Source of the DNA: the human T2T-CHM13v2.0 reference genome, Homo sapiens
NCBI RefSeq assembly: GCF_009914755.1
Contig: NC_060935.1
Direction: 5' to 3' (one strand)
Length of the DNA stretch: 64,000 bases
Numbering within the stretch: position 1 is the stretch's first letter; the number at the start of each line of letters is the position of its first letter. Both the position numbers and the translations under genes were made by a program. The notes under the pieces were generated by a model. It was given only the letters and a program-made list of their open reading frames with translations. It was not told the origin of the DNA and made no database searches. Of the stretch, positions 1 to 64,000 are shown in pieces.

Positions 1-67
1 AAGATTGCGCCACTGCACTCCAGCCTGGGTGACAGAGCGGAACTCTGTCTCCAAAAAAAAAAAAAAA
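1..67 (+). mobile_element. Alu 3' end with poly(A), cut by window edge
   Basis: GATTGCGCCACTGCACTCCAGCCTGGGTGACAGAGC...TCTCC followed by an A-run. Confidence 0.95.
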
Positions 68-779
68 GACAAAGGAGAAAAAGGAGAAACAAACACAGTT
101 AAATACCAGATACTGGCTGATATTGGTAAAATATGTTAGGAATTCTAACACTCAGAGTGAGATAAGCCTTGACAAAATATAAACATTTCAAAAAGGCATT
201 TATAAAACTTATTATGTGCAAAGTGAGTTTCGATGAAGGCATGACCCCGATATTTGAGGCAGATGATCAGTGTGCACACATGATAATGAGAAATAAAATA
301 CTGTTTCTATTTTACCTAAAGTTATAGTTCAGGCCACCAATTTTTTTTAAAAAAAAATTAATAGTTACTTGTCTAGCACTGTTCGCATTGCCAAAGATAC
401 AAAGATCATCAAACGTAATTCTTAGTGTTGGAGAGTAGTCAGGAGTCTGAACAAATTCTAATACTTTATTTAAAATCTTCTTTATGTTGTCCCCAGTTTA
501 AAAAGATGAGACTAACAGAGTGGCATTCTTTGTGTAGGCTTGGCTCTCTGTTAGTAGAGTGCCGTCAACAAATGTGTAAATTTGATGTGTGTGTGTTTTT
601 TTTTTCTGTTTTTATAATAACAAAACTGAAGAACAGATTAAGGATAACAGGCTTCAAATTAGTAAATCACAAGTAAAACATATGTGTAAATAACCCATGG
701 ACTTTTTTACACCACAAATAATGATAAAATAACAAGAAATAGTTAAAAAGAAATAGGATTTTAAGACCTTAAGAAAATT

Positions 780-1320
780 ATAGGAAAATTCATGGATGGA
801 TAATATAAATCCAATCTCCTAATCCAAAGAATAAATTTGTATCATATGGAGAAATTTCAAGAGATAATCTCAGTGAATTAATGTTTCAAAATTATAGAAT
901 ATAAGAAACATATTAGAATTTTAGAACTAAGGAACTGTTTTCCTGGCTTTTAAAAGAGTAAAATAAAGTTATTATGTATATGAGAGAAAATAGACCTTGA
1001 AAAACAGTGGTTTTCTTCCTTAGAAAGAGAATCAGTGATGACCAACACGTATCATAGGTAATATATATGTTTGTTTTTTAAATATGTTTGTTTTTTAAAT
1101 TATCGATAGGATTCTTGTACGCAGGGATTGGGAAATGCTGCCTAGGTAATATATTTGAATTTCAACAAGACATTAATCTCTGAAAATGTTTGTTAGGTGA
1201 ATTAATAATTGACAAAAACTATGTATCTTAAAGTACTGGATAATGTTAAGTTTTCACCTGAAGGAAAATTACTACTAGTAAACTGTGGACGTTTAATTCT
1301 GTCTTCTGTTCACAAATCTA
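780..1320 (+). mobile_element. L3/CR1 LINE reverse-transcriptase relic
   Basis: GTAATATATTTGAATTTCAACAAGACA (~1146) reads VIYLNFNKT, resembling CR1 RT VIYLDFSKAF; highly diverged. Confidence 0.5.
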
Positions 1321-1724
1321 GGTCATTCTTCAATAGGGGATAGCTCGTGAGGAATGTGCACGGCTGAGAGAAATCTCAGCTTAAGGACGAACTGGAAATT
1401 TACCCAAAAGATTGTTCATGTGACTGCCAGGCAGAAAGAGAAAGTTAAGAAGGGTAACCAAGAAAAAGAGCTGGGATCAGAGGTGCAGAATGAACAGATT
1501 AGGTATTCAATCTAGAGAGGCTAAATATAAACAGAGAAAGAGTACAGGTTTTACCAGCCAAAGACACTGAAAGAATAGAGTAAGATACATCTTAGTGTGA
1601 TATTATTTGGTATTTACGTTAGTGCTGACTGCTTCTCCAGGTGGCTTTTAACACACAGACGAACATGTTGAACCAGCAACACTTCTAACAGGGGTCAAAG
1701 CTGAAGATACCATCTTCCTCTACT

Positions 1725-1933
1725 GCAGACGCTCCCTAGAACGTTGGCAGTCATTCAGGGACTCCACAAGGTCACAGTCATAATATCATTGAGACATCGT
1801 CTTTTTTTTTACTGTGCTGTCACGTTCACTGACAGTGCAAAAACTATGGTGAGCAAAACTGCTGGGGACTTAACCACAAACCAAGGTAGTGGCAACAAAT
1901 TGTATTTGTGGTCACTGCATTCTTCACTGTCAT

Positions 1934-1967
<34 letters not shown>

Positions 1968-2575
1968 TGCATATTTTACTTATGAATGTCCTTGATAAAG
2001 CAATAAAATTGATTAATGATATTAAATCTTGACCCTTGAGCACACGCCATTTTAATATTCTGTAACAGAATGGGAAATTTGCATAAAGCGCTTCTGCTGC
2101 ACACCAAAGTGTATTTGTCTCTACGTAAAGCCCTTGTGTGATTGTTTCAGTTGCTACCTGAACTAGTCCTTTTATTCATGAAACTCTATTTCACTTAAAG
2201 TTTCAACAGACTCACAAACTATGGATATTCAAGCTTGGATGTTTTGCCAATATTTTCTTTAAGAAAATATAAAGCAAATCTGTCACTTCAAAAAACTAAG
2301 TATAATAATGGAATAAAATTTAAGCTTTCAAGTAAAAGTAAAACTTCGGAAAAATTTTGTTGCCACCATGAATTTGAAAGCTTCCCAGGACTTGATGTTT
2401 CTGTTGGTATTTGTAGTAATATTAAGAAATGTGTTTTTTTGTATTATATAAAAGAATATATGAAACATAGGAAGATCTTAATTCAGTTACCAGTATTTCC
2501 AAATGACTTACGCATGCTATTACAAAATCAGCATGGGTAAAAGATTCATCCAAAGTGTAAAATAGAAAGTAGTTT
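1725..2575 (+). mobile_element. Charlie1a-like hAT DNA transposon relic
   Basis: Matches recalled Charlie1 sequence (AAAACTGCTGG...GAATGTCCTTGAT...AAATCTTGACCCTTGAG...CTTCTGCTGCACACC); ORF 2235-2540 retains LSLQ, CHHEFESFP and FPND..MLLQN transposase remnants. Confidence 0.85.
1937..1965 (+). repeat. (AC)n microsatellite inside Charlie1a
   Basis: About 14 AC units. Confidence 0.97.
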
Positions 2576-4199
2576 GTATAATAAACATAGGGTAGATACA
2601 AATTTCCCTTTCCTTTTGTCACATAAAAATAAATGCACACCCACTCATATACACATTATTATGCAATATGCAAATTACAATAACCTACAATATCACATTA
2701 TCCTACAGTTATTCTGCAGTTTTTAATGCCCCCATGATACTCATTGTCCCTGTTGCTTGAAGAATCTTTTCAAATAAACTACTTTTTAAAGGATTGTTTA
2801 CCAAATTTTGCTGATGTAATCACTCTCCTAGTATTCTCATAGCTTGCTTCTTACTGTGAGGTCTTTTATGTCCTGCCTTCTTCTACTCTTTAAATAATCA
2901 CAGTTCAAAATAAATTGGAGATGAGTGATTTACTCTTCTTGGCAGTTTCCTACATACTTACCATCCAGAAGGCATCCTGCCCTAGCTACTTCTTATCTTT
3001 CAACAGGGTATTATCTTCACATTTACATCTGAACTACTTAATATCTATGCACATAAAATTTACAAATTACTAATAAACCACCTGTTTTCATTTATGATGT
3101 TCCAATGTAAACAGCCTCAAAATACCCTAAACTCTGCTTAGAAGTTCCATGAAGAGGTTATCTAAAATTCAACTGTTGGCCAATGTGTCCTGATGTTTTT
3201 ACTATCATTGTTTATACCAAATCATTTATGAAATTATTAGTGGCTCAATGCCTCATCCCACTATGATTTTGGAGATCTGATATCAGATCCAAATTAACTT
3301 TTATAAAAATAAAATTTAAAATTTGAGGGACATTGGGTTCATTTTCACATCTCTAGTCAGGTAAATGTCTAATCTATACATTGAAAAGCAATACTGAAAG
3401 TTCTCTAGGCATCACATGCCTAAATGTGCATTTCTGGTTTATCTGAAAAATGAATCATTCTAGCAATCAATCATATTCAACTTATAACTAAAAACACTGT
3501 CAGAGAAATTCACTCTCATTTTGTGTTATTCAGATACAGCTCAACTGGTCAGCATTCTCACTTAATGAATATGCCTTAATATATTTGTAGATAGTTAATT
3601 TGTCACTCTGAACCTTCCCTTATTTTTTTCTTTTAATAAACAACTCTTACTCCATTAACCTTTTCTCACATGGGCTTAATTCTATCCATTAAATTATTTT
3701 TGTTGCTTGTTGCTGGCCCCTTTTAGGTTTTTGTCTGTCTTGTTTTCTAATGCCATTTCAAAATGTAAGGCAGAATATGGACTATGCAATATTTGAGCCA
3801 TGCCATTCACAGAGGTTGGATGCCAGCCAACACTTTAGGAGCAATTCAGTAACATTTTTTTTTTGCAATAGGATAATTGGCTCCCATTTGTATCACACTC
3901 AAAAAATTCTCTTTCTTGAAGGACTTCAAGAATAAGGTAAATCAAACCTCTATGCAGTACCTGAAATAAGATTAAGGAAGAAAATAAGAATTGGGTTATG
4001 AGAAAAATGATCATCCTAATATTTATTTATTTTAATTTATTGTCTTTGGTAGCATGTTTCAAAAATTACTAAAGATAAATATATTTAATCCTGAGAGTGG
4101 TTGATTGGATATTATTCTTATGAAACGACAATCATAAACCCTAACACCACATCTCACCCCTTTCTGTACACCAGTAAATTTGATTCTGATTGATTGCTA

Positions 4200-4925
4200 T
4201 CAAAGACCCATTTGCTAGATGTCTACTATGTGTAAAGCATTTAGCTGGAAGCATGACCAAAAAAAGCCCAAAATTTATTGGGAGAGATAAGAGACAACAG
4301 CTTAATATAAGTCAGACACATAGAAGAATAAGCAATACCATGGAAGAACTGGCATAGGAATAATTCATTCTATCTAGGAAATTAGAAAATTATTACAAAG
4401 TAGATGACAGGTGAGCTGAGCCTTGAAGTATAAGATAAATTGAGGCATAAAAAAGAATAAGAACAAAGAGATGGGAGAGTGAAAGCCTATGGTATATTGG
4501 GGAAAAGGAGAATTGCTCAGGGGTAGAACATAGGAACAGAAAAATAAGTCTGATGCCATAATGTACATCTAATGTTTGACATAATCTGTAAATATATCGA
4601 TGTACCTGATACAAAAGAAAGAGAGAAAAAAGTGGTGTTAGATCCTGAGAGTTTTCAAGCCAGATTAAAAATCCTTGGATGGAATAATACAAATTGAGGG
4701 TAAATTTAAAAATTGTGAGAATAAAAACAGCATAATTAGATTTGTGTTATGTAAAACTGCAGTGAAGCAGGGGAGAAGAAAGACAGTAGAATCAGGGTAA
4801 AGAATTACTAATTCATTAGAGGAGCCCAGATGAGATGTGACAACCATACTAAGTAGGACAGTAGCAAAGGGCATGGGTATTACATAACAGATGTGATAGA
4901 TATCTTGTAGTAGAACAAATATGAA
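4200..4925 (-). mobile_element. L2 LINE fragment
   Basis: CATTTGCTAGATGTCTACTATGTGTAAAGCA start, then purine-rich sequence typical of antisense L2. Confidence 0.6.
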
Positions 4926-4930
4926 TTGAT

Positions 4931-5413
4931 GATCACAACAGATACTCTAAGTGATCCATCCATCTCTCCTTGGCACTTACCATTTCCCTGCACTCTGGCC
5001 CAATTTCCAACTGCCAGCACCTCTGATTCTTTGTCACAGGGTACTCTGTGACCACCAGAGCCCGTTGTGCCTTCTCAGGGGATAGGCCAGAAGCACTGGT
5101 GAAGGAATGGCCCTTGGGATCATCCATCCCTCAAACAATAGATAATGAGAATATCTGGATCCTCACTCCATTTCCCTTGTCACCTGGGTGGGATAATTCT
5201 CAAGTATGTATAATTCACCTATTTTCCTGAATTCTTCCATTGGATTAAGCTTCAGGTGCCCACAGCTGTAAACACTTTTTATTGGCTTTCTCCCATTCAT
5301 TATATCACTTATCTTCTCTCCAATGATGTTTCCAGGAATCACTTCCTAACTACATTTTTGCACTTTAATTATTTTTTTAAAGATCTGCTTCTAGGAAGCC
5401 AGAAATTACGATA
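4931..5413 (+). mobile_element. LTR16C/LTR16A-like ERVL LTR (5' LTR of a provirus relic)
   Basis: CTTACCATTTCC...TTCCAACTGCCAGCACCT...GGGTGGGATAATTCT...TGCCCACAG...TCTGCTTCTAGGAAG match recalled LTR16; directly followed by ERVL internal sequence. Confidence 0.75.
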
Positions 5414-5575
5414 GTTACACACTAGAAGTAGTCCGACAGATCCTGAGAGTGAGATTCTAGCAATGAACCAGTTTCTAAGAATGTATCACCACTGATTCTA
5501 CTGAAGTGGTTAGAGAATTACTAATGCTCTCACCTGAGGAGAATTGGGGCAAAATCAATGTGAAATGGCAGGAGA

Positions 5576-6079
5576 GTTATTAGTTTTCTCTTTCTGCCTT
5601 AACACATTACCACAAATTTAGTGGCTTGAAACAACACAAATTTATTATGTTAGCATTCAATAGGTTAGAAATTCAGCACAGGTCTCATTAGACTCATATC
5701 AGGTGTTGAGAAGTCTGTGTTCCCTCTGAAAGCTCTTGGGGATCATTTATTTTCTTGGCATTTCCATCTTTTAAAGGCCACCTTTATTTCTTGGCTTGTG
5801 GCTTTCTTCTGTTTTCAAAACGAGTAATGTTGTCTGTCTCAGACCATTCTCCCATAGTCACATTTCTGTCTAACCACAGCTGGGAAGGATTATCTGCTTT
5901 TATAAGGACCTATATGATTAGATTGGGTTCAACCCAATAATCCAGAATAATCTTACCATTTATACACACACACACACACACACACACACATTCCCTTTTG
6001 CCATGTGAACTAACAAATTCGTAGGTTCTAGGGGTTAATATGTGGACATCTTTTGAGGAATATTATTCTGCCCACCCCA
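5576..6079 (-). mobile_element. MLT1D-like MaLR solo LTR containing (AC)n at 5964-5990
   Basis: TTACCACAAATTTAGTGGCTTGAAACAACACAAATTTATT...GGACATCTTTTG...TTATTCTGCCCACC. Confidence 0.85.
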
Positions 6080-6550
6080 ATTGGCTTATAAAAACTATCA
6101 AGCATTTAAGAGAGATGAGGACCATGGTACTTAAAGCCTGTGTGGTTTGTGGATTAAATGGCAATAAAGCATTAATAGGAAAAAGGGTAGGCTTGGGTCA
6201 GATAATGAGCAACTTAGTATAAGATGTGAAAACAACAGATATCTATGGAATTAAAAAAATACAACAGAATCATTGTCTCCTGCAGGTAGATGGGAGATTG
6301 AGCTAAAAATTAGACTGGAATCTGATATGATAGACCTAGAGTTGAATTCATAGCCCCAACAAGTCTTACATTAAAGGTAAATATGTGATAAAGAGTGAGA
6401 CACTAAAATATGAGATAGGAACATAAGAGTGGTATTCTTATGTTCTTAATATTCTTATATTCTTAAATGAGATAGGAACATAAGATATTCTTTAAAACCT
6501 TGGACATCCACATCCCACTAAAATGTCTAGGTCTGCAGGAAGGAGTGGCC

Positions 6551-6750
6551 ATGTGGCTGCTGGCAGGCCTCGGATGCTTGCTGGCTGTTGGCCGGGGACA
6601 TCAGTTCCTTGCCACATGGGCCTCTCAGTAGGACAACTCTCAACGTGGCAGCTTACTTGCCCCACATAAACTTTAAAACAACAAATGGTGTTTTAAGCAG
6701 CTAAGTTTTGAGAATAATCTGTTATACAACACAAGATAGCAAATATAACA
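6551..6750. mobile_element. Rearranged MLT1F-like LTR: 6551-6662 on minus, 6661-6750 (LTR 3' end) on plus
   Basis: GCTGGCTGTTGGCC..CATCAGTTCCTTGCCACATGGGCCTCTC (antisense MLT1) abuts GTTTTAAGCAGCTAAGTTTTG...ATATAACA (sense 3' end). Confidence 0.7.
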
Positions 6751-7347
6751 CTTGAAAGAAAGCAAATACTGTAGAGGAAGCACCAAAGAACCAAGTGGAT
6801 ATCATGAATTTTCCAGTGAGAGTTAGGCAGCATTTGTCCTTGACTACTCCAACACCTTCAAAATAGTTCAATGAATGGGCTAGTTATGGTGGCAGGGATC
6901 AAGACCGGGCACTGGCACAACAGCATGGGCTTCGTCTTACCAAGATTGAGATAGCTGTTGTTAATGATGAATACGTGTTTTGTCAGCATTGGAGACCGAC
7001 ACTGGGCCCTCAATATGGCATAGTTCCTCGAGGACAGTAACCAGCTATCAGTGGCAAGCTGATTATGTCAGATGTCTTCACTAAAAAGTAGGAGGTGCTT
7101 TGTTTTTACTGAGGTTGGTGTGCCTTCTTGTTATGCATTTGTCTTCTCTGTATTACCCAGCTTCACTACCCCAGGTTCACACACTGATCATGGGATTTTT
7201 ATAATATGGCCTTGGGCTAATGGGCCTATTTGGGAAAGTATAATAATATAGGGCCATGATACCACTGATTCTGTGTTAAACTGCGTTGTCTAGAAACTGT
7301 TTTCTGTTAGTACGTTAGAACAGTCTTATAAAAGGTACATCTGAATT

Positions 7348-7632
7348 GGCTGGGCACAGTGGCTCACACCTGTAATCCCAGCACTTTGGGAAGCTGAGGC
7401 GGGTAGATCACAAGATCAGGAGTTCGAGACCAGCCTGGCTAACATGGTGAAACTCTGTCTCTTCTGAAAAAAAAAATACAAAAAATAGCCAGACATGGTG
7501 GCGTGCACCTGTAATCCCAGCTACTTGGGAGGCTTGAGGCAGGAGAATTGCTTGAACCTGGGAGGCGGAGATTGCAGTGAGCCGAGATCACGCTACTGCA
7601 CTCCAGCCTGGGCAACAGAGCAAGACTCATCT

Positions 7633-7673
<41 letters not shown>
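7348..7673 (+). mobile_element. AluS (AluSg-like), full length
   Basis: Dimeric Alu; 40-nt pure A tail; TSD AAAGGTACATCTGAATT (7331-7347) / AAAGATACATCTGAATT (7671-7687). Confidence 0.97.
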
Positions 7674-7675
<2 letters not shown>

Positions 7676-8519
7676 TACATCTGAATTAAGCTTTGGGGGA
7701 TGAATCCTTGTAGAACTAGAGTGATTTTCTGTGAGATAAAGCATATGTTTTAGGCCAACAGCTATTAGATGGTGCTGAATCCTCAATGGGTAGAATGGAT
7801 GTCTCTCAGAGAAGAAGGTAGGAGTATACCAGTTTCACCAACTTTCATGGCCACTGACCCACTTGGGTAATACTTTCTTTCTTCTGACGATCTGGCTCTG
7901 CATGAATAGACTCCTAGTTTTAGGGAAAGGGTGACTCTACCAGCAGACACAAAGTGGCTCCATGAAGCCTACAGGTCTATCTACCATAGACCATTTTGTG
8001 CACTCTTATGCTACTCTTAGGCAGGCAAAGAGAAACATTTATATTCTAGCAGAAGTAATTGACTCATTATATGGAGGCCATAGGATTGCTCCTGTATTAT
8101 TGGGGTAGGGAGGAATGTGTCTGAAACTCAGGGATTTACCGAGATTCCTCTTCATTCTGTCATGCATGATGATAAATATAGATAAACAATTGTGGCAAGC
8201 ATGATTGGAAAGGTCATGATGAGCAGGGTGAGGATCTGTGTTATCCCGCCAAAGGTGAAAACCTGGCCCTCAGATCTGCAGAATTGTTAGGGTAATCTAG
8301 AATAGGCACTAGAAAAGGGAGACTGTGAATATCAATTACGGTCTTGGGACCAATTGCTATAGCAGATACTATAATATTCAATACAAGAAAACAGAACATT
8401 AGGTAAATGTAAGTAATATCTAAGCAGTATTCCCAATGACATTGCATATAGACATCTTGGAGATTAAAATTTTGGCAGAGACAAAACTATGTGTTTTTTT
8501 TTCAATCAAATATTGTTTT

Positions 8520-8820
8520 CTTTTTCCTTTTTCTGAGCTCATTCTCTAAATTTCCTGGCAGTTAGGTTGAGTGTCTGAGTTATAGACAATGGATGTGAGT
8601 GAAAGTGATGTACATCTGGCCTTTGATAACAGCTGATGCTTTCATTCATCCTCTTCTCTGCTCCATTTTGACCTTGAGGGCTACAGCTTCTCATTTCATA
8701 GCCCAAAAAGTAGAGGAAGTTTCCCTGACTGGTATCAAATTATTGAGTCAACAATAAATTATGCATTCTAGGGTTAATTTATTACCACAGAATAACATAA
8801 TCTAACCTGACTACTACTCA
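8520..8820 (+). mobile_element. Old MLT1 (I/J/K-like) LTR fragment
   Basis: CAATGGATGTGAGTGAAAGTGATGT and 3' end TTATTACCACAGAATAAC..CTAACCTGACTACTAC. Confidence 0.55.
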
Positions 8821-9589
8821 TTTTTAAAAAAGGGAAACATGTCTCACCTCAATAGATATGCTTAACAGAATGGTCACAGAAAAAATATAAAATGAGGCAA
8901 TAGGAAACTGGCCTAAGCAATTATCCCAAAATGAAATGCAAATGACAAAGATATACGATGTAAAAAAAAAGAGCTAATATGTACAGATAATTGATTCAGC
9001 ATTTCTAGAAGTGTCTAATGGGGGTTCAGGAGAGAGAATGGAGACAGAAACAGCCAAAGAAAATAAAAAGAAATCTATGAGCTGAAGACTACCTCAGGGA
9101 TTTCAAATCAATGGGAAATGACAAATATACTGTATATATTGCATCCTATAGGAAACAAATAGTGGAGTGAAAGGAAAAATCACCCACATGGCTGGACCTG
9201 AGATAAAGGTTCATTTAGATTTCAGAATTGAATTGCTTATTTTAAGGTCATGTCAAAAAATAATGAGGATACAAAGGAAGTGGGTCTATTAGAAGAGAAT
9301 AATGGAATAAACCCAGAGAGAAACAGAGATGGGAAACCGTGGTCACTGAAAAAGGAATAGAACATCCAGATTCCTATGTGATTTCCAGTACATGTGAGGT
9401 CTAGCTTTACTGTTTTCTGTCCTTCTGTCTTAAGAGATTTATCTTTACTTCAGTTTCTCCATTTAGGATTCTCTATGTCTCGCAAAAAAAAAAAAAAAAA
9501 GTAATGTTTAGAATAAGCATACACAACTTGTCTTAGTTTAATCCATGTCTAACTCTTTGTTCTTATATCCTGTGACCTTCTACAATTCA

Positions 9590-10005
9590 TTCTTCTTTGC
9601 CATTCCTAATATCACTCCATTTTCCTTGAACACAATGTCCTTTCCCATATACTTATTTTTATATGTGCTACAGTATTTCTTTGTCTTGAAATGTCTTTTT
9701 TATTTTTCTCCATGTAGCAAATTTATACATATTCTTTAAAACTTAGATCAATTGTATTCAACCTCTGTGAAACTTTAAACTTTAGTCAATGCCTTGAAGC
9801 AGATTAAATTGCTTCTTTCTTGTATTTCATAATTTCTTGTTCACGCACCTCTAAAACCACTGGATGGCATTACGCCAATCTTGATACACGTCTGTCTTGC
9901 ATATCAGACTTCGAGTTCTTGAGTGCAAGGTCTGTACCTTGTTCATTGATGTATACTCAGTGCCTACTAAAATCTCTGGCATATAATGCATGCTCGATAA
10001 ATGAG
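9590..10005 (+). mobile_element. L2 3' end
   Basis: GAGTTCTTGAGTGCAAGGTCTGTACCTTGTTCA...CAGTGCCTA...TGGCATATAATGCATGCTCGATAAAT. Confidence 0.7.
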
Positions 10006-11149
10006 CAACCAAGATATTTTCCAGATTAAATTAAATAGCAAGTTAACTGTTCACTTTCACTTGCTTGACTTTATTTTATTCAATAATGAACCATTAAATC
10101 TGGAAATGATTGCCATTTAAGTTCATGAGACCACTGAAATTGTAAAATGATTTTACATTTATTTTATGTTAATTCATTTATTTATTTAGCTTGATAAACT
10201 CAGGGAAGAATTTGGGGTCAGGAGAGCTGAGAGGATCATTAATTCAACAACCACCAAGGCATATGACGGCCCTCAAGGCAGTTCAAGAGCTACTAGTTTC
10301 ACCAACTGCTTCTGAAAGAGCCTGCCAAGTAGTCCATGCACTGTGGAGAAAGCAATTGGGCCCCATATGACATCTGTGATTTCAGGTGGTCAATAGTGTT
10401 TCCTTGTGCCAGACTAGGAACAAAGATATTTATTATTTTCTGCAGTGTTTGAACAAAAAACACATAATTTAAATCTTTATTTTTTGTCACTCAAAACAAC
10501 AGGCCCAGTTGCATTTCCTCCATGCAACTAATAATGAGGAGGAAATTGTAGATGGCATATGTGTCTGTTTTTGAGGTGACTAAGGGCACTGCCTAGTTTT
10601 GCATTTCCTGGCAAATTTAACCTGTAGTAGAGATATTGTCACAGTTAACAGTTCATGAAAATGTAAACTAATCACAAACACACACGTGCACACACACAAA
10701 ATATAACCTATCTGGCTTGAATCTTACGTGATCTTACTACAACATTTTTTACATGGGAGCAGCACTTATTGCAGGTCTTTATTTGTCCTAAAAATAAAAG
10801 GCTGATTGAAATAATATGGAATTCTGATTCCTTTTACTAAACGTAATATGTAATATTTTGTTCACAGTATTTTATATTTTTTAATAGTATTTCTAGAGTA
10901 TTGCTGCAAATTTATACATATAGGCCCAAATTGCATTCCCAATCAATTCAACTTGCTATTTTGAATTGGGCTTTCCAAATAGACTGTTTAGCCACTTATG
11001 GCTCAGTTTTAAAGAAAAGAGAAGAATGATGATGAGAACTGTAAATTTGGAGTTTGGTTGACCTCTAAAACTAAAATTAATTTGCATGCTTGCCTTTTCA
11101 CTCATCAAATGAGGTACAGTTGCAATTTATTTTCAAAGAAGATGAGTCT

Positions 11150-11745
11150 TTATTATTTTATTTCCATTTTTGCATAACTTGCATACAGTAAAATTCACTC
11201 ATCTGGGGGCACAATTCTTGATTTTGGCAAAAGCATGCATTTGTGTAGCCACCAACACAATCAAAATAATGAATAGTTTAATTTCATCACCCTAAAAATT
11301 CATTCATGCTCCCTTGCGACCAAATTGTAACCCCACCCCAGTATATGGAAGGCACTGATTCATTTTTCCATTCCTATACTTTTGTCTTTTCCAGTATGTA
11401 ATATAAATGAAATTATTTTAGTATGAAACCTTTCCATTCTGCCTTCTTGTACTTAGTATAATGAATGTGAGATTCATCCATGCTGCAGAGTACAACAGAA
11501 GTTTAGTTCTTTTAGTTGCTGACTAGTATGCCATTGTACGGATGCATCAGTTTGTTTATCCATTCACTATTTAGGATATTTAGAGGTTTTGGCTAGTTAT
11601 GACTAACACCACTATAAAGATTTGCATATAAGATAGTGTGTGAATAAAAGTGTTTCTTTCTCTTGGGTAAATACTTAGAGAAGTTGGATTGCTCAATTGT
11701 AGTTCAGGTATATGTTTAACTTTGTAAGAAACTGCCTTACTAGGC
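11150..11745 (-). mobile_element. Old L1M (ME/MD-type) 3' end
   Basis: CATACAGTAAAATTCAC...GAGATTCATCCATG...TTTGTTTATCCATTCAC...TTTGTAAGAAACTGCC. Confidence 0.8.
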
Positions 11746-11749
11746 ATGT

Positions 11750-12170
11750 ACCACCAGAGCCTTTTTGCCTGGTCCCAGTCGTTTTGGCGAGCACCCAGTG
11801 GAGGTTCATGAAGAAGAGCTTGTGAATGTGAGTAAAGTACCCCTGTGTCTGTGGCTCCCAGAGAGCCACATGATGATGTGACATCATGCTCTTAATGAGC
11901 CTCTTCCTGCCCTTTAGGAATCTGGGGAACATGGAGCTGAATCCTTACTGGTTTGTTGCCCAACTGGCATGTCTTTCTCTAGTGTTCTGCCAAGTAATCC
12001 TGGGTTCATGTCCTGTCTCATCCAGGGAACTCCTATCTCATCAGATTTTAGTCTATTTGATTGTCATGTAACATCAGTTTTCTGATGGGTTCATGAAAAC
12101 TTGTGAAATTTTTTGTTTACCTGTGGTCAGAATAAAAGGAATGCCTCTTCCAGTTTCCTCCATCCTCCAT
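11750..12170 (-). mobile_element. Old L1M 5'-end (5'UTR) fragment
   Basis: Antisense reads GGAAACTGGAAGAGGCATT...TGAACCCATCAGAAAACTGA, like L1M4/ME 5' ends. Confidence 0.55.
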
Positions 12171-12743
12171 GGGAGTTTAGCTGTGCTGAGGTTTTTAATG
12201 AGACCACATTACAATTTCTGATGCTCTCAGGCACAATTGCCTTTAAATAAAGTCTTGAGGTAAATGAGCTACTCAGTGAAGGTGAACTTTGGCAGAAACG
12301 TCTGAAATTTTTAAATGCAAATTTATCTCTTCCATTTTAACTATTGTGGAGTCCTGAAGAAATATCCTCTGACGTTAACTTTGAGCTTTGTAAAATAATA
12401 TAAAATGATAAGGAGAGAAGAATTGCTACTATGATCATTGTATATTCAAATCATGGACAGAGCTGGATATTAAAATGAATACGTTTGTACTAATTAACCA
12501 GTAGGCTTTTTTCACAAAGCTAGAGAGGAAAACCCATCCTTTTACTGAACTAAATTTGTTGCCTTTTCCTCAAGTTTTCAGTTGCATATGAAAGCTTACT
12601 TTTCGTTTCCTTCTATTATTGTTTACCAGATTAGGCATCCATGCTTTGCTGGTGAACTTACACATATTCCTTAAGACACAAACTATTTTTTTTAATCTTA
12701 CCTTTTTCCTTAACAGAAGCATAGTGGCAGATGTTGTGAGTTA

Positions 12744-13057
12744 TCTGGTATGGTTTGAACATTTGTCTCCACCAAATCTCACGTTAAAATTTGTTCCCCA
12801 AAGTTGGAGATGGGTCCTGGTGAAAGGTGTTTGGGTCGTGGGGGTGGATCCCCACTTTTCCTCTCTCTTGCCATGTGCTCTTTACACACTGGCTGTCCTT
12901 CACCTTGTGCCATGAACAGAAGCAGTCGGAGACCCTCATCAGAAGCAGGTGCTGGTGCCGTGGTTCCTGTATAGTCAGCAGAATCATGAGCCAAATAAAC
13001 CTCTTTTCGTTATAAATTACCCAGATTTAGGCTTTCTTGCATAGCAACATAAACAGA
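12744..13057 (+). mobile_element. MSTB-like MaLR solo LTR with internal deletion
   Basis: GGTATGGTTTGAA...CCAAATCTCACGTTAAAATTTG...CAGAATCATGAGCCAAATAAACCTCTTTT...ATAAATTACCCAG. Confidence 0.85.
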
Positions 13058-13209
13058 GGAAGGGATGATCTATGCTTTATTCTCTCTGCCTTTCTTTCTT
13101 GATAGGAGAATTCACAATTTTACTTAGTGTTTAATTTTCTCTAAATACTCCAAGACACCTCTTGGATGCAGATCAATCTCTCTAATTGGGAATATGAGGG
13201 TCCCCACTA

Positions 13210-13610
13210 TCTATTTCCATCTCAGCCCTCCAATCTCGTTGCTCATCATTCCCTGACTCAAATACCAAAAGGCTAGTGGTACCCTTTCCAAACCATGCTG
13301 TTTCTCTTTTTAATGTCTTGCCTCATAACACATGCATTTTCTGCAAAGTCTACTCCTTACCCATTATTAAACATATTTTAAATTTCAGATCTGAAGGCAC
13401 CTCCTCCAGGAAGACTTGCCTGATTCTCCATGGGCTGTTATGTGCACCTTGAATATACCCTCTTTATCATCCTTGTTGTAACACACATTATGGATTAATC
13501 ATCTTTTTTTTTCTATCTCTTTCTTTGTTTACTAAGCTTCTTGAATAAAAGGATTGTCTCATTCACCATTATGTTTTTTGCACAGTGCCTGACACGTTCA
13601 ATATATTTTT
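13210..13610 (+). mobile_element. L2 3' region
   Basis: CACCTCCTCCAGGAAGACTTGCCTGA...TAAGCTTCTTGAA...GCACAGTGCCTGACAC. Confidence 0.65.
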
Positions 13611-13677
13611 CACTTTTGATGTTTCACTTAAAGGCTAGTGCTTTTCCTGAGTGACAAGTCAATGAATTGAGAGATTT

Positions 13678-14834
13678 AAAAAAAGAAGCCACAGGATGAG
13701 AGAAAATATTTGCAAAACACATACCTGAAAAAGGACTATTATCCAAAATGTACAAAGAAGTCTTAAAATTCAACAATAGTAAGCAAACAACCCAATAAAT
13801 AAATGGGCAAAAGATCTGAAGAGACATCTCATCAAAGAAGATAAGCAGATGGCAAGCAAAACAAAGATAAATAGATGTTCCACATTATATGCCATTAGGA
13901 AACTGAAAATTCAAACAACGAGACACCTCTACACACCTATTAAAATGACTTAAATTCAGAACACTGACAACACCAAATACTGACAAGAAGGAAGCGCGAA
14001 AGGAAATTCTACTCATTGCTGGTGATTGCAAAATAGTACAGCTGCTTTGGAAGACAGTTTGGCAGTTTCTTACAAAGCTAAACAGAGTTTTACCACATGA
14101 TCCAGCAATTCACTCTGTGATATTTACCCAAATGACTTAAAATTTATGCCCACACAGTGACCTGCATATGAACATTTATAGCAGCTGTATTTATAATTGC
14201 CAAAAAAATGGAAGCAACCAAGCTGTCTTTCAATAAGTGAATGAATAAATAGCCTGTTATATATACAGGCAATGGACTATTATTTAGCACTAAAGAGAAA
14301 GGAGTTATCAAGCCATAGAAGGACATAGATAAAACGTAAGTGTCTATTACCAAGTGAAAGAAGGCAATGTGAAAGCTCTACATACTATATGATTGTAACT
14401 ATGTGATATTCTGGGAAAGAGAAAACTGTATAGAGACAGTAAAAAAATAAAATAAAAAAGTGATTGCCTGGTGTGTGGGGGTACAGGGAGAGAAGAAGGC
14501 AGAAATAAATAGGTGGAACACAGAGCATTAGAGGGAGAGTGAAATTATTCTCTGTGGTATTATAAGGGTGGATACATGTCATTATACATTTGTCAAAACC
14601 CATAGAATGTACATCACTAGTGACTTCTAATGAAAACTATAGAACTTATTTAATAAAATGTATCAGTATTGCTTAATCACTTATAACAAATGCACCACAG
14701 TAATGCAATATATCAATAGTAGGGGAAACTGTGTGTATGTCGTGGGGTGGGAGGTTATAAAAATTTTGTGCTTTCTGCTCCATTTTTCTGTAGACCTATA
14801 AATTTTCTCAAAAATAAGCTGTATTAACTTAAAA
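13678..14834 (+). mobile_element. L1MC1/2 3' end (end of ORF2 plus 3'UTR)
   Basis: GAGAAAATATTTGCAAAACACATA...GGATACATGTCATTATACATTTGTCAAAACCCATAGAATGTAC...AAATAAG..ATTAACTTAAAA. Confidence 0.9.
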
Positions 14835-15204
14835 TAAACTAATGCATGCAATTTGTAGGGCATTAGGTATCTTCTTGAAGACTCTGAAAATAGGCTTAGA
14901 AAATGATTTGAAGAAAAGTATCTGATGTATACAGGAGAGACATAGATGGCTTGAGACTGGCTGCAGTTTGAAATGTGAATGCAGGGAACAGTCATGCATC
15001 TTGAGGGACGACAAGATCATGATTCAAGCCATATGTGTTGCCATGACACAGTCCATCTTTTGTAAAATTTGATTCCCTGTGCCGATTGAAGGACTGGTTA
15101 AGTTGAGATGAATTCTGAGCAAGAGAATATCAAACAGCTAATTCAGTAGCCTTCTCATGATTTATAGCCATAAAGCCTTTCATTATTCAATTCCTACTGA
15201 ACTC

Positions 15205-15345
15205 TAAAAATAACCTGGTGATGCATGTAGCACAAATATTATTAATGCCATTTTACAGATGAAGAGACTGAAGCTTAGAAAAATTAAAGTTGCAATAGGA
15301 CTTAAAACAGGTTTTGTAGTTTCCATGCCCTCCAACTGACTCATT
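15205..15345 (-). mobile_element. MIR SINE core
   Basis: CCATTTTACAGATGAAGAGACTGAAGCTTAGA. Confidence 0.75.
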
Positions 15346-16782
15346 TCCACCCCTTTGTCAATATGATATGTATATATCTGTATCTCTTTGCACTGGATAT
15401 TGTATTGTAATTTATCATCTTCTCACCTTTGCTCCAATGTATAATGGGAATTCACATTTTCAATGTCCTCCTCTTCTTCTTCCTCTTCCTCTTTCTTTTC
15501 TTTTTTTAAGTATAATAATGATGATTTTAGAATATGACAGAATTGAGACCAAGCATATAACTCATATTAATAAATATTAATGTGCTTGACTTACTTAATA
15601 CAAAAATGATTTTAAGTTTAGTTCACAAAGTAAGGTCCGACATAGTTCTACTTTTTTATCTACACCGCTGCATTGCATTTAAAGTATGCTTGGCTTAGAT
15701 ATATTCAGGGATATTTCATTATATATTTATTTGTCCATGTCAATTGTCTTTATGTATATAATGTTTTATATAAGTCTAATTGAAACAAAATTTGGTAATG
15801 AGTCAAAACAAGAAATTCAAATTTATACAGAGTTTTATAAGAGTTGATATATGACTTTATAATATAGAGAATGGGAAAGCATTTGACTAAGGCCAATGCT
15901 TTTAACAAAGGGTTATGAAAAGAATTAGGAGAGATGCTAGAAACTAACAAGGGTTAACTAGCATTGGTAAATACATTACATGTACAGTAGCAATGTTAAT
16001 CCGTAAACAGAGACACACTGGCTCAAACATTTTTATTTGAATTGTGTTCTCCAGAGAAACTTCAAGTCAAGTTCATTTACCTGATAAATGTATCTTTACA
16101 ATGTATTTGTAAGGGTAGCTGTTTTAATGCAAACCACTTATGTATACAAACCATTCATATTTGTAATATAAGTTTTAATTATAGGTTCAGCTAAACTGAA
16201 AGGTCTATGCAGAATATAAAATAACACTAATGTGCTCACTATTTTTATGTTGATTGTTAAAATTATTTTACACCAGAGATTTGTTACATTTAACAGGACT
16301 GGAATTATAGTATATCAGTTAAGCATATTACCCAGTAATTAAACGGAACAGATAATTGAATTACTATGTTTATTGCTTTAGGGAAATACTTTGTGAAAAC
16401 CAACATAATATTCTACCTTGAAAGTTTAGCACCACACAGCATGCACCTTTGTGGTGCGTGGTCTGAAAATTATGTCTCCTATTACTTGTAGTTTTGCATG
16501 CCTCCATATTTTTCCACTATGACTCTCTTGTGTATTCCATTATGAGTTAAATTAACTAGTACACAGCTTCACAACCATTACTAAAATATTGAAAATCTAA
16601 AGCTCTACTCTAACTTTCAAATCCCTTTACTCCTCCTCATACTGACTCTTCTCTCAGCCACCAGTGACGTTGGTACAGAGGAAAGGAGGAGTCCTGAACA
16701 CCCAGACCTAGCTCAAATACTAGTCCTAGATGGACTGGCAAATCATAAACTCCCAGACTGAAACTTTTTCATTATTCATTCT

Positions 16783-17380
16783 CTCACTTATTCATTCATC
16801 CCAAAAATATTTACTGAGCATTTACCATGTGTAAGGCACTGATATGAGCATTGGGGATTAACCAGTAATCAAAACCTACTGAATCCCGGCCTCCATTGGA
16901 GCTTATCTACTAGTTAGAAGATGATAGAGAGAAATAAATTAATTAATTAAAGTTACAGTATAAGTCATGAGTGCTATGAAGGAAAATACAGAGAGTAAGA
17001 GGGATAGAGAGAAGAGAATTATGTTTTACATAGATTGCTCAGGGAAGGCATCGCTAACTGGGTCACATACAGTTAGAGAGAAAAGTGTTAAAGAGTGTTA
17101 TATACTTCTTCAATAAATATGAATCGGGCAGAAAGAACCACATGAGCAAAGACTTTAGAGAGGAAGAGTGTTCTGGGTAAGCAAGAGGAACTGCAAGAAT
17201 GCCCATGGACCTGGAGTAGAGTAAATGATGGGAAAAGTAGCAAGAGGTAACTACAGACAATAAGTGGGATGGTAGATCATTAGCGACTTGTAAGTGACAG
17301 TTGAAATGTTCGGAATTTGGGTAAAAATTAGAAATCCACTTGTGGGTCTTTATTGTAGATGAGAAATATGTCATCATGAA
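16783..17380 (-). mobile_element. L2a 3' end
   Basis: TTATTCATTCATCCCAAAAATATTTACTGAGCATTTACCATGTGTAAGGCACTG. Confidence 0.85.
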
Positions 17381-17875
17381 GTGTATCTTCTAGAAGTATC
17401 TCTGTTTGCTCAAGATAAAAGGGTTTATGACTGACACATAAATGAAAGTTTGGAAATGCTTAGTGGTTAATGACTCAGCCACAAAGAATGCTGTTACTAT
17501 TGGTACATTCAACCAGATAAACAGTATGCTTCAAAAGAATATATAAAACAAGAAAGCACATGGCTGAAGATCACAGGGATAAAAGAAAGTCAGGATTAGA
17601 GCAGCCACTAAGAGTTACAGAATTGGACGAATTGGGGCAGTAATTGTTACTCAGCTAAGTAAATGGAAGAGCAATTTTGGAAAAGGACAACTGCAGAAAA
17701 TGGGTCAAAGCAAGATGGTTTTATTGATTTACCTTTATGCTTACCAACCTCAGAAGAAGAATGTGTTGAATCGAATGCAGTTATATTATATCTCTGGATT
17801 TTAAAGACAAAAATTCAGTCTACTTAAAAGATACTTGAAATAGAGAGTTTTATTTGGTCCTGGAGATCATTTGGT

Positions 17876-18372
17876 CTGCTGATTCTTGACCTTGGCAGTA
17901 TTTTAGATTCATCTAGAAAGATTTTAAAAAATACTGATGCCCACCAGGCATGGTTGGTCATGCCTGTAATCCTAGCACTTTGGGAGGCTGAGACGGGTGG
18001 ATTACCTGAGGTCAGAAGTTTGGGACCAGCCTGACCAACATGGTGAAACCCCGTCTCTACTAAAAATACAAAAAATTTAGCCGAGCATGGTGGCAGGTGC
18101 CTGTAATCCCAGCTACTTAGGAGGCTAGGGCAGAAGAATCACTTGAATCTGGGAGGTGGAGGTTGCAGAGATCTGAGATCGTGCCATTGCACTCCAGCCT
18201 GGGCAACAAGAGCAAAACTCCATCTCAAAAATAATAATAATAATAATATATTGATGCCCAAGCCCAATTCTACCTCTGTTAAATCAGAATCTCTGGGATA
18301 TAAAGCCCTGACAGTATATTTGATTAACTTTCTCATTTATCCTATTGTGAAGGCAGATTTTAGAACCACAAA
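17876..18372. mobile_element. MER5-type hAT MITE split by an Alu
   Basis: GATTCTTGACCTTGGC...TTTAAAAAATACTGATGCCCA [Alu] ...TTAAATCAGAATCTCTGGG...TTTAGAACCAC. Confidence 0.65.
17944..18247 (+). mobile_element. AluSq/Sp-like element with (AAT)n tail
   Basis: GGCAACAAGAGCAAAACTCC diagnostic; TSD ATACTGATGCCCA (17931-17943) / ATATTGATGCCCA (18248-18260). Confidence 0.95.
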
Positions 18373-18619
18373 CCCGTTTCTTATCTATTTCTCCTAGCTC
18401 CACATTCCAGAGATTCTCATGGAAAGGCTGTCAGAATCTCTTCACAAATTTTAAGATACAGTTTTTGGTAGCCTCCCTAGACTTATTTAAATCAGTATCT
18501 CTTATTAAGGATTCAGGTTTGTGTATTTCTAAAACATTTTCCAGGTGATTCTCACATAAATATCTATTAAGCTGCTATCCTACTCCAGGCTGAATAACTG
18601 AAGCCGGAAGCATTCAAAT

Positions 18620-19100
18620 TTTGCCGGAACATTTCCAGTGGTATTGCACTATTTCACAAGTTAGCCTATTTTAATTGATATTTTTAGTTCTGATACTGAA
18701 TCAACATTCACCTCATTGTAAATACTATCCTTTAGTCATTTTTCTCTCCCATGGGGTTAGACGGAACAGATTGTCTTCCTTATGACAAGCGTCATAAATT
18801 TGAGATTCTCCCAAGCCTCTTTTTCTCCAAGTATAATATTCTTAATTACCATAATTATTTTTCCTAAGGCATTGTTTTTAGACCTCCTGTTTACTTGTTC
18901 TTTAACTCATTCCCCATTGTCAATATCTATTCCTGACAATATTCTTCTGTTGAGGTGACTGGAACAAACATTGATTTATTTTCACAGTCACATCAGTTGA
19001 ATTTGTATTCAACTTAAACTACCATCCGTGTTTTTCCTTATAGGAATTGTTGAACTGTCGTTAATTCAAGTCTTTACCACACCCTCTTATATATGACAAG
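18620..19100 (-). mobile_element. L3/CR1 fragment
   Basis: CCTTTAGTC...CTTCCTTATGACAAGC...CTCTTTTTCTCCAAG...TTGTCAATATC resembles antisense L3. Confidence 0.5.
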
Positions 19101-19567
19101 ATTCTTTATTTAAAAATAGGCAGGTTTAAATCTTACACCACTTGATAAGTGTTTCAAACCCAAATTTGTATCCAATAGAAAAGATACTCAGGGAGCCCCT
19201 ACATGGGAGACATAAAAAGGAGAAGAAAATATATTTTAAATAATTTGACACCATATCCAAAACAGTTGAATTTGGGAACTAGTGAGACAGTATCTGGAGA
19301 CTGGATATTCTGCTTCTGTCTAGCTTATAGGAATTTTGAAACAGTACCACTCTCAACCTCATAAAGAGAGAAACCTATATGAGTTACAGAATCACAAAGC
19401 CAGTGTGAGCTAGCATGGCAGTATAGAATTCCTGGGATTTCCTAACACAAGTGTTGTTTATACTTACTTCCAGACTCTTTTTTATGACCCTGAGAAACGA
19501 CACTGAGTACACATAATAAGACTAAAGGTAAGGTGGGAGATCAGAGAGGTGCAGAAGTAGAAGAGGA

Positions 19568-20119
19568 TGTGGAGGCTTTATATTGTATCACCTTGGCCAG
19601 AGTAAATTACATTTCCTTGAATTACTGTTACTGTTTCCAGTTAAAGAGGGTGGCAAGAGGTATTATTAGGAGACTAAGAGAGAGGAAGAAAGTCAGCAGT
19701 CGTTTTGCAGCTCACCCACATTATTATTAGGCTAATTTACCTTTGCAGCAGGAAGTTTCCTTATTTTTCCCTGCATCCTTCAGCTTCTCTGACCCTGGGC
19801 TAGGTGTGTACTTAGCTTTGGGAAGAATGGCCCAGCTTCTGTAGGACACTCAAATCATCAAGTTCAAAAGCAACAAAAATGGACAGGGTTTTAGTTTATC
19901 CTATTGAGACTCTGGACTGTGGTTGGGATTCCAACATGTTCTTGATCTCTCTACTTTTCATCCGTCTTCCCTTCCCAACTGCTTGGCTGATAGATTTCCA
20001 GCTCCAGCATTTGATGCAAAGACAAAATCTCCCACAATGGATTAAGGTCACATTCCTGTAATGAATCTGGATTTATGTATTTGTGGTTCTATTTCTCTGT
20101 TTGAACCCTGATAGATACA
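19568..20119 (+). mobile_element. ERVL-class solo LTR (MLT2/LTR52-like) inserted in the L1 5' region
   Basis: TG...CA termini: TGTGGAGGCTTTATATTGTATCACCTTGGC ... GGTTCTATTTCTCTGTTTGAACCCTGATAGATACA. Confidence 0.65.
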
Positions 20120-22897
20120 GGAGGGACCAGTCTGTATTTCAGGAAAAGCATGAAACCCCACCCCTTGCACGTTGTATTCTCTCATATGGAACTAAGTGAG
20201 GGGCATAAAACCATGTCATATACAGGGGAAAAATAGGTATTGCTGCTGAGGAAAAGGTAGGATAAAGAACCCCTCTCACCTCAGAAAGACAGTTTGAGCT
20301 CTCCTACTGGGGAGAAATAGAAAACTCTTTCAGAAAAGCTCCACCATAGATACAAAACAAGATTTGCCTGCCTTAGGGAAAAGCAGCAAGAATTCCAAAA
20401 ATTCCCTAATTCTAAGACCCAGACACATGTAGCTCATTTAAGATTGTGGTTGGACAATAACACACAGACCTCTTCAGCCTCTCACCACTAACCTTCCAAG
20501 CTTTTATTACATAGTAAATGGAATCTATTGCTCTTGGAGGGACAGAGCTTCAAGAGAGAATCCTATGTGGCACAGATGTTCAGGGCTAGCTAAAAGCTGA
20601 AGGTGGACCACAAAAAACCCAAACCTATTAGCTCCCCAGCTCCCAGTGCAAGAAAATCTTTAGTGAAATTTGAAGCCTACATTGCAGTGAAGGTAACCAT
20701 AGCAATCACAAACCCAAACTCAGCTCAAATCCTGACAAGATTGACTTAACACTCCTACAAACTGCATATAGAATAGTATTTGCAGGTGTTAATACTGTTT
20801 GCTTCAGTCTGTATTCTTCTACACATTATATAAGGTATTTGATTTCAAAAATTATAAAATTCAAATAAAGGAAGATAAAATAACCATTTTTTATAGAGAA
20901 AGAATTCAAAAAAACTCAGGGAGTATATTATAGTGGCTACATTGAAATAGGAATTTTATACTCCCTATGGTTAATATTTTTAAAGGATTTAGTTAAAAAA
21001 TGGACAGCATATATGTATAGATTGAGAAGTTCTGTATGATAATAGAAACAATTTGACTAGGTAAAATTTTAATGTAATAAATAAAAAAGATCACAGATGC
21101 AAAAACCCTTAGTCTCATGAGTAGATTCAACAGAATCAAAGAAGAAATTAGCAAGCTTGAAGAAATATTTTTTTAATTAACCAAGTTGAAATACAAAGAG
21201 AAAAGCTTATTAAAATTGGCCACAGTGTATGGATCTATAAAACAATGCTGAGAAGGCAGCCAGACAATAGACACTACCAATTCAAAATTATAACAGACTA
21301 TTTGTCAGAAACTATGCAAGACAGAAGACAATGGAGTGACACCTTTAAACTGTTGAAAGGAAAAAGCAAACACACAATACAAACAAATAAGCAAAACCTG
21401 TTAACCTAGAATTCTATACCAGTGAAGATATCTTTGAAACATTAAAGTGGAAATTTAAATTTATTCAGACAAACAAGAGCTGAGAAAATGTAATACACCA
21501 TAAGAAATATTCAACGTATTTCTTCAGACAGAATGAACTTGTGGTAAGTTACATATGTTTATTGGATACCACAGAGCAATCACTAAAATTTAAAAAAAAA
21601 AAGGAAAATGTGGTATAACAAATAAGCTAAGAGTGGACATAAAATGGAATCACTAATAAATTTATGTTAATCACAAATCATAAAAAAAATTGAAGAAAAA
21701 AGCAAAGGTCAGAAGGAACAAATATCAAGCAACTAGGAGTGTAGTGCATTTTAATAAAAATTACATCAATTATATTAAATGTAAATGGTATTCAGTATCA
21801 TCAAAAGATAATTTTTTAAAATAAAAAAGAAACAATTGTATGCTAATGATAAGAAATGTGCTTTAAATATTTTAAATATAAAGACAGGTGAAAGGTAAAA
21901 TAATGAGGAAAGATATACCTTGCAAAATATTAATATTGAACCAAGTAGACTTTGGAAGAAGGAATTCTACCAAGCAGAAAAGTTATGGTACATAATAATA
22001 AAGAAATTAATTTACTAAGAATTATATAACAACCCTAAATATCTGTGCATGTAGCAATCACACATCAAAGTGCATGCAGCAAAACTATTAGAACTGACAG
22101 AAAAAATCTACAAGCCCTCAATTACTGTTGTATATTTCAGCATTAATTTCTCAACAGTTAATAAAACAGACAAAGAGAAAAATCACTGAGAATACAGAAG
22201 ACCAAACAATACTATGAAATGCCTTGACCTAATTGACATTTATAGAATAGTTCACCCTAAACAGCAGAAAATATATTCTTTCTAAGCACACATGGAATAT
22301 TCATTTAGACGGGCCATATCCTTGTCCATAAAATAAATTTTCACAAAGTATAAAGAATCAAAATCATGTAAAGTACTTTTGTGAGCAAAATGGAATTAAG
22401 ATAGGAATTAATAAAAACATACATTGATAACTCTCAAATATTTGAAAATTAAACAACATTTTTACATAGCCTGTGAGTCATAGAGAAAATCAAAAGGGAA
22501 AATAGAAAATATTTTAGATTCAATTATATTGAAAATGAAACATATAAAAAAAATTACAGCACATACTCAAAACAGTGCCAAGAAGGAAATATACCATTAC
22601 ATTCTATATCAGAAAACAAGAAAGATCTCAGTGATCTAGTCTTTCACCATGAGAAAGTAGAAAAGAAGTGAAACCTAAATGCCAAGCAAGTGTTAAGAAA
22701 AAAAAATACAGTTAAATGCAAGAATCAATGAAATAGAAAATAAAAAACAATAGAGCAAATCAATAACACAAAAAGTAGGTTCTGATAGGAGCAGTGACCC
22801 TTATACATTTGCAGCCAAACTGAAAAAAGAGAAGGCAAAACAAACATTATTAGTAATGAAAATAAAATGTCACTACTGACATTAAAATTATGCTAAG

Positions 22898-23059
22898 CAA
22901 GAGTGTAATTGAATTGTTTGTAACTCAAAGGATAAATGCTTGAGGTGACGGATATCCTATTCTCCATAATGTGCTTATTTCACATTGCATGCCTTTATCA
23001 AAACATCATGTCTACTCCATAAATGTATGTACTATGTACCCACAAACATTAAAATTTCA
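22898..23059 (+). mobile_element. L1MA1/2 extreme 3' stub
   Basis: TGTTTGTAACTCAAAGGATAAATGCTTGAGGTGA...TACTATGTACCCACAAA; TSD AAAATTATGCTAAG (22884-22897) / AAAATTATACTAAG (23060-23073). Confidence 0.9.
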
Positions 23060-23677
23060 AAAATTATACTAAGTGAAAGTTGTAAAGAATTGCATTCCAG
23101 AAAATTTGACAATTTTGATAAAATGCATAAATTACTTGGAAAGCAAAGGCTTTCCAGCTACATCCATGTTGCTGCAAAGAAACACGTCTACAAAAGATTT
23201 TGTTCTCTTTTATGGCTGCATAGTATTCCATGGTGTGTATGTATCACATTTTCTTTATCCAATCCACCATTGATGGCCACCTAAGTTGATTCCATGTCTT
23301 TGTTATTGTGAGTCACACAGTGATGAACATACAAGTGCATGTGTCTTTACAGTGAATGGCTTCTGCACAGCATAATAAACTGTCAACAGAGTATACAGAC
23401 AACCTACAGAATGGAAGAAAATACTAGCAAACTGCATCTGACGAAGGTTTAATATACAGAATCTATAAGGAACTTAAACAAATCAACAAGCAAAAATCAA
23501 ATACTCCCCTTAAAAAATGGGCAAAGGACATGAACAGATACTTCTCAAAAGAAAACATATAAGCGGCCAACAAACATAAGAAAAAATAGTCATCACTAAT
23601 CATCAGAGCAACGCAAATCAAAACCACAGTGAGATACCATCTCACACCAGACAAAATGGCTATTATGAAAAAGTCAA

Positions 23678-25644
<1,967 letters not shown>

Positions 25645-25654
25645 GAAAAAGTCA

Positions 25655-25975
<321 letters not shown>

Positions 25976-26779
25976 TCAAACCATAACAGGTGCTGGTGAG
26001 GTTGTGAAGAAAAGGGAACGCTTATACATTGTTGATGGCAAGGTAAATTAGTCTAGCCACTATGGAAACCAGTTTGGAGATTTCTCAAAGAACTTAAAAG
26101 AGAACTACCATTTGCCCCAGCAGTCCATTACGGAGTATGTGCCCAAAGAAAATTAATCATTCTCCATATTTAGAACGGCCTTCCTGAAACCCTGTACCCC
26201 TTACATTCCTAACTCATATGTGCCTGAGATTGATTACTGCCTATAATTTTGACATGCCCAGTCTACTGCAAAAGTTAGCATCATGCTGCACTGGTCATAT
26301 TTTCATTGATCTTTCTAATGGGGATGTAGATGAAAGGACAATTCAAAATGATGTGTAAGAAGATGGGCAAAGAACCAAGAGGTAGATGGGTGTGGGAGTA
26401 CCAAAACAATTTATCAGATAATTCATGTGTCATTTTGGAGGCTGCCAAGTTTTTTGTTGTTGTTGTTGTTGTTTGTTTTTGTTTTTTGTTTTTTACTAGC
26501 AACATTTGAACATTTGAATTAGTGGAAATGGTTAATTAATTCTGAATATTAGAGAGGATTCAGAGACCAAGAAACTGATTCAGAGTCACCTACAATAATG
26601 TGATAATTGCAGCAGTATTTCTAGACAAATAAATGTAAGAAAATATATGTAGAGAGACAAAGGTGATTTTGAAGATTGAAAGAGTAGAAAGGGCGTGGGA
26701 GTCATATAGAAATGGTGAAGAAGTACATGAGCCAAGCTAGTGTATGGAAAGCAAGGGAAGTCTGCTAATGAATCATTGC

Positions 26780-27046
26780 TACCATTTATTGAAATGTAGG
26801 TGTGGCCAACTTAACAATGTTAAGCACTGTGATAAATGCTCTCTAATGCATGAGGGCATTTAATTTAAATCTTAAAGGAAACTATGTGAAGTCGATTGTA
26901 CTCTGACTTCCATTTAATACAGTTAAAAGACCTGGCTTAGGATGGTCAATGATAAAATCACACAACTAGGAAGTAGCACAGTTATGATTCAAACTCATTT
27001 TTTTTCCTGCTATAGTGGCTAAGCTTTAAAACTACAATGCTATGCT
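26780..27046 (-). mobile_element. MIR SINE
   Basis: CTACCATTTATTGA...AAGCACTGTGATAAATGCT...TCACACAACTAGGAAGTAGCACAG..GATTCAAACTCA. Confidence 0.65.
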
Positions 27047-27184
27047 GTTTCTTAACAATGGCAAGCCCTGAAGACACTGAGAAAAGCCATGGTCAACTTC
27101 AAGAGAGTTTTTCTCAAGTTGGCACCGAGGAAAGAAATCAGATTGAATGCTGATATAATAATTCAGTGTTGCAGAACATAATAT

Positions 27185-27415
27185 ACTGAGTAACACAGTA
27201 TGTTCTGGGGTCAAACACCCTGATTCAAAACCCACCTCCCCCACTAATTAACTACATGACTTTGGACAAATGAATGTCTTTAAGTTTCTTTAAATTTCTC
27301 CTCTGTAAAATGAGGTTAATTGGCAGCATCAAACTATAAGATGAATGGTGACTATGAAATCAATTAAAACAGGAAATCATGCTGGCACCTAGCAAACCTA
27401 ATGGATTGTAAACTA
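27185..27415 (+). mobile_element. MIR SINE
   Basis: TGACTTTGGACAAAT...TTTCTCCTCTGTAAAATGAGG...TGGCACCTAGCAAAC. Confidence 0.7.
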
Positions 27416-28859
27416 CTTATTTGAGAGTGAGGAGGTTACAATGCTGAAAAGAGGAGGTACAAAAAAAAAAAACAAAAAAAAACGCCCATTTAAAGAAACC
27501 ATATATTCAAGCGAACTTTTTTTATTGGCTATTTTTTTAAAGTATAGATGTCATCTAAAATATAACTGTAAACAAATAGAAAAAATATCAATAGAAAATA
27601 AAAAGTAGAGTAAAGATTTGAAAGGAGGAGTAACAGGAATTTGTGGGTGATGAAACAGAATGCAATCTTTATTGAGGAGGCCTGGCAGTATGAGATGGAT
27701 GGCCCAGGAAAATAATTGCTCTTGGAAGGATGGAAGTTGAATTTGGAAAAATAAACAGCTTTTTTTTTCTGAAACAGGAAAAAATTTAGGATAGCTGATG
27801 GCTCAGAGTGTTTTGAATATAATATAGACATATGGATAATTTGGGGGCAAATAACAGAGCTAAGCTTGCAAATAATCTAATTATTTTAGAAAAGTAGGCT
27901 GTGGGATAGTCAGCTGGGTGTGAAGAGTTGCTTTGGAGCAGCTCTTTGAATGAAAGCTTCTTCTATTTGCAGTGAAAGTCAATTTGTAGTTATTAGGAAT
28001 GTAATTCCAGGTAGCTTTGGGATCCTCATTATAAGCTTCCTTAAAACTGCTTTGATTGGATCGCACAGAAGTAACTGCTCTACAAAAAAAAATAGCCCTT
28101 CTATAAAAATCCATTCTCCGGAGGAACCAGCCCCATCTGTCAGCCAGTTGTAGCCTTAAACTTACCATCCACTTTTGTAGGAGTCTTCTAAGTTTTTTCT
28201 TTCTTTCTTTCTAATTTGATATTTCAAAATTATAGAGAAGTTATGGGAATGAAACAAGAAATTCCTATATACCTGCCTAGATTCACCAACGATTTACCTT
28301 TCGTCATTTGTTTTCCTTCTCTTTTTCTCTTTTATTTCACACAAAACATGTATATATAAGAATTTTAAAAACAATTTCAGAGTAAGAGGAAGTTGGAGAC
28401 ATAACGGCCCTTACATTTAGATGCAAATACTTTTGCATCTATTTCCTAAGGTTAAAGAGACACCCTTTATAAAACTAAAGAACAGTTATCAAAATTAGGA
28501 ATCTAAACATTCCATATGCAAATTTTATTGGTTCTCACAATAATGTGTTTATAGCTTGACTTTTCTTTCTATAAGATGTATGGTGACTATTACATCAGTT
28601 AAAACACGAAATCATGCTGGCACCTAGCAAACACAATGGCTCAAAAACTACTTATTTGGGAGTGAGGAGGTTACAGTGCTGAACACAGGAGGTATCAAAA
28701 AAAAAAAAAAAGGCCATTCAGAGAAACAATATATTCAAGTTATTGGCTATTATCTTTTTAAGTCTAGAAGTCATCTAAAATATAGATGTAAACAAAAAGT
28801 ATCAATAGAAAATAAAAATATAGAGTAAAGGTTCAAAAGGAGGAGTAACAGGAATTTGT
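27334..28859 (+). repeat. Diverged direct duplication: 27334-27644 and 28569-28859
   Basis: Both copies run CTATAAGATG.ATGGTGACTAT...GAAATCATGCTGGCACCTAGCAAAC...GGAGGAGTAACAGGAATTTGT. Confidence 0.95.
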
Positions 28860-29925
28860 TACTGGGCTCCAACCCATGATCACAATGAGGATTTCATTGT
28901 CTTTAGTGCTTTTACATCTGGAGAAATTCTTGAACTTTGTTTTTGTTCCTTGATCTGAACTTTTAGAAGAATGTCTTTTATTTTCTTTTTGGAAGAATAT
29001 TCCTTAGTTTAGAGTTGCTTATCGTAATTAGATTATGAGGAAAACTCATATCAGGAGCATGGTGTCAGTTCATCCCAATATCGGCCATGCTAGCTTTGGT
29101 CATTTTAGTTATAATGATATTACCACACTAACAAAAATGTGGGAAGATGTTTTGATGTAATAGAAATTTCTGATTCTCATCAAATTTCCTGGTACAAGTT
29201 TCAGCATCAATTGACATATTTTAAATTCCACTGTTTTTTCTATATTTATTAGTTGACATCCTATTATAAGGAAGAGCTTTCCCTTCCCCTCTATAAATTA
29301 ATTAATTTTTATATCAGTATGGACTCGATTTTTATTTTACTCAACAGTTTATAATTTATTACCTCATTACTTATTATATTGCCTAAATTATCCCAGATTT
29401 GTTCGGTGGCAGTCCTTTCAAGACGGTTTCAGTGTCTTTTTGCCATGACCCTGGATTCTTTGTGCACTATCTTACTACCTTACTTTTTTGCATAAGATGA
29501 TCCAGGCTCATCTAAAACTTTTCCTTCCCCAGCCCTGGAATCAGGCACTTCTTCAAGGAGCTTTGGTTCTATTTCATGTTGAATGGTGTGTATGAAACAA
29601 TATCTGATTCCGAAGTGTGCTCATTACTATGGGTGTGCTTCTGAGCCTTCTGATATGAGAGAACTAACATCTAGAGTTATTTTATACCTTCCTATATATC
29701 CATAATTTTGTAATGATATATAGTGATAGTTCTAATTTTGATTCAACAGGAGTGTGTACATTGTAGTCATTGCTATTTCAATATTTCTCCCTCCTCAACA
29801 GTGAGGAAATTGACTTCCATTATTCTCAATGCATTTGTCCATTTACCCACAGGGTTTAGCTTTTCTAACCCATACCACTGTGAAAAACAAACTTGCTAAA
29901 AAAAATCAATATTTATATACAACTA
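28205..29925 (-). mobile_element. L1MC4/5 3' end
   Basis: TTTCAAAATTATAGAGAAGTT...GAAGAGCTTTCCCTT...TCCAGGCTCATCT...CCCAGCCCTGGAATCAG. Confidence 0.8.
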
Positions 29926-30275
29926 GTTTTATGAGGCAAAATTGACATACAGTGAAATGCACATCTTAAATTTATAATTCAGTAAATTTTTTAGTTAGAA
30001 TTTTAGAGTTTAGAGGTAAATTGCACCTCTGTAGCCCACATCCCTGCCAAAATACAGAATAATTTTATCACTCAGAAAGATGCCTTATATATTTTGTGAC
30101 TCATTTCCTCCTAAAAGTAATTAATCTTCTAATTTCCCATCATAGAGTAGTTTTGCCTATATTAGAATATTATATATATGAGATCAAATAACATGTGTTC
30201 TTTTATGACTAACTTCTTTCATTCAACATATTGACTGTGAGGTTCACTGATGTAATTGTACATATCAGTACATCA

Positions 30276-30801
30276 TTTTTTACTTCATTAAAATACTGAG
30301 TTTTATTTCACATGTATATTTTTGTCTCCCCACCATTTCCATGTCTGACCACTGTTACTACTATATTTTATCATAACATTCCATACAGACATAAAACCAA
30401 GCAAAGGGTGGAGTTCCATTTTTAAAAGCTAAACAGGCATTTTGGACAACACATTCTTGGCAATGGAACCTGGACAATATTGATCAAACACTATAGGGAA
30501 AGTTCTCACTCCGCATTATAAAAAGGACAGCCAGATATCTACTGTTGTAGAAATGAAATAAGACAGAAAAAAATTAACAAATTGTTTAAACTATTTTCTT
30601 AAGGAGACTTCCTCCACTGCCAGAGATCTTGAACAACCTCCTATTCCCAGTCATCTGGAAGCAATTCTTCACATAATTGATGAACTTGCCTTCCACTTTG
30701 GGAAGAGAACCACCCTTTTCTATATACTTGCTTGCATTTTTGTTTTAATGTCTTCTACAAAACTAGGACCTTTTGGTGTTTCAGGAGTTTTTTCCTGTTT
30801 T
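30276..30801 (-). pseudogene. NPM1: NPM1 (nucleophosmin) processed pseudogene, 5'-truncated: C-terminal coding part plus 3'UTR
   Basis: Minus strand reads [26 protein letters not shown](fs)[24 protein letters not shown](fs)[13 protein letters not shown] without introns, then the NPM1 3'UTR to CTCAGTATTTTAATGAAGTA and an A remnant; degenerate TSD GTACATCATT / GTACATTGTT. Symbol given is the parent gene. Confidence 0.95.
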
Positions 30802-30938
30802 ATTGTACATTGTTCTTTTTATTCCTGAATAGTATTTCATAGAATGAATATACTAATTTTTTGTTTATTTTATCTATGTTTATAGGCATTTATATTTGCT
30901 GGTTAATGTGAATTAAGCTGCCATGAATTGTATATAAG

Positions 30939-31250
30939 TTTTTTTTTTTCCTTTTTAAGACAGGATTTTACTCTGTAGCCCAGGCTGGAGTGCAGTGGCA
31001 CAATCATGGCTCACTGCAGCCTTAGCCTCCTAGTCTCAAGCAATCCTCCCACCTCAACTTCCCAAGTAGAGTAACTGGGACCACATGCATGCATTACCAT
31101 CCCCAGCTAATTTTTTTTTTTTTTTTTTTTTTTTTGAGAGACAGAGTCTGTCTATGTTGCCCAAGCTGGTCTTAAATCCTATACTCAAGTGATCCTCCCA
31201 CCTCAGCCCCAAATTGCTGGAATTACAGGTGTAAGCCCCTACACCTGGTC
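30939..31250 (-). mobile_element. AluJ (Jo-like) with expanded 25-nt middle A tract
   Basis: CACTGCAGCCTT, CTATGTTGCCCA; TSD TATATAAGTTT (30931 / 31252). Confidence 0.93.
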
Positions 31251-33212
31251 TTATATAAGTTTTTTGTGAACAATTTTGTATTTCCCTGTGTAAGTATCTA
31301 TACATGTAATTATTGGGTCATAATCAGATAAATATTTATAAGAAGCTACCATTTCCCATAGTGGTTGTATTATTTTATACTATTACCAGTAATTATGGAA
31401 ATCCTGATTTTAATTTTTCTAGTGTATGTGCAGTGGCACCATGTACTTTTAATTTAAATTTCCCTGAAAACTAATAATGTTGAGAACTTCTTTATTTATT
31501 AGTGACTATTTTTTATATCTTTCTTTGTGCAGTATTTGTTCAAGTCTTTGTCTTTTTCTTATTTCTTTTCCAAATTGTAGGAATAGTTTATATTCTAGAT
31601 TAAAGTTTTTTTGAGATATGACTGAACAATATTCTCTCCAAGTCTTTGCCTTGTCTGTTATTAATATCTTTAGATGAGAAGTTTTTCATTTTGACAAAGT
31701 CAATTTTATCAATTTTTTTCAGTTATTGGCTTCTGTATCTTATCTAATAAACATTTGTTAACCCAAAGTAGCAAAAATATTCTTCTGTGTTTTCTTTTAG
31801 AATCTTTATTGTTTTGGCTTTTATATTTAAATCTATGATCCATCTCAAATTAATTTTGTGTATGGTATGTGATAGGGTCAAGGGTTTCCTTCCTTTCCTT
31901 TTTCACTTATGGCTATCCAGATGTTCCAGCACTATTTATTGAAAGTAATTTTCTTTCATAATTCAGTGGACTGAATGCCTTTGCTAACAATCAAATATCC
32001 ACATATATGTTGGTGTATTTCAGAATCATAGTTTTGTTTAATTCATCAGTTTTACTCTCTTAAAGCCAATATAACATTTTCTTTATTATTGCTTCTCTAA
32101 TTATGAAGCAAAGTCATACATTCTAAGTGCTCCACTTTTATTAATTTGTTCCAGGTTTTTCTATCTACTCTAAATTTTTTGCACCTTCACACAAATATTT
32201 AAATCAACCTGTTAATTTTTGTTACAAAATCCTTCTATAATTTTAATTGAGATTATCTTGAATCTATAGATTGATGGGGGAAAATTGATATCTTAACAAT
32301 ATTGAATATTCTGATCCAAAAATATAGTATCTCTCCATTAATTTATTTCTTCTTTATTTTGTTTTGATGATTTACACAGTATAGAGATTTTGAACATCTC
32401 ATTAATTTTAGATTGTTTTTGAAGCTATTTTGCATAACATTAATTTTACTTTTTATATATTTGCTGCTAGTAATTAGAAATAAAATTGATTTTTCCTGTG
32501 ATATGCTGAATTCATTTATTGACCCAAGTAGTTGTTTTATATATTCCTTAGGATTTATTGTATGATCAATCCTGTCATTTGTACATAGCAAGATTTTATT
32601 TCTTCTTAAATAAACTTTAAGCTTTTAATTTCTTTTTCTTGCCCAGTTACAGTAGATAGAATGACCAAGTTCAATGCTGAACAGAATCACTGAGTGCAAA
32701 CATCTTAACTTTGTTCCAGGCATTAGTGGGGTGTGTTCAATATTTCACTAATGGTTACTTCTGTTGGGTGTACTTCTTTAATTCCCTTTATAGAACCTCA
32801 AACTTCCTTCATTCTGCCTAGTTTCTCAGGCCTTTTCTTCTTTCATCTTTTTTTTTTCTTTTTTAATCTTGAGTACTGGATTTGGTCAAATTCATTTTTT
32901 TTGCCTCTATTGAGTTGATCATGTGTTCTTCACTTTTATTCTGTAAATGTCTGACTTACTTTGAATGATTTTCTGTGTTAAACAAACTTGCATTTTTTTG
33001 GAATTCTTATAAACTCTACCTTCTAATGCTGAACTACCCCTTGTATACTATTGCATTTATTGCATGTAGTTATTAATATTTTCTTAAGAATGTTTAGATC
33101 TATTTTTTAGAGAATTTGGTCCAAATTTTTAATTTCTTATAATGTCTTATCAAGTTTCAATATCCAGCTTATGCCAGTCATACCAGACCAGTTAGGATGT
33201 TTTCCTTTTTCC

Positions 33213-33776
33213 TGTGCAGACCAGAATATGCCACCTCACATTGTGCCATCTTGGTATGAGGGTTATTTTAAGCTGAAGGCAATTGAAAAGAAGCAGATTA
33301 CAAGCAAAGCTCTCTGGTGTCTCCTAATTGACTAAAAGCAGAACACAAATTTACAAAGACAAAGGTGTCCCTCCAGCCTTCTCTCCCAAGAACAAAAACT
33401 GAACCTGAAGACAACTTTAGAAGCTTATCACCCTGGAGGTGACACCAGAGGAATCTACATAACAAACTTTACTAACACTACTTTATCTACTATTTATTTG
33501 CCTTCGCACAATTTGCCATGCCTTAGAGACCCAAAGTCCTTTTCCTTCTCCTTGTCATTTCTCAAAAAATGCACTGTTCTTTATTGAAGATGCTATATAA
33601 GCATTAATTCAAAGTCATCTCTTTCAGAATTACTCATTCTCTGGCTGTCTCCCATGTATACATGAGATATACATGTTACACTCATATTTGTTTTTCTCTT
33701 ATTAATCTGTCTTTTGTTAGAGGGGTCTGCTTCAGCTGAGAACTGAGTATAGGGAAAATTATTTTCCTCCCCTATA
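33213..33776 (+). mobile_element. MER34-group ERV1 solo LTR
   Basis: TGTGCAGACCAGAATATGCCACC...TATTTTAAGCTGAAGGCAATTGA...TTAATCTGTCTTTTGTT...TTTTCCTCCCCTATA. Confidence 0.8.
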
Positions 33777-33911
33777 TCTGCATATTCTGAAAGAATATAC
33801 ATGAAAGATTATTATGTCTAGTTGGTATGTTTTTTAAATATTAGCATTCACTAGTAAAACCAACTGATCTTCGCGTTTTCTTTTGGGGAAGGTTTTTGAT
33901 AATTTAATATT

Positions 33912-33916
<5 letters not shown>

Positions 33917-33951
<35 letters not shown>

Positions 33952-33964
33952 TGTGTGTGTGTGT
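33917..33964 (+). repeat. (GT)n microsatellite with one interruption
   Basis: Direct observation. Confidence 0.97.
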
Positions 33965-34292
33965 TTGTATACATAAGCCTAGGCCAACTATTATATCTTT
34001 TTAAGTTGGTTTTAAAAATAATTTGTTTATATAATTTTAGTGGTCAAATTCATTGACATAAAATTACTTAAGCCATTCTTTATTCTAAGACAATAGGAAC
34101 TGCAGTAATATATCCTTCTTCATTCCTGATATTGGTAATCTGTTTTCTTCCCCTAGAAGAGAAATGATAAATGCTACATAGGTATGTCAACATTTTTATT
34201 CTTAATATTTGCTTAGTGTATCTCTTTCCTTATTTTTACTTTAAACTGAAATTGTATTCATGTTTAAAATTCATCTCATAGAAAATATAATG

Positions 34293-34343
34293 TTATTTAT
34301 TTATTTTTTTTGAGACAGTGTTCACTCTGTCACCCAGGGTGGA
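34293..34343 (-). mobile_element. Alu 3' stub
   Basis: TTTTTTGAGACAGTGTTCACTCTGTCACCCAGGGTGGA. Confidence 0.75.
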
Positions 34344-36255
34344 ATAAGTTTCCTTTTAAATTTGGGTGCTAAATGAATTTACATTTAATGTAATGTAGAT
34401 AAGCATAATTTGAAATACCAGTATTTTAAATTGGTCCCATATAATCTTGGATTTGGCATTCTTTTTGTGTCTTCTTTTTCATTAACTGAATGTATTTGTA
34501 TTATTTTATTTTAATTTCTCTATTGTTTTTTCAAATATACCTCTTTGCATTATCTTTTAAAATAGTTGCTCTAAGGATTAAAATATACTTCCTTAATTTT
34601 TCATACTCTGCTAAGATGTTACATCGTATTGCCTCGTGTAAAGCTTGTAATGGATTAATTCTATTTACCTACTATCCTTTGTGTTAGTTCTGTCATTTAT
34701 ATTATTGAGTTCCTTCCGCAATTTTCCTGCTATTTCCATGCTACATTTTTTGATATAAAAATAGCTGTAGAATTGGGGAATAAAATATAAATAGCCAAAG
34801 GCAGATACCGACATTCATCCTCTGCTCTTAGTATTCATCTGATACCTGAAAAAAAGGGGAGAATCTCTTTCTCAGCATATAAGAAGGATAAATTTTGGTA
34901 GGATGTTTAAAAATATAAACAATACCAATGGAATAAATGTGTTAGAGTGAAAGGAACAAAGCATTTGGGAAGTTGCCTAACTCTAAATCTTGTAACTTTA
35001 ATTTGTAGAAATATTATATTGAGAATTAATAACAATAAACCTTCCTTGCTTTCTCTCTCCCTATCTTCTTTTCTTTCTTTCCTTTGTCCTTTCTTTTTTC
35101 CTCTTTCCTTTATTTACTTCCTTCTTTTCAGCCTTTCCTCTATTCACAAACATTCCTTGTACCGCTACTATATCTTAGGCACTGGGGACAGTCTTCAGCC
35201 TCACTTCTTTGTCTGTAAGGGGTTTGAATAAATATCTCATTATGTTCTTACAGAGATTAAATTAGAGGAGAAAATATGTGTGTCGTGAAAATTATAGTCC
35301 TTATATTTGGTGACTAATCAGTCAATGATATTGGTCATAATTATTTAGGAAATGTTAATTCTCTCCCACCCTCCATGCAGTAAATTATGTGGGGTTTACT
35401 TTGCTAACTAATTCTCTAGGCAATTGTTCTTTGCATTGTCATTCAAAGGTTCAGGAGTTTTTGCAATAGCCTGGAAATATCAAAGCTTTAAAACCAGTAA
35501 CCTCATTCCAATTTCAATCTTAAAATCCAAGTTGTTTAAAGGCACCAATATTATATTCCACAAATAACAGAGCTCCAGATGCTTGACTGCCAAGCAACTC
35601 TACTATTTTATTCATATTTATTCTTATGCATTCACTATATACTGTGTGTATCACTCATCCTAGTTTTGGTAATGATTTTCAGAAGGATTTCAATATCTCA
35701 AATTTGCAGAACATCGATATTTAAATGCATCTAGCTATATATACAGGCAATCAAGCATGACTAACATAATACTTGTATTAAACCTGCTGCCAGCAAAATT
35801 TTTACCAACCCAAAATTTCCTTACAGTTCTTCATATAATGAATTTTAGTCCCCACATGAAATCAGAAACATTTTATACTCATGTTTTCCAGAAGGCAGAC
35901 AAAAACAATCTGAAAGAAATTCCTAAATAGATTAACCTATGAAACCCAGGCATATTCCAGGCAGGAAGGCCTAGGCTTAAAATAAGACTAGTCAATATGC
36001 TTGCCTATTAGACCAAAAAAAGAAAAAAGAAAACAGCTGATTATTTGCAGTTTGCTTTTCCATATTCTCTATAGAAACCAACTGTTTATGTGGTAGGAAA
36101 AAAAAAATGAGATCAAAGAAATCACTCTCAAGATTTGATCCACTCAAATATGTCACCTTATTTTCTTTGCAGTAAAGGTAGTCGTTATTAATCAAACACA
36201 TTGTTATGTGGAAAACAGGTTTGATAATGTGAATTTTCCTAACTGCATCTTCATA

Positions 36256-36720
36256 TTTATATTAGGTTCCTAGGGCCACCATAACAAAATACTGTCAAGT
36301 GGGTGACTTAAAACAATAGAAATTTATACTCTCACAGTTTGGAGGCCAGAAGTCTGATATCAAGGTGTCAGGAAGACTATGTTTCCTGTGAGAGTCTGGT
36401 AAAATCTTTCTTTGCCTCTTCCTAGCTTCTGGTAGTGGCTGGCAATCCTTGCCATTTCTAAGCTTGCTTGCATGTAATTTCCATCTCTTCCTCTGTCTTT
36501 ACACAGCATCCTACCTGTGAGTCTGTGTCTTTATCTGTTTTCTCTTTTTATGAGGGCAACAATCATTGCATTAGGAATCACCCTAATTGATTATGACTTA
36601 ATCTTAACATAATTACATCTCTAAAGATCCTATTTTTAAATAAAGTCAAATTTACAGGTGTGGGGGTCACATTTACAACTTCAACATATCTTTTTGGTGG
36701 ACACAATTAAACACACAAAA
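36256..36720 (-). mobile_element. MLT1B/C MaLR solo LTR
   Basis: CCATAACAAAATAC...TTAAAACAATAGAAATTTAT..TCTCACAGTTTGGAGGCCAGAAGTCTGA...GGACACAATT. Confidence 0.88.
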
Positions 36721-39111
36721 ATAGTCAGCCCAGTTTTATTTTTGCGGGGCGGGGGTGGGGAAATGAATGCCTGATGCTGAGAATCAGGTATTTAGGATGA
36801 ATTAAGTATCTGGGAAGGACAATGTATCACTCAAAAATTTTGTAAAAATATATTTTCACAACAATTTAAACTGATTTCCAATGTATTTTAATACACACAT
36901 GTGATATTTAATAATATGCTGCCCATCAGAACACCCTTGTCTCAGACAAGGAGGTTTGGTTTACTAGTTAGGTTCAATGTATTCAGTTTACTATATTTAC
37001 TTGGCATCTCAGAATCACAGAGCCATTCCCTTAGGTCTCTGTTCAAAAGGGAACTTGTCGTAGCTCCTTCCTGGGTTTTCTGACTCATTAATTTCACTTC
37101 ACCTAGGAAATGTTCTTTATTCTTCTTGGGAGTTTAAATGTAAGGATTGCGCTCTGCTAAAAATTCCCTTTGAGACGTGATGAAACTGAAAATATTTCTA
37201 GGGCTATGTTACAACATTAGCCTGCCATCAGAGTTACTTTTCTCTAGTTCCCATTAAGCAGTGTGTAAGTAAAAGAGAAGATACTCGAATATTCTCTTGA
37301 AGATGTAATAAACATCTTCCTTTTTGTGAGTTAGTAATTGTTTTTTAATCTATCATCCCCTTGCCAAATGTTATCTATTTTTCAAATTTAATTTTCTTGG
37401 TAATAGGCAGTTATTGCAGAACTCTTATTAAAATATGTAGAGTTATCTTAACAAAGTGCTGATAATTCACATGATGGTCCTGGGATGTTTTGATGAGCTT
37501 CATTTTTTAATATTATATTTCAATGTTTCTTCATAGACTTAGCATGAAAGTGTTAAGTATTTAAATGCTGCTTAGGCTTGTTACTTTACAGGGTGTGGGT
37601 ATGCAAAGATGAGCAGAATATGCAGAATGTCTGGCTTATCTGAATTTTCAGGAGAAGTATTAGAAGATACAATTTTATTTCAGTGGAGCATAATCATAGA
37701 CAAAACATCCTGATAGATTTACTAATGTTCAGGGTGTTCAGAACTAGGCAAAATCTGATCAGAAATTTTTAGACTGAGAAAAATGTTCTCACTCATTTTT
37801 AAACTAGAGTATGAAGTGAGAATTTTCTTTGTGCACTAAACTTGCAAAATTATTAATACATTGTATGTGAGATAACTATCAGTAAATTCCAGTTGTATTG
37901 TGGAGTGTTAAAATGTGAATGAGCTATTTTAAAAAACCACCAGATTTAACCACTAGTTTCTGTATTTTTGTGTTCTAGCTTTTCATGATGAAGTTGATGC
38001 CTAGAATACAGCAAATGTCACAGAGCAATTAGCGCAGAGAATAGAATAAAATTCAGGTTCTTTGTTGTCAGGTTCAGGCATTTTGGGACTCTATCATCCT
38101 ATCTTTGAATTATATAATGCCATATATAGTACCATCTGTCTATTCCTTCCAAATCCGCTTAAATATCTTTCTGGTAGCATTCTACCAAAAATAATTATTT
38201 CAATGATTTTGGTAATTCTTTTCAATTTTATTCTTAAATTGCTGGCTATTTTCACTTTTTATTTTTTATTTTGGAATATGAAGTTTCATTATGTGCTAGT
38301 TTATTTCCAAAGAATATGTCTTTGATGGCAAGCAGTAAATAAATTCCATCATGCTGAATATTATGATTTTTGTGGTTTGCACTACACACATAAAAATCCC
38401 TTATATCCATGTCTTAAATTAAAAAATTGTACTTATGGAGACGTGAATTTAAAACATAATAAAAATATTAAAGTGGCTATATTCATGCTGCAGAATTGCC
38501 TATTTGTGCCAACAGATTACTCTTCCAGATTTACTTGTTTTTTGGGTACAGAAATAGGAAAACATCCACATACACGGGTTATCAGATGAATGAGATAGAG
38601 CCTAAGAATATGTTGAAATTTCCGTGTTTAACCAGATCAGTGTTACTAATATTAGGATTTAATAAGATACAAAGACATAGCAGATGCTTCTATTTAACAA
38701 AGACATGTGGTGCTCTCTGACCAAATCCAGATGTGTTCATAGAGCTTGTAGTGAAATTATAAAGTCACCAATTGTACTTACAATTTTAGAGTAAGTAAAT
38801 AAAGACAGTGTCCTAATATTCTTTCCCCAAAATCTACCAGGTGCCTAGATAGTTATAAATATTTTTATGAACCAAAATGAATTACAAAGTGAAAAAAATT
38901 GCCTCTAAGTTGGGGGATATAAAAAGTCAGAGATGATATGACTTATACGATTATTTTAAAACCTGGTTAAATCATACACGCTCTCCATAAACAAAGTTAC
39001 AGTACAGTAAGATAAAGAGATTTACATTTTCCAGAGGTGGAACTATGTGCAAAGATGAGGACAGGGTTAGTAGAATTGGGTGATTCGAGGTAGCCACCAT
39101 AAAAGTATTTA

Positions 39112-39620
<509 letters not shown>

Positions 39621-40305
39621 CTGCAATACATAATATAGTAGAAATACCAGGGAACTCAATGTCAGAAAATATTGTTACAAGTACATACTCTTTAGTAGGT
39701 TTTTTATTTTTACTTTTATTTCTTGTTAATACCTTGGCCAGGCATGTTATCTTTCTGAAACTCTCTTCTTAACTCATTGCAATATAGTCACTGGAGGACA
39801 GGATTGCTGTACAGATAAAGTGAGATAACATAGACATCCTGGTAAAAAAGAACACACAATTTTAAAAATTTTATTTCATTACACACTCCACTAAAATGAC
39901 AGTAGATGGAAAGGAAAATATAAATTCCCAAGGTCAAAAATGGGAAGAGAGAATAGAGAGAAGATACCAGATACAAGACTCATCAACAAAAGTTTTGAAT
40001 TTGGAAAGCTGAGATATGGGTAGAAACTGCTTTATTAGATTTAAGAAAGCTGAACATTAAGTATCTCAGAAGCAAAACTAATAAGAAGCAAGCTGAGTTG
40101 TCCTCCCAAAACTTCAGAAAGATTTTAGAATTGATGGCAGATAATACATTTCAAGGTGAGGATATTAGATGATGCTAAACCCAGAAAAATTTGTACATGA
40201 GGCATTTAAACTGCCAGATCCCACATACCAGCCAGGAGAGCCACCATTTTCTATTGTTTCTCTATGCCAACAGATGGGAGAGTCAGTTTTTCAAAAAAAA
40301 ATTTT

Positions 40306-40620
40306 GACTTGGTGCGGTGGCTCACGCCTGTAATCCCAGCCCTTTGGGAGGCCTAGGTTGGCGGATCACCTGAGGTCAGGAGTTCGAGACCAGCCAGGGT
40401 AACATGGTCAAACCCTGTCTCTGATAAAAATATATTAAAAAAAAAAACAAAAAAAAACAGGCATGGTGTTGGGCACCAGTAATCTCAGCCACTTGGGAGG
40501 CTGAGGAAGAATTGCTTGATCCTGGGAGATGGAATTTGCAGTGAGTTGAGATCATGCCATTGCACCCCAACCTAGGCAACAAGAGCGAAATTCCATCTCA
40601 AAAAATAATAATAATAATCA
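40306..40620 (+). mobile_element. AluSq-like element with (AAT)n tail
   Basis: GGATCACCTGAGGTCAGGAGTTCGAGACCAGCC...GGCAACAAGAGCGAAATTCC. Confidence 0.95.
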
Positions 40621-40640
40621 AAATGAAAATAAAATAATAA

Positions 40641-41035
40641 TTTCAACTTTTATTTTAGATTCAAAGGGTACATGTGCAGGTTTGTTATACGTGTATGTTG
40701 TATGCTACTGAGGTTTGGGATAAAGATGGTCCCATCGCCCAGGTAGTGAGCATAGTATCTAATAAGTTGTTTCTCAGCCCATGCCCCGCTTCTTTCTTCC
40801 TGTCCCCAGTGTCCGTTGCTGCCATTTTTAATGGTCATATGTAGTCAATGTTTAGCTCCCACTTACGAGTGAGAACATGTGATACTTGGTTTTCTGTTCC
40901 CACATTAATTCACTTAGAATCATGGCCTCCAGCTGCATCCTTGTTGCTGCAAAGGACATGAGTTTGTCCTTTTTATGGCTGTGCAGTATTCCATGTTGAA
41001 TATGTACCACATTTTCTGTATGCAATCCAATGTGA
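40641..41035 (-). mobile_element. L1PA15/16-like 3' end
   Basis: CAACTTTTATTTTAGATTCAAAGGGTACATGTGCAGGTTTGTT...GCTCCCACTTACGAGTGAGAACATG. Confidence 0.9.
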
Positions 41036-41654
41036 TAGGTAATCTTTATATGTGTTGATGCAATAGTCATTGAGCTTAAGGATACTAGTCAGACAATATG
41101 GGTATTTAGATTTACTGAATACAAACAGGCTTAAGTAAATTTCGAATTCTGAATGGTTATCACCTCTCAGCTGCTTCCCCTAATTCATCAAGATGCTGAT
41201 AATAGTCAGGCTTATAAGTTTTGTAAAAAGTGATTCATCTAAAAGAAATAAACCTTTCTATATTGATAGATAAGACAAGGTCATGTACTTACCTTATCTC
41301 CAGTTCAACAAACACATCTTTCTAGTGTCTCACTTTTAAAATGAGCAGTCAAAATGATCAGGTATTAAAAAAACAACTCTAACATGAATGACTAAGACCA
41401 AAACAAATAAAAAGACTGAAACGATTTAGAGAAATAGAGATCACACACATGTGTAGGGAAAAAAACTGCAAAAGGTGTAATTATATCATCAGAGAGAGAA
41501 AATATTTTATTCATAAAACAAGGAGAGAATGCTATTATAAAAAGTAATATTCAGAGACCAAAAAAGGATCATAGGGACATTAAAAATATGACAGTAGAAA
41601 TTTAAAAATTCAACATAATGACTGAAGCACAAGTGCACAGTAATTCTAGAGATA

Positions 41655-41800
41655 TGCTTCTCAAATTGCATTGTGCATAGAATCACTTGGAGAATTTGAT
41701 TAAAGGCACATTTCTGGAGTGGGACCTGAAACTGTACATTGCCAACAAGTTTGCAGATGATGCTAATGTTGCCAGTCTCAGGCACTCTGAGAAGAAAGGC
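41655..41800. mobile_element. MER5A-like MITE
   Basis: TGCTTCTCAAATTG..TGTGCATAGAATCACTTGGAG...AACAAGTTTGCAGATGATGCTAATGTTGC. Confidence 0.65.
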
Positions 41801-42113
41801 TCGATAGAGTATCAAGTAAACAAAATAGATAACAAATAAGAGAGAAAATAAGAAAATAAGGTATAAATTTTGGGGATTTTATACCTGTCCAAGAGCACAT
41901 CCAGAAAGAGAAAGAAAGGGTGAATTGGAGAGGAAAATAAAATTTTAAAGACTGAGGAAAATTTTCCAGAATATGAGTTTCCAAATGAAAAAGCCACTAA
42001 CTGTCTGGCACAGTAAGTAAAAAGTTATCTACACCAAGGCATGTAATAAAAAAAATTCAGAGTACTATGTAGAGAAAAAGGAAGATCGTAAAAAGTTCCA
42101 AAATTCAATCAGT

Positions 42114-42172
42114 CACACACACCTCAAACACACACACACAAACACACAAATGTGCACAGACACACACACACA
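42114..42172 (+). repeat. Imperfect (CA)n tract
   Basis: Direct observation. Confidence 0.85.
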
Positions 42173-42722
42173 TACCTTACAGGAAACTTTTTAAAAAATC
42201 AAACAGCAGGTAGCAGATATTGCAGCTGTTTTTTTCAAATCTGTCACTGAAAACCACTGTATCTAGCCTGATTCACAATCCAGTATGACAGAATAATAAT
42301 TATGTCTTTATATATGCATGGCATTCAAGTATTATGGAGTAAAGAATTTAAAGAAGTTTCATGTATTTTTTTTCTCAGATGGATATTTGTCACCCAAAGC
42401 ATAAACTTCCCAGAATCCAGGAAGCAGGAGATATGACAAAAATGAGAGACAAATGGCATTTCTAGATGGTAATTATGATGGGGTCAAGATTGACAGTTAT
42501 TTAACAGGCCTAGAAATTAGCCAATACAGATTGAGGCAGGGAACACACAGGTTCAGGAAAAATGTTTCTGAGAATGAAAAGGGCCACTGAGTTACAGGAG
42601 CCGCAGAGAGAGTCTCAGGCCAGGCCACCAGGAGCTCCGCAAATGAATGAGAAACCCTAATTGACTTACCAGGGTTGAAGTATTTCCTGTTTGAAGGACA
42701 GAAGAGCGATAGCTACTGGTAA

Positions 42723-43450
42723 TGTAATTGCCAGTGGGTTCTTTCTGCGCACTGCACAGACAAGATGCATTGACACCATGGCATTGTAGTAGAGAGTTTA
42801 ATTGACACGAGACTGGCCACACAGGAGAATCAGGCATTTTACTCAAATCAGTCTTCCCAAAGGCTTTGAGCTCAGGGTTTTTATGTACAATTTCATGGGT
42901 AGGAGGCTAGGCAGTGAATGCTGCTGATTGGTTGGAAATGAAATCATAGGGGCATGGAAAAAAATCCTTATGTGCTGAGTCTGCCTCTGCGTAAGGCCAC
43001 AGGACCAGTTGAGTCATGAATCATGGGCCTGAGTTGGGTCAGTCTGAAAAATATTTAAAAAAAAAACTTGGCTGTTACAATAGTGATGTTATCAATAGAA
43101 GCAATTAAGGAAGTCATAAATCTTGTGACCTTTGGCGACATGACTCCTGAGCAGTAAGAGATTATAGAAACTACAGAAACATTTTAGCAGAGTTTGGGTC
43201 CCTTCCATGATCTCATTCTTGTGGTCTTTTCTTAATCTTACAAAGGTGGTTTTCAGTCCCTGAGCAAGGAGGGAGTTAGTTTTAGGGGGAGACTATTATC
43301 ATTTTTGCTTTCAAGTTAAACTATAATCTAAATCCTTCACAAAGTTAGATTGGCCTATGCCAAGAATGGGCAAGGAAAGCTTGGAAGTCAGAAGCAAGAT
43401 AAGATGTCAGATTTCACTAATTGTCATAGTTTTCCAAGGCAATATTAATC
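42723..43450 (-). mobile_element. LTR8A-like ERV1 solo LTR
   Basis: TGTAATTGCCAGTGGGTTCTT...GAGTTTAATTGACAC...TTACTCAAATCAGTCT...CTGAGCAAGGAGGG...AAGTTAAACTATAA. Confidence 0.85.
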
Positions 43451-45364
43451 AGGTTTCTACATAACTCATGGTTACTATTACACAAGAATGGATATTTCAA
43501 AAACCAGAATGAGGAAATGTGAATGGAGGACTTTTTAATATTCAAAAGATCCCAGAGAAACTATGAGACCTGCCCTATCCCTATAGAGTGGGTTTCAATG
43601 ACCAGTGGGAGAAAATAAAGTTAATTTCTACATCCTACAACTCCCACTATTTAATGTAAAGAGTACAGAATAATTTTCATGGGCTAAAAAGACTTTTGCA
43701 AGGACCTTGATACATTTTGGGGTTGCTGGACAGAAGCTAGAAAACTACGTCTGGGTCATTGGGAGGAAATGAAGTAGGCATTCTATTTGATGCCAGATTT
43801 TGGAGAAACTGCTGCCATACTTCATAAAAGGGCTGTATCCCTTTTACCATCTTTACTTTTGAAAAGTTTTGAAATAAAGGGAACAGAATTGAAATAAGGC
43901 TACATCATGATAATCTCAAAAGGACTCTCCATCATCACCACTCACCCCTCACTCCTGAAACAACTAATACAAGTTTGAAACAAAACAAAACAAAACAAAA
44001 CACTTTTTAATACATTGTGTAGCCAACTTGGAAATTTATTACCCCAAGAGGAGCTCCAATTTTAAAGTAGCAGTTAGAGATTTCTGTTGTTTGGGGTTTT
44101 GTTTTGTTTTTTTCCTTTATCTAGCCATAAGAGGTGATACAGGTAAGTAGAATATTCTGGGGACCAAAAAGTTGATGTCATGATTATAATGATCCTTCCA
44201 TATATACTTCTCTTGATACCATTTCCTGCATTATTAGATAAGAGATCCAAATAGGGCTGTATGATTGGTGTCCATATTAACACACATAATGAAGCAGAAC
44301 TTTCATAGAAGATACAGAGGACTTTAAATTATTTGAACAGCCACATATTCCCTTACTTATTCAACAGAAATATTGGGTATTTACTATGTGTCAAGCACCC
44401 TGCTAACCACTAGTAAAAATATAAAGTTTATATAAGCTTGGGATTTTGTTAAGACTAGCAATGTTGACATAAATTGAAATATAGAGAAATATAAAAGACA
44501 TATACTTGAAAACCAACTAGTGGATGAAATAAAATGATAAATGACACATAGTTACATAAATACTATACTTAAATATTTATATTATACATACAACTTCCCT
44601 TTCATTCTCACCAGAGTCAATCAGTAGATCTGAAGAAAATCCTACAGGGAGACCTAGCCTTCTCTGCCTTGAGGACACGTAGATCTTTCTCCAGAAAAAG
44701 ATGATCTCACATCTGCAATTGCGACCCTCTTCTGATGCCTCTTGGAAGTGCAGACATTCAACAATTACAATGCGGATTACGTAAACCTAAATGAAACCTT
44801 TTGAAAAACTTCTAAAATATATTTCCAGGAGACAATTAAGGGAAAGACATAATAATCTCTTCAGCCCTGCCTACAGCCAGAAAGATTTCCTTGAGTTTCT
44901 TTATAGCCCTTTCTTATGATGTTCATGGCGCTTCTCTTCTCTACATCTGAAGCGTTCTTTAATGTTTGCTCTTGTCTATTTCTGTTGCTTCAATGCCATT
45001 TCAAACTACCCCTTCATGTGAATTACCACAATAGCCTCTTATTAGCCTCCAACTACTAGTCCCCTCATACTGCTTTCATTAAGTCAAGTGAATAGTCTAA
45101 ACATTAGAAAAAATATCAAAAATGATAAGATAATTTCTGATCGTATCATTCCACTACTGAAATTGACTGGTCTATTTAATTAAACCTATCTTCGCAGGTG
45201 GTCTTCAAAGCTCTAGGATTAAGATATCAGCTCTATCTAATTCCCTACTACTTCGATAACAATATTCTCTGTTGCAACTACTAACAACTCAGTGTTTATT
45301 GAACATACTGAACTCTCCTTACCATTAATAGCCTTCTCTCCAATTAGAATTTCTTTAATCCTAC

Positions 45365-45697
45365 TGTGACAGATTGTATTTCCCAAAGATGGCCTCAACA
45401 TCCTATATGCTTTTCTGCAATGTGTTCTTGCAACTCCTCCACCGAGCAGTGGAGTCTATTTCATCACATCCTAGAACATAGACAATTTTTAACAGCTTTG
45501 ACAAATATAATATGACAAAAATGATTCTGTGCCAATTTCACGCATAGGATGTAATTGTCCCAGCAACATCTGCTTTCTGCCTTTTGGTACCCAGCTTCCA
45601 TGTAAGAAGCATAGAAATGTAATTACCCTGGGATTGTCATGTTGTGAAAAGGTGCTAGAAGATGCAGAGTTATGTGATGGGAGGTTGGGGTGGGGGA

Positions 45698-45756
<59 letters not shown>

Positions 45757-45975
45757 CCAAGGATAACCAAAGCACCAGACATATGAGTGAAGAAGTGAAG
45801 AAATCCTCTTAGAAATGGATCCTCCTGACCCTGCTGATGCCCCGTTGGATGGAGCAGAGACAATCACACAGTTGAGCCCTTTTTGAACTCCTGACCCATA
45901 AGATGACAGGAAACATAAGATGGCTGATTGAAACTACTAAGTTTTAGGGTAGTTTGCTGTGCAGTAATAGATAAT
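45365..45975 (+). mobile_element. MLT1H-like MaLR LTR containing (GA)n at 45697-45756
   Basis: TGTGACAGATTGTATTTCCCAAAGATGGCC...GGAGTCTATTTC...ACTAAGTTTTAGGGTAGTTTGCTGTGCAGTAATAGATAA. Confidence 0.85.
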
Positions 45976-46369
45976 TTTTAAAAATGCATTCAACTTTACT
46001 TTTCACCAAACGTGCTTTCACCAAAGGCATCAGTAACAACCTAAACTAGAAGTCAGATATCTTTCTGTTCCCCACTCACTAAACTTCTTTGCAGTCTCTT
46101 TCACCCTTCACATTCCTGTTTGTAAATATTATCCTGGAGCTGTTGGTACCTCTGGTCTATCAGTTTTCATAATCTGTTGCTGAGTCCCACCAACTCCTCA
46201 ACCTCTCAAGGTTTATCCTCAGAATTATCTTTTGATGATCCCCAATCTTGTCTTCATGCAACCATGGCAAAAGCCACATGAGATAGATCCATAAGATGAT
46301 GCAGTCAGAAAATATATTTCCACACTCAAAATCAGAAAGCTGCTTCTTCATTCCTATTTTTGAAATGGA

Positions 46370-46664
46370 TCTAGCACCTTTTCACAACATGACAATCCCA
46401 GGGTAATTACATTTCTATGCTTCTTACATGGAAGCTGGGTACCAAAAGGCAGAAAGCAGATGTTGCTGGGACAATTACATCCTATGCGTGAAATTGGCAC
46501 AGAATCATTTTTGTCATATTATATTTGTCAAAGCTGTTAAAAATTGTCTATGTTCTAGGATGTGATGAAATAGACTCCACTGCTCGGTGGAGGAGTTGCA
46601 AGAACACATTGCAGAAAAGCATATAGGATGTTGAGGCCATCTTTGGGAAATACAATCTGTCACA
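46370..46664 (-). mobile_element. Duplicated 5' half of the MLT1H LTR (part of the inverted copy)
   Basis: Identical to the reverse complement of 45365-45659. Confidence 0.85.
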
Positions 46665-47559
46665 GTAGGATTAAAGAAATTCTAACTGGAGAGAAGGCTA
46701 TTAATGGTAAGGAGAGTTCAGTATGTTCAATAAACACTGAGTTGTTAGTAGTTGCAACAGAGAATATTGTTATCGAAGTAGTAGGGAATTAGATAGAGCT
46801 GATATCTTAATCCTTGAATACTAACATTTGTCTTGAACCAATTTTCTCATTGGCATTCTTGTTTTTAATAAAACAGGTAATTTAAGTAACAAGTATAAAT
46901 ATTTTATCTCATTCCACTCAACCAAACTATTTTCATTTTAAATGAAAAAGTATAATCCATAAATATATATATTGTCCCTCTAGATTTGATCCTGGTGCAA
47001 AAAAGAAAAGGAAAGAAAAAAGTTACATACCATTTCTGTGTATCCTGATGTCCATTTTTAAATTTTAATAGATTATTGATATGATTTTGTTATCAGATTT
47101 TATCTCTAATCATACATTAACTTTTTATTTCATATTATATTTAAAACAGTCTCCATTAATTTTTTTTTCTTTTTACTTTCTGTAGGAATAATAGGTGTTC
47201 TGTTTTGTGCCTCTATATGTTCTCTCTCAACTGTTATAGCGTTTATTAGTGGGTGATTACAGCAGGCACTCTGGAGGCAAAATTGCCTGGTCTCGAATCT
47301 TTTCTTTACCCTTCAGTTGTTTGATGGCTTTGAACAAATTGTTTAATCTTTTGCTTATAGATCATAAACTCATAGACTACAGAAAATCAAGTTTATTCAT
47401 CCGATGAAAAATTGACATTCCATAAATATCTGTGAAATGAATGACTTTATTAACGCTTTAAAACCCTGCTTTAATGCCATTGCATTCATAAAACTTTCCC
47501 TCTTATCTCTAAAAACTACTCCTTTTATTTTCAAAAACTCATGGGACTTTGTTAATCTC

Positions 47560-47735
47560 TCTTGTATAATTATATTGTATCATATATTACAATTACATAC
47601 ATCTCTCTTATTCACATAATATAGTGAAAGCTCTTTGAGAACAGAAACTGTGACATCCTTTCATTCTTCACAGAATCTAGCATAGGGCCTTACATTAATT
47701 GCTGAGTGAATATTTATCACATAAATTAATGAATT
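47560..47735 (+). mobile_element. L2 3' end
   Basis: GAAAGCTCTTTGAGAACAGAAACTGTG...CTAGCATAGGGCCTTACA. Confidence 0.55.
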
Positions 47736-47768
47736 TTTGATTCATGCCTTTTTAAAAATTATTTCTTA

Positions 47769-47896
47769 TTTTTAAAAATAGAGAGGAGGTCTTGTTATGT
47801 TGCCCAGGCTTGTTTCAAACTCCTGGACTGAAGCAATCTGCCCACCTCAGCCTCCCAAAGTGTTGGGATTACAAGTGTGAGCCACCACGCCCAGCC
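47769..47896 (-). mobile_element. FLAM_C / Alu left monomer
   Basis: TATGTTGCCCAGGCT...CTCAGCCTCCCAAAGTGTTGGGATTACAAGTGTGAGCCACCACGCCCAGCC. Confidence 0.9.
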
Positions 47897-49267
47897 CCAT
47901 TTTCTTTATGTGAAATAATTGGTTCCAATCAACATATTCCAAGTTATTTATAGTTTTTATCTCAATATATTTATATTCTTCATAAAGCACTTTTTAAAAG
48001 TTATTTTATTGGTTACTTTTATTTTGTTTCCTTTTTATTTTATATTATCTTTATTCAGTATAGTATATTAACTATTTGAAATAAGAGCTATTTTTCTTAC
48101 ACATGTGCCTGCATTTAATATGAAATAATATCATCTCTCACTAGACCATGACTAATGAATAAAATCAATTTAATTCAAGGAAATAGCATAGATTGATTAT
48201 ACTTCTATAGTGCTAAATTCATATAGACTCCTAAGTAAATACCAAGTGTATACATGCATCCTTTAAGAATTTAATTAATTATATTAAACATAACATTCTA
48301 TGTTTTTATCTTAGCTTTGTTTTTAGCGGCAAATTTTTCTTCTAGTCAGAGTCCTACTTCTGCTACTTCACTCTTTGCTTGGATGCAGTTGCAGACTGTT
48401 GTCTGCAGCTGTTGCTCATTAACTAAAATCTGCAGTAGAACTTTTTCCTTTTTCCCAAGTGGTGGTGTTTTGATCATAGCATTCCCTAGAGCACAAAATG
48501 AATGCATATGTATGGACCATATAATGAATGGCCTTCTTGGTAATAAATAAAAAATTTAAGAGCTGTTTACATTTTTATAAATCCAGAAACAAACTAATTT
48601 TTGAAAAAAAAATGCACATTAATGTATTCATTTGCTCAGAATGCATCAATTTACCAAGTATATGTTAAGCGTATATTGAACTAGTGTAAGGTATAGAAGA
48701 ATACATCAAATATAGTGATAAACTATTTTAATTCTTATAAGACACACATTTACTTTCATAAGCTCACAAAGTAACCAACATGGTCCATCTGTTTATTTAT
48801 CTGTCAATCTATCTGGCTAGCTAGCTGATAACTAGGAATAAAACCAAACCAAACCAGGACTCAGCCTTTTTTTGCTGTACTCTATTCATGACCCAGTCTT
48901 TCCTCTCTGTATCTTCATCTCTAGCAGAGACAGGTTTATTTTCCTTAGTAGTCTCATTACTGCTTGTCATGTTGCTGAATCAGTAAAACCACATTAAAAG
49001 TTGTTTCATAACCTAAGAATCTTGAACAGGCTGGTCTGTTAGCCTGATCTGTCCTTTGCTGAACTTTCTTCTCTTTCAAGAAAGGCATTTAACAGAATTC
49101 CAGGCAAAAGTCCTACCAACATTCTTATCAATGATCTTATGCAATAGCAGGGAAACAATTAATGTAGCAGTCTATTTCATTCAGTTCTTAATTATCACTG
49201 CAGCCATGGTGATGATCCTTGGTCAAGTCCTCAAAACAAAACTATTGGAATGTTCACATAGTTACTA

Positions 49268-49677
49268 TGTAGTGATGTTATTCTATATGTGTAGAAACAG
49301 TGGGTCAAGATGAAGGAGGTTGTCAGCACATTGAGAACAAACATGAAGATTCATAATACACACCTGTTTTGGGGTCTGCACTATGGCTGGTCATGTGGTA
49401 GCTGTGTGACCAGCTACCTTTAAAAGGTTTTACTGGGCAAGGGCATCTCTCACTTCTTCCTGCAATTCAAAGCTGAGGAGAAAGATGTGTCTGTGCAATC
49501 CATGCAGAGGAAGGACAAGAAAGCCACTATATGATTTGTCTATGTATAGCTTTTTCCTGCTGTTCTTGCCGTGTACTCTTTGCTGTAATAAATCTTAGCC
49601 ATGAGTATAATTTTGTGTTGAGTTATATGAGTCCTTTCAGAAATTCACCAAAGTAGTAGGTGAAACTGCCAAGGCAG
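49268..49677 (+). mobile_element. MER21/MER77-group LTR
   Basis: CTTTGCTGTAATAAATCTTAGCCATGAGTATAA...TGAGTCCTTT..GAAATTCACCAAA. Confidence 0.6.
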
Positions 49678-50029
49678 CAATAGTTGTTTTTTACACATGT
49701 ATTTTTTTAACGTTCCATTTTAATTCCATGTGACTGGACATTTTTAATATTTTAAGATATTAAAAAACTAAGCATATTGAAGATCTATATCTTTTTACCC
49801 CAATAGTTGGATGCAATTTTATAATAATTGCTACCATTTTCATTTAAAAAAAATTTTTACTCTTTTTCTAAATCAGTCTCTCTTAGCCTATAACAACATT
49901 TATTTGTAATGAATAAAGGTACTTTGATATAAAGTAACTTTTATCAAAGGTGCTTTAAGCCTACTGATACCTATGGGAAAATGATTCATTAAAATATTAA
50001 TGGACTAATGTAATACTTTGTAATTTTTC

Positions 50030-50235
50030 CTGAGGTGTAATAGGAACAGTATGGACTTAGAGTCACTTTCTCAACACAGAGTTAAACCCTATCTCTGTCT
50101 CTTTCAAGCCGTGTCGTTTTGACAAGTGCTGTAGGAAAAACATCACCTACCTCATAAAGTTGTTTTGAAGATTAAAGTAGACCATGTATAAAATATACTG
50201 CTCAAAGTACACCATACATGTAGATCACTAAGATA
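50030..50235 (+). mobile_element. MIR SINE
   Basis: CACCTACCTCATAAAGTTGTTTTGAAGATTAAA. Confidence 0.6.
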
Positions 50236-50279
50236 AAATTCTCCAAAACATTCATAAATTTAGAAAGTCTAAATAACTT

Positions 50280-50825
50280 GTTTTCTAATGCTATCGTAGA
50301 TTTTAAAATTTTAACTTTTTTTCCTGTTTTCTGCTAGTATATAAAAATACAGTTGGTTTTGGCATATTAACCTTATCTGTAGTGACTATGTTTAGTCCAT
50401 TTATTAGGCCTAGTAGCTGTTTTTAGATAGTTTAAGATTTTTTTACATAAACAGACTTCTAGTATGATGTTGAATAGAAGTGGTGATAATGGTAATCATT
50501 GATTTGTTTCTGATCTCATTGGGAAAGAGTTCAATAATTTGCCATTAAGTACACAGTCAACTGCAGGTTTTTCATAGGTTCCCTTTATCAGATTGAAGAA
50601 ATTCCCCTCCAATCTTACTCTACGCAAAATTCTTCTTAGGTATCAGTATTGAATTTTGTCAATTGCTTTTTATGCATCTATTAGGATAATCATATGGCTT
50701 ATCTTTTCTATTCTATTAATATGATGAATTATACTGATTGATTTTTGAGAGTTAAAACAGCTTTTTGTTCTTTAGATAAAGCCTCCTGGGAATGATGTAT
50801 TATCCTTTTCATATATTACTGCTGA
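50280..50825 (-). mobile_element. Old L1M ORF2 (RT) fragment
   Basis: ATGTTGAATAGAAGTGGTGA...CCCTTTATCAGATTGAAGAAATTCCC...TTGAATTTTGTCAA. Confidence 0.8.
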
Positions 50826-51589
50826 AAATTTACACGAGACGGATTTTCTTTTGGATAAAGCTATTTCACAAGTATATGTATTTGCTGCAGATTATATGTT
50901 AATTTCAAGCTTGAGATAACTCATTGTCCCTCATGTAACCTCTTTTTTTTTTTTTTTTTCTTCTTAAATCCCACTGACATTTTGTCTACAACATGGATTT
51001 GTTTCTGTCAGGTAACTTAAGAACTTCCATATATAACTTTCTACATGCATAGAAAACTTCACTTTGAAATTGTTTGTGTTGACATCAGGGAATTAAATTC
51101 ATTTCAGGTGCTATTGTAGGCCAAATTACAGGTTTTGAGTTTATAAAGATACCTCTGACTGAGTAATGCCACCTGATAATGTGGAGCTTTAAGAGCGTTG
51201 TTTGACTTTTTAATTGAGGTTATGGCTTATTTGTGTGCTTTACATTTTTTATTAATAATACAAATTATTTATTGTCATCTGATGATATAAGTAAACATAC
51301 ATTTCACTTACACATTTTAATCAACTTACATGATGAGCCAAATATCGTTAATTACTTAATAAAAAAAAACCTAACCAAAACATAAATTTTCACTAAAGAT
51401 ATAAGATTATATTCTGGTTATTCAAAAAGAAATGTTTCTTTGGATTCATTATTAACCAAAATTGGATAGGCTATTCATCAAGCATGTATTGAACGTATAT
51501 TATATATAACACAATGGAATGAGACCTCTAAGGAAATAAACAATGGAAAAAAATTAAAGCACACCTTAAGGTGTTACGTTTTGTTTTGC

Positions 51590-51890
51590 TTTTAATTAAT
51601 TATTTTTCCAGAGCAGTTTTAGGTTTACAATAAAATCAAGCAGAAGGCACAGGATTTTCCATACAACCTTGGTACCTATGCATGCTTAGCCTTTCCCATT
51701 ATCAATATCCCCCACCAGAGTGGTCCATTTGTTATAATCCATGAATCAACATTGAAACATTATATCCCCCAGACTCCATAGTTCACATTAGGGTTGACTC
51801 TTGATGTTGTGCATTCTGTGAGTTGGGACAAATGGTGGACATGTAGCCACCATTCTAGTTCCATACAGAATAGTTCACTCTCCTAACAGT
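51590..51890 (-). mobile_element. L1MC1-like 3' end
   Basis: AGAGCAGTTTTAGGTTTACA...CCCCACCAGAGTGGTCCATTTGTTA...CATTAGGGTTGACTCTTG. Confidence 0.85.
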
Positions 51891-51987
51891 GTTTTTAACA
51901 CACCCATCTCAAAGTATAACTTCCAAATGGGTAAAAGCATGACTCATGAATATATAAAATGTACACATGTCAAAAATTGTATTCTAG

Positions 51988-52321
<334 letters not shown>

Positions 52322-53142
52322 TAATAAGAAGTTTTAATTGATATAAAGAACATTTGAAAAGTAATTATTTGTAAGTAATATTATTTGAGATCACCAGGTT
52401 AGAGACAAAACTCATAGAAAGGGATATAAAATTTTGGAATTGTATATCGTACAAGAGAGAAATTAATTTCATCTTTCTAAAAAAGTCTACAAGTTAAAGT
52501 CTAATTTTTAAAAAATCAGTTTAAAAGTCTAACTTCCCTTTCTTAAGTCTTAGACCTTGGGTAAATAGTGAGGTAATCATGTACATTCCCATAAATGATG
52601 TTTTGCTTTCATGGGACACTGAAAAAATGTGCTATTCACATTTTTTCTTATTTTCAAGGTTTAGATAATTTTTCTAACATAGATAAAAGCAATGTATACA
52701 TATTATAGTTACATAGTACTTTACTCTGAAAAGCATTTAAAGTGAAGTTTTATGAAATGTTCAGAAAAGGAAAATACATTTCAACTTGGCCTTCAGGGAT
52801 TCTCAGCTAGGAATTGGCAGAGATGGAAAGTGGATGGAGAAGAGATCAGAAAAAAAGGAGAGAGCTGATTTGAAGGCACAAAAGCCAGAAAGCATAGTTG
52901 TATTTTGCAATAGAAAGGACTCCAGTTTGCTTACATTGCTGGATGCATGGAAGAGAACAGCAGGCTATAAAGGCCGAGAAGATGGTTTGAGTCTGGATTG
53001 TGCCAGGCTAAAGGATTTTGACTTTTTTTGTTAGGCAATAGGGATCCCTAAAGCTTTTAGAGTCTGGATAAGGAAGATAGATCTGCTCAATAAGAAGGAT
53101 GAACTAACAATAGAGTCTTTTCTAGGATGCTACTGAAGGAAT

Positions 53143-53656
53143 TGAGAGACAGAATATACAAATGAGTGAAAGCCAGACCATATAGAAAAATAGAACCCTA
53201 ACCCACAATTTGCAGCTACCAGCACAGGATGCCAGCTTGCTACACATCTGACTTGTAGGAAGTCAGAATGTTATCTCTAATAATAAATCCAGGAAGCCAA
53301 ACAATAACTCCTATTACAATTGACCCCAAATGACCAGGCCTTGATTAATAACTGACAACTTTAATAATTTTTGTCCCTGCTTCCAACTTAGGACCAACTA
53401 GAGAAAGCCAGTTATACACCTCTAACCAATTCCATCGATGCTTCACTTCTAGTTAGCCACCCCACAACAACAGCCTCCAATCAGGGAATAATAGTTGAAG
53501 CCTTTCCTCTTCTCAACTATGAAGCTTCCCTACTTTTCTGCTGCACTTTGAGTCTGCCAAAATGCAAGCAATGATGGCTGATTCCTTTGCAATTAAAAAC
53601 TCTGAATAAATAAACTTTGCTTGTTCTCATTCAGATGGTCTTTGTTTACTTCCATA
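53143..53656 (+). mobile_element. MER89-like ERV1 solo LTR
   Basis: CTTCCAACTTAGGACCAACTAGAGAAAGCCA...CTCTGAATAAAT..CTTTGCTTGTTCTCATT; 4-bp flanks GAAT/AAAT. Confidence 0.7.
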
Positions 53657-54727
53657 AAATACACTACCATTAAAACTAAGGATTCTTTTTTAACTAACAG
53701 CTTTATCAAGACACATGAATCTGTCCAGTCAATATAAATTGGATCTCCTAGTGTGCCAGGCAGTGTCAGGCAGTAAAAATGTAAGCATATACACTCTTGC
53801 CCTCGGAAAGCCTTTACACTGTGTAGGATAGAAACAAGTAAATATACATCATACACTGTCAAATACAAAACTGAGCCCAAGTTAAAATTAACACAGGCTG
53901 ATTATTCATAAATGTGCAGGAAGAGAACCCATCTGTCATCACTTTCATTTCAGCAGAGGTACAAGGATGTTAGAAATGAGAGTAAATTTTACCTGGTAAA
54001 AAAGAAAAAAATGCTGAAAGCGTCTCTAATTGGTGAGCATTACATTAAAGTGGGATGTGGAAGCAGAGACTTATTCAGGTATATTTGAGATTAGTTGGTG
54101 TGCTGGAACTAGGTGAGCCGGCATTTTCAGAATATTTCAAAACAGGAAGTCTTATTCAATGTTAGAGACTGAAGATTTTCTGTGGCTGGCCATTTCCTGG
54201 AACAAGTCTAGCTGACGGGGTGCTTTTGTGTGGTGTGTCTGTCATAATGGTCCTTAATGGAGGCAGAGGAGCTGGTATGGCAGGAAGTTTCTCACCACAG
54301 TATACTAAGTAATGAGTTTCTGTTAGTTTTATGTAGAGAGATCTGAATTTACAGATGAGATAATGTTGGTACTGCTGGATTGGCATTACAAAAATATGAA
54401 ACTGCAAAAGTGGCTGCCCCCAAGATATCTGAAGACCAATTTATTTAAATTAAAAACAATTTATGGGCTTTTATGTGTGTGTGTGTGTATGTGTGTGTGT
54501 ATATATATATGTGAAATTTTCAAGAACACAGCCTACACATAAAGCAGTACTGCAGACTGTCAGTCTATAAGCTAAAATTTTGTTTATTTATATTGGCTAG
54601 TGCTAAAAAATGGAATTTTCATGCTGTTAACAGTGACCTGTTTCCCATAGTCACTACTGTTGACACATCCTTATACCAGTGTATTTCACATATCCACATT
54701 AACTAAAAAGGCTTTGGGCTTGCAAGT

Positions 54728-55812
54728 GTTGAAGAAATATAATTAAAAACAAAATATTCTCTCAACCCAGAAATTATCCACAAAGACAGTAGAGAAAGAG
54801 AACACTTTTATTATTGAAAAAGCATTACACCATAATATGATGCACATCACAGGAAATCCATTAAGAGATTGCAAAGACAGAAAGGAATCTCTACCCCTTA
54901 TATAATCAAGTAACCCATTACATACATTTTTCAAGATGAACAATAACTAGTTGTCAAGTAAGAGGACTGACAGCACCTTTTGTCACACAGTTCATCCTAA
55001 CTTTACCTTGTAATTGGGGTGACCATCTGTGTTAGCATATTGGCTATATCGAGAGAGACAAACAAACAATCAAAACCATATACCTTTATGATAGAACATA
55101 GCTTTAGCTTTGCAAATTGGAGCAAGGTGCCCACAAAAGTTAGATTATTATCCTTCCACAGAAACTGGGAGATAGGAGCACTGTCTTCCTTTATGTTAAC
55201 ATTTATATTAGTCTGTTCTCATGCTGTTATGGAGAAATACCTGATGCTGGGTAATTTATAAAAAAAGGAGGTTTAATTGGCTCACAGTTCTGCATTGCTG
55301 AGGAGGCCTCAGGAAAGATACAATCATGGTGGAAGGCAAAGGAGAAGCAGGCACCTTCTTCACAGGGCAGCAGGATGGAGTGAGTGCAAGCAGGGGAAAT
55401 GCCAGATGCTATAAAACCATCAGATCTCCTGAGACTCACTCATTATCATGAGAACAGCATGGCGGAAAACCACCCCCATGAGCCAATTACCTCCACCTGG
55501 TCCCGCCCTTGATAGGTGGGGATTATGGTGATTACAATTCAAGGTGAAATTTGGGTGGGGACACAGAGCCAAACCATATCAGCGTTTCAAAAAGATGGCT
55601 TCCAAGCTCTGAAAGGTATTCCTGAGTCATAAAGTTGACAAAAGACCTATCTAGTTTTCAAAATAATTTCTGTACATTTCGAAGAGAGGAGAATGTACTT
55701 ACAATGATAAGGTTTCTAAAGTAAATGCTCTAATAAAAATGAGGATGAAGAAGTCCCTTTCTTTATCTCAATGGGGGAATTAAGTCTCTTATTTTTAATT
55801 TTTATTTATTCA
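54728..55812 (-). mobile_element. MER67C-like ERV1 LTR split by THE1
   Basis: TGTTGAAGAAATATAATT...GGTTTCTAAAGTAAATGCTCTAA...TTAAGTCTCTTATTTTTAATTTTTATTT. Confidence 0.7.
55204..55581 (-). mobile_element. THE1C/D MaLR solo LTR
   Basis: TATTAGTCTGTTCTCATGCTG...GGTTTAATTGGCTCACAGTTC...GGGGACACAGAGCCAAACCATATCA; degenerate 5-bp TSD ACATT/GCGTT. Confidence 0.93.
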
Positions 55813-57305
55813 AAAGTACCCCAACAAATTCACCTGAATTGCCCCCTCCAAAATGAAGTAGCTTAAGATGACATTTTAAAAATAATTCTCTTTAACAATG
55901 ACAGTTGCTGGCATTTGTGTAGTGATTCTATGAACCAGTTTTAGGGAATTAAGAAACTTCCTAAATGCAGATTTTAGGGCCTTTGGTCATAGAAACCAAT
56001 TAAAAAGACCTGGGATTCAGTTCAAATAGTTTCCTTCTTATCAAATTCTTTCAAGGCCATTTTGAGTCTTGTTATCCCTTGCCACTCCTTAAGAAATACC
56101 ACCTATGACTACACAACCTCAGTGAAATAATAACCTCACCTAATTGCTTTTGAAATTTGCCTAATGGCTTTTGGGTCACCCTTAGGCTACTTGTTTATCC
56201 CAAACAATTAATAATTTCTAATTATGCCTGTAGTCACCTTTTTTATTTTGGCAAATGAAGTATTCCCTCTTCCATAACTGAGTGATTATCATGGCGTCAG
56301 TAATTCAGAGCATCCCCATACTGGACTCATATAAATTGCACCACAATGATGTAGCTTAAATATATTTTGAATAAGACATTAATTTTTTAAATATCTCATC
56401 ACCATTATATTTAATTTATAAGCCAAAAAGAAGACTAAAACTAATGAAAATTGACAGTTAAATTTGAAATATATCTGTGACCTACTGCTATGTTCAATAC
56501 ATAAGCAAGTCCCAGACTTTTTTTAGTAATCAATCTTTCAGTTAATTTCCTCTTTATAGCACTACACTAGACCCCTAAGGCATGGCTAACTATCTTCAAC
56601 TTAAGCGCTTCAGGCAATAAGTAGCAAAATCACTAACACAATTATGATGATTAAAGTGTTCATTTAAAAATGGTGACACCTACTTATAAGCAGCATAAGT
56701 GACAATAACTTTTTTAGTTATTTAAATTGTACAGCTGTAGCTTTAGAATTAACATAACCTGCATTGAGTAATTTGTTAAAATATTTTAGTAAGATAATAA
56801 GCTAAATTAACATAAATATTTAAGGTAAAGAGAATGCTTTAAGTCATTCTCTCAGAATAAAAGTAATTATATTTCCTTTAGAAACATGTTTTATTCACGT
56901 TAATGTATTATTAATTCTTGGAGAAAGGCTTTCAATTATTCACTTTTTGTTTTTATTTGTTGTGATGATTTTTTACAGAACTTAGTGGAATAGAGAAATG
57001 TTTCTGCAAAGCATGTCTGGTCTATAGAAAAATAACAATTAGTATTGATTTTTATTGGGACGAACACCTGTAGTTTAAGGAAAACATGATATAATTCCTG
57101 TAGGTTATAATTCTATTTGGTTAGCTTAGCTCTTTCTTCAGTTTTCTATTCCTAGTGCCAATCCCCTGCAGCCATTGTCCCCCCAGAATAATACAGAATA
57201 GGAAACATACTGTTCTACCTGATCCATACCTATCTCCTTCAAGCTCTTCAAACATTTTAACCAGGTAGTACATTGCTGCTTCCTTCCCCCACAAAAAGGC
57301 CCATA

Positions 57306-57468
57306 GCCAGATGCATTGGTGCATACCTGTAGCCCCAACCACTCCAGAGGGTGGCAGGAGGATTACTTGAGGCCAGAAGTAGTGCACTATGACCACATGT
57401 GTGAATAGCAACTGTACTCCACCCTGTGCAACATAGCAGGAACTTGTCAAAAAAAAAAAAAAAAAAAA
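57306..57468 (+). mobile_element. FAM (fossil Alu monomer) with A20 tail
   Basis: GTAGTGCACTATGA...TGTGAATAGCAACTGTACTCCA, the 7SL-derived segment typical of FAM. Confidence 0.8.
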
Positions 57469-57499
57469 GCCAACGCTTGACCTTTCTAGCCCCTTCTCC

Positions 57500-58040
57500 A
57501 CTACTTTCTATCTGTCCTCATCTAGACAGTTCAATTCAATTCTCTGTTAACTAAATACCATTTTCTTTTCCTGCCACCTTGTCTTTGGTTGTGATTTTGT
57601 TGGTGTTTCTTCCTGGAAGGTTCTCACACATTCTTCATCTAGCTTCCTCTCTTGCTAAACAATACTAATACCTATATTTCAACACCTAGGCAAATACTAC
57701 CTATTCCCAAATACCTTTGCCTCCATAGCCAGAAGTAATCATCTCTAAACTACTATTGCCGTGAGTTTATATCACCTTCTCACACATCCATGAAAAATAT
57801 AATTGCTAAATGCCTATTATGTACTAGGAAACATTTAGGTACTAGGGACCACTGATGAACAAGGTCAGATTGCAACCTCATGGAAACATAAAGTCTCTGC
57901 TAGTAGTATTCATAGACTAATTTTATTAGAGTTATATGTGTTTTTCTCCCCTCCAAGTGCATTAACTTTCTGAAAGTGGGAATAGTGTCCTTTTCATCTT
58001 TGTATCCTTACCGTGCTTAGGACAGCATCTGGAAAGTAGT
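57500..58040. mobile_element. L2 fragments (plus strand, with a minus-strand piece at ~57785-57900)
   Basis: TGTCCTTTTCATCTTTGTATCC..GTGCTTAGGACAG; TGCTAAATGCCTATTATGTACTAGG. Confidence 0.55.
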
Positions 58041-58873
58041 AGATGGATGAATGATAAATTGATCTCACTGTGTGGAGAAAACATGCTCCATTTTATTTGA
58101 GTAACTTTGGAAGCACGGGTGCCCCCTGATTTACTGGCTTATACTTTCCCAGCTATATGGTTACTTCTCTATCTTTAGCCTGAACTCAGCCTCTATTATT
58201 AGCAGTTATTGTAAAATAACTTGGAGATTTTAAAGAGTGCAAGTGGGACTTCAGAATGTTAAGGGGAAGCTTGCAATTCACTAGTTAAGAGGAGCAGCCA
58301 AAATAAGTTATCTGAAATACAAATGTGAACACTCCATTTCCATATTGACAACTATTTATAGAAAATATTTTTTAGGATAAAACCTAAGCCAATTAACATA
58401 CCTTACCAGGACCTGCATAAAATAGACTATGTAAGGTTGTTCAATTTCATTTCCCCCATTCCATTTGCCTGGCTAACTCCTGCTTGGCTTTAGTAGTTCT
58501 CTTTCCTGCCACAAAACACACTGAAGTTTTATTTTTTGGGAACCACCTTTCCCCTATTCTCAGCCTTGTGGTCTGTGAAATTACACTTGACTGGCTGAAG
58601 TTAACTCCTGGTACCTAGTCTCCTGTATTCATTAACAGACACTCCTTATTTCCTTCTACATTCCCCAGCTATAGGCAATATTAATGTGTTTTCTATCTCC
58701 ATAAATTGTCTATTCTATACATTTTATATTAATGGAATCACACAACAGCGATTTTTGTGATAACATTCTTTCACTTGGTATAATGTTTTTAAGGTTGATC
58801 CATGTCATAGTGTGTGTCAGTACTTTATTCCTTCATACGGCTGAATAAAACACCATTGTATGGATAGATCATA

Positions 58874-58943
58874 TTTTATTTATCCGTGGATATTTGAATT
58901 ATGAATTCTTTTATTTATCCGTGGATATTTGAATTATGAATTC
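58874..58943 (+). repeat. Perfect 35-bp tandem duplication
   Basis: TTTTATTTATCCGTGGATATTTGAATTATGAATTC x2. Confidence 0.97.
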
Positions 58944-59329
58944 TACAATGAATAACCATGTACAAGTATTTATGCAGACATATGGTTTTGGTTATCTTGG
59001 ATATGTACCTAGAAATGGAATTGCTGGTTATATGGTAAATCTGTTTAACTATTTAAGGCACTACCAAACTGTTTTCCAAAGTGGTTACAGCATTTTACAT
59101 TCCACAAACAATGTGTGAGGATTCCAATATCTTCACTGACTTCTTGACAACAAGCTGCTATTATCCATCTTTTTCATAATAGTCATCCTAGTGGGTATAA
59201 ACTGGTATCTAATTATGGTTTTGATTGGCATTTCTCTAATGACTAATGATGTTGAGCATCTTTTCTCCTGGTTATTAGCCATTTGTATAACTTTTTGGAG
59301 AAGCATCTATTCAAATATTTTGCTCATGT

Positions 59330-59870
59330 TTTTTAAAATAAGATAATTTTTAGAGCAGTTTTAGGTTTGCTTCAAAATTGGGTGGAAGGTACAGAGATAT
59401 TTTACTTACTCCCTGACCCTACACACACATGGCTTCCCCCACTTTCAATATCCTCCACTTTGTGGTACATTTATTGCAACTTGAACCTACATCGACACAT
59501 CATTATCCCCAGAGTCTATAGTTTACAGTAGGGTTCACACTTGGGGTTGTACATTCTATGGGTTTGGACAAATATATAATGATATGTATTCACCATTACA
59601 ATATACAGGGTAATTTCAATAACCTAAAAGTTCTCTGTGGTCTGCCTATTTATCCCTCTTTACTCTACATCCTCGTCATCATTGATTGTTTTACTGTCGC
59701 CATAGTTTTGACTTTTCAAGAGATTTATATAGTTGGAATTATATAGTATATAGCCTTTTCAGATTGGTTTCTTTCACATAGTAAGTTATGTTTACTTAAT
59801 TTTCCTCTATGTCTTTTCATGGCTCCATAGTTCATTTCTTTTTCACATTGAATAATGTTCCATTGTCTTC
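59330..59870 (-). mobile_element. L1MC1-like 3' end
   Basis: TTTTAGAGCAGTTTTAGGTTT...GTTGTACATTCTATGGGTTTGGACAAAT. Confidence 0.85.
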
Positions 59871-61264
59871 TCCCCTGACTTTTTTACTTTTCTCATTTCA
59901 TTTACTTTTCTCTTTTCAATCTGGATGCCTTCTATTTCACTTTCTTGCCTAATTGTCCGGGCTGGAACCCCTAGTACAATGTTAAATAAAATAGGCAGAA
60001 GGACAGACAACCTTGTCTTATTCCTGTTCTTAGGTTCTCAGTTTGAAAGCATTTAGTTTTTCACTATTAAGTGTGATATTAGCTGTGAGTTTCTCTTAGA
60101 TACCCTCTTTCAAGTTGAGGAAGTAGACTCTGTTTCTAGTTTTCTTAGTTTTTTTTTTTTTTTTTAATCATGAGTAGGCATTGGATTTAGTCAAGTGCTT
60201 TTTCTGTATCTATTGAATAATCATGTGGTTTTACTATTTACTCTATTAACATGGTGGACTACATTAGTTAATTTTCCATTTTAAACCAATTCTTGTGATA
60301 AATCTCATTTGATTGTGGTCTGTAATCCTTTTTATGTGTTGGCTAGATTTGTTTGTTAGCATTTTTTAAAGAATTTTTGTGTCTATATTCATAATAGGTT
60401 ATTGGTGTATAGTTTTATTTTCTTGTGATGCGTTTGACTTCAGGGTAATACTACCCTCATCAAATGAGTTAGGAAATGTTCCTTTGTTTTCTGTGTTTTG
60501 GACGAGGTTATGAGGATTAGTATTAATGTTTTCTTAACTAATATAATTTACCAATTAAGTAAGCTAGCATTAGGCTTTCCTTAGTGGGAAGTTTCACAAT
60601 TACAAATTCCATCTCATCAGTTATTACTGCTCTGTTCAGATTTCCTTGAGTTAGTTTTAGTAGTTTGTGTCTTTTCTGAAACTTGTGTATTTCATCTAAA
60701 TTATCTAATTTGTTGACATATAGTTGGTCATAGTATTCCTTTTTAATTATTTTAATTTTCATAATGACTGCAGTGTTCCTTCTTTCAGTGCTAGTATTTT
60801 GAATTGCCTCTCCTTTTTTCTTTGTCAGTCTAGCTAAAGGATTGTAAATTTTGTTGACCAAGGAACCAAATTTTGATTTCATTAATTTTCTCCATAACCT
60901 TTTAATTGTCTATTTTATTAATTACCACTCAATATTTATTATTTCCTTCTTCTGCTTATGTTACATTTTTCTCTCTTTTTAACAATTTCTTAAGATGGAA
61001 GTTAGCTTTCATATATGACATATTATTTTTTAAGTTTAGGCGTTTGCAGATTTACATTTTTCACTAAGGACTATTTTAGCTGTACTCTATAAGTTTTGGT
61101 ATGTTGGAGTTTTTATTTTTGTTTATCTAAAGGTATTTTCCTATTTCTCTAATTTGATTTCTTTGATCCATTTATTATTTGAGTGTTTTAAAATTTCCAC
61201 ATATATATACAATTTATTTTTGTCATTGATTTCTCATTTTATTCTATTGTGATCACAGAACATA

Positions 61265-62972
61265 TTATTTTTTCAACTTTTAGATCCAAGGGGTACATGT
61301 GTGGGTTTGTTACTTGGGTATATTGCATGATGCTGAGGTTTGGAGTATGAATGATCCCCACATCGATGTACTGAGCATAGTACCCAATAGTTTGGTAAGC
61401 CTTGCCGACTCCTCTAGTAGGCTCTAGTATCTATTGTTGCCATCTTTATGTCCACAAGTACCTGAGTTTAGCTTCAACTTGTAAGTGAGAACATGCAGTA
61501 TCTAGTTTTCTGTTCCTGCATTAATTCGCTTAAGATAGTGGCTTCCAGCTGCATCGGTGTTGCTGCAAAGGACATGATTTTGTTAATTTTTATGGCTGCA
61601 TGGTATGCCATGGTGTTTACGTTCTACATGTTCATTATTGAATCCACCCTTGATGGCACCTAGGTTGATTCCTCATCTTTGCTATTGTGAATAGTCCTAT
61701 GATAAACATACAAATGCATGTGTCTTTTTGGCAGACTGGTTTGTTTTCTTTTGGATATATAACCAGTAATGAGAAGGCTGAGTCAAACGGCTGTTCTAAG
61801 TTCTTTGAGAAATTTCCAAATTGCTTTCCACAGTGGCTGAATTAATTTACATTCCTACCAACAGTGTACAAATGTTCCCTTTTTTCTGTAGCCTTGCCAG
61901 AATCTGTTGTTTTGACTTTAATAATAGCCATTCTGACTGTTATGCAATAATATCTCATTATGGCTTTAATTGGCATTTCTCTGATGATTAGGGATAATAA
62001 GTGTTCTTTCATGTTTGTTGGTCATTTGTATGTCTTCTTTTGAGATGTGTCCGTTCATGTCTTTTGATCATTTTTTAAAGCGGTTATGTGTTTTTTTTTC
62101 TTATTGAATTTTTTAAGTTCCTTATAAATTCTGGATATTAGATCTTTTTTAGATGCATAGTTTGTGAATATTTTCTCCCATTCTGTAGGTTGTCTGTTTA
62201 CTTTATTGATAGTTTTTTTTTTTTTTTTTCCTGTGCAGAAGCTCTTTAGTTTAACTAAGTCCCACTTGTCAATTGTTTATTGTTGTTGCAATTGTATTTG
62301 AGGACTTGGTCATAAATTCTTTTCCAAGGTCCATGTCCTGAATGGTGTTTCCTAGGTTTTCTTCTAGAATTCTTATAGTTTGAAATCTTATATTTAAATC
62401 TTTAATCCATCTTGAGTTAATTTTTGTATGTGGTGAAAGGTAGGGGCCCAGTTTTGTTCTTCTACATGTGACTACTGAGCTATCCCAGCACCATTTATTG
62501 AATAAGGAATGCTTTCTCCATTGCTTATTTTTGTCAACTTTATTGAAGTCTAGGTGGCTGTAGGTATATGGCTTTATTTTCAGGCTTTCTGTTTTGTTCC
62601 ACTGATCTATATGTCTGTTTTTACACGAGTACCATGCTGTTTTGGTTACTGTAGCCTTATAGCATAAAATTGGATAATGTGAGTCTTCTAGCTTTGTTAT
62701 TTTTGCTTAGAATTATTTTGGCTGTTCAGGTTCTTTTTTGGCTCCATAAAAATTTTAGAATAGTTTTTTTTTCAATTCTGTGAAAAATGCCATTGGTAGA
62801 TTGATAGGAATAGTGTTGAATCTGTAGATTGCTTTGGGCAGTATGACCAATTTAATGACACTGATTCTTCCAATTGATAAGCATGGAGTGTTTGTCCATG
62901 TGTTTGTGTCTTCTGTGGTTTATTTTAGCAGTGTTTTGTAGTTCTGCTTGTAGAGATCTTTTACCCTTTTGG
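61265..62972 (-). mobile_element. L1PA15/16-like, 5'-truncated (~1.7 kb)
   Basis: TTTAGATCCAAGGGGTACATGTG...; TSD CACAGAACATATT (61254) / CAGAGAACATACT (62973). Confidence 0.9.
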
Positions 62973-63884
62973 CAGAGAACATACTTTGTATGATGTCAAT
63001 ACTTTTAAATTTATTAAGATTTATTTTATAGGGTGACAATAATCTATGTGTTTTATATGCACTTGAGAAGCATGTGTATTTGCTGTTGTTAGGTGAAGTG
63101 TTTTGTAGCTATCTACCAGGTCTAGTTGGTTTATAGTATTATGCCAATCTTGTATTGTCTTCTTGACTGTCTTTTTAGTTGTTCTATCTATTACCGAAAA
63201 TGGGGTAGTGAAGCTCCAGCTATAATGGTTGAATTAAATGTTTCTCTCTTAAATTCTGTCAGTTTTTGGGTTATGTGTTTTGATCTCTGTTGTTAGGTGA
63301 GTATAGGTTTATACTTACCATATCTTCTTAATGGTTTGGTCATTTTGTCATTATACAACATCTCTTCTTATCGCTGGTAACTTTTTTTATTGTTTTTTTC
63401 TTTTACAGTCTATTTTGTCTGGCACTATTATAGCCATTCTGGCTTTCTTATGCTTGTTTGCATGGTTTATTTTTTTTCCTTCCATTTTAATTTCAATCTA
63501 AAATATATTTAAAATCTAAATTATTTCTGGATTTTAAAGTATGTGTCCTATAGGCAGCATATAATTAAATGTTGTTTTTTAGCTTACCTGACAATCTATC
63601 CCTTTTCATTAATTTATCCACATTAGATTATTATTGATATATGTGAATTTATGCCTACTATTTTACCTTTTGTTTTCTATAAGTTTTATGTCTTTATTCA
63701 TTCTTCACTTAATTGTTAAATTAAGTGAATATTTTCTAGTGTAACATTTTAATTTCTTTAATAATTTTCACTTTTTTGGTTATTTTTTTAGCCATTGCTC
63801 TAGGACTTGCTGTATACAATTTGATTTACCAGAATCTGCTTCATATTTGCACTCAATTAATTCTGGCAAGATATAGAAATGTTA

Positions 63885-64000
63885 TTTGGGAGGCCGAGGT
63901 GGGCAGATCACGAGGTCAGAAGTTTGAGAGCAGCCTGGCCAACATGGTGAAACCCTGTCTCTACTAAAAATACAAAAAAAAAAAAAAAATTAGCCAAGCG
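63885..64000 (+). mobile_element. AluS left arm, 5'-truncated, cut by window edge
   Basis: Starts at TTTGGGAGGCCGAGGTGGGCAGATCACGAGGTCAG. Confidence 0.95.

What the first reader, a model, noticed from the sequence alone, without database searches (positions are those of the whole stretch)
45215..46814. Near-perfect 445-bp inverted duplication with a 710-bp spacer
Seen: 46370-46814 is the reverse complement of 45215-45659 with one mismatch, although the copied DNA is ancient L2-like and MLT1H sequence. The left arm is the original because the LTR continues through its inner edge. The right arm truncates the LTR and has no TSD, poly(A) or transposon ends. Established: replication template switching (FoSTeS/MMBIR-type) produces such local inverted copies, often with a deletion at the insertion point. 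Inference: either a very recent, possibly polymorphic event or arms homogenised by gene conversion. It could mediate recurrent inversion of the spacer (LTR 3' half), form a stem-loop, or yield 445 bp of near-perfect dsRNA.
Basis: partly seen in the sequence, partly recalled or inferred. Interest (0 to 1): 0.8.

Follow-up and report, generated by a model that had tools for sequence, protein, structure and literature searches.

The report
Young local inverted duplication, chr11
A 445-base stretch of old, non-coding human DNA was copied once, recently, in reverse orientation about 700 bases downstream of itself; it is a real but ordinary example of a known class of small human structural variant, with no sign of function.

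Summary
Window 46370-46814 is the reverse complement of 45215-45659 with one mismatch (45343/46686). The spacer is 710 bp and homology stops abruptly at all four edges. T2T-CHM13 holds only these two copies.

An old LTR-like interspersed repeat (about 45365-45980) runs unbroken through the inner edge of the left arm. The right arm carries its truncated 5' part plus 150 bp of the LTR's unique upstream flank. So this is a segmental copy, the left-arm/spacer junction is native, and the spacer/right-arm junction is new.

One difference in 445 bp gives about 2.2 Myr (95% 0.06-12.5) if there was no gene conversion.

The structure fits the "inverted duplication" class, the commonest non-mobile-element inversion-type variant in 1,019 long-read human genomes (277 events, median 284 bp, mostly 1-15 bp microhomology; PMC12350158).

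One new detail is that the copied segment ends 17 nt before a 91-bp purine/(AG)n tract, one of three such tracts in 64 kb. This suggests copying stopped at a replication barrier.

Age, polymorphism, the empty site and transcription could not be tested, because no other human or ape genome was available. There is no evidence of function, so interest is low.

The parts
45215..45659 (+). Left arm, the source copy. It holds 150 bp of unique sequence (45215-45364) plus the 5' part of an old LTR-like repeat (45365-45659).
   Evidence: pairing. (the old repeat runs through 45659 into the spacer).
45660..46369 (.). The 710-bp spacer. It holds the purine tract, the 3' part of the old LTR-like repeat (to about 45980), then single-copy sequence (45981-46369).
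   Evidence: In one search, all 17 non-self matches lie in 45757-45980 and none lies beyond.
46370..46814 (-). Right arm, the inverted copy. The LTR-like part is cut off at 46370, and the arm is flanked by single-copy DNA on both sides.
   Evidence: (flanks unique).
45365..45980 (+). Old interspersed LTR-like repeat, starting TGTGACAG. The family name was not tested. It is interrupted or expanded by a purine/(AG)n tract.
   Evidence: collinear matches in L010, L041, L028, L029, L030, L031. (alignments 418/719 and 406/695, E 4e-22 and 1e-25).
45676..45766 (+). A 91-bp purine-rich tract made of G-runs then (AG)29.5 at 45698-45756. It begins 17 nt beyond the end of the copied segment and is a possible replication barrier.
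   Evidence: tandem repeat. (one of three such tracts in the window; 0.375% of positions lie within 40 bp of one).
45343..45343 (.). The only internal difference between the arms: A here, and C at 46686 where T would pair.
45212..45213 (.). 'TC', which also pairs with 46816-46817. It is either 2-nt junction microhomology or chance.
   Evidence: not significant.
44615..45493 (+). Terminal exon of the predicted lncRNA LOC105369466. Its last 279 nt lie in the left arm.
   Evidence: The hub's annotation table; no AATAAA/ATTAAA on the + strand between 45179 and 46670.
46670..46734 (+). ATTAAA (46670) and AATAAA (46729) on the + strand, brought in by the inverted copy.

Best explanation
This is a single, evolutionarily recent, local inverted duplication with no apparent function, made by a replication or repair template switch.

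Proposed steps:
1. A growing 3' end that was copying the + strand leftward left its template near 46815-46818.
2. It re-primed with little or no microhomology on the opposite strand about 1.6 kb ahead, at 45212-45215.
3. It copied 445 nt back toward its starting point.
4. It stopped at 45659, just short of a 91-bp purine/(AG)n tract.
5. It returned to the original template at 46369.

The same product would arise if a resected double-strand-break end at 46369/46815 did the copying and was then end-joined.

Shown: the two copies; their near-identity; the sharp edges; the native left-arm/spacer junction; the new spacer/right-arm junction; the absence of transposition hallmarks; the purine tract next to the end of the source.

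Inferred: the order of the switches, the role of the purine tract, the age (most likely after the human-chimpanzee split), and neutrality.
For: - Arms are 445 bp with 1 mismatch, and homology is lost abruptly at all four edges.
- The assembly holds only two copies.
- The arm combines 150 bp of unique flank with a truncated old LTR-like repeat, so it is a segmental copy and not two transposon insertions.
- The old repeat is continuous across 45659 but cut at 46370.
- The edges of the right arm carry no poly(A), terminal repeats or target-site duplication.
- One difference in 445 bp gives 2.2 Myr (95% 0.06-12.5) at 0.5e-9 per site per year. The probability of an age under 6.5 Myr is 0.78 with a flat prior and no conversion.
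- The source ends 17 nt before one of only three purine/pyrimidine tracts in 64 kb. Homopurine mirror repeats stall polymerases and forks (review PMC11667243, passages read).
- The class is established. Among 733 non-mobile-element inversion-type variants in 1,019 humans, inverted duplications are the commonest (277 events, median 284 bp). They are defined by the inserted sequence re-aligning within 2 kb of the breakpoint. Most have 1-15 bp microhomology, and the authors read them as replicative (PMC12350158, passages and section 'Inversions').
Against: - No empty-site allele was seen, so insertion polarity at the outer junctions, any deletion, and microhomology are not demonstrated.
- The outer edge of the left arm could not be shown to be native.
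- Close inverted repeats can be homogenised by gene conversion, so the age estimate is only a lower bound on possible ages.
- The proximity to the purine tract was noticed after the fact. The chance is about 0.4% per breakpoint and about 1.5% for any of four.
- GC skew (X -0.21, left arm -0.21, spacer end -0.32, right arm +0.20, right flank -0.08) only weakly supports the left arm and spacer being in native orientation, because local skew is variable (sd 0.13).
Confidence: 0.7

Rival explanations
1. The duplication is old, shared with other apes or monkeys, and its arms are kept nearly identical by repeated gene conversion between them, as in sex-chromosome palindromes.
For: The arms are 99.8% identical and only 710 bp apart, a geometry that permits intrachromosomal conversion. 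Arm-to-arm conversion that keeps identity above 99% is documented for large palindromes (abstracts of PMC8981503 and PMC3723533 seen in the listing).
Against: The arms are short (445 bp) compared with documented conversion-maintained palindromes. Identity is uniform up to sharp edges, with no decayed margin. Polymorphic events of the same size and geometry are common in living humans, which shows that the class is usually young. There was no direct test here.
Confidence: 0.17
2. This is an inversion with a staggered break. The ancestor was flank-(spacer inverted)-(right arm)-flank. A 1.15-kb segment inverted, and fill-in of a 445-nt staggered break left one copy at each end. The right arm would then be native at its outer edge, and the outer edge of the left arm would be the new junction.
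For: This gives the same present-day structure. The native arm-spacer junction is compatible with it. Neither outer junction could be shown to be native. The model itself is recalled from work on Drosophila inversions and comes from no call.
Against: A 445-nt stagger is long. The human catalogue read here lists no such class among its complex inversions, whereas insertion-type inverted duplications number 277. GC skew of the left arm and spacer end matches the left flank, which is weak evidence.
Confidence: 0.07
3. This is an assembly artefact of T2T-CHM13, such as a fold-back chimera.
For: No reads could be inspected, and perfect fold-backs are a known artefact of single reads (recalled).
Against: The structure is not a fold-back. 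The right arm is followed by single-copy DNA that continues the chromosome, and the 710-bp spacer is not duplicated. The arms differ at one base. The whole structure is 1.6 kb, well within single long reads.
Confidence: 0.03
4. These are two independent insertions of the same transposable element in opposite orientation.
For: Part of each arm is an old interspersed repeat.
Against: The arms include 150 bp of non-repeat flank, share the same truncation-free 5' boundary and are 99.8% identical, while other family copies are 58-92% identical. The LTR-like part of the right arm is cut mid-element at 46370.
Confidence: 0.01

Closest known systems
Polymorphic 'inverted duplications' in human long-read callsets (Schloissnig et al. 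2025, PMC12350158)
   Same: An inserted segment that is an inverted copy of sequence within 2 kb, hundreds of bp long (median 284 bp there, 445 bp here), with no mobile-element hallmarks. The spacer is unchanged and junctions are blunt or have short microhomology.
   Different: Here it is seen only as a fixed feature of one assembly, so presence/absence in other genomes is unknown. It is somewhat longer than the median. This locus was not found in the tables that could be searched, but those tables do not list inverted duplications.
FoSTeS / MMBIR template-switch rearrangements (Hastings et al. 2009, PMC2621351; listing only)
   Same: An inverted templated copy from a nearby site, sharp junctions, no long homology needed, and plausible stalling at a non-B DNA motif.
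   Different: The classical cases are kb-to-Mb pathogenic CNVs with several switches. This is one 445-bp copy with two switches. Microhomology was not demonstrable.
Short-range template switches in great apes (Walker et al. 2021, PMC7954356; passages read)
   Same: These create nearby perfect inverted repeats able to form hairpins.
   Different: Those events are modelled over tens of bases and replace sequence. This one is 445 bp with a 710-bp spacer.
Conversion-maintained palindromes of the X and Y chromosomes
   Same: Inverted arms more than 99% identical around a unique spacer.
   Different: Those have arms of many kb, carry genes and are conserved among primates. This one has 445-bp arms of junk DNA in a gene desert, and its conservation is unknown.
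Alu inverted-repeat fragile motifs (Lobachev laboratory; PMC10164571, abstract and introduction read)
   Same: Inverted repeats a few hundred bp long that can fold back in single-stranded DNA.
   Different: In double-stranded DNA, widening the spacer from 12 to 20 bp already cut recombination about 40-fold. With a 710-bp spacer, cruciform-driven fragility is not expected. Only long single-stranded regions would let the arms pair.

Membership tests
Local inverted duplication (insertion-type, replicative origin) | The extra segment is an inverted copy of sequence within about 2 kb of its insertion point | tested here: met
   The source lies 710 bp (inner edges) to 1.6 kb (outer edges) away, and 444 of 445 bases pair.
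Local inverted duplication (insertion-type, replicative origin) | No retrotransposition or transposition hallmarks (poly(A), target-site duplication, element termini at the arm ends) | tested here: met
   The arm ends lie inside unique sequence and mid-LTR. There is no poly(A) and no flanking direct repeat at the junctions. A 'TTGAA' occurs at 46360-64 and 46814-18, but it is offset from the left junction.
Local inverted duplication (insertion-type, replicative origin) | Blunt or 1-15 bp microhomology junctions | tested here: inconclusive
   There is no long homology at either junction and a possible 2-nt 'TC'. True microhomology needs the empty site, which was not available.
Local inverted duplication (insertion-type, replicative origin) | An allele or outgroup without the extra copy and with the spacer in the same orientation | not testable with these tools
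   No other human or primate genome is held. A scan of prokaryote assemblies for stray human sequence found 0 matches. The supplements that could be searched had no row for this place, and two others could not be read.
Pair of independent transposable-element insertions | The arms coincide with element boundaries and differ about as much as other family members | tested here: not met
   The arm is 150 bp of unique flank plus a truncated element. The arms are 99.8% identical against 58-92% for other copies.
Segmental duplication (conventional definition, recalled: at least 1 kb and at least 90% identity) | Length of at least 1 kb | tested here: not met
   445-448 bp.
Conversion-maintained palindrome | Both arms present in orthologous position in distant primates, with within-species identity above between-species identity | not testable with these tools
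   No primate genomes are held.
   No repeat library was available. Many dispersed copies exist, at 58-92% identity over 38 bp to about 700 aligned columns, with a shared start at TGTGACAG. This shows an old interspersed repeat about 600 bp long. The subfamily name is untested.
Known structured RNA or miRNA hairpin locus | Match to an Rfam family | tested here: not met
   None of the 3 matches at E<=1 in 44000-48000 lies in the arms or the spacer.

The most novel reading that the evidence does not exclude
The copy is human-specific and sits just downstream of the terminal exon of lncRNA LOC105369466. The annotated 3' end of that exon (45493) has no poly(A) signal. The first + strand signals after it (ATTAAA at 46670, AATAAA at 46729) were created by the inverted copy itself. 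Read-through transcripts ending there would contain about 300-360 bp of essentially perfect intramolecular double-stranded RNA. That is far more perfect than inverted Alu pairs, and it would be a new, lineage-specific substrate for ADAR editing, MDA5/PKR sensing or Dicer. The same arms might also flip the 710-bp spacer by recombination in some haplotypes.
Probability: 0.06. Interest if true: 0.55.

Novelty: new member of a known kind. Interest (0 to 1): 0.22.

Why it matters
On its own it matters little. It lies in a gene desert, is made of old repeat and unique non-coding DNA, and shows no sign of function.

It is a clean, fully resolved example of a small inverted duplication whose source segment ends next to a homopurine (AG)n tract. 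If the empty site were recovered from apes or other humans, it would give one exact data point on where template switches start and stop relative to a non-B DNA motif.

If it is transcribed through, it would be an unusually perfect endogenous hairpin RNA.

For read mapping, the arms are a 445-bp two-copy region with opposite strands, so short reads map ambiguously there.

Tried and rejected
- Naming the old repeats was not possible because no repeat library is held. Own-genome searches found relatives only for 45365-45980. They found none for 45215-45364, for 45981-46369 or for the right flank, apart from one weak 67-bp hit. 'L2-like' is therefore unconfirmed.
- I tried to show which outer junction is native. 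Genome searches across each returned only the locus itself (2 of 2 matches each). A relaxed BLAST against the rest of the window, with 44601-47300 masked, gave only hits with E>=0.004, and none crossed a junction.
- A visually suggestive gapped match beyond the outer edge (GT.TTCA after a 7-nt gap) was rejected as not significant.
- I looked for other haplotypes or species:
  - A scan of 32 million prokaryote contigs for a 25-nt unique spacer word, in case of stray human DNA, gave 0 matches.
  - Supplement 2 of PMC12350158 had 0 occurrences of the coordinates. Its tables do not list inverted duplications.
  - The supplement of the HGSVC3 preprint (PMC11451754) had no chr11 row at 104.700-104.703 Mb in its CHM13 inversion table, only a chrX row. 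The file is cut as stored.
  - The supplements of PMC10028934 and PMC12058530 could not be read.
- A paper search for LOC105369466 gave 0 papers. I did not search for the locus under other names or coordinates, so I do not claim it is unpublished.
- Rfam found nothing in the arms or spacer.
- No protein, structure or complex tools were used, because the region is non-coding.
Full report
**Observation.** The inverted repeat is real and lies at the stated coordinates. The repeat finder on 44000-48000 gives one pair, 45212-45659 / 46370-46817, with 710 nt between the arms and no direct repeats. A base-by-base check shows that 45215-45659 pairs with 46814-46370 except at 45343 (A) / 46686 (C). That difference is an A/G transition and is not at a CpG. 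Two more bases (45212-13) pair after a mismatch at 45214. Beyond the arms, 29 of 40 outer and 27 of 39 inner positions are mismatched, which is the random level. Gapped extension from either edge is no better than for random pairs of window segments: the outer score of 1 is reached by 43% of 5000 random pairs, and the inner score is 0. In the whole 64-kb window this is the only high-identity repeat. The other listed inverted pairs are at most 161 nt and at most 93% complementary, of Alu/L1 type.

**Copy number.** A search of the whole assembly with the arm returns 10 matches. Two are at 100% identity (the two arms). Eight are at 72-92% identity over 38-108 bp and fall in arm positions 149-265. 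The arm is therefore a two-copy sequence that contains part of an old dispersed repeat.

**What was copied, and which copy is native.** Searches with the spacer found 17 non-self matches, all within 45757-45980. A relaxed BLAST compared window 44501-46369 with 25 of the fetched loci: the 8 repeat copies and the 17.
- Two loci align in a single piece across the inner edge of the left arm: L010 over 45365-46002 and L041 over 45308-45974.
- Two more (L028, L029) have collinear pieces on both sides.
- L030 and L031 cover from the edge region to about 45975.

The printed alignments (418/719 and 406/695 identities, E 4e-22 and 1e-25) show an element that starts at TGTGACAG (45365) and ends near 45980. 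It has a purine-rich middle in both this copy and L010.

The old element, about 600 bp and LTR-like, is therefore continuous across 45659. In the right arm the same element is cut off at 46370 and abuts unrelated single-copy sequence. The first 150 bp of the arm (45215-45364) are not part of that element and have no relatives elsewhere. So the arms cannot be two independent transposon insertions. The names MLT1H and L2 could not be tested.

**What stays open about polarity.** The present structure (flank X, arm B, spacer C, inverted arm B', flank Y) can arise in two ways. One is insertion of B' between C and Y. The other is inversion of a B-C segment whose 445-nt staggered break was filled in on both sides, from an ancestor X-C'-B'-Y. 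The two differ in which outer junction is native. Genome searches across each outer junction returned only the locus itself. A relaxed search of the rest of the window found nothing that crosses either junction. GC skew is -0.21 in X, -0.21 in B, -0.32 in the unique part of C, +0.20 in B' and -0.08 in Y. This makes B' the odd block, but local skew varies (sd 0.13), so it is weak support. I favour insertion mainly because insertion-type inverted duplications are a large documented class in humans (see "Comparison with what is known").

**Age.** One difference in 445 bp corresponds to 2.2 Myr (95% 0.06-12.5) at 0.5e-9 per site per year, or 1.1 Myr (0.03-6.3) at 1e-9. With a flat prior and no conversion, the probability of an age under 6.5 Myr is 0.78 or 0.98 respectively. 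Copies of the old repeat elsewhere differ by 10-40%, so the duplication is far younger than the DNA it copied. Gene conversion between arms 710 bp apart could hide a greater age. The uniform identity and sharp edges do not demand it, and nothing here excludes it.

**Mechanism.** There is no poly(A), no element terminus and no target-site duplication at the arm ends. The simplest route is two template switches, as follows.
1. A 3' end copying the + strand leftward leaves near 46815-46818.
2. It primes on the opposite strand at 45212-45215. At most two nucleotides (TC) of possible microhomology are visible.
3. It copies rightward for 445 nt and leaves at 45659.
4. It resumes at 46369.

A resected break end doing the same copying before end-joining gives the same product.

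The tract consists of G-runs followed by (AG)29.5 at 45698-45756. Only three such tracts exist in the 64 kb, and only 0.375% of positions lie within 40 bp of one. Homopurine mirror repeats stall DNA polymerases and replication forks in vitro and in cells (review PMC11667243, passages read). I therefore propose that copying stopped because the polymerase met this barrier. This was noticed after the fact, and the chance for any of four breakpoints is about 1.5%, so it is an inference and not a result.

**Structure-forming potential.**
- As a single strand, 45215-46814 folds with 444 of 445 arm positions paired in register. The energy is -1003 kcal/mol with RNA parameters and -623 with DNA parameters, against -69 for the spacer alone.
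- In double-stranded DNA a 710-bp spacer should prevent cruciform extrusion. In yeast, widening an Alu inverted-repeat spacer from 12 to 20 bp already reduced recombination about 40-fold, and only long single-stranded regions let distant arms interact (PMC10164571, abstract and introduction).
- No Rfam family matches the arms or spacer.

**Transcription.**
- The hub's annotation places the last exon of the predicted lncRNA LOC105369466 at 44615-45493, so its final 279 nt are in the left arm.
- There is no AATAAA or ATTAAA on the + strand between 45179 and 46670.
- The next signals (46670, 46729) lie in the right arm and exist only because the copy is inverted.
- Read-through would therefore give a long perfect hairpin RNA.
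- No expression data were available, and no paper mentions the gene.

**Comparison with what is known.** In 1,019 long-read human genomes, inverted duplications were the commonest class among 733 non-mobile-element inversion-type variants (277 events, median 284 bp; 311 before filtering). They were defined by the inserted sequence re-aligning within 2 kb of the breakpoint. They rarely had breakpoint homology (8.8%) and mostly had 1-15 bp microhomology, and the authors read this as a replicative origin (PMC12350158). The present structure meets every feature of that class that could be tested here. Short-range template switching in apes is likewise known to create nearby perfect inverted repeats, at a smaller scale (PMC7954356). 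The structure is below the usual 1-kb limit for segmental duplications (recalled). It is unlike the large gene-bearing palindromes of the sex chromosomes.

**Search for this locus in catalogues.**
- The readable tables of PMC12350158 do not list inverted duplications and contain no matching coordinate.
- The CHM13-based inversion table of the HGSVC3 preprint has no row at chr11:104.700-104.703 Mb. The stored file is cut, and small inversions may escape that method.
- Two other supplements were unreadable.
- A scan of prokaryote assemblies for stray human sequence found nothing.

So presence or absence in other humans and apes remains untested. Supplements I could not see may hold the answer.

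**Verdict.** This is a real, recent, local inverted duplication and most likely a neutral template-switch insertion. It is a new member of a known kind. The most useful new detail is the end of the copied segment next to the (AG)n tract. Interest is low unless ape and pangenome comparison or RNA data show lineage specificity together with a transcribed hairpin.

Noticed in passing
window 27334-27610 and 28569-28830: Two collinear direct repeats (143 nt at 87% and 76 nt at 78%), spaced about 1,220-1,235 bp apart. This looks like an older local direct duplication.
   Followed up: no
window 23347-23595 and 24371-24621: An inverted pair in two collinear pieces (161 nt at 83% and 87 nt at 76%), 775-1,101 nt apart, inside a masked repeat block. 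It may be an internally inverted or paired L1 fragment. The same block matches 61466-62582 in direct orientation at 71-80%.
   Followed up: no
window 15455-15508 and 35039-35141: The only other purine/pyrimidine tracts in the window with at least 92% of one class over 50 bp.
   Followed up: no
window 45493: The annotated 3' end of the predicted lncRNA LOC105369466 has no canonical poly(A) hexamer upstream. The nearest on the + strand is ATTAAA at 45179. The model end may therefore not be a true transcript end.
   Followed up: partly
window 44969-45080, minus strand: A weak sub-threshold Rfam match to TCL6_1 (22.1 bits against a gathering score of 60, E 0.12), probably chance. The Metazoa_SRP match at 47779-47895 is the Alu masked at 47719-47903.
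   Followed up: no
L010 (G000:C3:73249657-73252764), about 1140-1260: Another copy of the same old LTR-like repeat also carries a purine-rich GACA/GATA microsatellite at the position of the (AG)n tract here. This part of the element seems prone to microsatellite growth.
   Followed up: no
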